This document shows, piece after piece, positions 1-64,000 of a stretch of DNA of 64,000 nt; position 1 is the stretch's first letter, and the number at the start of each line of letters is the position of its first letter. A program made the position numbers and the translations under genes. Source of the stretch: Elsinoe ampelina (lineage: Eukaryota). The notes beneath the pieces are model-generated. The model saw nothing but the letters and a program-made list of their open reading frames with translations. It searched no databases and had not been told where the DNA came from. Location of the stretch: the NCBI GenBank assembly GCA_010093995.1, contig ML992504.1:806001-870000 (forward strand), written 5' to 3'.

Positions 1-916
1 CCTTCGGGGGCTTCTTGGAGGGGCTAAACTTTGGAGTATCAGGCAGTCCGAGACCGAGGTTGGCGAAGCGGGCCGAGAGGGCATCGTCCATGGCCGTAAG
101 GTCAGCGGGGAGAGTAGGCAGGGCAGAAGGCGCGGAGGGGAGGTCGAGGGGGTCTTTGGCGGGGCTAGTGGAGGAGTCGTCTGGCTCCGAGGGTGTGATA
201 GGCTCGTCGTACTTCCCCTCGATCTCTAGCTCGGCGAGGACGCGCGCGATGTAGTCTTCTGCGTCGCGCGAGTCTTGGTCGTCTTGCCGGCCGTCGTCTT
301 CTTTCTCTTCGTCTTTGAGGCGGGCGTGGAAGTCGTCGAAGATGCCGTTGTTCGGGCCAGCGGGCTGCTCTGCGCCTGACGCGCTCTCTAGTCCTTCTTC
401 CCCTTGCTGCACCTGGTCTGCCTTATCCGCTACGCTCTCCCCTGGTTCTACCCTGCCATCTCCATGTAGCGCTTGCCAGTCCTCTGGGAGAGCTTCCTTT
501 GCTTCCCTCAACAGCCCCTCTACGTCCTTTGCTTCGTCCTTGCCTACGTCCCAGGTCGATTCTTCCCCGCCAAGCTCTTGTAGTAGCTCCTCCAAGGTGC
601 GGTCATCTTCTTCGTTATGTGGGGTGTTTTCATGAGTAGCGTCTGGGAGACGGATAGAGCGATTGCCAGCGGCAGGGGAAGAAGTCGCGGAGGCTGGGTT
701 TAATGCACGGAAGCGGGCGGCCAGATCATCTGAATTCGTGCCGTTGGATGCAGTCGACGGAGCTGTAGTGGAGAAGATGTCTGGCTGAGTGGGATCGGGT
801 GAGGGCGGAGCTTTGGATATTGATGCTGGAGGAGAGAGAGAACGGGCCGTCGAGAGGTTGACGGAACTTGGTTTCAGAGCATTGAGGCGAGCAAGAAGAT
901 CATCGTCTCTCGGCAT
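1..916 (-). CDS. Hypothetical protein, probably a fungal abscission/NoCut checkpoint regulator (ZFYVE19/ANCHR-like); 3' end runs off the window
   Basis: ATG at 916 opens MPRDDDLLARLNALKPS...DDLAARFRAL...EEDDRTLEELLQEL...LGLPDTPKFSPSKKPPK and appears open to the window edge, which is why it is missing from the ORF track. Family guessed from the repeated 'L(L/A)AR(L/F)xAL' motifs; the diagnostic C-terminal zinc finger is not in the window. Confidence 0.5.
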   Translation of the reverse strand, partial: MPRDDDLLARLNALKPSSVNLSTARSLSPPASISKAPPSPDPTQPDIFSTTAPSTASNGTNSDDLAARFRALNPASATSSPAAGNRSIRLPDATHENTPHNEEDDRTLEELLQELGGEESTWDVGKDEAKDVEGLLREAKEALPEDWQALHGDGRVEPGESVADKADQVQQGEEGLESASGAEQPAGPNNGIFDDFHARLKDEEKEDDGRQDDQDSRDAEDYIARVLAELEIEGKYDEPITPSEPDDSSTSPAKDPLDLPSAPSALPTLPADLTAMDDALSARFANLGLGLPDTPKFSPSKKPPK

Positions 917-1117
917 AGTGATTTAGATGTCATGGTGAGGTGACCATTGTTGTGATTGGGAGACGGAAAATGGGAAGTCTATGGAGGGGCATGAGGCAGG
1001 TGCCCCGCTATCACAACCATGGAGGTTGATAGAACGGGTTTCACATCAAGTATCTTCAAGAACTGGGTTAGAAATGTCAGCGACGAAGGGAAATTCATTC
1101 ATTATCTGACGATCACA

Positions 1118-3164
1118 TTAATACACTCTCCACAGCCAGATAAACCATGCAAGTGCCGGACATGCAACCCAAAGCATGTCCTTCCTAAATGTGGCCAGGA
1201 AATGCATAGCAAAACCCCTCCTTCTCTTTTGTACAGGCTTCATTTCAAAGTCGAGCTCATCAATCCATGCGTCCTCGTCCTTTCGCTTGCCATAGTATCC
1301 AGCTTTGCTTATGAGCGGAACGCCTTGAAGCTCTACGTTGGTGGGTAGACCATAGTGACCGAGGGATCCATTGCCCGGGCTTACGCTTCTCGCTCTCGCA
1401 TTGTCTGATCGAGCCACCAGGAAACCATTGCCTTCTGAGTTTGCGGTACCATTGGCAGATCCGTTGCCGAGAGAATCGGCCCGGGATCGAGGCTTGTCCT
1501 TCTTCTTGTAGGCCTCCTGCTCCGTGACAGGTAAGACCGAGTCGATAGGCGTCCAGATGGGCTTGTTGCGTTCTCGCATCGTGATGATCGTAGAATGCAC
1601 AAGAAGTGTGAGAACCGTGACGGCAAAGTAGAACCCATACTGGATAAGGATAGCAAGCTGATCTGGCATCAAGCACAAATGAGTCTGCAGTGTTGGCATC
1701 CTGATCGCTTGTGGCGAGCCAGGTAAGGGATCTGCAAACTGGTTCACTGGGTTCCAGAGGCTGACCATCTGGAATCCTGGGCGACGAACACCCATAGCGA
1801 AGCTGATGCTCTTGACCGTGATTTCCTTGATACCACTTCCTGCTGAAGGATATCCTCGATGGACGAGTTCGCAGTAGTCGTGGTCGTCGCCGGAGAAGAT
1901 GTATGCGATGTTGCCTACTCGATCTGCAATCGTTTTGGACAATCCTTTGGAGAGCACGTTCTGGTACTGATACCCAGCAGCAACTCTGATAGCATTTCTC
2001 TCATCCACTTCTTGTCTGGGAACGCTTGGAGGGAATCTCTCGCGCATCGGTCCGCATGGAGTACCAGGCTCTCGATAGAATGGTACGTGCGTGAGCAGGA
2101 TTGTGGGTAACTCTGAAGCCTTCTTGCTCTCATCGAATTCGTCCTCAGCAGGTTTGATGAGCATCCGCTGCTCAGGCTCCCTGGCGACCTGATGGAAAAA
2201 CTTCCAGCCTCGAGGATAATCCGGTGTCCGTCCAAGAAAATGTTTGATCGCATCCCTCTTCTTCTCCTTGACAGAATCCAAGAAGTCCATGCTAGGCGTC
2301 CAAAGATCCGGATTCGAGCCATGCACATCCATGGCACTCAGGCTGACCGTGTCCAAGCCCACGAATGTATGATTCCCGATTATGTCCACCCTGTCTCCCT
2401 TGCCAAAGTATGCTTGAAACCTGTCCCTCACTGTGACCTGGACGCCTGTCGCAAAACCCAAATCATGATTGCCGGGGAGACTGGCGATAATGTTCTTCTC
2501 AGCCCGCTCACTCCTGCCTCCAGTGACCTGTGTCCCCGTCAAGAAGAGCTTCCCGAACCGCTCGAACTCATTACGCCAGAATTTTGGTCCATAGCTCTTC
2601 CATTGAGTCTCAGAGGCGTGGAAACTTTCTCTACCTGTACTCCATTCTCTTCCACCATCGAAGAGGTCGCCGAGGAAGTACACAGTGTCCGGATCGTAGG
2701 CTCGTTGAATGTGGTAGTAAGATCTCTTCAGGTATTTGTCCGTGAAGGCGATGGTGAGCTTAGAGAGCGGCCATGGCCGGCCAGGGTAGGTGTGGGGATC
2801 GATCAATTGAGGGTCAGCTATGAAAGCGACTCGATGCGGTGTTGCTGTCTGTGGCTACAACACATTAGCCTGGAGGACTTTGACATGCCCGCTGCTGAGC
2901 CCATACCCATCGTTCCCACCTGTTCCAACTGCAACCCTTGGTGTCTTTCGAATAGACTCGAACCTCGCCCCAGTATATCACCCACACCCAGAGCAAGATC
3001 AGTATCGTCTGCGCGCGTAAGATGTATTTCTTGACGAATCCTTGGGCCGTGAGGTCTCGGGATGCGGACACGGTGCGGTACTTCAGTCTTCGAGCATTTC
3101 GTAACGCGACCTGGACGTAGGGTTGCAATTCATCCCATGTCTTGCGAAGCGCAGACCTGGCCAT
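1118..3164 (-). CDS. CDC1: Mn-dependent metallophosphoesterase, Cdc1/MPPE1 family (GPI-anchor remodelling); intron 2855-2906
   Basis: Spliced protein has ADPQLID, LGDLFDGG, LPGNHD, LLTHVP and SGDDHDYC metallophosphoesterase motifs plus N- and C-terminal hydrophobic segments. Intron has GTATGG, GCTAAT and TAG signals. Confidence 0.9.
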
Positions 3165-3390
3165 AAGAGAGTTTCCACGGAATAATCACATGGTTGTGGG
3201 ATGAGAGTTTCGAAGTCGTTAATTCTTAAAGAAGCAAGCTCGGAGGTGCCTGACAGTTGGTTAAGGGGTCCAAAGCGGCCCCTGCTTCTTTATATCTATG
3301 TATGCTCTGCCGTCCTGTCTCCTGAGCCATGCGCCACGCTATGCATGTAGAAACACAACTTCAACGCCCCCTACAGCATCCTGCTCGTGT

Positions 3391-5019
3391 CTACCGGAAA
3401 CGGACTTTGTATTTGAAGTCAATCGCAAATGCCGGATCACTGACAACAACCTCTTCTCCATCTGCCACCAAATCATCCAGCTTGCGTTTGAGGTTTGGCC
3501 TCGTCTTCTCTTCCAGACTTGCTGGCGTCGAGTAGTACAGCGTCTTCTGCTCGGTCCTAATCAAGGGCTTTTTGATTTGTCTGGTACTGTCAGTCGTGAT
3601 ACTTCGAGTGAATCAGGGATACTCACGCCTCTGGTCTCTCGGCGAGATGATCAACGAAATCTTGCAGACTCCACTCCTTCTTGACGTCCATCTCACGAGC
3701 TAGATTGCCACAGACAGGACAGTCCGGCTTCATCTCGTGCTCGAAAGTGTAGGTGTAGACTCCATCATCGCCGCTATACATCATGTAGTTGTTAGTACCT
3801 GGGTACCCGATGGCTGGATTCGAGCTGGTGACGAGCTTGAAAGCTTCGTTGCAACATGATGCTGCAATAATGGCATTTGTCGATGCGATAGCCGGGATGA
3901 TGTTCTTGACGACGCCCTGGGTCATGGAATACGTGACACCTGGGATGTTGAACTCCTTAGCTCGCTCACTAGCCTTGTTGAACAGCCACGATATGTGTTC
4001 CGGGTCGTCAGTATCAAGTGTGATATCTGCATATAGTCAGTCGGATTCTACTAAACGTCAGATCAAGATCTGCACCTTTTCGCTCTTCCTCCCAAGCAAT
4101 AATGTGTGCCCATTCGATGCAGTGTTGCGGTTGGCGAGGGATCGTGGCTAGTGTGCAAAGCGGCACAGTCTCTCTCGGTGCATGCATGTCAAGTTGACAT
4201 TCGAGACAACTTGTCAAGGTCGGTAGGATGACTCGTGATTGCCCTTTGAACCCTTCAAGTCATCAGCTCATATGCAAGTGTAATCGCTGATGAAGCCTTA
4301 CCTTCTGTGCCGCCGTCGATCAATGGCTTCAAGCTGTCCGGATTCTCTCCATCCACCATGCCCACGAGAGTCGCATTGATCCAGCGCCTTGCTTCAATAC
4401 TGTCAAGTCCGCAGATGATCAAATTGAATTGCAAGTAGTAGTCCTCGTCCTTGTCCTGGATTTTGCCACAGTATGGATTGATGGTCACGCCTTTGACTCT
4501 CTTCATAACAAAACGAGCAGCGACTTCTGCCTTCGATTTACCAACATCTGCTTGTCGGAATAGAAACTGTCGGTTGAGGTTCGATACGTCGATGGTGTCC
4601 ATATCGATCACGTCGATGTTCTTGAAGCCGGATAGGGCCAGGTTCTTGAGAATCTCACAACCTAGTCCACCTGCACCACTGTGATATGTTAGTCACGAGT
4701 GAGATTGAACCGTATTGGACATACATGACGAGGACCTTGACGGTATCGAAGAGGGAAATGACAGCGTCGCCGGGCACCCAGTCTTCATCTGTGAATGGTC
4801 CAGATCTACCGAGGATATTGTCCCGATAAAGCCTACATCTCCTGGTCAGCCAGCGATTACAACGAACACTACCTTGATGCCAATCGTCGGGCGTAATGAA
4901 CGGATGGTTTGTGGAGTGGCGAAAGTGTTTGATACTGACCATTTGGAGGCACTTGCCCCAGCCCCATTCTGCATGGGCAGGATGTCGGGAGGCTGCTTGC
5001 TTTCTGCATCAGTTGCCAT
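3391..5019 (-). CDS. UBA3: NEDD8-activating enzyme E1 catalytic subunit (multi-exon)
   Basis: [37 protein letters not shown], catalytic [23 protein letters not shown] and a C-terminal E2-binding region ending FKYKVRFR*; several GT-AG introns. Confidence 0.93.
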
Positions 5020-5195
5020 TGTGATCAGATGACAACGAGAAGGGAATATGAAATGATGGCAGAGGATGTGTTGCGAGTGTGAAGAAGTGAATGACGATGT
5101 GCACATGGACCTGGTGGGGTTCTGCGCGGGCACTTCCACCTCACTTCCTCTTCTTCTTTCTCTCTCACAACACATAACATGTGTCCAAGTAGAGG

Positions 5196-8153
5196 ATGTC
5201 CGATTTTCTCAGCGCCGTATCGACAGTCGCGCTTCGATCAAGACCGGGAAATCAGTCAGATGCAAACTTGTCCATATCTGAGGCGCGGAATAAACCACAC
5301 AAGAAGGAGGCATTGGTGAAAGCTATCTCACCCTCCCACATATCAAGCCCAGAAGATGCACTTCAAATCCTGAAATCACAGCCGGATGAGACGGAGATTC
5401 AGGATGTATTGCGTTACCTCCTCGAGAATTCTTGTCCTGATTTTGATGTGCGATTTCCTGGCTCGAAAGCCTCTGGACTCCTTCGCCATCTGATCACCAC
5501 CACATTACCGACGTTTTGGCATGCATCCGAAGACATACGGAATCTCCTGACACGATGCATGCGATCCGTACCGGGACTGAGCGGTATGCTGGCGGAGCTC
5601 CGAATTACAACAAATCAGCGAGAAGCAAGCAAGCAGGTCGAGGGGATTCAGAATGCAACATCGAATGCCGAACACCTTGATGTTCTCCAGAGACTGTTGG
5701 GTGAAGACGATCTTGTCTGGGTGATCTGGAGACAACTGTCGACAATTCAGAACGAGACACAGAAGCGATTGCTGTGGCGAGAGTTCATGGCATTGTTATC
5801 CTCTGGCAAGGTTGTCTCCACAGTAGCTCACTTTGAGGACATACGGAGACGTACTACGAAGACACTGATCAAGGATTCGTGGTTAGCCCAAGGGAAAACG
5901 TATACCGTGCGGATCGCTGCACAGATTGCCAGTTTTCTAACGCACCTGGACTGTCACGACGATGCAGCATGGACAGCGGCGGCGGAGCTTTTCACCAGAT
6001 GCGGAGGTATGGGCTATGCCGATGGGTTTATGCGCGAGATCACTATGAAGATCCTTCACCAGGGTCAAGAAGGACTGATCACGCTTCAAGCTCTCGTGGA
6101 TAAGCTTCGTGCATCGGAGCAAAAGCGCTATTTGCGCAATATGCTCGGCAGTCTCAATAAGATATTTGTGTCTGGAGACCAAAATACGATCATTCAGGCC
6201 ACTTCCGCGTTTTTGGGCAGCATTGTTTCGAAATCCGATAGCCTCACTCAAGAGCTTGAAGCATGGCTATCTGACCCCAAGGCTTGTTGCACTACCAACC
6301 AGTCCAGTCGACGTGCGGCAGTCGCTACACTAGGAGGCAAGATGGAGCATCTTCAGCAAGTGTTCGAACAGAGTACCAAGATCTTTGGCGAGACAATGTT
6401 CGTGCAGCATGCACCAGCTGTCCAACAGGAAGCTTGTGCAGAGGTCGTCTTACTAGCTGCTGGACAGCTTAACCGTCGTGAGCCTGCGACTTTTCGATTC
6501 CTAGCCCGGTCTAGCGCATATTCTCAAATGGTCTCGAACCGATTGAATGCATCATCGGAGAGGGCTCGAATACTCGGCATGTGTGTCGGTATGGCCATCT
6601 CTGCGCTCCTGGATCAACCAGACAAGCAGCTCAAGTTCAACATACCTGAGGTCAAAACAACTTGGGCAACGACTTTGAGAGCACTTACCGGTGTGGAGGA
6701 CCTGCAGGGCACAATCGACGACATACAGATTGCTCTTGGTGCAAAGACGGAGGTCCCACGACACACATCCACAAGCAAACCAAAGATGACAGAAGCGCGA
6801 TCATCGGCAAAGGCGAGGCCCAAGATGGCAAACCAACCACAGAAGCAAGCCTCTCAGACACAAATGATAGGCCCTAGAATTGTGGAGGTACTCGGCGATG
6901 ACGAAGAGCAGGCTGACGACCATGATGGTTTGAAGCCATACCCAAAACCAGACTCTGACCCAGAAGATTCCGATGATGATCCTACACTTGTCAATCGAGA
7001 CAAGCCAAAAGCTCCCGTGTACATCCGCGATCTGATCGCTGGCCTGCAAGATCAAGAAAATTACGATAGACACAAGCTAGCTCTGGAGAACGCAGCATCA
7101 CTCATCCGCCGCAAGGCGAAATTCGGCAAGGAAGTCAGCGACCACGCGACCGAGCTTGGGCTGATCTTAATCGGCCTCCAAGATCAATTCGATCTCGATC
7201 ACTTCGTCGAGCTCCGCCTCCAAGCACTTATCGCTCTCCTCATCTCTAACCCGTCTGACCTAGCACCCTGGCTCGCCAAACAGGCTTTCGAAGGCGACTA
7301 CTCCCTCAGCCAACGCGGCACCATCCTCAGCGCCATTGGACTCGCCGCCCGCGAGCTAGCAGGCTACACCGACACCGACGCCCTCAACCCCACCATCACC
7401 AGCCCCAATAGCTTCCCCTCCAAGCGTCTGCCCGAGAAATACCACGCCATCTACGCCCCCTCCCCCTCCCCCTCCACCCAACCCCTCCCCTCCTCCCCCC
7501 TCAACACAATCACCAGCTCCCTCACCACCTCCATCCTCTCCCCCCTGACCGCCACCCTAGCCGACGCCGCCACCGGCCCCAGCGTCCTCAAAACCCGCAC
7601 CATCTCCTCCCGCCTCTCCCCCTCCATCCGCACGCACAAAATCCCAAACTCCCTCTCCACTCTGCTCTACACCTCCTTCTTCACCCCCTTGCTAGGGCAC
7701 TTCCACACGCACACCTCCCTCCCCTCCTCCCGCGCCCGCAACATCTACCTCCAGCCTCACTTCCTCGGGACTTACCTCAAGACACTCGGGTTGCTGGTGC
7801 ACGCTTCTGGTCCGGGGACGGTGAGTCTGCCTGCGTTGACGGGGGAGTTTTGGTCTCTCCTCCTTGGGCTGCGGGGCAAGGCGATGGAGGATCCGGTGGT
7901 GATGGAGGCGGTGTTGTTTGGGTTTTTGGCCGTGTTGGAGGTGAATGAGGATACGAGGCGGGTGGCGGTGGAGTGTGGGAGGGAGGTGGTGGAGACGAGG
8001 GAGTGGGTTGGGATGGTGTTTGAGAGGATGAATGCTGGTGGGAGGGGGGAGGAGGAGAGGGTGAGGGGGTTGGCGGCCGGGGTGGTGATCAAGTGTGGGG
8101 AGGTGATGGAGAGGTGGGAGAGGTTGATGGTCGGGGAGATGATGGACTATTGA
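5196..8153 (+). CDS. TEL2: Telomere length regulation protein / TTT co-chaperone subunit Tel2
   Basis: 985-aa intronless ORF; N-terminal MSDFLSAVST, VSNRL...ARILGMCVG, and the PDSDPEDSDDDPTL...APVYIRDLI motif typical of fungal Tel2. Confidence 0.88.
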   Translation: MSDFLSAVSTVALRSRPGNQSDANLSISEARNKPHKKEALVKAISPSHISSPEDALQILKSQPDETEIQDVLRYLLENSCPDFDVRFPGSKASGLLRHLITTTLPTFWHASEDIRNLLTRCMRSVPGLSGMLAELRITTNQREASKQVEGIQNATSNAEHLDVLQRLLGEDDLVWVIWRQLSTIQNETQKRLLWREFMALLSSGKVVSTVAHFEDIRRRTTKTLIKDSWLAQGKTYTVRIAAQIASFLTHLDCHDDAAWTAAAELFTRCGGMGYADGFMREITMKILHQGQEGLITLQALVDKLRASEQKRYLRNMLGSLNKIFVSGDQNTIIQATSAFLGSIVSKSDSLTQELEAWLSDPKACCTTNQSSRRAAVATLGGKMEHLQQVFEQSTKIFGETMFVQHAPAVQQEACAEVVLLAAGQLNRREPATFRFLARSSAYSQMVSNRLNASSERARILGMCVGMAISALLDQPDKQLKFNIPEVKTTWATTLRALTGVEDLQGTIDDIQIALGAKTEVPRHTSTSKPKMTEARSSAKARPKMANQPQKQASQTQMIGPRIVEVLGDDEEQADDHDGLKPYPKPDSDPEDSDDDPTLVNRDKPKAPVYIRDLIAGLQDQENYDRHKLALENAASLIRRKAKFGKEVSDHATELGLILIGLQDQFDLDHFVELRLQALIALLISNPSDLAPWLAKQAFEGDYSLSQRGTILSAIGLAARELAGYTDTDALNPTITSPNSFPSKRLPEKYHAIYAPSPSPSTQPLPSSPLNTITSSLTTSILSPLTATLADAATGPSVLKTRTISSRLSPSIRTHKIPNSLSTLLYTSFFTPLLGHFHTHTSLPSSRARNIYLQPHFLGTYLKTLGLLVHASGPGTVSLPALTGEFWSLLLGLRGKAMEDPVVMEAVLFGFLAVLEVNEDTRRVAVECGREVVETREWVGMVFERMNAGGRGEEERVRGLAAGVVIKCGEVMERWERLMVGEMMDY

Positions 8154-8327
8154 GATGGAATGCTCGTCCCGTAGACGCACGAGTGGTAGAGTTGGGAGCG
8201 TAGGGGAAGGTAATGGTAAGGATTAGCATAGGTGTATTTATACCGCGTATCATATTCTATATCATGCAAGCGCTTTGTGAAGCCAGACCCAATGATTATC
8301 CGTCGCTATGCCAGCTAATCGAATGAC

Positions 8328-11300
8328 CTACTCATCATCGCTCTCCTCGCTGCTGCTCTCAATCACCCTTCTCCTCCCTCTAGCCTTGGTAGCACTGATC
8401 CCTTCATTGGCGGCAGGATCAAACATGATCATATCATCGCTCTCTTCAGCGTCCACGTCAATCTCGTCCTCCTCGTCACTGTCGTAGATGAACTCCTTGC
8501 TCAGCTCTCCACGCCCACCATTCATCTTTTCTTTCTCGAGCTCCTTCCTCTTGTCCCTCGCCTTAGCAGCAGCAGATTTCGCACCTCCCAATGTCCTGCC
8601 CTTCTTGGCTTGCTTGGTAGCCTTCTTCACTCCCGGCGTGCTGTCTCCCCTCACGTAAGGCAGTGAGCTGGACGCAAACTCAATCTCCTCGTCACTCCCC
8701 ACTACGAATCCATCGAGGTCAGAGTCGTGCATCCAGTCATTTGTACCCTCCGGTGCGTCATCACCTGATGTGTCTTCCTCTCCAAGCGCGATACCCTGTG
8801 ACGGCAGACGCATGTCGGCAGGCGTGGGTGGCGGAGAGGATGAGGCGGCTTCCATCGCGGATGAATTGCGCTGGAGTGCCGGCCGACCTCTACCTTTGGC
8901 AGCAGAAGCGCGGGGCTTGGGCGCCGCAGTAGCTTTGGCTGGTGCCTTGCGCTTGGGTGCAGCTGGGGTCTTGGGCTTAGCGGGACGTCCTCGTTTCTTG
9001 GGTGGTGGTACGGGTGCGGCAGAGAGAGTATCGGAGTCTGACTCTGCGTTCGCGGCATCCTCGGCGGACAAATCTGCCTCTGGCTCGGGAAAGTGGTCGA
9101 TGTTGGGATCACCGTAAAGGTGCTCTGCCAGGGTAGGATCCTCGATATCAGACATATGTAGGTGCTCATTGAAGTACTCCGTAGCACTGCCGTCAGTGTT
9201 GTGCATGGTGTCGAGCATCAAGGCCACAGACGTGGCAAGTCTGCTATGCTGAACTTTGACCACTGGACATGGTCTCTGGAAACCTGCAAGATTCTTCTCG
9301 GGCATAGGTGCTTGCACCACCGCAGCCTCTTTAGCAGAAGCAACAGATTGATACTTGCGCTCAAGCTCACGCTCCTGCATCCTATTCAAGAGGACATCAT
9401 CCAGGAAAGGCAGTGGAATTGCTTCAGGCTCTGGCCGTGGAAGCGACACATTCGATTTCGTGCGAACCAGAGACTTTCTTTTGCCAGTCTTCTTAGGTCT
9501 GGCGGCATTATCCTCCAAACCGCTGATCTCTGCTTCGCTGCCGTCGCCCCTAACACGGGAGGCTTTTACGAACCCAGTTATGACATTGTCCGGCATATGG
9601 AACTTCTTTGGTGCTTTCTTCGTTCTAGCCCTGCTCTTCCTCGGAATGGGCAGGTCAGCCTGGCTGTTCTCTGTGGGTATCTCGACTACTCGCTTGTCAA
9701 CAACAGGCTTTATCCCCTTAGGCAAGATGCGTGGAGAGCGATCGTCGTGATATTGAAAGTATTTCCCATCCTCGATCATGCCTTGCATCTTCTCGTAATT
9801 GTCTTTCGAAGAGGCAAAGTCTGCTTCTTCCTTCTCTTTCATCAACAAAAGGACGATGTTGCCTTGACGCTTGCGGCCTGTTCGACCCATACGTTGCAAC
9901 ATACGAATGGGGCTGGCACTGGCATCGTAGCAGACGATTAAGTCGACTTCACCAATGTCTAGACCTTCCTCACCAATTGACGTCGCTACCAGTGTGTTGA
10001 ATGTGCCAGCTTTGAATTGATTGATAGCTTCAAGCTGAGCTTTCTGGTTCATGCCCACAGATCCATCCGCATGTGCTTGTCCCACAAACACCCGAGGTCT
10101 GATCATCGGCTCATTACGCCTGAGCACTCGACAAATTTCTTCTGCGCTGTCTCTGTACTGAGCGAAGACCATGACTCGTGTTGCGGAAGGAGCACCAGGT
10201 AAGCCGGTCTCACCTCTGTCAAGAAAGTGATTTAGGATGACTGAGCGTAGATGCTCGAGCTTGGGGTGACCGACAAAGTCGGGGTTCTTGATCCACGTGG
10301 AGATGAAGTTGCACATCTTGTCGAAGTTCGGGTTCTCTCGCACCTCTTTGGCAGCCTTTGTTGATCTACCTGTGCCATCCATCTCGTTGCGCCAGGCAAT
10401 GATTTTGCGGTAGAACGGGCCAATGCCGTGGAATTTGATCATCGTCATTGCATGGGCCAGACTAGCCAGTACTTGGAAACAATTTCTGATCATGCCTTTA
10501 AGACCTTGGCTTGCATTCTTGCCGGCCTCTGATGCCATCCATTGTCGGCAAGCCTGCGTTAGTCCAAAAGCTGATATCTTGCGTGGATTTGTCATCCATG
10601 TTGCGTTTTGGCTCTTGAGCTTGTCGAGATTGGACTGTAAAGCTTTGGAGAAGAGATCCATGATCATCTCTTGTTCATCGGAGAAGCCGAAGGAGAATGT
10701 CTCGAGGTCCCTGGAATGGACATATGACCTGATGTCCATTGATGTCTCGGAGCGAATTTCGGTCTTCGCTATGTCAAGATTGTCAATGATACCTTGTACA
10801 GTCTGGACGTCTTTTCCAGGAGTAGCGGTCAAAGCCAGCACTCGGAAGCTCTGATTGTACCGCCTCAGGATTGAGACAATCTTCACATAGGCATATTTGC
10901 CAGTAGCACGATGGGCTTCGTCGATCACCAGTAGCACGATCCTTTTCGGATCACAAGCGCCATTCGATAAGTCGATCTCAACAGTTTGAGGAGTGCAGAA
11001 GAAGACTCGTTTCTCCTTCCAAGCGTCTTCACGCGTAGTCTTGCCGACTTCGCCTGTCAGCATGGCAGTCTCAGACCGTGGTATGCCAACAGTCTGAAAG
11101 CAGGCCTCGATCTGTTGTGCTACCAGCGGCTTCGTAGGAGCGACAAAGATGATTTGAGCATCCTTGGTCCAACGGAACCAATTGAGCATAATGGTGGCTG
11201 CGATGAACGTCTTGCCTAGACCTGTAGGAAGAGCGACTAGCAGATTCTTAAACATACCAGCCTGGACGATATTGTATTGATAGTCTCTGACGGTACCCAG

Positions 11301-12734
11301 ATTTACAGGATATACCCAGGTCGAGAGAGCTGCTTCATTCAACTTGTGCTGTGTTGGGGGTTCCTGCTTTTCCATGATAGGTTTTGCGACTTTCTTAGCT
11401 TTTGTTTGCTGTGCATCCTTGGGTCCTGAAAGGCTGCCGTGTAAAGTCATTTGGCGATAGCCTGTTCCCAACCCGTTTGGATGCGCGACACGTTCCGGAA
11501 CATTGGTAGACCTGGCGAGCACGGGCGATTCTGGCTCTGGCGATGAGCAGAATGCATCGGATGGGAGATCAGCAAGCTCGTCTGCTATATCGAAGCAAGC
11601 CAGCTGATGTTCTGTAGATGCAGACGTGACGGTCGATCCGCTCTCTTTAGATACTGTGCGGGAGGAAGCGACTGAGATCATTGGCTGATGCAGGGTACCG
11701 CCACCACCTGGCCGTCCATCGAAGCTCACATCTTCAGCGAAGCCACTGCTTGGCCGAACAAAAGATGCAGCAGACTCAGCCAATCCGATCATTGAGGACT
11801 CGCCAACATGTCGATGCTTCGCAGGAGTAGCAGAGATCGCATGTCTAGTCGGCGACCCCGAATTCTTCTTCGCTGAGCCTATCGAGCCGGTCTTGCTGAT
11901 TGGTTCACGATTGGTTGTACCCCTTAGGTCTTTTGCTGCAGGTGTGAGACTGCCAGCGCGACTCATCCCGATGCCATCGTTTTCCAACGCGGGCGAATCG
12001 CGACTGTCATTGCCGGGCGCTCTGGTTGCGGGCTTTGCAATCGCATCGGTGCTCGGAGCCAGATTCTCTCGACGACTCAGGGCGATATTGTTGAAGCTGA
12101 CTGGCTTGACAGCGAGAACGGAAGGTTGACTGAATTGTGGCTTGGGCTCACTGAATTTGGGGATAGGCACCGGTGGTTTGGTGATGGGTCGTGGTGCAGG
12201 TACAGCTGGAAGTGGTCTCTGGATCCAGATGGGTCCACGGATGCTGTCAGGATCTGATGAAGGGGGGATCTGAGATCCAGAGATGAAGCGATCTATCAGT
12301 AGCGTAGAGTCCGTAGGTTCATGTATGCGATGTTTCGGCTTCTTCTGCTTTGGGAGATCTTCTTCATCATAATCAACCACCCTGATTGCTCGTGGCAGTG
12401 CCTTCACTTTCGATACAGGCTCGAAAGCGTCATCGCTGATGTCTGAAGGAGGGCTCGTAGTTCGCTGCTTAGACTTCTTCGGTTTCGGAGTCCTTGCTCG
12501 ACGATCAGATGCGGTGCATGTTCCACTAGAAACGCTGGCAGATCTGGCCTTCGAGGTGCGCTTCTTTGCGGGCCTGAGTGGGGCATCGCTGTCGCTCGCG
12601 CCATCCTGAGGGACTACGTTCGCATTCTTCTTGGGCCTGCCAGGTTTTCGTTTTGGTCCTCCAGCGGCAGAGGTCGCCTTTGTGGCGGATTTCGCTACAC
12701 GTCGTCGTTTTGCAGGTCTTGGTGATTCATCCAT
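8328..12734 (-). CDS. MPH1: ATP-dependent DNA helicase Mph1/FANCM
   Basis: RDYQ, ALPTGLGKT, DEAH, LTATPG, ATSIGEEGLDIGEVD and QRMGRTGRKR motifs. First in-frame ATG at 12734 (the ORF track starts at a GTG). Confidence 0.93.
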   Translation of the reverse strand: MDESPRPAKRRRVAKSATKATSAAGGPKRKPGRPKKNANVVPQDGASDSDAPLRPAKKRTSKARSASVSSGTCTASDRRARTPKPKKSKQRTTSPPSDISDDAFEPVSKVKALPRAIRVVDYDEEDLPKQKKPKHRIHEPTDSTLLIDRFISGSQIPPSSDPDSIRGPIWIQRPLPAVPAPRPITKPPVPIPKFSEPKPQFSQPSVLAVKPVSFNNIALSRRENLAPSTDAIAKPATRAPGNDSRDSPALENDGIGMSRAGSLTPAAKDLRGTTNREPISKTGSIGSAKKNSGSPTRHAISATPAKHRHVGESSMIGLAESAASFVRPSSGFAEDVSFDGRPGGGGTLHQPMISVASSRTVSKESGSTVTSASTEHQLACFDIADELADLPSDAFCSSPEPESPVLARSTNVPERVAHPNGLGTGYRQMTLHGSLSGPKDAQQTKAKKVAKPIMEKQEPPTQHKLNEAALSTWVYPVNLGTVRDYQYNIVQAGMFKNLLVALPTGLGKTFIAATIMLNWFRWTKDAQIIFVAPTKPLVAQQIEACFQTVGIPRSETAMLTGEVGKTTREDAWKEKRVFFCTPQTVEIDLSNGACDPKRIVLLVIDEAHRATGKYAYVKIVSILRRYNQSFRVLALTATPGKDVQTVQGIIDNLDIAKTEIRSETSMDIRSYVHSRDLETFSFGFSDEQEMIMDLFSKALQSNLDKLKSQNATWMTNPRKISAFGLTQACRQWMASEAGKNASQGLKGMIRNCFQVLASLAHAMTMIKFHGIGPFYRKIIAWRNEMDGTGRSTKAAKEVRENPNFDKMCNFISTWIKNPDFVGHPKLEHLRSVILNHFLDRGETGLPGAPSATRVMVFAQYRDSAEEICRVLRRNEPMIRPRVFVGQAHADGSVGMNQKAQLEAINQFKAGTFNTLVATSIGEEGLDIGEVDLIVCYDASASPIRMLQRMGRTGRKRQGNIVLLLMKEKEEADFASSKDNYEKMQGMIEDGKYFQYHDDRSPRILPKGIKPVVDKRVVEIPTENSQADLPIPRKSRARTKKAPKKFHMPDNVITGFVKASRVRGDGSEAEISGLEDNAARPKKTGKRKSLVRTKSNVSLPRPEPEAIPLPFLDDVLLNRMQERELERKYQSVASAKEAAVVQAPMPEKNLAGFQRPCPVVKVQHSRLATSVALMLDTMHNTDGSATEYFNEHLHMSDIEDPTLAEHLYGDPNIDHFPEPEADLSAEDAANAESDSDTLSAAPVPPPKKRGRPAKPKTPAAPKRKAPAKATAAPKPRASAAKGRGRPALQRNSSAMEAASSSPPPTPADMRLPSQGIALGEEDTSGDDAPEGTNDWMHDSDLDGFVVGSDEEIEFASSSLPYVRGDSTPGVKKATKQAKKGRTLGGAKSAAAKARDKRKELEKEKMNGGRGELSKEFIYDSDEEDEIDVDAEESDDMIMFDPAANEGISATKARGRRRVIESSSEESDDE

Positions 12735-13209
12735 ATTCCCGGTCGCATTGGGCACGACTTCATCGGATGTCGTGGTCCAGGGACATGTCTGTCGTCCTGT
12801 CTGTCACCAAATCGCCACTGTCCAAGTGACGGCCTTGAGAAATCAATCAGAGGAAGACGCGCCTGGACGCGTGCGGCAGGCCCCACTCATTGGTCTTGGC
12901 ACCACTTTCGCAATCGACAACACTGATGGACACTTCAGGTCTTCTTCTGTTCATTGTTTTCGATCAAGTACGAGCTCATCGCGATCATCAAATCAGCACA
13001 CAAACGTCTGTCTCTTCATGTTCTTCGTAATTGTGTATAGCTTCGCACGACAAGAGGAGCCATTTTGTATTCGCTTTGCCCCGTCTGACTTCTCCGCACT
13101 CAAATGAGATCATGGTCTGGAACAGCTTGTTGAATTGGTAATCATGCTTTTGCATTCCAAGTACATTCCAACGCTGCTTCACCTTGAGAAGCTTCTCTGA
13201 AACGAAATC

Positions 13210-13809
13210 ATGGCTAATCTGACTGGTGATCCAAAGCAGCATGAAGATGAGAAGTTCAGGGATTCGCTGAGTGGCCATTGTCTGTGTGGATCGATCAATG
13301 TGACGATCAATGACAAGGAGCTCTTCTCTCGACCGAGAGGGCACCTTTGCCACTGCTGGAATTGCCGAAAGGTAGCAATTTCGAAACGATGGACTCATTG
13401 ATACTCAGGAATACTTATAGTGTCAGGTCGCGGGGTCATTTGTGGCGTCCAACCTGATCATCGAGGAGGACAAGGTGGACATAGTCGACCGAGATGGCAC
13501 CCTCAAGGAATTCACCGACAAGGATACTGGCAGTGGTAAACCGCTGGGCCGCTTCTTCTGCAGCACATGTGGCAAGTATGAAATGCCCCGCAGCTTCAGA
13601 CTCTACAATCCTCAACTGACATGTGCAGTCCAATCAAGTCTGTGACACCAAATTACCCTGGAAGGGTCATCATCAAGATGGGTATGTTTCCTAGGATCCC
13701 AAAGCCAGAGGCAGAGACATTCGGGCTCCACAAGCATGAATGGGAGGGGAAGCATGAGGGTTTGGATATATATAAGATCAAACTTTTTGCCGACAAGATG
13801 GACGAGTAG
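13210..13809 (+). CDS. GFA/Mss4-like (CENP-V family) zinc-binding protein; introns 13372-13426 and 13576-13628
   Basis: Spliced protein GHCLCGSI...CHCWNCRKVAGS...RFFCSTCGNPI, the CxC/CHCxxC/FCxxCG pattern of the GFA family. Confidence 0.88.
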
Positions 13810-14791
13810 TGCCCCCAATCGAGCAGTAGTCTCGGAAGGCAATCCATCGAATTCAACATGGTCTCCTGTTGCTCAGTCAAGCTCAAGATTTGCCTTCAAT
13901 CTCTTCAAGACATGTGACGATGTTCGTCGATGGCAGGTCTAGCTTCGCCTCAGTCTCAAGCTGTACCATGTCTCAAGCCTTGGGTTGTCTGGGAGCCGTT
14001 CCACCGGAATCGACCCAGCGCTGGGAACAGGAGTTCACCGTTGGCTGTTGCAATCTTGATGACGTTGTCAGCAAATAGCTTTTCGAACGTCAAAAAGCTC
14101 AGGAGCTTCCACAAAGGACCAAAAGCAAGAGCTGCACCACGAACGAATGGACGAACACGAACACGAGCAAGAGGAGATGAGCTTGCCAAAGTGCAGCAGT
14201 GATTGGCGGTTTGACAGCGCTATTTGTTCCCGCCCAGACGCGGAGTCAACCCTCATTGGCCCGCAGGATCCCCGATCGAGCATGGCTTCGTACAAGACAG
14301 AGTCTGTGCGGAATGCCCTTTTTCTCTTGCCGAGATGTGTCGCAGGTTGGGACTGTCTGGTAGATGCTTTACTCCGCATACTAAACGACCACTCAATTTT
14401 TGATCTGATGAAGGGACCATTATGGAAGCAAAGTCAGCAGTGGCATGCCCAAAAGACATCCATTCTTTGTTGTTGCGGCTCGAGCGGGATGTGGGTCGTG
14501 TGCAGGAATAGCGGCATGAAATCCGGGGTTGTGATGAAAATCCAAGCAGAGCCGTGCTAGCGTGGTGCGGGCTACACTAGAGAGATGAAGTAAATAAAAT
14601 TGGTACCTCTTCCCTCTACTTCCACACTCTGCTGTCTCAGGTCTTTTCCGTACACTCACTCGTCGACAATCGTTTTAAAACTCTTCGACTTCTTCTCTAC
14701 ATTCGTTGAACCTTCGCATTCTGATAATATCACTAATACTACAACCCTTTCACCACCAATACCCAATTATAAACACCACCCGTCAACCACA

Positions 14792-15467
14792 ATGAAGTTC
14801 ACTCTTATGCTCGCCGGCCTTGTTGGCCTTGCCGTTGCTCAGTCTGCCTCCGGCACTGAGACCACTGCTTCAACCACCTCCTCCGTCTCCCTCACTCCTG
14901 CTCAGACCTGCTTGGCTGGATGTAAGTGCCCCCAATCCGCAGAGGCTACCTCGCCCTGTTGCGCGCGCGTCACGCGACCGCAAACTACACACTCAACTGA
15001 ACAAGGTTGACTGACAACTTATAGGCGGTGCCGGCGATGTCAACTGCCAGGCTGCATGCCTCGGCAACCCCTACCCCAACGAGGCCCAGATCAACGCTAC
15101 CACCGAGTGCTCCATGAACTGCGTCCAGGGCAATGGCACCCAGGAGGAGACTGAGGCCTACGGACGCTGCCTCGAGCAGTGCAGAGCCAGCTACTTCATC
15201 AGCACCGGTACCAACTTTGTCGGTGCCAACCCGACTGGTGCTGCCAGCTCTTCTGGTTCTTCTGGCCCAGCCTCGGGCTCTGCCTCCGCCACTGGTGCCG
15301 TCTCCAGCGCTTCTGGATCCGCTGCCTCTGCCGCTTCTGGTGCATCTTCCACTGCGTCTGGCGCGGCTTCAAGCTCTTCCGGCGCTGCTAGCTCTGATCT
15401 CACCATGCAGCTCAGCACTCCTTTCGCTGGTCTGGTCGCTTTTATCATCGCGGCTGTCGCTTTGTAA
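14792..15467 (+). CDS. Small secreted Cys-rich, Ser/Ala-rich, probably GPI-anchored cell-wall protein; intron 14922-15024
   Basis: Signal peptide MKFTLMLAGLVGLAVAQ, 8-Cys domain (CLAGC...NCQAAC...ECSMNC...RCLEQC), S/A/G-rich stalk and hydrophobic C-terminus; C-ending codon bias suggests high expression. Confidence 0.85.
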
Positions 15468-15998
15468 GGAGATGGAGAGACGAGTTACGATGCACACTCT
15501 TTTGGGCCCGGTAGCTGTCGAGTAACAGCTGGCGGCTGCGGGCGGGATCTTTTGTTGTTTATACCATTATAATCGTAGTACAGTCTCTGTCAATGCGAAG
15601 ATTTGAAAAGTTTATGCTTTGACCTTGGTCTCGTGTTCGTGTTTTAGTCTGATCCTTTCGAAGGAACCTCAAGCATGAGAACGTGTGTGTGAATCTATTG
15701 TGTGCGAATCTGAGATGTGACAGCTGCAGTCCACCAGACCTGCTGCACAGCTTCACCCCGACTTATACTTGGCGCCTGCACCTCCAATTGCAACGAACAA
15801 CCTTTCGCGATCCAGTACTGCTCCTTGCCGATACAAGAATCAGCAAGCTGCTGCAGTCATACAGCAGACTCATCTCCAGCATTGCAATTCCAGCAGTGAA
15901 CCCGTTTCCAGCGCGGCTTCCACCACCAACCCGCAACCTCACCTCCACACCCCCTCCAACCACCACCCCTTCCCACACCCACCCACCACCCACCAACA

Positions 15999-16799
15999 AT
16001 GGCCGACCAATTCGACTCAGCCCTCGATCTCCTCCGCCGACTCCCCCCCTCCCGCACCGCCGAAAACCTGCACGCCATCACCCGCCTCGTCCCCGCCCAC
16101 GAAGAATCCCTGCTCGCCTCGGTCGACGTCCCCCTCACCGTCTCCCGCTGCCCAAAGACCGGCCGCGACTACCTCCTCTGCGACTACAACCGCGACGGCG
16201 ACAGCTACCGCTCGCCATGGAGCAACGAATTCCACCCGGCGCTGGACGACGCCGAGCTGCCCAGCGAGCGAATCAGGAAGATGGAGGTCAGGCTGAACGA
16301 GGGCGTGGATGTGTACCGCGAGCTATATTTTGAGGGGGGCGTGGGGAGCGCTTATCTCTGGGGTTTGGAGGATGGGTTTGCGGGGGTTGTGTTGCTGAAG
16401 AAGGATGGGGGGAAGGGGCAGGGGACGAAAGGGGGGTGGGATAGTATTCATGTGTTGGAGGTGGTGGAGAGGGGGAGGAGTAGTAGGTATAAGCTTACGA
16501 GTACGGTGATTCTTGGGTTGGGGATCGAGGGGGAGGCGTTGGGGAAGGTGGATTTGAGTGGGAATATGACCAGGCAGGTCGAGCAGGATATGGTGGTTGA
16601 AGGCGGGGATGAGGGGCATGTGGTTAATATTGGGAAGATGGTCGAGGACATGGAGAGTAAGATGAGGAATTTGTTGCAGGAGGTGTATTTTGGGAAGGCC
16701 AAGGATGTGGTGGGTGATTTGAGGAGTATAGCGCCTTTGTCGGAGGCGGCGAGGGATAGGGCGCAGCAGAAGGAGATGATTAACAGTATGCAGAAGTGA
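15999..16799 (+). CDS. CAP2: F-actin capping protein beta subunit
   Basis: ALDLLRRLPP, DYLLCDYNRDGDSYRSPWSN, WDSIHV, YKLTSTV, NLLQEVYFGKAKDVV. Confidence 0.96.
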   Translation: MADQFDSALDLLRRLPPSRTAENLHAITRLVPAHEESLLASVDVPLTVSRCPKTGRDYLLCDYNRDGDSYRSPWSNEFHPALDDAELPSERIRKMEVRLNEGVDVYRELYFEGGVGSAYLWGLEDGFAGVVLLKKDGGKGQGTKGGWDSIHVLEVVERGRSSRYKLTSTVILGLGIEGEALGKVDLSGNMTRQVEQDMVVEGGDEGHVVNIGKMVEDMESKMRNLLQEVYFGKAKDVVGDLRSIAPLSEAARDRAQQKEMINSMQK

Positions 16800-16994
16800 G
16801 GGAGGGAACTGCTGCAGGACGAGATCAAGGTGGGCTTCGAGGTCAGTCGGTCTTAGCGAACGTGATAGACAAAATTACAGTGCCCATGCTCTTGCCATTT
16901 TGTACACATGATACCTATTGCTGCAGAGTATTCTCTGTGCGCAGGCTGTTAAGACAATATCACTGCGATCATTGGATATTCCTGCAGCTAGGAC

Positions 16995-17953
16995 TCACTG
17001 CTTGACCCAAGGTATCCCAAGCTTGTGCATCTCCACTGCCAATTGGAAGATGTAGTCAAGACTATACAAAGTTAGCACAGCAACACATTCTACCGAACCT
17101 CTGTTCTTGCCTTTCGCACTGCGTCTTCGCCTGAGCAACATCCTTGCCCCAAACATATCTGAAGACCATCAGTGCCTCCTCAACCATGACCCGTCTATAC
17201 AATACTCACATGCCGTGCCTCTTCACCAACACAGCATACGTATCAGGCCACTCCCTGATCGCCCCCTCGAGCGTATCCCTCAAGTCCTCCTCTCTCGCAG
17301 TGTTCTCGATGATCGGTATCCGTAGCGTATCATAGTACCCCAGATTACCAGCCTTCTCAGGCCCGTACCCTCGCGGGATACCCTTGATCTGCTCCAAGGT
17401 AGATATGGAGAAGACATTTGGCTCTGACGTCCGCTCGCAGAGGAGAGTCACCAGTACGGCCCATTGCGAGTGGGTGTGGATACAGCAGCCTGCGTTCCTC
17501 ATGGTGAAGGCGGCGAGGAAGAGGGGGGTGCATGCTGAGGGCTTGAGGTTCTGGTGGGAGTGAGATACAGGCACGGGGGTAGCAACGGATGGGAATGGAT
17601 GTTATCATAGAATAGAGCAGAGGGACGTACCACAGGGCGACGGAGGTAGTCGTTTGATTCGTAGTCCATGACAAACATATCCGTCGGTTTCATCAATTCC
17701 TTCTGCACGCCTGAAGGGGCGATGTATAGCTTGTCCTCATGACGGATAGATGTGCCGCCACCAGTGCCAGTGACCTGTCAGCTATGTCAGTTACTGCCGT
17801 ACCAACCTACTGTACAGATCGGCGCTGTCCTGGCGCCACGGGAAGACCTACCCAGCCAAGTGTATAGAACTTGCGGCAAAGTTCGCAAATCAAATTCGCA
17901 GGATGGTTTGGATCATGAGACGTGACTAGTGCTTCTGCATCACTCGCGGCCAT
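16995..17953 (-). CDS. MDE1: Methylthioribulose-1-phosphate dehydratase (methionine salvage), multi-exon
   Basis: [30 protein letters not shown]...APSGVQKE...SACTPLF...CIHTHS...LVKRHG|IYVWG...[11 protein letters not shown]. The exact stop is slightly uncertain because a GTGAGT overlaps the TGA. Confidence 0.93.
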
Positions 17954-18252
17954 TCTGCCAGCTCGAACAGGCTCACTAGCCTTTGTCTCTGAGGAGGATA
18001 AGGCCGGCTTTCAAGGTTTGCCAGATTTCAACCCACGTGGTGAGCAATCTTCGGTCAGTTCCTGACTTTCACTTTTACTGCTAAATCCAGGGAGCGAGTC
18101 AAGCTCTAGTACCTACCAAGGAACGAGATGGCGCAGATAAACGTACTGTTGGAATTGTATAACTAGGCAAGCCCTGATGGGCGAGTTCTTGACATTTGCT
18201 ACAACGCGAGCAAATCTTCCTTCGCCAACCACGGCTTCATTCTTGATGGAAA

Positions 18253-18260
18253 TTATATAA
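18253..18260 (+). promoter_or_regulatory. TATA element upstream of the tRNA-Ile gene
   Basis: TTATATAA about 30-35 nt upstream of the mature tRNA 5' end, the position of TATA elements at fungal Pol III genes. Confidence 0.55.
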
Positions 18261-18315
18261 TTTTAAGCTGGATAGGCAGCCAGAAATCGGTCGATTAGCT
18301 CAGTTGGTTAGAGCG

Positions 18316-18365
18316 GTTCGTTAAACCTACTTTCAGTTCGAAAGCGGGCACTAATGATTCTCCAG
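18316..18365 (+). other. Spliceosomal-type intron (50 nt) in tRNA-Ile between nt 26 and 27
   Basis: 5' GTTCGT, branch ACTAAT (18350-18355), 3' TTCTCCAG; precise removal joins the D-arm to the anticodon stem. Confidence 0.85.
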
Positions 18366-18376
18366 TGGTGCTAATA

Positions 18377-18400
18377 TGACATGTATTCGTCAAGATGTTA
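18377..18400 (+). other. Canonical tRNA intron (24 nt) at position 37/38
   Basis: Insertion one nt 3' of the AAT anticodon with no GT-AG ends; removal restores the 7-nt loop CTAATAA. Confidence 0.88.
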
Positions 18401-18418
18401 ACGCCAAGGTCGCGAGTT

Positions 18419-18467
18419 GTATGTAGCCTTCATCCTCGCCCCTACTGCAGTGTCTAACAAATTCCAG
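18419..18467 (+). other. Spliceosomal-type intron (49 nt) in the tRNA-Ile T-loop between nt 55 and 56
   Basis: 5' GTATGT, branch CTAAC (18454-18458), 3' TTCCAG; precise removal restores GTT|CGA. Confidence 0.9.
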
Positions 18468-18492
18468 CGACCCTCGTATTGACCACTTGAAA

Positions 18493-18498
18493 TTTTTT
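18493..18498 (+). terminator. Pol III-type oligo(T) terminator of tRNA-Ile (second T10 run at 18530-18539)
   Basis: TTTTTT beginning 8 nt after the discriminator base. Confidence 0.7.
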
Positions 18499-19061
18499 GA
18501 ATCCGTTTCCATTTGAGGTAGAAATTTCGTTTTTTTTTTCAGGTAGATACGGTCGGTAGTATGTGAGCGACAGATACCGGGGCTTCATTTTTGCTTCTTT
18601 CATGGCTGGGTGTCAATTCAAGACCTAGAAAGCATGTACTACGTATCTATACCGCAGAGAGAAGCATCTGGGACAAACAAATGGGTTTTTAATGGTCTTT
18701 TCTCATAGGTAAATAATCCTGATAATAGGACAACCGTCGGCAACTTGATGGGTCCAATACTATGAAACATATATCACGAGCAACACGATTTGCTACTCAA
18801 CGTCCTCAAGTCGTTTGTGACATATTTCCTACCGCATAGATTACAATTTTGTGCTCCCGCTCAAGTAGGCTCAGCGCCTACCAGTAAGAAAGCAATACAC
18901 CAGCCCCATTCATATCCCTTGTCATTTCATACAACTGCTCATGCCCTTCCCAGTCGACACTCTGTTTCCCATCACTTCCCGCCCGCTATGTACCCACCAG
19001 CCCGAGCACTGCTCTTGACCAGTCATCCTCCACCCTGTAGCCTCTTCCATGGACGCCACCC

Positions 19062-20989
19062 CTATGCCGCCACTGGCTCGGATGTAGCTGGCGCCTCAGT
19101 CTTCTCGGCCTCTCCATCAGCCTTTACCTCCTCAGCGGCTCCCTCCTTTGTCTCCTCGGGCTTCTCCGTCTTAGGCTCGACGACACTTGAGTCCACCATA
19201 GACACATCTGCTTCGTCTCCAGCGTCGTTACCAGGGTTCGTGGCTTCGACTGGCGCCTCAGCTGGCTCCTTCACTTCAGCCTTCTCCTCGGCTGCTGCCC
19301 CTTTCTCACCATTCTCTTTCGCAGGCTCGTCCAACTTCTTCTCGCCGTTTGTGGCAGGCTTGGCCTCGCTCTTGCTCTCCGCTGGTGCATTGAGTGCATC
19401 GGACCAGTGATCAAGCATCGCGGACGACCGCTTCTTGAAGTCGTACTTTTCGTCTTGTGGGATGTTGTCGAGACGGAGGATGTTCTTCAAGACCTTGTGG
19501 ATCTTGGTGTTGCGGATGATGGATCCTTCGAGGTTGGTCTGCTTCTCCAGCTCCCTGAAAAATTCGTCCATCTGAGGCATCTCGTCGTCCTTGGGTGGCG
19601 TGTCGTTGGAGAGGAAGCCCTTCTGAAGACGATGGCGGAGATAGAAGACTATCACTGTCAGCGCCTCTTCTCATGATGCAATCCTGATGTACTTACTAGC
19701 TTTCTCGCGGCGCTCCAACCTTACTTCTTCGGGCAGATCTTCCTCCTCGACCTTCTCTGCCTTCTTCTTGGGCTTGCTCTTCTTCGTCGACTCGGCCTTT
19801 GGCTCCTTCGTGCTCAACTTGACCTTGGGAGTCTTCTTCGGCTGAGACAAGTCAGTGGAACCGTCTGGATCACAGAGACGGGAATCATACCTTTGGTCCT
19901 TCACCCTCGCTCTCAGCCTCCTTCTTGCGCTTCTTGGTGGGCTTGTCCTCATCGACGTCCATGGCATCGTCATCTGCTACCTTGCTCTTTCGGCGCTCCT
20001 TCTCTGCTTTGCGCGCCTCCTTCTCCTCCTTCTCGGCCTGCTTGCGCTCAAACTCCTCGCGCTCGAGCTTCTCAATCTCCTTGACCTCTTCCTCGTGCTG
20101 GCGCAGAACGCTCTTGAAGTGGTCGAGATCGTGACCCTCTGAAGCGATTCGGTGGGCATCCTTGAGCGCGGGTTGCATCTTCTTCTCGCTGTTGAGGTTG
20201 ATTTCGCTAGGATCGAGCTTGGTAAGCGCCGTGTTGACCATCCAGGCACTGCACCGAATTAGTCAAGATTTGTGCGACATGCGTTCCTGTACCTACAATT
20301 CGTTGGTTGAGAAGAACATGACTGGGTATGTCCTGTCCTTTGCGTTCTTGCCGCCATCGAGGAAGTCCTCGCGGTAGGTACCATCGGGTCGTTTGGTGCT
20401 GACAGGGCGGCTGCCGAGTAGAGACTCTGGCAGCATCGACTCGTCGCAAACAATTGCTGGCCATGGCGGATGACCTTTCAGCCTCGCCCACACCAAATTG
20501 CCAGCGTCAAGATCAAGGTTCAAGTTGACCATAGACTTCTTCTTGTTGAGCTTCTTGCTCTTGTGTTCCGGAACACCGGTGGATGACTTCCTCTTTGAAT
20601 TCTTTCCCGCTGCTGGTGTGCTGTCGGCAGCTGCAGCTGCGGCTGCGACATCGACTTCTGCCTTGCCCTCGCCCTCAGGTGGGTTGACCTCTGTGGTGGC
20701 TTGCGGGCCGGCCTTGTCCACGTCATCGCTAGTCAATTTCGGCTCGCCATTGGTTTCCGCAGTCGCTGTATCGAATGTAAGTCCGAGTTCTGCTCCGACA
20801 ATCTTCAGAGGTAGCATACCAGAGGCATTGGCGCTTGGCTCAGAGGTTTCTTGCCGGGTCTCGGTTGAGTTTGCGGTGGCTGGAGGAGCCTCGGAACACT
20901 CAGTATACCACAAAGCAATTTCAGCCTATCTCATGACTCACCGTAGTCTCCTCGGCTGGCGCCGCTGGAGTGCTGGAAACGTCTGCCAT
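19062..20989 (-). CDS. PWWP-domain chromatin protein (Pdp3/Ioc4-like), multi-exon
   Basis: LVWARLKGHPPWPAIVCDESMLP...YPVMFFSTNE PWWP domain; C-terminal FYLRHRLQKGFL...TKIHKVLKNIL helical domain; first exon 20942-20989 ends at a GTGAGT donor. Confidence 0.85.
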
Positions 20990-22929
20990 CACGGAAACGT
21001 CACGTCGAGGCGATTGACACGCTTATCTGACACGCGTCGAACGTGTGAGGTGAGGCCTTGTGATGATGCGATGAGCTCGGTGATGAAAGGAAGCTCTAGT
21101 CGAGCTGAAGACGATGAAGGTAAAGCGCAAGGAGGTGTAAGCGTGTCGGGCACGTGTTGGTGGTGCGCGTTGCGAAAGGTGGAGAGGATGGAGAAAGAGA
21201 AAACGAGCGAAGCCAACGAAATACCTACACTCGGAAAGCTCGCACGGACCAACTTCCAAAGTGTCCAGCACAGCACGCGACTGGTACTTTCCACGTCTCT
21301 CATGGCCTAGAAAAATGCCGGGAAAGTTCTGATTGACCTTCAATGAAGCCTCTTCTTACCTCATTTGTGGTTTTGAGTACCCAGATCCCGTTGTATGGAT
21401 TGTTATGGCTGGCGTGACCAAAAACCGCCGAGAAAGCCCCCTCCTCACTTGCAACATCCCAAATCGGTTTTGCGCCGGGATCCGCGGCGTCTGACGTGGG
21501 GCAGCTACAGCTTCCCAACAGTGCGTGCTCGATCGTTCGCCAGACACTGGACTTTCTATACCGATGCAGCTGAGGCGTTCCAGAGCATGACAGAGCTGAT
21601 TCGTAGCAATTCGGTGCTTGTAACCCGACCGATGCAGTGATTGTGACACAAAGTCCCATGTATATCGCCGATCTGGGCTTTGCAGGGTGCACAGGTCAAC
21701 TTTTCATCCCGCGTCACATTGGCTGGGCGAATTCCGAGGCTGCGTAGAATTTGCGGATTGACCGTAGGCTGTTGTCCCATAGTCGAATGCTCTCCAGAGG
21801 CATCGCTGACGTCGCCGCCATGTGTTTGGTTTCGACGGAGCTAATCGAAGTCTTCGAGACAGATTCGTGATGCTTCTGAAAGTTCCGCTTTGAGTGGATA
21901 GAATGCTTTCGTGACCTTGCCTATGCAGTGTGTGCTCAATCGTTGCTCATGTGGTACCGCGCACAAGATCCAGCATCTCCATTTCCAGTGTCATGCAATA
22001 TCAAACCACCGGGCTCCTTTATAGAGGCAAGATCGTGCTTGTAACCTCGAGTGGTGCGTTCGAAATGGCCAGTGAGAGACAAGTACGGATATCTGAATGA
22101 AATGCCCCTCGGTACGACCGCTGGTAGGTATCGTGTCAACCAAGCGAGCAATGGGATCATGTACTATCCACTAAAGTGATCAGGAAAGATCGGGAAATGC
22201 ATGTTGATGATTAGGAGAAAAGAAGAAAGGTTTTTACAGTGAAGATCTGGCTCCCTGTGCCGCTTCACCTGACTCACCGTGCGGTTCTGGCAACTAGTGA
22301 TCACTAATTTGCAGTAGTTCTATGTCATGGTCAATGCAGAGATGTCCGTTGCTGCTATCCTGTATCGTCTCAGGCCATGCTAGGGAGCCGCAGTGCGTGT
22401 AGCGGGCGTGGGCGGACGGGCAATATATTCCCAGCTCTTGACGACCACGGCGGTCCTGATAGCGTATCACTGATATTAGGTGACTGTCAAGCGTGTCTCG
22501 TTTTGCATGGACCTCCCGGATGTGCTGTCGCATTGAGTGCAGGAGGTTTAGGCAGGGGCTGAGCGAGGGTTGTCTCGCGGGGGCTGTCATGGGCTGAGGG
22601 ATTCCGAGAAGGTCCTCTCCTTGATTTCCTTTTCGAGTGTCTGGCCTGCCATCTTTGAATGTCGCTTCGCACTTCGATCTCGTCGTTGTCGGAAGAGTAC
22701 GCTGGATGGTCGGTCATATCGCACCAAATCAGCGGATGTGGTGTAGTGGTCTGTGCACGATATCACGTGCCGAACCATGCTCTTCTGAGTTACACAAGGT
22801 CAAGTTCACATAATAAGTGGAATTGGACAGTTGACACTGAAGGTATTTATACATTCCTGACATTGATGGCTTGCTGCAGCTTATTCTTCTCCACATATCA
22901 TTGTATCCTGTGGACTGTCATGCCTGATT

Positions 22930-25884
22930 TTAGAATCCCCGACTCTTCGGCATCACCGGCTTCCTGACAGCCCCTGTCGACGTAACCTTCTTCACCGCCG
23001 ACGACACTGGCTTCCTGGCTGCAACCTCCTTCTCCTCCTCCTGTCGTTTCCTCTGCTTCTCTCGGTCACGATCTTCTGCCATCCTCGCCTCGATTTCCAG
23101 CCTCTTGTTGAACTCGGTTTCAGTGGCACGCTTGTTCTTCAGTGAGTATCCTTTCTCCTTGACGCTATAGAATACTCCACCAAGATCAGCGAGCCAGTGT
23201 GGATCCACTGCTGTGACGCACGACATGTATTCCTTCGAGGTGAGGATGAGCTCGTGGTAGACGACGTAGTCCGGAGGATCGCCTGAGTTGAAGAGAGCAC
23301 TGGTAGGGTGAAGCTGGACCGAGACGGAGGTACGCAGGTTGACGTACTCGCCCAGGCCTTTCCTCTTTGCAGCTTGGTGGTAGTATCCAGAGCACACGCA
23401 CTGCCGAATGATTTCTGTGTCATAGCCGGCGCTGACCATTTCCATCTTGAGAGAAGCCATAATGTCTTTGATCTGGTTGCGGATCTCATCTGCTCGACGT
23501 AAAGCCTTCGGATGCAGGAAGTGCCGGACACACCAGTTGTCTTTTTTGCCGTTTGCTCGCCACTGTTGGTACACATTCAGAAGCGTCAGATGGTCGCTGG
23601 AGGGGTCAAAAAACTTCTCACGTGCAGCGTCAGCTTCTTCCATGCGCTCCTTTGGCCTGTAGAACACCGATGGGACGCTCAGCATAGAAACAATTGTCAG
23701 CATCTCCTCGCTACACCCATACTCTACCGAAGTAAGGATGAGCTTGGCCAGAGACGGATCCATGGGAAAGTTTGTCATCTTGCTCCCCACATCTGTAAGC
23801 TCCCCGAGATTGTCCAGAGCACCAAGAGCCCACAGATCGAACAAAGAGGTCGTGATGGTATCCTGAGGTGGTGGATCCATAAAGTCAAAATCCAGAAGGT
23901 CTTTCACTCCCAGAGATTTCAAGAGAAGCACAGTATTTGCAAGGTTGGTTCGCTGAATCTCAGGAATGGTCTGGATATAAAGCTCGTCCCTAAATGCTCT
24001 CTCGGTGTACAGGTGAAATGCTCTGCCAGGTCCGGTACGACCAGCCCGTCCAGCTCTTTGAGAAGCATTGGCCTGACTGATTGGTGTGATCTGCAATGTG
24101 TCCATTCCCATCTTTGGGTTGTAGACTTTGAGTTTGCTGAAACCAGAATCAACGACGTACATGATGCCGTCCACAGTGAGTGATGTCTCCGCGATATTGG
24201 TCGCGACAATGACTTTCCTTACACCTGGGGCTGCTCGGTCGAAAATCTTCGCCTGTAAATCGGCTGGCATTTGACTGTAGATAGGCAGAATAGACAACTT
24301 CGGAGGGTCGTTCAGTAGCCTCAGGCGCTCCGCGACGAGTTCGCAGGTAACCTCAATATCTTCTTGACCGGTCATGAAGACAAGGATATCTCCTTGACCT
24401 TGCGAGACATGGATTGCCAGGACTTGACGAACGGCAGCATCGACATAATCTTCAGAAGGCGTCTTCGAATATTGAATGTCGACAGGAAAGGTCCGACCTG
24501 GAATGAAGAACTCAGGAGCTCCACCGTAGAATCGAGAGAACCGTTCAGCGTTCATTGTAGCTGATGTGACAATGAGCTTAAGGTCTCGTCGACGCGCGAG
24601 GACTTTCTTGATCAGACCCATGAGGACGTCTGTATTGAGTGCTCTTTCGTGAGCTTCGTCCATAATGATGCAAGAGTATTTGTCCAGATCTGGCTCCGTA
24701 AGAGACTCACGAAGTAACACACCATCAGTCATATACTTGATGACGGTGTCTTTGCTCGTGCAATCTTCGAAACGGATGGAGTATCCAACTAGATCGCCAA
24801 GCTTGACCTCCATCTCCTCTGCCACACGCTTTGCAACACTCATCGCAGCCACTCGACGAGGTTGTGTGCAACCGATCAAGCCAGACTTGCCGTACCCGTC
24901 CTCGTACAAGAATTGTGTGAGCTGTGTTGTCTTCCCAGATCCTGTTTGCCCAACGACAATAATCACCTGATTGTCCCGAATGACTCGAAGCAGGTCTTCA
25001 CGGACAGCGAAAGCAGGGAGATACTCTCTTTGTTCTCTCAGAGACTTACTTCGACTGAAGTCGCTCTGACCTTCATCCCTTTTCATGTGTTCAGCGAATT
25101 TACTGCCACTTTGATTCTCTTCTCCATTTGTCGGAGCAGCACTGTCAGTGTCGTCCTCCTTGACGCCCATGAGATTACCCAAAGCCGTCCCTGCTACATT
25201 AGTAGCCTCTTGTGCCTGCTTCTGCCTCTCCTTCTGCTGTCGGCGCTCTTTGACCACCTTGCTTCCTCTCCTGCTGAAAACTGCCATATCGCTCTGCGGA
25301 TCTTTGACAGCCGGAACAGGATCCAGCTGTTTCGTGAAGATCGTCTTGCCATCGAGAAAGGGCGGGCGTAGATCGTGAACCAGCAAATGTACCCGGACTT
25401 CATCATCGTCGTCGAAACCGTCGAGATCTTCACGTCGTTGCGCCACACCAGACGTGAGCATGCGATTTGTCTCCCAGGCGTCATTCTCCCGCTGTCGCTG
25501 CATAGCTCGTGGATTTGTCCGCGCTCGCGCCGCCAACTTCCTCTCAAGCATAGCCGTCTCTTGCCTCTGCGTCTCCCACGTTGACTCCTCCGCACCGAAG
25601 GGATTGTGGTAGTCGTCTCCCAACGTATTGCCGTTCTCATCCCCAGTGTACCAGTCTCGATCTATGGCTGTCGCATCGCCTCCTTCGACACCGGCTTCAG
25701 GCCCCTCGAACCTGTCATGAGGTGACTCAGCCCGTCCTTGTCGCCGACGTGGTGCGGAAGAGCCATTCCGATCATCATTGCGCCTATCTCGAAATGATGG
25801 TCTCTGGAAATTAGGCCGGATCGCGTAGTCATCCCCACCGTCGTGATCGAGCTTGCGTCGCTTTGGGCTATATTCGCGAGCCAT
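22930..25884 (-). CDS. PRP16: Pre-mRNA splicing DEAH-box RNA helicase Prp16
   Basis: [41 protein letters not shown], and the Prp16-specific N-terminal [11 protein letters not shown]...[15 protein letters not shown]. First ATG at 25884. Confidence 0.95.
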
Positions 25885-26445
25885 TTTCAGATGTCGATAG
25901 GGCGCGGACACTCATTCGAGGTGGAGGCCACTGTCGGCGTCTCTGTTTGCGTATAGTGGAGCAAAGATCACTAGCAGAATAAAGTTTCTCCAAAATTTTG
26001 GATGCTCGGAGCTCATTACCGCTGGTCCTCAGCCTGCAGCAACCAAAAGTTTTCGGGGTCAACACTTGATCACTCGATTTCCCAATGCAGAGAGGCTACA
26101 GTGATAATCAGCCAGCATTCACATCACATCTGACCTGTTCTGGACTGTCCCTTGAAGGTTATCGAGGTCGTCCATGAGATCGTGGCTGGACGTGGCTGTG
26201 TTTTCTTTTGATGTGGCTGATGCAGGCTATGACATCGCTCATTCGCCAGCCAAAACAGGGAAGTGCGGTTCCTTGGCGCAGATCAGACACCGCGCCTGCC
26301 GCTGACGACATTGTCGCCCTTGGCAGTCCTGTTATATTTGACAAGGGGCACCTCACTTTTGGTCACTTTCAACACTCGAGCAACTCATCTAATCACCTAC
26401 AACATCAAATTTCCACCCTACATCTACACTACACCAACCAACGAC

Positions 26446-26631
26446 ATGGGTCTCATGTGGACTAAGCACTGGGGCGGAAAGCATGGCGGTGGTGGCATCA
26501 TTGTAGACAAGGTTCGTACATCCCGTCTCGAGCGGCTAGACGACCTAATGCATATACTGACGTTTGATCAGCATGGTGCTCGTCGAGCTCCCTTCCGTTT
26601 CAGCATCGGCCGCTTCAGCTGCTTCCGTTAA
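26446..26631 (+). CDS. 41-aa spliced microprotein of unknown function; intron 26512-26571
   Basis: MGLMWTKHWGGKHGGGGIIVDK|HGARRAPFRFSIGRFSCFR*; phase-0 intron GTTCGT...ACTGAC...CAG; C/A-rich leader and TATA-like GTTATATTT at 26331. Confidence 0.6.
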   Translation: MGLMWTKHWGGKHGGGGIIVDKVRTSRLERLDDLMHILTFDQHGARRAPFRFSIGRFSCFR

Positions 26632-27097
26632 ATATCATTCGACCTGGACACAGAGAACAACGCAGTGCACGCCTAAGAGTCCAACCGGAATGCGGCGTAA
26701 CTTGTCATTACCATTATCATCAACTCAGCCTAACCAACACTTCCCCGGCTTGTCTCCTCAGTTGAAGACCAGTTTCACGACGTTTACGAACATGCGTAGT
26801 CTAGCATAGAATATCTTAATCGCCAAACCTTGAATACCCTGCTTTGTCCACCTTGCAAGTGATCTGACGTGCATATCTTCCCCATTGCCATGCACGATTC
26901 TTTCGACAGGATGGAATGTCGAGTCAGTGTGTGGATCTCTGGTATTCTCGCTACGAAAGAGGCTGCGGCGTATCCATGGCGGGGCGGAGTCTGGCAGCGG
27001 TGACTGCGGGGAAATTTTGGTTCAAAAATTTCCAGCTCAAATTCCACCTAGCGGGACCGCTGTACAACCACTCAATTTTTTCCCAAACCACACAAAG

Positions 27098-28806
27098 ATG
27101 TCTATGATCACAGCAGTCTCATGGGTACCTCGGGGCCAGGCAGCCCAATTCCCGACCAAATACGTCTTTGACGAGGACGAGTACGAGCGCATATCTAAGC
27201 TCGCTAAACTCGAATTGGACGATGCGCGCGAAGATCTCGAGAACGCCCAAGCTGAGGAATCGGGAACCAAGCAGAATGGGCATGCAGAGAAAGAGAATGG
27301 CGAGCATAAGGACAATCAAGAAGATGCAGACTCCGACGTGTCCGTTGCTATACCTCCACTGCTGAACTGTGACTGATCGGGGACAGAGACTTGAACGATG
27401 ACGACCTGAAAGAGTACGATCTCGAGCACTATGACGAGGACGAAGAGGAGGAAGATGCGGACGAGGACAAGGGTGCGGGCACACTACCTATGTTCTCCAA
27501 CGTACGGTCACTGGCGTACCATACTTCCAACGCGGAAGATCCATACATCACTGTACAGGACGATGAAGCCTCGGACGACGACGAGCGAGAAGAGCTGCAA
27601 ATCTTGGAATCGGACAATCTAGTACTTGCAGCAAAGGTGGAAGACGAGGTAGCGCATCTGGAAGTCTACGTGTATGAGGACTCGGCGGACAACCTCTATG
27701 TGCACCACGACATCATGCTTCCTGCGATACCACTCGCAGTGGAATGGATCAACATGCCGGTGAATCGCAAAGTGCCCGCGGGTATGTCAGCACCATCGAA
27801 AGCCAACTTTGTTGCAATAGGGACTATGGATCCGGACATAGAGATCTGGGACCTCGACCTGGTAGACAGCATGTATCCCAACGCAGTGCTCGGTGCTCCC
27901 GACTCGAATGCGAACATACCTACAGCCCTTGCGGGACCCAAGAAAAAGAAGAAGAAGTCAAAGGCGGCAAACTCAACACACCACGTCGACTCGGTCCTCT
28001 CACTCGCCTCTTCAAGACCACACCCTCACCTCCTCGCATCAGCCTCAGCAGACACAACCGTCAAGCTCTGGGATCTCCAATCACTCACCTGCGCCCAATC
28101 ATACACCCACCACAACGACAAAGTCTGCGCTCTAGCATGGCACCCCACACAATCCACCATCCTCCTCTCCGGCTCCTACGACCGCACGCTAGTAGCATCA
28201 GACATGCGCGCCCCCGACTCCAAACCCCCCAAATGGGGCGTCGAATCCGACGTCGAGACCGTAAGCTGGGACCCACACAACGACAACCTCTTCTACGCCT
28301 CCACCGAATCAGGAATCCTGCACTGCTTCGACGCGCGGACAATCCCCTCTTCACCGGCCGAGAGCAAAGCGGTATGGCGACTGCAAGCACACGAGAAATC
28401 CCTCAGTAGCTTCAGCGTCAACCCAGTGGTGCCAGGTTACATCGCCACCGGCAGCACCGACAAGACGGTCAAGCTGTGGGACACACTGCCAGAAAACAGC
28501 GGGGCCGGCCCTACGATGGTCGTCAGCCGCGACGTGGGCGTTGGCAAGGTATTCGGCGTCAGCTTCGCTCCAGATGACGCAGTGGGCTTCCGCCTCGCAG
28601 TCGCGGGCAGCAAAGGCGCGCTGCAGGTGTGGGACACCAGCACGAACAAAGGTGTGAGAGAGTGCTTCGCTACTCGCGTCAAGGGAGGGCTGGAGGAGCG
28701 CAAAGGAGGCGAGAGGATGGTGAAGGTGATTGATGAGCAGGACAGTGAGGACGAAGAGGAAGAAGGAGGTGCAGGCCAGGACGGTTGGGAGAGTATGGAG
28801 GAGTAG
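27098..28806 (+). CDS. PWP1: Periodic tryptophan protein 1 (WD40, ribosome biogenesis); intron 27340-27386
   Basis: MSMITAVSWVPRG N-terminus, LKEYDLEHYD, NLYVHHDIMLPAIPL, IEIWDLD and WD repeats. Confidence 0.93.
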
Positions 28807-29004
28807 TCACGAGTTTGTTTGCATGAGCAAGAGGGGAAGTTGTCAGGAAGCAAGATACCACCATGTTTTGTGTAATAGATGATGAACAAATCGCTACGAT
28901 CGAGCCGGGTAACGCCGCGCTGAACACAGCTCTCTACATCCCTCCCTTCTGCATCCTCTTCATCTACTTTCTCTTCTTCTCCCTTGTCCTACTTCCCACA
29001 ATCC

Positions 29005-29190
29005 CTAACAAGAAGGACACCTATACCCCTCCCCCTCCCCCTCCCTCCTCCCCCTCTCCCCAACATCATCCAAACACCCCCTATGGAAAACATGTCTACA
29101 AGCAAACACCACCACCCCGGCCCTCTTCCTCTCGCCCTCATCCGCGTCCCCACCCGTTTCCTCCCTCCCCTTTCCCTTCCCTTTTCCCCC

Positions 29191-29268
<78 letters not shown>

Positions 29269-32200
29269 ACACCCCCCCCCCACCTGCGCCCCCCGCCCCC
29301 AACCTTGCTGCCTCTTCGCGTGCGCAGCGTGGACTTCTGAAAAAGCATCGGCGCCGAGGAGCTGGGATGCCAGAGCCAGGACGTCCGTCTCGTAGGCGTA
29401 GGCGGAGAAGATGTCGAGGAGGACGTGGCGGAGGTCGGTCAGGGAAGGGGCCGAGAGGGCGGCGCGGGTGAGGAAGAGGCGGAAGATGGGGAGGAAGCTG
29501 GTGCCTGGTTTGAGAGGGGCGGGGTGCGGGGGGTTGGAGGAGGCGGGTTTAGTGGGGGAGGTGGTGGCGGTGAGGAGGGCGGTGAAGACTTGTTGGACGA
29601 GGGAGCGGAGGCGGACTGGGGGGTTGGTAGGGAGGGGAGAAGGGAGGGTGTTGCAGGATGAGGAGATGAGTTTGGAGATGTTGACCGTGAGGGAGATGAG
29701 GGTGAGCCAGAGGTATTCGTCGAGGGTGAGTGTGTTCTCGGTAATGGAGCTGGGATCGCGGCGGGTGGGAGAGGGTGTCTGGGATGCGATCTGCGATTGG
29801 CCGGTGCAGAGCCAGATGCCCAATTTGGTGTATTTATCAATGTCGGCGAGGAGGTCCTTGATGCCGACTTCGAGGCCGAACACATCGGGTGAGGTAGTAC
29901 TTGAGGAGATGAGGCTGGCAAGAGCATTACTGAGAGACTGTAAGTGCTTTTCAAGCCGGTCCATGGCTTCCCTTGCTAGGCCATCTTTGGTGAGGAGGAG
30001 GACTGCTGCGTCTATGACACCGTACTTTTCAATGACAGGGAGGACAGCATCGAGATGTAGATCACCAGATTCCAGTGTCGTCACAAAATCTGCAACGTGT
30101 GTGGGATTGTGGATACACATCAATTGGATGTAGCGATCGGAGAATTTGCCAACGAGCTCTTTAGGTGCTTGCACATCTGTTCGTGACATCTGCTTCGCAT
30201 CGGGCTCCAGAAGTTCTTGAAGAAACGCATGTTGCAGGCGTGACTCCTTTAAAGATTCGATCAAGTCATCAATCCTCGAGCTCATGTGCTTGACTACCAA
30301 CTGCGTCGTTTGAGAGAGGTCGATAAATATGAGCTCCTGGGCGCGAGCGCAGATGATGTCCTCGATAGCTTGTCTCTGCTTTGCTCCAGTCTCGGTCCGG
30401 AAGCTCAATTCGATATCCTGAAAGACATCTAGCCGGTCATCAGGATCTTCGAGGAAAGTGGCAATTAGTTCCACATATCTACGTTCACTTCGATATGTGG
30501 ATTTGAGCACCCGATAGAAGCGAGCGTGTTGCAGCGCTTTTATGAAATCATCCGTAACAGGCGGGTGATAAACAGAAAGCAAATATTCCACGCTAAGCTG
30601 ACATTCATCAGATAGGTCGTCATCATCGTTGCTGCACAGTCGGCGAAGAATCTGCTGCAGAGCTGATCCTGACAAGATAAGGAATTGAGGATATTTTGGC
30701 AAGCTCCGTGCGATAAACATGTCCAGATAAATGGTCTGGCTCGGCTCAAAATCGCTCGCGGACATGGTTTCTAAAAGTATGCTGATAATTTGTTGGCGGG
30801 TCATTTTGTACATCGATCCATTGACCGGTGTCGTTGGCGTTTCGTCGTAATCTTGGTCCTGATTAGAATTAAGGTAAGGATCCTCGAATGCTTCGTTCAT
30901 CATGCTCATGAAGTTCGGAGTGTCGAAATGAAGCAAAAGACGAAGATATGGGAAGGCTGGCTCTTCCTCCAACTCCTCCACAGTGCGAATCTTCGTCTTG
31001 GAACCCGGTGGCCAAGTGATTATGTGCGCAGAGAATAACATTTTGTACATGTCTTGACGAACAGCGTCAGCTTGTTCGTCGTCCATCGGATCTCCCTTTG
31101 GATACAGTCGTCCAGTCAAAGAGAAGGCAAGGTAGGGAAAGATTTTCATGGCAGCATCTAGCCTGTCCTCATGGTCATAAGCCGCTGTGCCATTGGAGAG
31201 ATTTTGTACCCGGATCAGTGCACACAACTCTGCGAGAGGCGTGATCCAGTCCTCCAGCGCTTGGTTCCAGACATAGATTAACGCATCATACAACAGATGC
31301 TGCTTGCACAACTTCGTGACCTGATCAATATCGAACGCATGTGCTTCGAGCCTGCACAGGATCTCTTCGAGTCGAGCTTCACGGTGGATAGAGGCGTAAT
31401 AGTCAACCACGTCCTTGACAAGCAGAGGTGGTAACGACTTGATGTCTCCTTCCATGATATAATGCTCCAGCGTGTCAATGAATATTTCTGTCTCGCGACC
31501 TTCTTTGAAATAGTCGTAGGCATCGTCCAGCAGGAAATCAGTTTCGTCCATGGCAAGACAAGCATTGAAGCACTCGTTGGTCAGATCGTGGACTCTGTCA
31601 TCCTCGATCTCTTTGTCCGAGAATCGATATTTCAACGACGCCTGGAGCAGTTCCAGAAGCCTCTCGCGGACCATCTCGTGCCTCGAAGCATCATCGTCGG
31701 GCAGACCAACACTGACTTTCCCAGTGCTGCCTTTGTAGTAGGCAATAGCGAGCTGAATGGCAGCAATGTCATCACCGTGCTCGACGAGTGCGCTGAGACG
31801 ATCTGCCCAGTTTGACAAGGTACCCACTGAGACGTCTGAGAAGCCCAGTAGGAAGGCTCGACCTTTGTAGGCTCTGAAGCTCATGTAGAAGGCATCAGCT
31901 ACCACGCCATGAATGTCGGCATCGTTCTCGTTCTGTTCCACGACAGTATGCAATTGCTTGCTGAAGAAGTCTCGGTGAAAGATGTGCATTTTGATCAGAT
32001 CCACGGAATCCATGACATGGAGGTCTCCGTCCTCCAGAATTACCAGTCGTTGACTGATGGTTAAGGCACCTATGACCGAACGGCTTAGCCACTGTACGGC
32101 GACGATAGCTTCTTCGCATTTCCATCGAGATCTCGTCTTGAAGAACAAGCTTGGCTGCTTCTCTTTGTCGTTAGGATCGAGCGGACCTATCTCGACATCC

Positions 32201-33603
32201 AGAACCGTCATGACATCAGACCAGCAATAAACGAGTTTGGTGTCAGAGGCGTCTTTACCATTGGACGGCGCCTTTAGCTTGACTGCAGGGAACCAGGCGA
32301 GACATGCACTCATTGCACCATGTGGCATGATATCCTTTGGTCGGGACGCTTTGTGCTGGGTCTGAGCGATCGGTGTCGTCGAAACTACGACAAGAAGATA
32401 TGGCGTCAGCAGGGCGGTCAGTCCCATTGTATCTGTTGCCTGCTCAACATTACCCAAAGGCAAAGGAGAAAATGCCAGCACAGAACTTGGCTTCCTCAGT
32501 TTGTCCTCTTCTGGTTTGAATGTTGGGTATCGACCGAGCAATCTAGTAGTCTTCACTGACCGACCCATGGCTCCGAAACCTCGATTTGCGAGATGAGAGA
32601 ATGCCATTCCTCCGTCGTCAGCGGAGACAAGCGCGGTGTGTCGAGTGCCTAGAAAGCCAATGTGCAGGACCGATCTATCGACTATGTGCCCTTCGGTCTC
32701 TGATTCGCGATCTGCTTGCGTCACTGCAGGAATCCAAAGAAAAGGCTTCGCTGGTCGTGCAATTTCCCACGTGAAGATGTTCCCAGAAGCATGCCCTCCG
32801 GCGACAGTCGAGTAATCTGCAGAGATGGCCAGGGAAGTGATCGCGCCTGACTCCGTCGCTTTGGTACCTTGACCAATAATTCCCTTCAGATTCTGATGGT
32901 AGTCGAAGACCAGGATGAGACCTTTCGAGGTTCCAACAACGATTGAGGCCGATACAGCCAGACATGTCGGTGATCCGAGTTGACGTTTCCCAATCTCTGA
33001 GAAAGCCTGACCAGATATTTTTCGAAGCTTTGTCCATCTTACAACTTCCCATGGTGCCTGCGGTACCTCCGAGGCGTCACCATGTTGAGACGGTAAATAT
33101 GAAGAAGTGGAAGACTGCCTCGAGTGAACATTCAAGAAAGCGGGAGAAGCTGTTCTAGATGGTGATGGTGAGATTGAGAAGCGAGATTGAAAGCGTCGTT
33201 CGAATGGCTTGATAGCACCTGAAGCTGTACGGGATGCGGATCCTCTTGGGCTTGGTGTCCCTCTAAGCGGCAAAGAGACTTGCGAGCCTTTCAACGAAGG
33301 TGTATCATCGGGAATGGAGCCTGAATCTGCTGGAGTTCCTGGTATTGAAGGAGTCCTCAATACAGTATCCAATCTCTCCCCTTGGACCACAGACTCCACA
33401 TCATCCTCTCCGTCATCTGCTTCAATGTCGTCCGGTGGACCATCCTCTATCGTAGGTAGAATGTCATCCACTTCCTCGGGATCCAATGGCTCTTCTGGTA
33501 GATGATCTATACCGTTCGTCCGGCTCTCTGATGTTCTTTGTGATTTATCTGCCTCGACATCCTCATCTGAACCGCCCCCGGCAGTTCCTCCGGATATGCT
33601 CAT
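29005..33603 (-). CDS. VPS8: CORVET complex subunit Vps8 (beta-propeller, solenoid, C-terminal RING-H2)
   Basis: PWEVVRWTKLRKI, Vps8 core LYDALIYVWN, C-terminal VVFACRHVFHRGCL...CPSC. First ATG at 33603; region near 29190-29300 is probably corrupted. Confidence 0.9.
29192..29268. repeat. 77-nt poly-C homopolymer inside the VPS8 3' coding region
   Basis: Directly visible; reads as poly-Gly in the VPS8 frame. Confidence 0.95.
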
Positions 33604-33945
33604 CAACTGATCCGGTTTGCTGTCATCTCCTGCTCCGAGCTCGAGTGCGATCGGGATCCAGCGTAGTATGTGGCTGTGAGCTCTGCCGCGTGGAGCGTTC
33701 AATTGGTGATCTGGAAATGCTTACTGGGATGTGATCGCGATCTGTGTTCAGATTCCGTTTGCAATCAAATTGGAACTTCGTCCGAGTGTATCTGAGCAAT
33801 TGCAGTTTTCCTGTAATAGGAGCAATTGCGTAACACTCCGATAAAGTGAAGCCTGGGATGCATACGCCAAGAGTCTAAGCTTCCTTCAACATTTCCAGCG
33901 CTTCCACTTCACATTACAATAACACGACAACTTTACCTCTTCAGC

Positions 33946-34779
33946 ATGTCGGCTATTGGTCCAGCACTTCCGCCACACTTGCTGGCGAAGAGAAAGCGAC
34001 AACAGGAGGAGGACGATACGGATGCAGGCACTGGAGGTCCCGGCGCAAAGCGGCCGAAAAGTCCAGAGCAGAAGAGCTCACGGCAGATTGGTCCTGCTGC
34101 CCCACCTGCACCACTCGATCAGCGTCCAGCAGAACCGGCCAATGCGGACAGCGGAGATGATAGCAGTGACGATGACGACGATTTTGGACCATCGTTACCC
34201 ACTGGTGACGGAGCGAATAGCACGGTGTCGGCACGACCAGCAGAAGCTCAAGCACCTCTACGGTCGGAGGGATCACGAGAGCAAGCTTCAGCGACCTCAA
34301 GAAGAGACGAGTGGATGATGGTTCCTCCAAAGCAAGACGATCTCTCAGCTAGGATGGATCCTACAAAGCTCAGAGCGAGAGGCTTCAATACGGGCAAAGG
34401 CGCTAAAGGGTCCACTGGACCTGGAGGAGACAACGATACATGGACGGAAACCCCAGAGCAGAAACGGCAACGTCTCGAGAATCAAGTCATGGGCGTGAAG
34501 AAATCCACAGATCCCATAAGATCAGACAAACGAGAAGAAGCAAGACGGCGAGAGGAGAAGGAGAAGGCGGCCAAGATAAAGGAAGCTCGAGGTGGCAGTC
34601 TATACGATCAGCACCAGAAGAGAGCAGACGTAGAGCAGGATGATGATCCGAGCCAGCGGGCATTTGACAGGGAAAAGGACATGTCTACTGGGATGAAGAT
34701 AGGTGGCAAGCAGAAGAAGGAGTTGCTAAGCAAGGCTTCGAATTTCGGGTCAAAGTTCGCGAGCGGTAGTTTCTTATAA
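33946..34779 (+). CDS. GPALPP-motif / DUF3752 protein
   Basis: IGPALPP, IGPAAPP, FGPSLP motifs; RDEWMMVPP, WTETPEQK, RAFDREKDM and C-terminal FASGSFL. Confidence 0.85.
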   Translation: MSAIGPALPPHLLAKRKRQQEEDDTDAGTGGPGAKRPKSPEQKSSRQIGPAAPPAPLDQRPAEPANADSGDDSSDDDDDFGPSLPTGDGANSTVSARPAEAQAPLRSEGSREQASATSRRDEWMMVPPKQDDLSARMDPTKLRARGFNTGKGAKGSTGPGGDNDTWTETPEQKRQRLENQVMGVKKSTDPIRSDKREEARRREEKEKAAKIKEARGGSLYDQHQKRADVEQDDDPSQRAFDREKDMSTGMKIGGKQKKELLSKASNFGSKFASGSFL

Positions 34780-35413
34780 GCAGAAGTCATCGACCTCCAG
34801 CGAACTTGCTGTTTGGCGTATCAAAGCAGACCCTGGTCATGATCAAGTATCGTTGGTGAAGCGAAACAGTCGCTGTAGCCACGTCTTTCGCGATCCCTTC
34901 GTGGGCTGCATGAATACCATTCGAATGGTCGCAGGAAGTCGTCATAATCGTTGACTGTTATGATTGACAGACATCGCTCATGCCTAGATGGTTGTCGCTT
35001 GCCATGTGATCCGAGACATTTACTGTGGTGAAATCGATAGATGACAAGACAGACAGCTGGAGCATTCTCGCTAGCGGCTCCGATTGGCCGTGCAGCGCCA
35101 CACGGTTTGGCATCCGCGTGGGCTTTTCTCCACTTGGCGTCCATTCGCTGAAAGTCCGAATGTCCGCGAGTTCAGTGCCACCCGTTTGTCGTTCCCAAGA
35201 TCGTCCATACACAAATCCTCATCTCCCCCCTTCAGCGGTCAATCACCGGTCGGGGGACGCATCCCTTACATCTACAGCATCCTCTATCTCCGAATATCCT
35301 CTTGACACCTCTTCCGCCAGGTATCACCTTGTACCTCACCGTCACTGTCACCGACCGGCTGCAATCGCCATTGCATCACCCGATCTTTCCAAGCGCTTCC
35401 TAATACATCCGCC

Positions 35414-35973
35414 ATGTCGCCCCTCTCAAAACGCCAGTGTACCACCTTCGACGATGACGGAGACTGCTATGAATCATGGTGGTGGTCAGACGTATGTTTC
35501 TCCTCCCTCCCCAAACATACAATCACTAACAACAAACCCAGGCCGGCCTCGCAGTCCGATACGCAGTCGTCGTCATCTTCTTCCTCTTCATCATCGGCTT
35601 CCTCACCTTCTCCTACCTCCATGCCCAACGACGTCTCAGAAAGGGTCTACCGCCTCTAGGCTACCACCGATGGCTCGTCTCTCGCCGTCACCACCCACGC
35701 TACAATTATGAGAACCAGAACGCCTACTACCAAGGCACGAACTACGGTGGACAAGCGTACGGCATGCAGAACTATCAGCCTCCTCCGCCGGCGTACAATA
35801 CGTGGGACGCGCCGCCTCAGTACCAGCCACCTGTCGGACGAAGCAAGGCTCTTGCGAACCAGAATCTGGGTCCAGAGAGAGGAGACGGGCAAGGCAGCAG
35901 TTCGGTGCAGGAAGTTGGGGTCCAGAGACCTGCTGCGGCGCATCCAGGACCGCAGACGACGAGGGACGTGTAA
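35414..35973 (+). CDS. Rcr1-like single-pass membrane protein with PY motifs (probable Rsp5 adaptor); intron 35492-35541
   Basis: Spliced MSPLSKRQC...CYESWWWSD|AGLAVRYAVVVIFFLFIIGFLTFSYLHAQRRLRKGLPPLGYHRWL...PPPPAY...PPQY; intron GTATGT...ACTAAC...CAG. Confidence 0.8.
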
Positions 35974-36648
35974 AGAAAGTCGTAGGAGAAGTCCGAGAGA
36001 AAAGAGGGACGATATATATACCTGGAAACCTGCATCATGGATTGACTCGATGGAACTGGACTAGCGATTGACAACTGTTCTCAAGGCAGAATGTAATACC
36101 AGGGAGCAGGGCGCATGGAGTAATGACACAAGCATTCGTTACAGTAGATACCACTAGGCATGAATCTCATAGCATCGTTTCTCCTAGTGTTCCCAACCTA
36201 GGATTTGTATATTTACAGCTCACAACGCCCGACTATCTCTTGAACAAGTGTGTATGCCCAACGATCCTTGCACAAATACCCTCCATGAGCAAGTCGTCTG
36301 CTTTCTGCCCGCCATGTTTGCAAATATCATGACCGTCGCTGCTCAATCTAAGCCTGACCTTTGTACGCGCTGGTGGCCGAATCCGCCTCAGTTCCACAGA
36401 CATTTGCCGGACACACCGTGCTGGTACTAGCACATTCCTAGCATCATCCAAAATCCGGGCGGTAGTGTAAACACTCCGTTCTTGGTCTGCAGTACAGCCA
36501 TCCGGCCATCTGCTTCAGTGACCACATCGCCTCCAGCCCCAACCCATGATCCCATTCTCGGACGCGATAAGGAGGCCTTCCTGATCCTCGCCACACTCTC
36601 CCCTTTATCCCTCACTGCTCCGCACTGTCAGACCCCCGTCCTACGTCC

Positions 36649-37260
36649 TCAAACACAAGTACTCAACATCCTCCTCACCACCCCGACCAACGTCCCATTC
36701 TCCATCGCAGCCGCCACCCTCTCCTTATCCCCCAACTGCTTGTTCACCGCCTCCCCCGTACTATGCGTCCCCTCCTTGATCCTCACATCCACCCTGAACC
36801 GCGGCGGCAAACTCTGCTCCAACCTCACCCTCACCCCGAGCCCAATCACGGTCGCAAGACTGCAGTGGGTGATCGTGGGTGTGATGAGCACCGTCACCGT
36901 GGAGATGCGGCTGTTGGGTGACGAGGGGGGGGTGATGGTTATGTCGGAGAGGTTGACGACGGCGAGGGAGCCGAGGGAGAGGGGATGTTCCGGGTCGGAG
37001 ATGGTGGAGATGAGGTCGTAGATTTCGAGGGGGTCGATGGGTTCGGTTGTGTCGGGGGAGGGGGAGGGGGAGGAGGTGGACGGCGAGGGAGGGGATGATG
37101 GGGAGGAGAAGTAGCCTTCGTCCAGGGAGGGGGGGAGGAGAGAGGAGAAGAGGGAGAGGGTGCCGGGTTTGGTGGAGGGGGTGGTAGAGGGGCGGCGGCG
37201 GGTGGGGAGGTCGGAGGGGTTGAGGATTTGTGGGAGTGGATTGTCTTTTGGATCGTCCAT
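36649..37260 (-). CDS. CIA2: MIP18/FAM96 family cytosolic Fe-S assembly component
   Basis: EIYDLISTISDPEHPLSLGSLAVV, ITPTITHCSLATVIGL, VNKQLGDKERVAAAMEN. Confidence 0.93.
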   Translation of the reverse strand: MDDPKDNPLPQILNPSDLPTRRRPSTTPSTKPGTLSLFSSLLPPSLDEGYFSSPSSPPSPSTSSPSPSPDTTEPIDPLEIYDLISTISDPEHPLSLGSLAVVNLSDITITPPSSPNSRISTVTVLITPTITHCSLATVIGLGVRVRLEQSLPPRFRVDVRIKEGTHSTGEAVNKQLGDKERVAAAMENGTLVGVVRRMLSTCV

Positions 37261-37549
37261 TTTGGAGGGATTACAGGTTCAAGGTTGTTGCGAATGTTTG
37301 GTGTGAGAAATGGGAGGATGATGTTGAGACTGTGGTGAGGTGAATTAATCTTGGAGGGGCTACCGCGACCGGAGTGGGGCTGACTGAGCAATCAATTTTG
37401 GAGCGCGTACCATTGGACGAGCGCAGTACGGGCATTTCCAGTTTCTCTGCAATGACAATTGATTGCATGGTACGGCATGATTTTGAAGTGTGTCAGATAT
37501 GAATATTTTGTGACTATACGTCCTCCTCTACTACATGATATTACACAAC

Positions 37550-39601
37550 CTATGCCGACTCAGTACCGTTTGTGGTAGGTGGCGTGAACAACGTCCTCTG
37601 GTCAGTGACGACCAGGCCAGCGATGGACGCAGAAGAAAGTGTCGAGAAAATGCCGGAGATGAGCGCAGAGATGGCAACACGAGCGACATCACCGCCACGG
37701 CTGGGAGAGATTTGAGAAAGTACACCGATCTGGGTACCGAGCGAGCCAAGATTACCGAAACCGCAAAGAGCGTAGGTGGCGATGAGACGGGAGCGGTCGG
37801 AGAGACCAGCGTACTCGGGGTCAGAGGTAAGGGCAGCGTATGCGACGAACTCGTTCTGTTGCGAATTAGTACTTGTTCTTGAATTTGAAACGCGTCAATG
37901 CTTACCTGGATGATCTTGTCACCGATGAGACGGGCGACACGAATGAGATCGTCACGGCCGTCAGCACCAGTGCGGCTTACACCCAAGAGCCATGCAACTG
38001 GGTAGAGAACGTAGCCAAGGACGAGCTGAAGAGTGAGGTCGTACTGGCCATCCAGGTTGAGGTAACGACCCCACCAAGTGAGGAAAGAGTTGATGAGAGC
38101 GACAAGCGCGATAATGCAGAGAAGAGTGGCGACGATCATACCAGCAATCTTGATACCGAGCCAGGCACCGTTGGCGAAAGCGTGAATGACGTTGGATGCC
38201 TCGTGCTCGTCATCATCGGGAACAACGACACGGCCGGCAGTCAAGGTCTCCTCCTCCTCGGGATATCGCAACTTGGACATGGCGAGGGAAGCAGGGATGG
38301 ACATGACGCACGAGGAAATGAGAGCTTGTGGGTTGACACCGAGAGAGATGTAAGCGACCAAGACGGATCCAGCGATAGTGGCAAAACCAGATGTCATGAC
38401 CTGGTGAATCTCGGCCCTGGTAAGGTGGGGCACGAAAGGCTTGATCAACATAGCAGACTCGCCCTGTCCAATGAAGGGAGTAGCGGCAGCCACGACAGCC
38501 TCAGCACCAGAGACCTTGAGGGACCAGTAGAAGAAGACGGCGAACTTGCCGACGAACCACTGAATGAAGCCCCAGTAGTAGAGGACTTGGACAACGGCGA
38601 CGAAGAAGATGATAGGGGGAATGACACCAGTGAAGAACCAGGGGAGAGATGGAACAGTAGAGTCAGTCAAGAAGATGACACCAGCGTTGGCGGATTTGAG
38701 GAGATCCACAGCACGGTCGGAGATGAAGCGGAAGATGTCAAAACCAACACCAGTCCTGAGCACGAAAAGCGCAACAATGAACTGGATGAGGTATCCGACA
38801 ATGACAGTCTGCCACACAATCTTCTTCCTGTTCCTCGAGGTGGCCCAGAAGCCGAAGATAAAGACAGCCATACCGAAGAGAGAGATACCGCGGTTCTCGC
38901 GAGTGTTGTCCAAGGACTCGGGGGATGCGAAGGCGCCAATGACGATCACAGCAACGACGAGAAGTGCGCCAGCTGGGACACCAAACTTGGGTGGGATAGC
39001 AGATGCAACCTTGGATCCGGTGAAACCCCATACGGCGTAGACAGGCTTTGTGAAGAGCCCGACGGGTACCCAGAGGAAGAAGATGCGAAGCATGCAGCCG
39101 AGCCAGAAGAGGAAGGGGATGACCCAGTTCTTGTCATTCTGAGAATAGGATGAGCATATGCTTTGGGCAACCATGGAAATCGATACTTACTCGGTGCAAG
39201 ACGAGCGAGGCGATCCACCAACCAGTAATGACAGCAGCAAAGAAGGCATGGAAGAACACCCTGTATTTCCTGTAGAAGAGTCCAACCTTGCCAGGCTTCT
39301 TCTTCTCCTCCTCTTCGGGGTGTGGGCTACCGGCGCTCTTCTCATCGTACCTCAGACCTCCCTTCTCGATATCGTCGACAGAGCTGTTGTCGCCGGCGAC
39401 ATTCCTGCGGTGAAGGCTATTGTTGTCCTGGTGAGGGATGATACTCGGGTCCTGAGTAGTTCCCTTGCTGTATGTCAGGTCATGGTCCTTCGCAGCGGCA
39501 CCACCGTGGTGGAGATGCTCGTGCTGATGCTCCCTGGAGACGTCCAATGCCGGATCAGGGTTGGACACGACGTCCTCTTGAGCTGATGCGTTATGGGACA
39601 T
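37550..39601 (-). CDS. CNT: Concentrative nucleoside transporter (CNT/SLC28 family), two introns
   Basis: Many TM segments; SGAEAVVAAATPFIGQGES, HQVMTSGFATIAGSV, KIIQ|NEFVAY, YALCGFGNLGSLGTQIG. Confidence 0.92.
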
Positions 39602-41445
39602 GGTGAATTAGTTGTCCTCCCACCACCCAGTTGGTGAACTACCAGTAGAGGATATAAATGAAACGGAGGAGTAGCGTGCAGATCGGAGAGCAAAGTGCGA
39701 AACCCCACCTTTTAGTACCGAAGTGAAGTCGCGTGTTCAAACACAAGAAACTTATCAGCATGGCCACACAGGAGCTGTCTTATCGCGCGAGATCGACGGC
39801 GGAAGCCATTAGCGTCCCTCGGCGCGTGGTTGGAGTGTGGCATTTCTCGGTCGAGACGGATCGGCGAGGGCATGTCGAGGAAGACAACCAACGCCCTGCG
39901 GCCAATTGCGAGCTCAAAATTGTGCATTGATGTGCGGAGAGAATGCAAAAGGTTTGGCCATCGATAAGCGGATCCGGCGGCGAAAGGGCAAAGACGCTCT
40001 CGGGGGTCCCGTCAGCTGCCTTCTTGGGTTACTCAAAATGGTGTAGCCCTTCTTGGCACGAGCCTCAGGGTCCGCCTTCACGGCCTTCGATTCGTTCCAT
40101 GCAGAGAGCCAGAATGCAAGAGCGGCTCGTGGTTGGCTGAGCGGTATCAATTGACTTCTGCCAGCAATCAATGCTGACCGTGCTGGTGATCCCGGGAGAT
40201 TGGAAGCCGTAGGCGAGCCCCGACATCATCTCTTAACCTTTCGCGTGGAAGCGGAGAATGTTTGATGCAAATCACGATGGGAATGAGGGGATCCGTCTGT
40301 GCTATATTCGTGTGAACTCCAGGACGATGCCATGAACCTGTGGAGTGACTAAGATGCTCTTGAGGTGCATGAATACGAAGGTATGGCATCGATTCGGGAC
40401 GAACTCCATGATCACTCATCGGACTTTGATATCTCCGGGTGGAGCCGTTTGTGGAAACAGATCTCAGGGTGCGAATGTCGGAACCATATCAAAGCGCGGC
40501 CACATGCGAAATTTCATCTTTATCTCGATTGTGAGACCTGAAGAGTAGTCAGGGGCAAGCCAGCCATTTGCATGGCATGATCTTGAGCTCCAACTATCAG
40601 GCCCTAACTAGCGGCGATATGCGCCTTGTGCTTAGGTCGCCCTTACTCCGAGAATGGACGCGGTTTCACGGCAATTGATATCTACGTTTGATGGTTTCGA
40701 GATGCGAGCAAGTCCCTGTTGATTGAAGGGAGCGAAGCAAATCGTCTCCCGAGTCTTCCTGGATGGTCAATGGTATACCGTGTTCGCAAGGCTTGCGTTT
40801 TGCCATGAAGACTGTATTTCGTTAGCGTCAAATATCACACAGCAGTGCCTGGAAATGAGTGTGGCGACAGCAGTGTCAGTCTCCCTGTTCTAAGCAGCGA
40901 CAGTCACGGATCGTGAAAGGTATATGACGATACCAACTGTACCTTTTCCGGCTCTTCCTAGGCTAATTGGGTGATGGAATTCATCTTTTGATTCAGTAGA
41001 AGGGACACGAATAGGTACTGACCATGAGAGTAGCGCAGCTAGCTTGTGACTGCGAGACAAATCGATGTCGCTGGGTGCAGAATGCAAATGATGTTCAAGG
41101 AAGCGCCAGAAATTTTGCGCACATGTCAGATCAAAAATTTTTGAGCCGCACGGAAACAGAATCTGGGGAAAGTATCCGGCGCAACCCTGAAGCCACGTTT
41201 TGACAACGTCAGGGCAGTCTATTGATTTGTCCATGATGAAGGCAGCGGAATGTTTGCAACACTCTGTCCTCATAAGTTATTCAGCAATAACCCTCCTACG
41301 ATATACACTTCCAGCACATCACCTCTCGCTGCACCGCCTTGTTCATCACTCCGAAGCAGATGAGCTTTTCATGTCCGTTTGCGACTTGACCGGCGGATTT
41401 GTCAGTTGCCAGACTCGATAGCACACGATCTTGTCAAGATTCGAC

Positions 41446-43311
41446 ATGAAGTTGCCAGATGGTCTCTTGGTTCTTATACTCGCCTTCACAACAACATCCT
41501 CCGCCTCCCTCGACCAACCACAGGTGCATCCCACCAAATCATACGCCCGGGCCGCGGATGTCTGCGCGTACGAGCCAAAGGCAAAGGTCGCCGATGCCTG
41601 CGCCTCCTACGCATACCTCGACGACTTGAATGATCTCGTTCATGGATACGTTTCCAAGCTGGTCACCAAGACCGACTTCTTCTCATACTACCGTCTGAAT
41701 CTCTATAACAAAAAGTGTCCTTTCTGGTCAGACGAGAACGGCCTCTGTGGAAATATTGCTTGTGCTGTAACGACGCTAGAAAACGAGGAGGACGTTCCGA
41801 AGATATGGAGAGCTGCAGAGTTGAGCAAACTCGAGGGACCAAAAGCACATCATCCTGGAAAGAAAGAGCAAAAGGCACATCCACAGAAACCACTACAAGG
41901 CGAGCTAGGAGCAAACGTTGGCGAGAGCTGCGTGGTCGAATATGATGACGAATGCGACGAGAGAGACTACTGCGTGCCAGAGGATGAGCGAGCGTCGGCA
42001 AAGGGCGACTACGTGAGTCTAGTGGACAATCCGGAAAGGTTCACAGGTTATGCTGGACCTGGAGCACGTCAAGTCTGGGATGCTATATATCGCGAGAATT
42101 GTTTCTCAAAGCCTTCAGCTGGCGCTAAAAGTGCCAACATCGGTGGGTCTTTCCCAGCCTTTGGTGGTCTGTCTGGACAGCCAGCCAAGGCTGCTATGGA
42201 TTTGCGCGCGGTCATGAAAGATCATGGTCGCCAGCAAGCCATGCAGACTGGTTCCATCGAAGATCAGATGGAGTTTGACGACGAGTGTATCGAGAAGCGG
42301 GTCTTCTATCGTGTCATTTCTGGGATGCACGCTTCGATATCGACTCACCTCTGTCATGACTACCTCAACCAAACGACTGGAAAGTGGGGACCCAATCTGC
42401 AGTGTTACAAGGAGAGACTGCACAAATATCCGGAGCGTATCTCAAATCTCTACTTCAACTACGCGCTGTTGCTTAGAGCCGTTGGCAAATTGAAAGATCA
42501 CATCTCCCACTACACCTTCTGCACAGGCGATCCAGCCGAAGATCAGAGGACCAAACAGATGGTCTCCGGACTTGCTAAAGCACTGCCTGGAGGACCCGAG
42601 CTGTTCGATGAGAGTATCCTCTTCCAGGAGAATCCAGCCGTTGGTGGCATTACGCTCAAGGAGGACTTTCGCAACCGATTCAGGAATATCAGCCGGATCA
42701 TGGACTGCGTCGGATGTGACAAGTGCCGATTATGGGGCAAGCTTCAAACGGCCGGCTATGGCACGGCGTTGAAAGTGCTCTTTGAGATGGGTAACAATGA
42801 CTCTCACGACGGCGAACCTCTTTTGAGACGTACCGAACTCGTGGCTCTTATGAACACCCTGGATAAGGTCAGCCACGCATTGAAGGCTATTGAGCATTTC
42901 CGCCAGATGATGGTGGACGAACGCATGGGCGCCCCGAAGGCAGCAGCTGCAGTCTTGTCCGACGACATTCCATCGAAAGAGACACAGGTTGCTACTTCGA
43001 GATTAAAACCAAAGCCAAAGCCAAAACTTAAACCGCTGGTGATTACCGCGGACACTCCAGTCATGGACATATTTTGGCATGAATGGTCCCGAGTGTGGAA
43101 CGCTTTTGGAATCGTCCTCGGTAGCTGGCTGAGCCTACCTAGCAAATTGTACGTTGTAGTCTATCCGGCACATCACATATTCATTGACTGACTCTGTTAC
43201 AGATGGCAGATCTCTCTCGAGGAAATAGCACGGCTATGGAATACCTTTGTCGGTCTGCCGGTCGGACCACGACAATGGGAATTCTCATGGCCCAACCTAG
43301 ACGAACTCTGA
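41446..43311 (+). CDS. ERO1: Endoplasmic reticulum oxidoreductin 1; intron 43149-43202
   Basis: Signal peptide; CPFWSDENGLCGNIAC, NPERFTGY, WDAIYRENCF, ISGMHASIS, MDCVGCDKCRLWGK; spliced C-terminus ...PNLDEL*. Confidence 0.95.
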
Positions 43312-44720
43312 GAGAGACGTTGATGCAAGAGTAGGGATTAAGCATTGCGACAGTTTCATCGTCTTCCGGAGCATAGCGGCGGCGCGTGGCGATGCTTGAG
43401 TATTCGGCAGTGAAACGGTGACGGGCACACCGTTCGGGACCGAGACAAAGGGGCGAGCGAACCTTTGGTTATACAGGAATAGATGTCTGATTCACTTGTA
43501 CATATGACATATGTCAATAAGAGAGAATGATTCCGAGTGATCGATCCGCGGTATGAGAATGCATGGCAGATGTCAGACCCTAAGGAAAGTGTGGTTGAGT
43601 TGTCTGGTTGCGTTTTCGTCATGACACCCCCTGCAGCACTGCATGCGATGCTCGATCGTTGGCCCATCGGAACCCACACACCACTCGAAAAAGACCAGAA
43701 GAGGGTTCATCAACATTTTCCGGCAGATCCGCATTGAAAGGGCCCTGGACGCACAAGCAGACTGTTCTTTGGCTCGTCGTCATCTGTGCCCTTGTACCCT
43801 CAAATGTCTGTTTGATCATGACTGGTTGTCAATTTCAAGGACTAATTCTGAAAAAGAACAAAACCTCCGACAATATCCATGTCAAGCGAAAAAGCAGACA
43901 CAACCTGTCACACGCCGGACCACTCACGACCACACCACATCCTCTGTGCTTGTCTGCGGGAGTACTGTGCCTGCAGATCAAGAATTTTCCTTGTGCACTT
44001 GTCAAGTCGAAACACGGCCACTAGCAAGCGCGCCAATCAGCTCTCTGTATCCAAAGCCCCCTTGTCAATCGGAGTGGGCGCTAGTTCCGACAGGCTCGAG
44101 ACACTTTCTCAGTCAAACTCCCCCTAAACGCAACAAGGTCTGCCCGCCCGGGACAGTTGAAACGACACCTGCCCGCCCGCGACGTTTCGATCTCCCTCAA
44201 CTCCCTCTCTCCTTGACGCTCCTTGTCTTCGGTCAGCGCGTACATTGCGTTACATCTTGTCACTCATTCCAGTCGTTCTCTCATCAAAAAGACGGTCATT
44301 CGTCCGTTACGTTCTCTACAGACGCCGTATTCTTCAATACAATCTCTCAAACGAGGCTACCGTGAGGACTGTGTCCCGGAGCTCATCACACACACAGCTT
44401 TTCTTCGAACCGTCTCAACGTCGCACATCCAGCAGCTTCGATCACCGAAACACATCAACTTTACCGTCGATACCGATCTTTGAACGCGACCCGGTTGTCT
44501 GCTTCGAAGTTATTCCGATCTCTACAGATTCCGATCCACCAACACGCTTTTCACAACCAGGCTAGAAATCCAGCTGCAGTTTCACACCAAGCGCTTGACA
44601 TCACCGAGCCTGACGATTTAGCCGTCCTGCTGTCAAGACATCGAGGCTACTGACTCGCCTTGTGAAAAGAAGAAACAATCGATCCAAGGTCCATTTCACA
44701 TAAACTACAATATCAAAAAA

Positions 44721-45575
44721 ATGTCTCTCGCCCGCGCATTGACTACCAGGCGCAAGGAGGAGCCTACTTCCCCTCCAGCATATATCGGACGTGCTGCAAG
44801 CCAGCGCGCACCCAACGCGAAGCCTATCAAGAGGTCTGAGATCTCTCTGCCGGTTAATCTGATCTCGACGACGAACATGCTCTCTTACGAAGCTCCGGAT
44901 ATTGTCGACGCTCCTCACGTCAACCACATGGGAGGTCGCTACTTCCCGTCGAACCAGTCCATCAGCTCCACAAGCCCATCGATCTCTGGTGAAGACAGTG
45001 ACCTGTCTGGCAGCGTCCACTCGCACGACACGGACGCCACTTCTGTCGACATGAGCTCTCCTGATCTTTCCGAGGCCAACCACCTTGACCAGTACTTCAA
45101 GTCATCGAGTGCTCAACGATCTACCAGGTCGACCACATCCAGCCGCGTGTCGCGGTCGACGACTCACTCGTCAAGGCCGTCCATGGATTCCAACTCGCCG
45201 AGGGTGCCATCCCGTGCGCCATCTCACAGCAAAAATGCGCACATGCTGTCACACAAACGCTCCGTCCAGCGCATGGCCACTATCCCATCTGAGGCACACA
45301 CCCGCGACTCGGTCGACATGTTCAACTCACAGGCCATCAACACCAACGGTCCTCTTAGCCATCCCTTTGGTAATGAGCTTGCCCAGCTCAACGAGGCCGC
45401 CGAGGAGTTTGGCTATGCTGTCCGCAACGCAGAGGCCGACGCCGACTCTCAGATTATGCTCTCAAAGGGTCTTGTCAGGTATTGCGCCAACGACTACATG
45501 GACGAGATCTCAAGTCTTTACTCGAATGCATTCGAAGAGGATGCATCAGTCTATCAGCCCATGGTCTGGATCTAG
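44721..45575 (+). CDS. Ser-rich fungal hypothetical protein with an N-terminal CRIB-like segment
   Basis: 284-aa ORF in good start context (AAAAATG) with coding-like codon use; RSEISLPVNLISTTN resembles a partial CRIB motif; HPFGNELAQLNEAAEEF segment. Confidence 0.7.
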   Translation: MSLARALTTRRKEEPTSPPAYIGRAASQRAPNAKPIKRSEISLPVNLISTTNMLSYEAPDIVDAPHVNHMGGRYFPSNQSISSTSPSISGEDSDLSGSVHSHDTDATSVDMSSPDLSEANHLDQYFKSSSAQRSTRSTTSSRVSRSTTHSSRPSMDSNSPRVPSRAPSHSKNAHMLSHKRSVQRMATIPSEAHTRDSVDMFNSQAINTNGPLSHPFGNELAQLNEAAEEFGYAVRNAEADADSQIMLSKGLVRYCANDYMDEISSLYSNAFEEDASVYQPMVWI

Positions 45576-46736
45576 ATATCTGACCATGACTCTGTTACGA
45601 CTTTGATGCATGACCACTTTTCTGGGACAGGATCCCCCTTGATGACCTCTTCTCTTCATATACTTGGTCAGACAAAGCAGTCTGCGACATTTTGGCAAAA
45701 GATGTGCATAGTTCACTTCTATTTACACAGTCACTACGAATTTATGAACCTTCAAAAACCTGACATCGGACCGCAGGTCTGATCGATACAGTACAAACTT
45801 CAACAGACTCGGATCTTGAAGGTTTTGGCACTGTCTCGAGGAGAGTCAGTCCGTCCATTCATTAACGAATGTTTCCTTCATTCTCACACGGACCCGGGCA
45901 GGCGGACAAGGGGTTTTGGTCTGAGCAACGACTTGTTGTCGACTGGAGTTGTAGGACGAATGAAATCATTCATATCATCAATTGCTGTGCATCATTGTTT
46001 GCGCTCGTGTCATGTGCTTGTTGCTTGTCATGAGTGGTCGTCAAGTCCCGTGTCAGATGTTTGCGAAACAGAGGCCAGCGGCTGTCGGCACCGCTGTGTA
46101 TTGAGTCGTTTGGCTCTCGCTTCTTGAGAAGAAAGGTCTACCTGTGTCAGGTATCAGTCAAAAATTCACCCCCGCGCGCCAAGGCCCGTCAAAGTTTACC
46201 TTGATTGTTTATGCTCGACAACACTGTGAAAGACTCTCAACCGCACGACTACAGGGTCTATCGCTCGTCGATCCGGATCATCAAAACTATATTCAAGACT
46301 TTCGATGCTTCTTTTTCCATCCCATCAAAATTGATCCTTCTTCCCGACACAACAGTACAAGCTCTCATCGCTTTCTGCCATCTTACCCGACCCCTCGGTT
46401 GCTACAGGCGATCACCACCACACAGACCTCACTCGAAACTATCAAAGACACCAGGGACGGCACCACTAGCGGATCCACAATTGGCACACTGTCCACTGCG
46501 TCTGTACCCGCAAAGCCTATACAGATAGAGACGGTCAACAAACCACCTCGGCGCGCGCGACCTGTTTTGCAATCGCCTGACCGACTTTGCTTCTTGTCGT
46601 TGCGATTTTACCCCTCTGCCCAGCAAAGCTTCCCGAACGACCGCATTTGAGTCGCGTGAGCTGCGCGATCACTACTGTGGCCACACACCGCACACCTCAA
46701 GGGGATTGAGCAATCAAGAGAAGCAATTCACACACA

Positions 46737-47280
46737 ATGACGACCGTCGGAGACATCGACTTTACACGCCGCAACAAGAAGCCCCGCCCGCTCAGTGAGC
46801 CTGAGAAAGAGCGCCTTGAGGAATTTATCGAGTCCATCCACTATTCTTCCAGGTGAGTTCTATGCGCGGCTTGATGACCCAAACAAGGATGCGACTGGGT
46901 TGTCAGAACGTCATGGTCACGCATCAAGCTCTGATGGCTGCCTTCTCGAGTGTTCATTTGAGACCAAGGAGAAGCTGACCGTGTCCGCCAGATACTCGGA
47001 TGATCACTACGAATATCGTCATGTCCAACTGCCGAAGCAAATGCTCAAGGCGATACCAAAGGACTATTTCGATGGCGCAAGAGGAACGCTGAAGCTGTTG
47101 TGGGAGGAAGAGTGGAGGGCGCTGGGCATCACACAGGTCAGGAACAGCCGTAACACATGCCGCAATTCGAAGCTAACCTTTGATCAGAGTCTAGGATGGG
47201 AACACTACGAGGTCCACGAGCCAGAACCTCACATTCTCCTCTTCAAAAGACCTATCGGCTACCAACCACCCGCGCACTAG
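46737..47280 (+). CDS. CKS1: Cyclin-dependent kinase regulatory subunit; introns 46853-46991 and 47137-47187
   Basis: [21 protein letters not shown]...[33 protein letters not shown]. Confidence 0.97.
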
Positions 47281-47731
47281 CAGGCGACCACCCGCAATCA
47301 GATCCAGCAGGTGTACCCTGGTTACTGGCTTCCCGTCACCTATTGATAGGGCAAGCTTATACCCAAGATGGTACGATGGCCAGGGCAGAAAGAGCACGAT
47401 AGCACTTTGGCGCAGGTTTTCAAGGACGGACATTCCCACACAAGCATGATTACGAACGCAATCCAGCCATCCTTTCTTTCAAGTATCTGCATCGCACCGA
47501 GCGTTCCGGGGAGATTTGTCAAATGGACGGAGAAAAAGGCGCACGAGTATCAGATACGACTGCTCGCGGACTGGCATCAAGACTGTTGATGAATGGAGTC
47601 TGACAAAGTCAGGGGGTCTCGTTCATGTAACTACACACTCTACGCAGCTACGAAATGCACAGAAGAATGTTATCAAGACACGTATGCACGGATTGGTGCG
47701 TATGCTCCTTGCATGATCTGCATTACGGGTA

Positions 47732-48775
47732 TCATCTAAGCAGCATGCCTCCTTTTGCCACGTCTTTCCTCTGCTGTAAGAACGGCACGCTGGTCACTTC
47801 CTTTCCCATTTTGACCTTGACATCTTCGAATCGGATCTTTTCCTTCTTCACCTTCTCCAGCACCTCCTTCGCTTCGGCACCCAGCTCGCCCAGCTCGGCC
47901 TCTGCATCCAAGCACCAGGCAATGCTGATGTGGAATCTACCTTTTCCATCTTCGACATTCTTCCCTTTGTTGCCGTCACTTCCCCCTTCATACTCTCCCC
48001 CCGAGGGGCCACGCTCGGTCCGGCCTCCCCTTGCCTGATGAGAGCCTCCTCGGTCTGCGTAGAGCTCTGACAGCCCGAAGCCTCTCGCCACTGAATTGGT
48101 ACACGAGAGCAATTTGCTCAACGCCTTTGCATCTTCTTCGGCATCACCGACCCGCAAGACGAGGAAATAGCGCGTCTTCTCCTGATTGGGATGCCATGAC
48201 AATGAAGTCGGAGAAAGGGTGAGAGTTCCAGATCTTGTGCCGAGGCTAGAGAGGAGACGATCGAGTTCCGCAAGCAAGGTATGGAGAAACTCGTCCTTGG
48301 TCTCGGTGCGGAGGACAAGTGGCGCAGAGAGGGAGATGTGTAGCGGTAGAGGTACAGAGGTCGGCGAGAGGAGGAGGCTATGTACATTCTTCGAAGGAGA
48401 AGGTTCTGCAGAAGAGGAAGACGACGTCTCAGGCAGGAGTGTTAAGAGACGAGTGAGCAGAGAAAGCAGAGAAGGGGAGGGGTGGACTGTCACGCATCAG
48501 GAGAGAAGAAGAGACGCGATACCACCCGACTTACACTCCAAATAGACATGAGCCGCCCAGTTGCCTTGTACATGAGGCACGATACGTTTCCGCCCACCGT
48601 GAAGACTCGGGTCATCGCTCTGGCTCACCCTCGCGGCAGCGGAGTAGAGGTTGTGAAACTCAGCAGGCAGCGGAGGCAAAGTGGAATCGTTATCGAGAGT
48701 CAGTCGTGGCCGTTTCGATACCGGCTCATCATGATCAGACCCCGATTCTGAATCGGAGTAGGACACCAAGCCCAT
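47732..48775 (-). CDS. USB1: U6 snRNA 3' phosphodiesterase Usb1/Mpn1; one intron near 48487-48534
   Basis: MGLVSYSDSES, DDPSLHGGRKRIVPHVQGNWAAHVYLE and two 2H motifs (LHISLS, FHISIAW). Confidence 0.92.
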
Positions 48776-49257
48776 GCAGGCACGACGCACGTTGTGGTGA
48801 GATTGAACGAGGGCACGTTGTTTGCGGCGATTGCGAGGTCTGGTGGTTCCTGGCGATCCACGTCGTCGTGCACGGGAACCCTGAGCTTCGGCCACCAGCC
48901 GAGCGTCGACCCGAAAAGAGGTCCAGATTTATTTTGTGGAGGCCCGACGTCACTTCCTTCCTTGGAACCAAGCGGATGACGAGTCGCCTTGACAGGGTCA
49001 GGAAGGGTAGGAACAGGTTAGGTGCGCGTCCTTGCCGTGAGGGAAGGAGCGTGCGTGGGTGGGTGAACATACGTTAGGTTGATTGCGTTTGCTATCGGAA
49101 GGCTGTGCGTTGCTGCTGGTCTTGTTCTTGTTCATAATCAATAGTTCTAGCACTGCCATTTCTTCCTGACTTCAGATTCTCACCTCTTTTCCCTATCATA
49201 CTGACGTTTCACCACTCAACTATTCCTGGTGCTGAAACGCTGACTACGGATTAAAAC

Positions 49258-50390
49258 ATGGCTGCTGTGTCGTCTAAAGAGGTAACCTTTCCACCAATCT
49301 GTCAAACAAGTCATAATGGGCAAGCTTGCTGATTCCCAAAAGGCGACCGCCTACTTGATCGATCCTCTCACAGCTCCAGAGCCTTCTGCGGAAACAGGAC
49401 CCGGCTCGCATTTCGTACCTCCTCCTGAGCCTGCCTCGCGACCACGCAGTAGCTCGACTACGAACAACAACCCCTACCGCCATGCTTCTAAGCACTCCAC
49501 GTCTTCAGCCCACAGCCGGCACAGTTCCCGCGGCACGCCGGAGAAGTTCCCCAACTACCGCGAGACTGCTCTGGGCCAGCTGAACGACACACCGCCCTCG
49601 TACGACGCAGCCAACTCCCCAGCGTCCTCAGGCCAGGGCCACCGTCGTCGCGGCTCCTCGCTGAAGGAGCGCTTCCCTGGCGACGAGAGCCACAAGCCCC
49701 TCGACATCTTGCGTCGCGACTCGAAAAAAGCCCACCGCTCGCCGCACTTGACTAAGCGCCATCTGCCGGGAGCGGACAGCATTGATCGCCTCGACCCGAC
49801 TATCAGCTCAGTGCCTTACCACCACGAAGGACCGTACGATGCCGCTGGACTCGGGCGCAACTATGGAGGGAAGAAGGGCTTGGCTCCGATTGATGCTCTG
49901 GAGAGCAGTAACAAGGAGGCATTGAGGGCTACACCTGTTGAGAATGTGAAGAATAGCGTCGAGAGGCACGTTCCCCTAGACGGTACTGCAGTTGTGCCGC
50001 CGGGACAAGAAGATCGTTTCGGGAGACGCTACGAGTACCAAGAAGGGGGTAACCTGATGATCGAAGGTGATCCAGAGGGCGGGGCGTACAAGCGCTGGCC
50101 GGGAGTGGTAAGTCCGACGATGGAGTGCTTGTGATTATAACGGGGCTGACATTGCGCAGAACTACCATCCAGACGACATCAAAGGCAAGGGCGAGCCTAG
50201 TTATTCGCATGATCTCGCCATGAGAGCCAAAGCCGGGGGTCCCGGTGAAGAAGTCGGGTCAAAGAGCATCGAGATGGAGGACCAGAAGGGTGTGAGGGTC
50301 GATGAGACTGGCAGGGCGAGGGGAAGCAGCTTCACTCAAGGGCTGAGGAAGAGGATCGGGAGTTTGAAGAAGAAGAACAGGGACGAGTAG
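49258..50390 (+). CDS. PAL1: Pal1 cell-morphology family protein; introns 49282-49342 and 50108-50159
   Basis: LIDPLTAPEPS, DSIDRLD, YHHEGPYDAA, YKRWPGV|NYHPDDIKGKGEP. A short first exon MAAVSSKE is inferred from GTAACC...GCTGAT...AAG. Confidence 0.8.
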
Positions 50391-50584
50391 GCGTGTCTTG
50401 TTGCACTGGAGCCTAGAGCAGGTTTTGCATACAAGATGAAGTGCGTGGGAAATTGGCAAGGTATATATAATAGGACAGCACCAGTATCATAGACTGCCAA
50501 AGGCCCAATCAGCCATACGCTGCTGTAAAAAATCATCTCATAGCTGTATACATAATTTCCTAATACGACTTGCCCACCAGGCTA

Positions 50585-52983
50585 TCAATCCCCCAACGTA
50601 CCCTTCTCGATCGCTCCACCAACTAACCTATCCCCCGTGATGACCCCTGTCGTCGCCACCAGCAACCTCCTATTCTCCCCTCCCCTCCCCTCCCTGATCT
50701 TCCTCCCCACCAGCCTCAAAGCCGCCACCTCAGCATACGTCACCCCTCCCAGGAAGAACACAATACTCGTCACCGTCCGCCCCTCCTTCCCTCTCCCCGT
50801 CCCACCAGAACCATTCACCACCGGCGTCGCAGCCGGCGTTACCCCCCCTGCTCCCGCCCCGGACCCAGACCCCTTCAGCGTCTGCCGCGCTTTACTCGCC
50901 CCCTCATCCGTCCCCTTCTGGAGCACATCCACCGTCGCACCCTTGATCCTCCCCAACACATCCTCGTAGCCCCTCCACCCCTGCCCCGACACGGAGACCT
51001 GCGTCGCCGGCCCGGTGTCCTCCCCTCCCCCTGCCCCTGCCCCCGCCCCTATCCCACCAAGGAGCGGTCTCGCTCCCGTCCCCGCCCCTGCCCCTGCCCC
51101 GGCCCCGGCCGCCGTCCCGTCGGCAGCCGCCCCCCAGTTGCGCTGCAACGCGCACTGGACGAGCCGCACCGACAAGGGCGCGTAGCCGGAATACACGTAC
51201 GACGGATCGCTCTGGGCCTCTTCGTCTACGTCGTCCACGAGGAGCTTGAGGCTCTTCCTCGCGGCGGCGTAGTCGGTGGCTTTGCGCACGGGAGACGCGG
51301 CCATGGGGTTGAGGTACCCCGTGTTTCCCCCTTGGCGGGGGACGAGGAGCCCGTGTTTCTCGAGCGAGGAGAAGGTGAGGAGGTGCTGGTACCCGTAGCC
51401 TTGCAGGATGAGGCGCTTGAAGGAGTCGAGGTCGCGGGCACGGAGGCCCCCCGTGAGCGTGGACTCGAGGGAGAGGAGGCGCAGGATTGTCGGGAGGGGA
51501 ACGGATTGCGCGATGAGCGACTCGAGTTTTTCGTGGAGGGCCGAGGCCGCGCTGTCCCCTGACGCGATGAAGGTTTGTTGGATTTCGAGCGTGGTGGAGA
51601 AGGTGGGTGTGCGGGTGGATTTTAGGATTTCTTCGGCGAGGCCGGTGTGGATTTTGAGCGAGGCTTGTTCGGCTTGGTACGAGGGGAGTTTGGAGACGAA
51701 GGATTTGAGGTCGGAGATGGAGGCGTCGGTGCGGTGGCGGGATTCGTAGTTGGCGGCGAGGTTGCGGGCGCGGGTGTTGAGGTGTGGGCCGAGGAGGGCG
51801 AAGTTGAGGTCGCGGAGGGAGGGGTAGAGGGGGTCGGAGGAGTCGAGGGGGACTTTGCGCTTGAGAGGGGTGTCTGAGGAGGGTTGGGAGGAGTTGGCTG
51901 CGGGTCCGGCTCCGACTATTGCTGTTGATGCTTCGAGTGTGTTGTACTGTATCCGGAAGGTCTCATCGAGGAGACCTGCATAGGTGAGCTGTGTGAGAAG
52001 TGGTGTGGGATAGTCCACTTCTCGGTCTATTATGATTAAGGAGTCGATGGTAGCGGAAGGTACAGAGCCGAACGCTGAAAGAAAACCAGGTGACGGCGAT
52101 ATTGATGAGGTGACATCCTCTTCTGCTCGTAGTCTGACCAGCAAGTCTGCTAATCGTTTGGCATTGTCACCTTTCCCAAGTATTCGTGGTATGAGTCCGC
52201 TTCGTCTTTGGATGTTCATGATTGCCTGGGCTGATAGATATATCGAGGTCGGATCGTTCATCATGTATATGTCTGAGGTGGCGTCGTCGAGCTCTAGGGA
52301 TAGCAGATCCGGCTCCAGAGCTATGAAATACAGCGGACATGACAAGATGGCTGCTTCGCCGAGCACACCATTCTCCTCCAGTATACGATCACTGAGTAGC
52401 GTCCTGCGCGGTACCCAGATAATCGAAAAGTCATGGTCGGTCTGTGAGTCCTTCCGTATCTGCTTGATGGCATCTAAGGCTGTCAGCGACCATTCAATAG
52501 CACGATCCGCTGGCGAAGACGAGCGGACAGCTCCAGAGCAGGCTGTCAATTGAGTCGATGTCGGGATCAAGACTGAACGTGCAGGGTGGGGATTTGTCTG
52601 CGCACTCTACTTTAAGATCCCATGATGCATGCGTATGGTAAAGAGAGAAGATTGGCCTACCTGCTACCGCCTGAACTTCCTTTGGCTTCTCGCCTCTAGC
52701 CAGGAAGACGACGTTCTTTTGTGAGGTCTCAACGTTGCGATTCTCGAGGACGAATAGCTTCTCGACGCCATATTCTTGAAGAGTGCTGAACTTTGTGAAG
52801 AGTCCAATTGGACCAAGGAGACTCTTCTGTATCACAAGGCTCTTCTTGCCTCGAACCTGGTATGGTCAAATTAGGATCTTGAAGAATGGACAACGTTTCA
52901 CCTACGCTCTCCAGTAGTCGTAGCAGCTCTCGTCTTGATTTCTCCGTTATCTCTTGCGTGTCAACGTTGACATGAGGCGCCAT
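50585..52983 (-). CDS. VPS33: Sec1/Munc18-family HOPS/CORVET subunit Vps33, two introns
   Basis: LLES|VRGKKSLV, IWVPRRTL, IIIDREVDYPTPLLTQLTYAGLLDE, YVYSGYAPLSVRLVQ, FFLGGVTYAEVAALR. Confidence 0.93.
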
Positions 52984-53155
52984 TTGCAGAGCAACCTCTG
53001 TATGCTCAGAGGCATTGACAAAGGTAGGCTGAATCCAGCCAATGGGAGGAAGCAAAAGTGCCGACCTTGGCGACGTCGGTCGACGATTTTGCATGACTCG
53101 CCGACCACGAAATGACCTACCACTTTTTATGCCCGACCTCTCGCTCATATCTTGC

Positions 53156-54921
53156 ATGTTTCTCCTTCGACTCAGACACAGACAGATCGCCCCATTCAAT
53201 CGCTGTGCTATCCGTCTCCCAGCGTCAGCAATTCCACGCAAGGCCATCTCCTATTCCTCCACCCGCAGACAGTCACGCGACGAAGACATCATGGGGAAAA
53301 AGGATGGTGGGGGAAAGACCAATTACACCCTGAAGGTGCCAAAGGGAACGAAAGACTGGGATGGCTCAGATATGGTAATTCGGGAGAAAATCTTCAGCAC
53401 AATCACCAATGTCTTCAAGCGTCACGGAGCAGTGACCATTGATACGTGAGTAGTCCAGACTCGAGATGCCCCGCGGCAGACCTAACATTTCTCAGACCAG
53501 TCTTCGAGCTCAAAGAGATCTTGTCGGGTAAATATGGCGAAGACAGCAAGCTCATATATGACCTCGCCGACCAAGGGGGGGAACTCTGCTCTCTCCGCTA
53601 CGATTTGACTGTTCCCTTTGCGCGCTGGCTCGCTATGAATTCCTCGATACAGAACATCAAGCGATATCACATTGCAAAGGTGTATAGGCGAGATCAGCCT
53701 GCGATGACAAAGGGAAGAATGCGAGAATTCTACCAGTGCGATTTCGATATTGCTGGACAGTACGATGCAATGATTCCCGATGCGGAGATTCTCAGAATCA
53801 CTTGCGAGATCTTCGACGAGCTAGGATGGAATGGAAAATACACAATCAAGGTCAACCACCGCAAGATTCTCGATGGCATATTCAAGGTCTGCGGCGTGCC
53901 GGACGACAAGATCAGGACCATTTCCTCCGCGGTGGACAAGCTTGACAAGTCACCATGGACAGAAGTACGGCGGGAGATGACAGAGGACAAGGGGCTTGAT
54001 CCAGCAGTGGCAGACAAGATTGGTGAGTACGTTGTGCGGAAAGGAGGGCGGGAATTGCTCGAGTCTCTACAAGCAGATGCGACACTCTCGGCCAATGAGT
54101 CTGCGAAAGCTGGACTAGCAGACATGAAGCTTCTCTTCGACTATCTGGATATTTTCTCCGTCTTCGACCGCATTTCATTTGACATGTCTCTCGCCCGTGG
54201 CCTCGACTACTATACCGGCGTGATCTACGAGGTCATTACCGAAGCCTCTGCTCCTCCAGCCGCACAACAAATCACGTCTCCCTCGTCCGCAACATCACAA
54301 AGACCACCGAAAACACTCAAAGCATCAAAACAAGTCAATGGCGACGACGATCGCTCCAACGATCCCAGCATCGGCGTCGGGTCGATAGCAGCAGGCGGCC
54401 GCTATGACGAACTTGTAGGCATGTTCTCAGGCCGCACAGTCCCCTGCGTCGGTATTTCGTTCGGTGTCGAACGCATCTTTAGCATCACCAAAGCCCGCAT
54501 CGAGGCCGAGAACAGCGCAAAGCTTCGGACGAGCGATACAGAAGTGTATGTCATGGCCATCGGTGGAACGGGAATGCTCAAAGAGCGGATGGAGATTTCG
54601 AAACGGCTATGGGAGGCAGGCATCAAAGCCGAGTTCCTATGGAAAGTCAAGCCGAAATTCGACAAGCAGTTCCAGGCTGCTGAGCGAGGAGGCGTGCCAT
54701 GGTCCATCCTTTTAGGTGATGAGGAGATGAGAGATGGAAAGTGCAAGATCAAACAGCTAGGTCTGCCAGATGGCCACCCCGAGAAGAACGGCGTTCTGGT
54801 CGAGCTCAAAGATCTCGAAGCAGAAGTGCAGAGCAGGGTCCGCGGGCAGCGGAATAACAGCGTGCAAGGCATCACAAAAGCCCTTGAACGAGCAGACATG
54901 GCTGCCGCCCCACAATCATGA
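53156..54921 (+). CDS. HTS1: Histidyl-tRNA synthetase (probable mitochondrial start 53156, cytosolic start 53291); intron near 53446-53496
   Basis: [67 protein letters not shown]. Confidence 0.95.
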
Positions 54922-54998
54922 GGGCCAGAGTCAAGATAGATACCCAGAATAGATCCCTCCACCCCGACTATCGTCCCCTGATGTTTTTCCCATCCCCC

Positions 54999-56594
54999 TC
55001 ACCGCCCAGAAGCTACCCTCATAAACGCCCCCTTCACCCACCCCGCCCTCTCCACCGCCCCCAACCCCAAACTCCTCGCCCAAACCACCGGCCCGCTCTC
55101 CGCCGAATACAGCTTGTGCAACTTATCCACCGCCCCTATCAACGCACTATTCCTCCCCCACTGCTGCGCATTATACCTCTCCAAAGCCCACGGGCCCCCG
55201 ATATCCCACCCGACTTGCACCGCGTAATCGATCGCGTCCGCCAACGCCTTCGCGTCCGCCAGACCTTGATTCAGCCCCTGCCCGGCGAGGGGGTGGATCG
55301 TGTGCGCCGCGTCGCCCACCAGCGCGACGCGGTCAGCGACGTAGGTGTCTGCGTGGCGCATCCTGAGGGGGAAGGAGGCGACGGAGGAGTCCTGCACGGC
55401 GTCGACCGAGGGAGGCACGAGGGTGGGGTCGAAGGAGGTCGCGGGGATGCGCCATGCTACTTCGTCTGCTTGGCCGGCGTCGGGCATGGAGGTGAGCATG
55501 TACTCGATGTCCGTGGGGAGGAGGCGGAAGGCGGCGTTGACCATTGCGGTGAAGTCGGCGGGAGGGAGGCGGCGGAGTTTGGCTGCGTGGGAGGGCGTGG
55601 TGGTCCAGACTAGGCTGGCGGTGGAGGAGGGGAGGGGGAGGAGGGCGATGGGCCCCGTGGGGAGGAAGCGTTGGTAGGCTGTTGTGAGAGGGGGGGTGGA
55701 TGGGGGGAGGGTGAGGGTTGCGACGACGCCGTGTCGGTTGTAGTCCCATCCGCGGGAGGGGATGTTGGCGAAGGTGCGAACGGGGGAGTTGAAGCCATCG
55801 GCGCCGATGAGGAGGCGGGCGGCGAGTTTGGTGGGTTGGGAGGAGAGGGTGATGATGGGCCAGGATTGGAGGTCGATGGTGGGGGTGTCAGAGCCGAGAT
55901 CGATGGAGTCGACGCGAGTCTTGGAGAAGATGGAGGAGTTGGGGAGAGAGGATAGGCGGTCCAGGAGGGCGGAGGTGAGGTTGGCGTTCTCGGTCATGGT
56001 GGCTATGATGGGCTCTTCGAGCTGATTTCGGGGCTTCGGGAAGATGATATCGAGCATGTTGTTATTTCGTAGGTTCATGGGGTCGAAATGAATGCTGCTA
56101 CCAGAAACTCCATCCCACACCTGCATGGCGTTGTAGGACTGGGTGCGAGAGCTGTTGACATGATTCCATGCTCCGATGCCTTCTCGTATTAGCACTGTAT
56201 CCGTGAGAAGCAGATCCGAGCATACCCTCTAGAAATGAAACAGATCCTGGGGTGAGTGAGCTGCATCGATTCGAGTAGCCAGATGTCTGCTCGAATTGTT
56301 GCTTGCTGCCGTGCAGATCCTGCCCGTCTATTAAGGCAGTCTTCAAATTAGCTGTGCGTTCATTCGACTCTTCAACATCGTCAGTTGTGCATCTTCCATA
56401 TCTTGTGGATGCATACTCAGTGCCGTTAGCAGTGCGAGACCCGCCGGACCGCCACCGACACAGACGACATCGTAGATGTCAGGATCCCGACTTTGGTGGA
56501 TCCGGGAGGCACAGAACGTCCGAACAGGAGCACCAGCGCTTAGACGATATGCTTGATTGATGTGACAGCGTAGCTGCAGACTACGAATAAGCAT
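54999..56594 (-). CDS. COQ6: Ubiquinone biosynthesis FAD monooxygenase, two introns
   Basis: Mitochondrial presequence; YDVVCVGGGPAG, YSNRCSSLTP, LLIGADG, AYQRFLPTGPIALLP, ALVGDAAHTIHPLAGQGLNQG. Confidence 0.94.
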
Positions 56595-57944
56595 GACGTT
56601 GGTGGGATGTTCAGAACAAACGATGCGAACTCATGGGTGATTTGGGCGATGGGCAAATTTCTTGGCACATATCAATGAAGCATTCAATTTAGTCACCATT
56701 TCACTTGAGTCCTTGAAAGCATGTTTGACTACGCTATACTTTGGCATTGGATGAACGCTACTCTTCTGCTAACTCACAATGAGCTGCTAAATGTCATGCG
56801 AACTACCAGATTGTATAACTGACATGTGCGGCTCTATGACGGGGTCCACGTGCAGTCCGGTAGTATATTGAAAGGCACTACCAGGATTAAATGGTCGAAT
56901 GTCTATCCCAGACGGAAATTATCAGGATTCGTGCTAGGTAGTACAGATTGGCATCGATGGCTTTTTTTGTTCGTCTTGTAAGCTGCCCCGAACATGCTAT
57001 ACATGCGTCTTGTCGAGTCGTGCTTTCGGGGTGTCATTGCCCCGAGGTTGTCCAAAGACACTGTCAGCTCGTCATAGAGATCTAGAAATCACTACCAGAG
57101 GGGATCAAAAATTCTGGTAGGATATTGCGACGTGCGTCAATGCTGGTCCGAGCAAGTACAGCAACTCCTGATGGATTAAAAGAGGTCTGTCATTATAGGC
57201 CAGAGCGAGATCGTCATCCGGTCGGCAATAAATCTTGCAAGCCGAACATATCGGCGAATGGGCGGAGCAGAGTGAACTTGGACAGATTTCGAACATGAGA
57301 GCATCTGCTTGATGTCTTTCGAATACTGTCCGGAAAAGCGCGCCGGAATTGCCAGTCGGTGGTGAAGATGAGAAGTGAAGGCCAAAGTGAGGGGATACCT
57401 AATTCGGCAAGGCGGGTGACGGGCAGAGCCAGGAAAAGGTCTTCACATGCAAAGAAGCCGACGAAGCTCTTCGACCTCTTTCACATGCTTTGTCTTACCG
57501 AGGCAGGGGGGACAAAATCCAACGTCGTCTGTGCAAGGCGAGACACGGGGGACCGAGATCCAGACATGCCAGATCTCGCCACGCCCGGACTAATTTGATG
57601 AATGTAGCAGACGCCAATACCACCGGACGAGTAATTGCGTGTTGTGGATTGGATGGAGCGAAAAACCTTCTCCGGATCTACTCCACGTTCGTTGTGAGCT
57701 GCCCCATGGTTTTGTCGTGCCTCGGCGTTTGCCTCGCCCAAAGTCCCCCATTTTGGCTCGTGCCCCAGACTCGACTCTTTGAGGAGAGGAGACTCGCAGC
57801 ACCGTTGCTACAGACCCTGTCCCGCGGCATCTTCGTCCTTTGGTCCATCTCTACTCTCAACTCTTGCCATCTGCTCTCCTTCCTTTCGAACATCACAAGC
57901 ATCACCTTTCTTCTTCTACCCGTCCTTCCGTACATCCTACCATA

Positions 57945-60051
57945 ATGGCACCCAGAGTAATTGTTGTCGGCGCTGGCCGTGAGTCTTTCCAAGCTATACC
58001 CCCTCTCCAGCCGAGCTGTCCCTAACGCGACTTCCAGTGTCCGGTCTGAGCGCTGCTCACACAATCTACCTCGCCGGCGGCAATGTGCTGCTCCTCGACA
58101 AGAACAGTAAGAAAGAGCTCCAGATCCTATATCGACACCATGCTGACACAACCCAGACTTCATGGGAGGCAACTCCACCAAGGCTACCTCCGGTATCAAC
58201 GGTACGTCCACGTGAACATGACAACTACCGAGGCATGTGCTAACACCATCGAGGCGCACTTACCCGTACCCAAGTCGACACCGAGATTCGCGACAGCGTC
58301 AAGCAATTCTACGACGACACAATCAAGTCTGCCCGTGACAAGGCACGACCGGATCTCATCAAGGTCCTCACCTACAAATCCGCCGCTGCCGTCGAGTGGC
58401 TCCAAGATGTCTTCAACCTCGACTTGACTCTTGTTTCGCGGTTGGGTGGCCACTCACAGCCACGTACTCACCGTGGTCATGATGCCAAGTTCCCCGGCAT
58501 GGCCATCACCTACGCCTTGATGCAGAGATTCGAAGAGCTGGCAGAGAACGAGCCAGAGAGGATGCAACTCATCAAGAAGGCCCAAGTCGTTCGCGTCAAC
58601 AAGAACGGAAACACCATCAATGGCTGCACATACCTCTTCAATGGCGAGGAGCACACAGTCGAGGGTCCAGTCGTCCTCGCCACTGGTGGCTATGCTGCTG
58701 ATTTCGGCGAGACTTCGTTGCTCAAAAAGTGGAGGCCAGACACCTTCGACCTTGCCTCCACCAACGGTCAACACGCTACTGGTGATGGTCACAAGATGCT
58801 CATGAACATCGGTGCCAACGGCATTGATATGGACAAGGTCCAAGTTCACCCCACAGGTCTCATCGACCCCAAGGACCCTGGCTCAAAGTGGAAGTTCTTG
58901 GCTGCCGAGGCTCTGCGTGGTGAGGGTGGTCTCCTTCTCAACTCAAAGGGTGAGCGATTCGCTGATGAGCTCGGCCATCGTGATTACGTCTCTGGTCGCA
59001 TGTTCGAGGAGAAGAAGGAGGACCGATGGCCAATCCGCCTCATCCTCAACTCAAAGGCCTCCAATGTTCTTGACTTCCACACCCGCCACTACTCTGGTCG
59101 TGGTCTCATGAAGAAGATGTCTGGCAAGGACCTCATCAAGGAGATTGGCTGCTCAGAGTCGACACTCAAGAAGACCTTTGACGACTACAATGCCATTGCC
59201 GAGGGCAAGCAAAAGGATCCTTTCGGAAAGAAGTTCTTCCACAACCTGCCCTTCAGCATCGACGACACCTTCCACGTCGCTCTTATGGAGCCCGTCCTCC
59301 ACTTCACCATGGGTGGCATTGAGATCAACGACAAGGCCGAGTGCTTGAACTCCGAGGGCAAGCCATTCGATGGTCTGTTCGTCTGCGGTGAGCTTGCTGG
59401 TGGTGTCCATGGTGCCAACCGTCTCGGTGGCTCCTCGCTGCTTGGCTGCGTCGTCTACGGACGTGTCGCTGGTGACTCTGCCTCCAAGTGGCTCTTCCAG
59501 AAGGCTCTCACAGGTGGGGTCTCGAATGCTGCTCAACGTCTCGGTCAGATCTCCCTGCACATCGACCCATCGACGCCAGGCAAGATCTCCGTTGAGTGGG
59601 CGAACGGTGTTGGTGCCTCGGCAAGTGGCGACGCACAAGCACAGCAATCGCAGACGTCTGCGGCACCAGTCATGAATGGCGAGAACACCGAGCCAGGCAA
59701 GGTCACCAAGCCTAACCCAATCGAGACCTTCAAGGTCCCCGAGAAGGAGTTCTCGCTCGAGGAGGTTGCCAAGCACAACAAGAAGGATGATCTATGGGTC
59801 GCCGTCAAGGGCGTCGTTATGGACCTCACTAACTGGGTAAATGAGCACCCTGGAGGCCCTCAAGCTCTCTACTCGCATATGGGCAAGGATGCCAGTGAGG
59901 AGTTTGCCATGCTTCGTAAGTTTTCCAAACAGGATCTGAGCACATTGAAAAGTACTAACCTTCCACAGACGACGACGAGGTCATCCCCAAGTACGCCGCA
60001 GACATTGTCATTGGCAAGGTCAAGGGCCAGTCCGTCTCCCTCGAGTACTAG
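57945..60051 (+). CDS. Soluble FAD-dependent fumarate reductase (Osm1/Frd1-like) fused to a C-terminal cytochrome b5 domain; introns 57979-58036, 58107-58156, 58202-58253, 59916-59968
   Basis: VVGAGLSG, GGNSTKATSGING, LGGHSQPRTH, LATGGY, QVHPTG, EALRGEGG, HFTMGG, GVHGANRLGGSSL; b5 motif HPGG with second ligand in FAML|HD. Confidence 0.93.
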
Positions 60052-60847
60052 ACGCATCTCATCGAGCAGAGGGAGGTGTGCTGTAGATACCCACGTTGAA
60101 ACCAAGAAGGAGATTGGGCATGTCCAAGTGACGATCTAACGGCGCTTGGGGTGCAGTGTATGTTCATAGCATGTTGTGTATTTTGCAATCAAAAGACGTT
60201 CTAGCTTTCTCTCCGTATCATCATCTCCCAGCTAATGCCGTTGAATGTTCGTAAGCAATCCTGTCCATTCCAGTACTCAACCATCCAGCAAGTATATCTC
60301 TCAAATAGCAATATCGGTCTCTTTCCCTTACCACCCTTGTCGTCATCTCTCGATCCTATCTTCTATCTCCATCACGTTCCAACGTACTTCACCGCCCTGG
60401 CAAACATCTCCGCTACCAGCCTCCTCACGTCCATGACCTCCTCACAAACATGTCCAGCTCGCCCGTCGCCGCAGATACAAGCCCATCCGGTCAGAGATTG
60501 GCTATGAACAAGTCAGCCACTGCACAACCCAGATCACAAACACACAACGCAGAAACCACATGTGGAAAGCAATAAACCATTTCTCGGCTATCTGGCGACG
60601 GATTGTAAAGCTATAATCCCCTCAAGGTCAAAGGGGAAGCTAACATCCATGCCCCAGCCCGCCATACTGTTGTGAAAAGCAAAAGAAGGCTCAAGGCCGT
60701 GGGGAAAACCCGATAGCAAGCTCCCGTCTCTCAAGCCCTGGCATATAGCAAGCGGTCTGATCATCTCCACGTGCCCACGTTCGCCCGCGCCCGATACCCC
60801 CAATACCGTCGCGTCCACCAAAGAAGAAAGGGTGACAGGGGGGGTCC

Positions 60848-61959
60848 TCACTTCAACAACCTCTCCATACACTCCCTAAACTCCTCCCTCTCCGCATCGG
60901 TGTACCTCCTCTTGGTCCCATCCCCTTCCTTGACAGAGAAACACTTCTCGCTCAACCCGAACCTGACCAGATCCATCCCGCGGAACTTGTCCCCCGCCCT
61001 CTGCCCGACGGTCTCGTAGAAGAATGAGTTCTCCGCGTGGAATCCCTTGGCGGCTTTGCTGGGGGATGCGCCCACGCCCACGCCGGTGGAGATGTGGATG
61101 CGCTTGAGCTCGGGGCAGCGGGCGAGGGCCGAGAGGGCGTTGCCGGAGTCCTTTTTGTAGGTCATGATCTCTATGAACGACATGTGGTTTGGGGCGATGA
61201 GGCCGATGCGGTTCATGAAGGTTGAGACTGCGCGGTTGTCGTCGAATTTGATGTGGTTGCCGTAGATGAGGGGCAGGGTTTCTTCGTAGATCTGGGAGGG
61301 TTTAGATGGGGAGGAAAGGCAAAGGGGAGGGGCAGGGGGAGGTACCTTCTTGTTGACGGTAAGCAGGCCGACACGGTGCTTCATCTTTTCCGCGAAGTTG
61401 GTGGACTTGACGCCGGTAGTAGTGCTGTTGACGACGATCTTGGCCTTGGGGTTGTTCTCCGGCATCATCACGTGCTTGAAGATCCTTTTGCGGATGTCGG
61501 TGGGAAGCTTCATCAGTGGGAAGGCCTTGGACGCTGAGAAGCGAATCATGATGTCGCCGTTCTCATTGTTCGTGGTAGTCTGATACGTGAATGACCTGGG
61601 ACTTTCGAGCTTGAGAAGGTGCTCGAACATGCCCGATGTCTTTTCGATCTATTAAACGAATCAGTATCTGGTGAAAATATGAAGAGGTATGTGACTTACC
61701 GGGCTGATACGGCTTTCGGACTGAGAGTGAATGGTCAACCCACTGAGGGTGTCGGCTCCGCTGGAGAAAGTATGATAGACGGCCGAGGCTGGCTTCTTCG
61801 CTCCAGTTCGGATCCTCTTCTTGGGAGGTTCCTGGGCGCTGTCTCCTCCATACCCGGAGTCGACTGGCGATGCCTGGCAATGGTCAACGATGATACTTGG
61901 ATTGGTGGCAGGATACGAACTGGAGAAGCCGGCGTGGCGGGGATCTTCTTCTTAGTCAT
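60848..61959 (-). CDS. Fungal hypothetical protein with an F-box-like segment, probably two introns
   Basis: FPLMKLPTDIRKRIF followed by LLTVNKK|IYEETLPLIYG, a pattern common in ascomycete hypothetical proteins; donors near 61699 and 61345. Start codon inferred. Confidence 0.65.
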
Positions 61960-63614
61960 GATGGAAGGTAGAGTGGTAATCGGGTCTAGGTGAAATTGAG
62001 TCAAGTGACGGATGTGAAATCTCGAGGGTCGTGAATATCGTTCTTGCGCAGCGCTTGCAAGAGTAAATGGTAGCGCGGAAGGTATGGTAGAGGTGGTCGA
62101 CGGGAACTCCGAAGATCGTCGAGAGTATGTTGTGAGGTTGTAGGTAGAAAGGAAAGTGTCTGAGAGGAAGAGGTCGAGTGAGGTATTTGAATCCGACCGA
62201 CATTCACATGCGACGACAGCCAGCGTTGACGGCTGCCTAAGTGAGTGCTCAGGAGAATCTAATTGGCATGTGAGGCACGAAGGTGAGGCTGAGCATGTGT
62301 CGGTCCTCTCAGATCGAGGTAATGCTAATGCTTTGGCTCGGAAGTCGAGGGAAATCAGGTTGACCCTTCATGGATTGCTTAGATAACTGTGCATCTCCGA
62401 AAACGGAGGTCTTGCTGGACTGGGTATCAGAGGATTCAATTTGATTGGAACAGTACGCCCTTGAGGGGATGGATGAGAGGGTGAAATAATGAAAGCATGA
62501 ACAACTATGACAATGCGTCGCCAATATGAATGTGCTAGCACAAGTGATACTACCGTGTGAACGCCCAGATTGATGGCCCACACTTGGAATCGTGGATTTG
62601 AGAAAGTGAAGAAGAATGCGAGATTGCTTGGGAGGCAAAACGCTGTAAGATGTCAAAAGCCTTACCAGCTTCACCTCGATCAGCATCACTTTGACCATCT
62701 CCACGAGTGTTGACCTTCAATGCAGGTCGGCGTCGTCCGATCCCGCAAACGAAAGCCTTGCAGGGTGTTACCCCCTTACATTGTCATTGAGGGCCACACC
62801 TGCCATGGAAAGAAGCTGGGCAGGTCGCCCCCTCAGTCGGCATTAATTCAAGCCAGTCCGACCAACCTCTCGCCATCGTAAAACCCGCTCGGCGAGCACC
62901 TGGCCTGCTCATGTCGTATGTACAAGGAAGTGAGGTACGCTCGCCTGGAGGTACGACCTGCGATTCTGAATGGCATTTGGTGGACTTGCATTCATGCTGT
63001 CACTTCACTTTGCCATTTGCTGCGGAAGTACACTCTTCAATGTTCATTTCATACTGGACACACCAGTACCAGGACGTCTGATGGACTGTTGAGTAGCTCT
63101 GGCCGTCTTACCTCCCTCTAGTCGATCTTTCAAGTAAGATCTAGGCTGAGGAGGTGAAAAGCGCGATTATGTTGTTCGTGACAAGGAAGGAAACAAGAAA
63201 GCAATCTGCTTACCACCGAATGCGCAGAAGCTCGGAGTGTTGGCCATTATCATCCAATCAAAACAACTGGATGCATGGGTCTTGTGTTGTCCAAGCTGCA
63301 GCGTGACTCCAGAAATGCACGCAAGCAATGAGGAGTGATATCCGCCGATGTGTTTGATCTCAAAATGCTCGCATGGCTGAAAGGTCGTTCAGATATTGCG
63401 ATTTAGGAAACAGAGAGAGGAAGCGCGAGCTTGATATGAAAAGCCCACTGCAACCTCGCGAGCTTGATGCCAAGCCTCCACCTTTACTTGCACAACTTCC
63501 GGGCCTCCAATCCACCATTCTTTACACTTTGTGAAGAGCATTTCCTCCGTCAATCGCGACACCAGGCGAACAAAGACTGTGCAACAATCGCCAGGGCACT
63601 TGGAAACTACCAAC

Positions 63615-64000
63615 ATGGCAGACGCCGCCCCAAACGGCCACCCCCCAAGCCAGGACATAGTCATGCAAGACACCCTCGTACGCCGCCCCTCCTCTCCCTT
63701 CCCCCTCCATTCCCTTTTCCCCTCCTCCAGCTCCCTCCCCTCCCTTGGCTCTCGACTAACTCCCTCCAGCCCCCGACGAACGGCACCGCCACCACCAACT
63801 CAGAGCCCCTCACCACCGACCCCCTCCCCCAACCCACCGGCTCCACCACACCGGCACGCACCTCCTCACAACCACCCGCGTCAATACCTCTCCCCGACAA
63901 GCCAGCCGCATACGGCGCCCCGACGCGGGTGTACCTCAACCAGAACGTCACGCCGCATCTGTTGGAAGGGATGAAGTACCTGGCGGCGTATGAGCCGGAG
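63615..64000 (+). CDS. SDC1: COMPASS subunit Sdc1/Dpy-30 (3' end beyond window); intron 63678-63769
   Basis: Exon 2 encodes GAPTRVYLNQNVTPHLLEGMKYLAAYEPE, the Dpy-30 motif; intron GTACGC...ACTAAC...CAG. Confidence 0.88.

Follow-up and report, generated by a model that had tools for sequence, protein, structure and literature searches.

A tRNA-Ile(AAT) gene split into four exons by three introns is present at positions 18289-18485 (plus strand) of the 64-kb stretch of DNA analysed here, which we call the window. Two of these introns have the length and the signals of short spliceosomal introns, and the third is a canonical tRNA intron. Comparison with related loci indicates that, in other fungal DNA, both this layout and the spliced tRNA have been kept, whereas the introns have diverged in sequence. 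The interpretation that we consider on balance probable is that, in a group of filamentous fungi, the genes for the main isoleucine tRNA, tRNA-Ile(AAU), carry two true spliceosomal introns together with an endonuclease intron, that their small RNA, probably a polymerase III product, would have to pass through both splicing systems, and that this would be the first such case.

RESULTS

Structure of the split gene

All parts of the gene lie on the plus strand. Exon 1 (18289-18315) corresponds to nucleotides 1-26 of the mature tRNA and comprises the 5' strand of the acceptor stem, the complete D arm with the A box, and G26. Exon 2 (18366-18376; nucleotides 27-37) provides the 5' strand of the anticodon stem, C32, U33, the AAT anticodon and A37, while exon 3 (18401-18418; nucleotides 38-55) provides the 3' strand of that stem, the variable loop, the 5' strand of the T stem, T54 and T55. 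Exon 4 (18468-18485; nucleotides 56-73) contains the remainder of the T loop and the 3' strands of the T and acceptor stems, and ends at A73, CCA being absent from the encoded sequence. When the four exons were joined by their coordinates, ARAGORN called a tRNA-Ile(aat) of 74 nt with every stem paired; the acceptor, anticodon and T stems contain one G-U pair apiece. The positions expected of a cloverleaf are all occupied as they should be (U8, A14, G18 and G19, U33, T54, T55 and C56, A58, C61), and the anticodon loop of 7 nt carries AAT. The exon and intron coordinates and the motifs had been proposed in an earlier sequence-only reading of this DNA; all were correct on re-reading of the sequence, and its claim that the four pieces make up a complete tRNA-Ile(AAT) is borne out by the ARAGORN call. 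The observation of a split tRNA-Ile(AAT) gene is confirmed.

Intron 1 (18316-18365; 50 nt), of the spliceosomal type, separates nucleotides 26 and 27. It starts with GTTCGT, has ACTAAT at 18350-18355, 11 nt from its 3' end, and terminates in CAG. Intron 3 (18419-18467; 49 nt), of the same type, separates nucleotides 55 and 56 inside the T loop, where it splits the B box after T55; it starts with GTATGT, has TCTAAC at 18453-18458, 10 nt from its 3' end, and also terminates in CAG. Removal from GT to AG restores the cloverleaf, as the sequence-only reading had it, with one refinement: the boundary of insert 1 could also lie one base further left with an equal product, and GT..AG is obtained there solely with the placement originally proposed. 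For insert 3, one placement is possible.

Intron 2 (18377-18400; 24 nt) is a canonical tRNA intron between nucleotides 37 and 38. The 98-nt precursor lacking introns 1 and 3 has, as its minimum-free-energy structure, a cloverleaf with an extended anticodon-intron helix; position, length and precursor fold thus all agree with the previous description of this insert as a normal 37/38 intron.

That standard tRNA finders would miss a gene of this kind had been anticipated, and this was indeed the case. On the unspliced DNA, ARAGORN reported no gene in the 64-kb window either with or without its intron mode, and Rfam gave no match at the gathering score in the window and none at E<=10 in the region 18150-18650; the Ile(aat) call appeared once the gene was spliced.

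Splice signals and chance background

Contigs from four sequencing runs, which were taken as RNA because they skip the introns of the neighbouring genes, verify nine mRNA introns, 48-80 nt in length, which belong to the two genes on either side of the tRNA. Seven of the nine measure 48-54 nt; CTRAY occurs in six of them, in five of these at 9-10 nt from the 3' end. Inserts 1 and 3 agree with these nine introns in length and signals, as had been stated from the sequence. The GTTCGT 5' site of intron 1 is unusual, T at +3 being found in none of the nine.

Signals of this kind are rare by chance. Among 511,604 segments of 48-51 nt, taken from both strands of the 64-kb window, only 10 combined GTNNGT, CTRAY at 8-15 nt from the end and terminal YAG, and this number includes both inserts. 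The probability that an arbitrary insert carries such splice signals is about 2e-5 per insert. Furthermore, we removed in silico 1,665 single GT..CTRAY..AG candidates and 3,157 neighbouring pairs of them from the 64-kb window, and a tRNA was called from one of these 4,822 constructs alone, that in which 18316-18365 and 18419-18467 had been taken out together. The split-gene pattern is far beyond chance.

Introner-like elements, which multiply as families, leave many near-identical copies in introns of unrelated genes. A blastn-short search of the 64-kb window for further copies of introns 1 and 3 gave none, the best other matches measuring 8-16 nt.

Related loci and a second copy

A metagenome scan returned two loci, L001 and L002, both of them whole genes with the same three-intron layout. 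The comparison covers 922 bases of the L001 contig and 1,272 bases of the L002 contig, and the evidence as a whole derives from three genes and part of a fourth. After splicing in silico, L002 yields a clean Ile(aat) in ARAGORN; its precursor lacking introns 1 and 3 likewise folds as a standard intron-containing pre-tRNA. Exon 3 is identical to that of the window at 18 of 18 positions in both L002 and L001, partly by construction, 14 of the 18 having been set in the pattern used for the search.

Between the window gene and L002, the exons are identical at 71 of 76 positions and the introns of the spliceosomal type at 63 of 99 (Fisher p = 1.9e-6); identity is 10/24 in intron 2 and 34/60 in the 60 nt upstream. 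Decay of the exons as fast as that of the introns had been named beforehand as a sign that would speak against the proposal; L002 displays the opposite. One acceptor pair, 6-67, is A-T in the window and C-G in L002, a change that involves two substitutions 190 nt apart in the gene. The position of intron 3, 55/56, is common to the three genes. Intron 1 occupies position 26/27 in the window gene but is one base further on, at 27/28, in both L002 and L001, and splicing leaves the same sequence across its site. The excess of exon over intron identity, the compensatory pair and the one-base shift show, at the level of the sequences compared, that purifying selection acts on the spliced product.

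All six introns of the spliceosomal type in the three genes are 48-50 nt long, start with GTNNGT, contain CTAAY at 10-12 nt from the end and finish with AG, which is CAG in five of them. Within one gene, introns 1 and 3 resemble each other in their 3' parts, with a common word of 14 nt in L001; the longest common word in 36 control pairs of mRNA introns was at most 8 nt. We also scored the junctions of introns 1 and 3 for the bulge-helix-bulge motif that the tRNA endonuclease would require, in which a 4-bp helix, with outer helices on either side, separates two 3-nt bulges that contain the cut sites; all 16 offsets of the cut position in the bulge were tried. No such motif was found at these introns in the three genes; the best score was 6 out of 10, with the central 4-bp helix incomplete. 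On the same scale, 1,159 of 3,000 random 50-mers scored 6 or more and mRNA introns scored 3-7.

The 37/38 intron measures 24 nt in the window, 13 nt in L002 and 12 nt in L001, and the loop letters CTAATA preceding it are identical in the three genes. The intron mode of ARAGORN placed this intron inconsistently, giving Asn, Leu and His across the three genes, and for this reason was not used for identity; a single anticodon is common to all three only under the 37/38 rule.

L001 is damaged. Its D arm is rearranged with an 8-nt duplication, its TATA box is absent and its intron 1 ends in AAG; thus, split copies of this kind can decay.

In the four runs, the sole contig in the region 18009-18800 is one of low depth from run X2, which matches 18397-18486. 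It runs into different sequence on both sides and therefore represents another locus in which exon 3, intron 3 and exon 4 recur; by elimination among likeness classes, we infer that this locus is at least 99% alike to the window copy. The paralogous contig has its own T6 run at the start of the trailer. It keeps introns 2 and 3 and extends past the terminator. As it may be either DNA carry-over or precursor, no conclusion on expression or splicing is drawn from it, nor from the lack of other contigs in this region. With L001, L002 and this second copy in the organism, the 'hidden class' of split tRNA genes suspected by the sequence-only reading exists at least for tRNA-Ile(AAT).

A pattern made of exon 1 and the start of intron 1 matched nine prokaryote loci and two loci on viral contigs, none with the fungal layout. 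ARAGORN placed a tRNA over the match in five of these 11 loci; all 11 are bacterial or phage tRNAs, or fragments of them, whose anticodon stem chances to start with GTNNGT. The pattern spanning exon 3, intron 3 and exon 4 gave no locus in viral contigs.

Promoter and terminator signals

A TATATAA box is located at 18254-18260 (plus strand), that is at -35 to -29 from mature nucleotide 1, and may serve as a TBP/TFIIIB site. L002 has TATATAT at exactly -35, matching the position of the TATA box in the window. For comparison, TATAWAW falls at -40 to -25 from 128 of 127,850 arbitrary window positions. The TATA box at -35 is also compatible with polymerase II.

Downstream of the gene, a T6 run at 18493-18498 (plus strand), 8 nt after nucleotide 73, is a candidate RNA polymerase III terminator. 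T6 or T7 starts 7-8 nt past nucleotide 73 in all three genes, the background of T6 within 20 nt being 141 of 127,950 arbitrary window positions (0.0011). T runs inside the introns were considered as well: they do not exceed T3 in the nine introns of the three tRNA genes, and equally in the nine mRNA introns, so that this test of polymerase III transcription is non-discriminating.

Exon 1 holds an intact A box. A contiguous B box is absent, being split by intron 3, and no conserved replacement for it was found within the three loci when these were scored against the B-box consensus. A B-box-like word, AGTTCGAAAGC, with two mismatches to that consensus, lies at 18335-18345 in intron 1 of the window gene. 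We considered a B box in intron 1 as a general mechanism, by comparison with U6 of Schizosaccharomyces pombe, and rejected it, since AGTTCGAAAGC has no counterpart in L002 or L001. The break made in the B box by the T-loop intron, together with the lack of a conserved substitute in the three loci, counts against the explanation favoured below, as do the unusual 5' site of intron 1 and the decay seen in L001.

DISCUSSION

The presence of three introns of two unrelated kinds in what would be one primary transcript of about 210 nt suggests a maturation pathway in which the window tRNA probably needs two splicing machineries, the spliceosome and the tRNA endonuclease. We propose that, as the B box is split, polymerase III would initiate aided by the TATA box at -35 and by the A box, which is intact, and would be stopped at the T6 run. 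Introns 1 and 3 would then be taken out by the spliceosome in the nucleus, as happens with the polymerase III-made U6 RNA of fission yeast. The T arm and the tRNA elbow could form only after their removal, and for that reason end trimming, export and recognition by the endonuclease would come afterwards. The tRNA splicing endonuclease, measuring from the folded body, would cut out intron 2, and tRNA ligase would join the halves. Finally, A34 would be deaminated to inosine, as it is in other tRNA-Ile(AAU). All claims of the sequence-only reading that sequence could decide were upheld; both the spliceosomal removal of inserts 1 and 3 and the order in which the spliceosome precedes the endonuclease are inferred from the gene sequences. 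One point that counts against spliceosomal removal is that polymerase III transcripts are generally regarded as poor substrates of the spliceosome. According to a preprint, polymerase III-transcribed Alu cannot be monitored by spliceosome-dependent reporters (preprint 10.64898/2026.09.26.754642).

Whichever polymerase makes the RNA, we consider it likely that the locus is a live tRNA-Ile(AAU) gene whose inserts 1 and 3 are removed by the spliceosome. If it is live, we would expect the maker to be polymerase III, with a fair degree of confidence. A live gene with the same splicing route but transcribed by RNA polymerase II takes, in our estimate, a minor yet appreciable share of all outcomes. 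Transcription would then begin some 30 nt downstream of the TATA box. The tRNA gene might in that case form a divergent pair with the MDE1-like gene on the opposite strand, which has its mRNA 5' end at a distance of about 280 nt. The product would be spliced co-transcriptionally like any short polymerase II RNA and subsequently trimmed by RNase P and RNase Z. Such a route would accommodate the split B box, for which the three loci have no conserved replacement, and the TATA box at -35, which suits polymerase II too. The contigs of the MDE1-like mRNA reach 18008 on the minus strand, which would place two starts back to back, and polymerase II transcripts are, as described in PMC12530127, the normal place of spliceosomal introns. 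On the other hand, the T6 or T7 run 7-8 nt past the tRNA end is found in three of three genes and again in the trailer of the paralog, far above its background; this is a signature of polymerase III termination and has no known role in transcription by polymerase II. The intact A box also argues for polymerase III. Moreover, a TATA element at about -30 is by no means foreign to this enzyme, which uses it in tRNA genes of fission yeast and plants according to PMC7279448; such an element was likewise suggested in Cyanidioschyzon merolae, whose tRNA genes are disrupted (PMC3728597).

Another explanation, which we regard as unlikely, would be that the locus is a dead or dying copy, a former tRNA-Ile gene that has received intron-like insertions while uninterrupted copies elsewhere supply tRNA-Ile(AAU). 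Destruction of the B box would fit such a fate, and the state of L001 demonstrates that split copies do decay. However, the much higher conservation of the exons than of the introns and the upstream flank would not be expected for a relic, nor would a compensatory change across 190 nt. The six introns keep full splice signals at the right spacing, and the spliced product is preserved through a one-base shift of intron 1. The TATA box and the terminator of the window gene are still in place, and neither this gene nor L002 has any of the damage that marks loss of constraint in L001. It is very improbable that introns 1 and 3 are ectopic introns with incidental GT..AG ends, excised by the tRNA endonuclease, or by some nuclease other than the spliceosome, and sealed by a ligase, after the model of the tRNA genes with several introns in the red alga C. 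merolae: neither junction has a bulge-helix-bulge in the three genes, the best score being no higher than in random sequence or mRNA introns, what is conserved across lineages is GTNNGT, CTAAY near the 3' end and AG rather than any pairing, and arbitrary inserts would each have to acquire spliceosomal signals against the low chance given above.

With spliceosomal removal of introns 1 and 3 as the favoured explanation, the gene may be compared with several known systems. Introns of the mRNA type occur in genes for U6, U2, U5 and U1 snRNA and for rRNA (PMC5855946), and the U6 intron of S. pombe and other fungi has been described (Tani & Ohshima 1989, 1991; Frendewey et al. 1990; via PMC5855946). 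Like S. pombe U6, the window gene encodes a small, structured, non-coding RNA and is interrupted by short intron sequence with GT..AG ends and a branch box. U6 is also a polymerase III gene, with a TATA box upstream and a T run as terminator, polymerase III being a proposal in the case presented here. Unlike in U6, the host is a tRNA, a type missing from the list in the available text of PMC5855946, and a single RNA of 74 nt combines two such introns with an intron of the endonuclease type. The S. pombe U6 intron carries the B box (Frendewey et al. 1990, via PMC5855946), whereas here a B-box-like word is found solely in intron 1 of the window gene and is not conserved. The usual account of intron gain, by reverse splicing into RNAs of the catalytic centre, is not directly applicable, because a tRNA is no component of the spliceosome.

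In C. merolae, tRNA-Ile(UAU) has introns at 12/13, 37/38 and 53/54 (PMC3728597, PMC9602550). There, too, introns disrupt the promoter of A and B boxes, the signals proposed are a TATA-like element upstream and a stretch of T downstream, and multi-intron tRNA genes are missed by standard finders. The algal introns, however, are described as forming bulge-helix-bulge structures cut by the tRNA endonuclease, in place of which we find spliceosomal signals; the positions also differ, being 26/27 or 27/28 and 55/56 here, and the fungal host has mRNA introns of the ordinary short kind. Ascomycete rDNA offers another parallel (Bhattacharya et al. 2000, via PMC5855946), as its spliceosomal introns are short, conserved in position within a fungal group and inserted in a stable-RNA gene that is not transcribed by polymerase II; the host in that case is an rRNA made by polymerase I, with a single splicing system per molecule. 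Ectopic tRNA introns, most of them unable to form a bulge-helix-bulge, have been reported in the nucleomorph of Guillardia theta (PMC3728597). They resemble introns 1 and 3 in being eukaryotic tRNA introns outside 37/38 that mostly lack this motif, but belong to the reduced relic nucleus of an alga and, in the available text of that paper, are not called GT..AG introns with branch boxes.

Full-text searches with thin coverage of subscription journals, in which an older report may exist, found no tRNA gene described as having spliceosomal introns; this agrees with the sequence-only reading, which knew of none. In current accounts, such as PMC12530127, spliceosomal and tRNA introns form unrelated classes, each tied to RNAs of its own. 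If a conserved tRNA gene depended on both machineries, this separation would no longer hold. If our interpretation is true, tRNA genes would be shown here for the first time to carry spliceosomal introns. The case would also be the second natural one of the spliceosome acting on a probable polymerase III transcript, and the first with two introns. With the likeness of the 3' parts of introns 1 and 3 and the one-base shift of intron 1, the split gene would offer a compact system for studying intron gain in RNAs other than those of the spliceosome.

There are practical consequences for the description of fungal genomes as well. tRNA genes that appear 'missing' in fungal annotations may be concealed by introns of the mRNA type, and the tRNA gene sets of such fungi would, if the proposal is true, be under-counted by every standard finder. 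Removal of candidate introns followed by a tRNA scan is a simple procedure that recovers such split genes. For the fungi themselves, the proposed pathway would mean that reading of the AUU and AUC codons, and with it the supply of a major tRNA, depends on the spliceosome.

Results

The gene occupies 18289-18485 on the plus strand and is flanked by two minus-strand genes. The upstream neighbour is an MDE1-type class II aldolase gene (Pfam Aldolase_II), with mRNA contigs that extend to 18008 or beyond; the downstream one encodes a PWWP-domain protein (Pfam PWWP), and its mRNA contigs stop around 18801-18818. When its four pieces (18289-18315, 18366-18376, 18401-18418 and 18468-18485) were joined by coordinates with a script, ARAGORN called the 74-nt product as tRNA-Ile(aat) with every stem paired, and the pieces stand as the sequence-only reading had given them. 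By standard tRNA numbering, insert 1 (18316-18365, 50 nt) separates G26 from nucleotide 27, insert 2 (18377-18400, 24 nt) follows A37 and precedes A38, and insert 3 (18419-18467, 49 nt) falls between T55 and C56. Only one placement is possible for insert 3; sliding insert 1 one base to the left leaves the product identical, and GT..AG ends are obtained only with the placement first proposed. ARAGORN found no tRNA in the unspliced window, with intron mode on or off, and Rfam returned no match in the window at gathering score and none at E<=10 on 18150-18650. The spliced form being called Ile(aat), the expectation that standard finders would miss this gene was borne out.

As a reference for inserts 1 and 3, contigs of four public runs were placed on 17000-21000. 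They skipped nine introns in the two neighbour genes (49, 51, 80, 77, 48, 49, 48, 54 and 52 nt); the four runs therefore act like RNA data, which verifies the skipped segments as mRNA introns. At the 5' end these introns read GTGAGT, GTACGT, GTAGGT, GTAAGT, GTATGA, GTAGGT, GTATGC, GTGAGT and one GCAAGA, and CTRAY is found in six of the nine, at 9-10 nt from the 3' end in five of those six. Insert 1 carries GTTCGT, ACTAAT 11 nt before its end and CAG, and insert 3 GTATGT, TCTAAC 10 nt before its end and CAG, so that their claimed resemblance to the neighbours' mRNA introns holds in both length and signals. Among the 511,604 segments 48-51 nt long on the two strands of the whole window, only 10 combine GTNNGT, CTRAY at 8-15 nt and YAG, inserts 1 and 3 counted in. 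We also deleted 1,665 candidate GT..CTRAY..AG segments in silico one at a time, and neighbouring candidates together in 3,157 pairs, and submitted each resulting construct to ARAGORN; a tRNA emerged from one of the 4,822, that lacking the pair 18316-18365 and 18419-18467. Given this result and the rarity of the signals, the observation is genuine and does not stem from selective reading.

Several other features of the region were recorded. The single GC..AG intron (GCAAGA...TAG) among the RNA-verified ones belongs to the MDE1-like gene (17062-17110, minus strand). Over 19950-20014, about 65 nt of the PWWP gene, the runs X2, X4 and X6 each contribute one contig of <90% likeness whose flanks differ on both sides, probably from a similar charged low-complexity coding stretch of another gene. 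A frame of 993 codons without interruption, at 22930-25911 on the minus strand, codes for a helicase of the DEAH-box family, which takes in spliceosomal helicases, and has HA2 and OB-fold domains; it has no intron over 3 kb, where its neighbours have one per few hundred bases, and is otherwise not unusual.

A scan of metagenome contigs for exon 3, GTNNGT, a gap of 30-60, AG and the start of exon 4 returned two loci, L001 (gene at 144..334) and L002 (773..589, minus strand); viral contigs gave no match to this pattern. Both loci hold much beyond what was searched for: a match to exon 1, exon 2 with the same anticodon loop, an intron 1 of 48-49 nt with GTAAGT and ACTAAC that ends in YAG or, in L001, AAG, a 37/38 intron (13 or 12 nt in L002 and L001), an intron 3 with ACTAAC 11 nt before its end, and an exon 4 that pairs through its end with exon 1. 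After in-silico splicing, L002 is called as a clean Ile(aat). The flanks of L001 are orthologous to those of L002 (36/40 over the 40 nt downstream, and a common upstream block), and its gene looks like a fresh pseudogene, with a rearranged D stem that includes an 8-nt duplication, the AAG end of intron 1, a missing TATA-box segment and a precursor that misfolds. Exons 2-4 of L001 are still identical to those of L002. One low-depth contig of run X2 covers 18397-18486 and departs from the window sequence on either side; judged from this contig, exon 3, intron 3 and exon 4 recur at a second locus in the window's organism, and by elimination from likeness classes we infer that contig and window are at least 99% alike over the common part. 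The hidden class that had been predicted thus has, for tRNA-Ile(AAT), further members in L001, L002 and this second locus, the comparative sample being three genes and part of a fourth.

A pattern of exon 1 and the start of intron 1 matched bacterial and viral loci with tRNA-like oddities of their own. Bacteroidales MAGs (L009, 601-715; L010, 601-720; both minus strand), and likewise L006, carry tandem repeats of about 90-95 nt, each opening with 25 or so bases from the 5' end of a tRNA (acceptor strand and D arm) before turning into a non-tRNA hairpin; the repeats drew no call from ARAGORN, which reported just a tRNA-Asn some 60 nt off. A Crocinitomicaceae MAG (L005, ~530-633, minus strand) and a viral contig (L013, ~500-633, minus strand) each hold a tRNA-like gene with a normal 5' part and T arm and a long insert in the anticodon region, neither called by ARAGORN.

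Discussion

The B box of the gene is split by intron 3, and in the three loci searched a B-box-like word occurs only at 18335-18345, in intron 1 of the window gene, with two mismatches to the consensus; it is not conserved in L002 or L001. A TATAWAW box stands at exactly -35 in the window gene and L002 (background at -40..-25, 128/127,850), all three genes have a run of T6 or T7 that begins 7-8 nt past nucleotide 73 (background 141/127,950), and the paralogous X2 contig has its own T6 run in the trailer. Pol III is described as using TATA boxes at about -30 in tRNA genes of fission yeast and plants (passage in PMC7279448), and for the disrupted, TFIIIC-independent tRNA genes of Cyanidioschyzon merolae, which the window gene resembles in its upstream TATA box and downstream T run, a TATA-like element and a T stretch have been proposed (section of PMC3728597). 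Because of the conserved box and T run, together with these parallels, we consider that the gene, if live, is probably transcribed by Pol III; alternatively, Pol II might transcribe it divergently from the MDE1-like promoter.

The gene could also be a decaying relic, but the pattern of selection speaks against this. Between the window gene and L002, 71/76 aligned exon positions are identical, against 63/99 in the two spliceosomal-type introns (Fisher p = 1.9e-6), 10/24 in intron 2 and 34/60 in the upstream 60 nt. Just two exon positions, 6 and 67, show a base substitution; they lie ~190 nt apart in the gene and are partners in the acceptor stem, where A-T in the window is replaced by C-G in L002. 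The window gene has intron 1 at 26/27, and L002 and L001 have it at 27/28; both splice sites have moved one base, T27 coming from the downstream exon in one arrangement and from the upstream exon in the other, and the spliced sequence is unchanged. Either intron 1 slid by one base, or a second insertion took place at the adjacent bond. All six spliceosomal-type introns of the three genes are 48-50 nt long, start with GTNNGT, have CTAAY 10-12 nt before the end and finish in AG, and in the three-way alignment the intron columns that do not vary are concentrated at the splice signals. L001 exemplifies real decay, in contrast to the window gene and L002. The comparative evidence supports the interpretation of the sequence-only reading, whose observation is confirmed.

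In C. merolae, introns of the bulge-helix-bulge type interrupt tRNA-Ile(UAU) at 12/13, 37/38 and 53/54 (passages in PMC9602550 and PMC3728597), whereas introns 1 and 3 of the window gene, L002 and L001 lack such a motif. With 16 offsets tried per junction, these introns scored 6/10 in all three genes and never showed a complete 4-bp central helix; since 1,159 of 3,000 random 50-mers reached at least 6 (the nine mRNA introns scored 3-7), this level is no better than random and gives no support to endonuclease substrates of the C. merolae kind. Once introns 1 and 3 are taken out, the window and L002 precursors are predicted to adopt the fold of an ordinary intron-containing pre-tRNA with an anticodon-intron helix, in keeping with the usual endonuclease pathway for intron 2. 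For introns 1 and 3, the best-supported explanation would thus be removal by the spliceosome. The spliceosome would act first, because the T arm and elbow cannot form until intron 3 is removed, to be followed by end maturation and export, and then by the endonuclease. In yeasts, the tRNA endonuclease acts in the cytoplasm. Its final position in this order would follow from the way the eukaryotic enzyme measures from the folded body (described in part of PMC3728597). On sequence grounds, it is fairly likely that this is a live tRNA-Ile(AAU) gene, which would depend on the spliceosome for two introns and on the tRNA endonuclease for one.

As to the origin of introns 1 and 3, no further copy of either was found within the 64-kb window. 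Their 3' ends, from branch point to 3' end, are alike within and between genes: L001 introns 1 and 3 have a 14-nt word in common, and window intron 3 and L002 intron 1 a 10-nt word; the longest common word among 36 mRNA-intron pairs is 8 nt. These likenesses hint that one intron gave rise to the other, or that the two have a common source.

We found no report of spliceosomal introns in tRNA genes in the full-text literature, in which subscription journals are poorly covered, so that absence of reports is not proof. A 2018 review places such introns, in the passage concerned, in U6, U2, U5 and U1 snRNA and rRNA genes (PMC5855946), and spliceosomal and tRNA introns are treated as unrelated classes in a section of a 2025 paper (PMC12530127). 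As a new class, tRNA genes would thus join the hosts of an intron type that is itself known.
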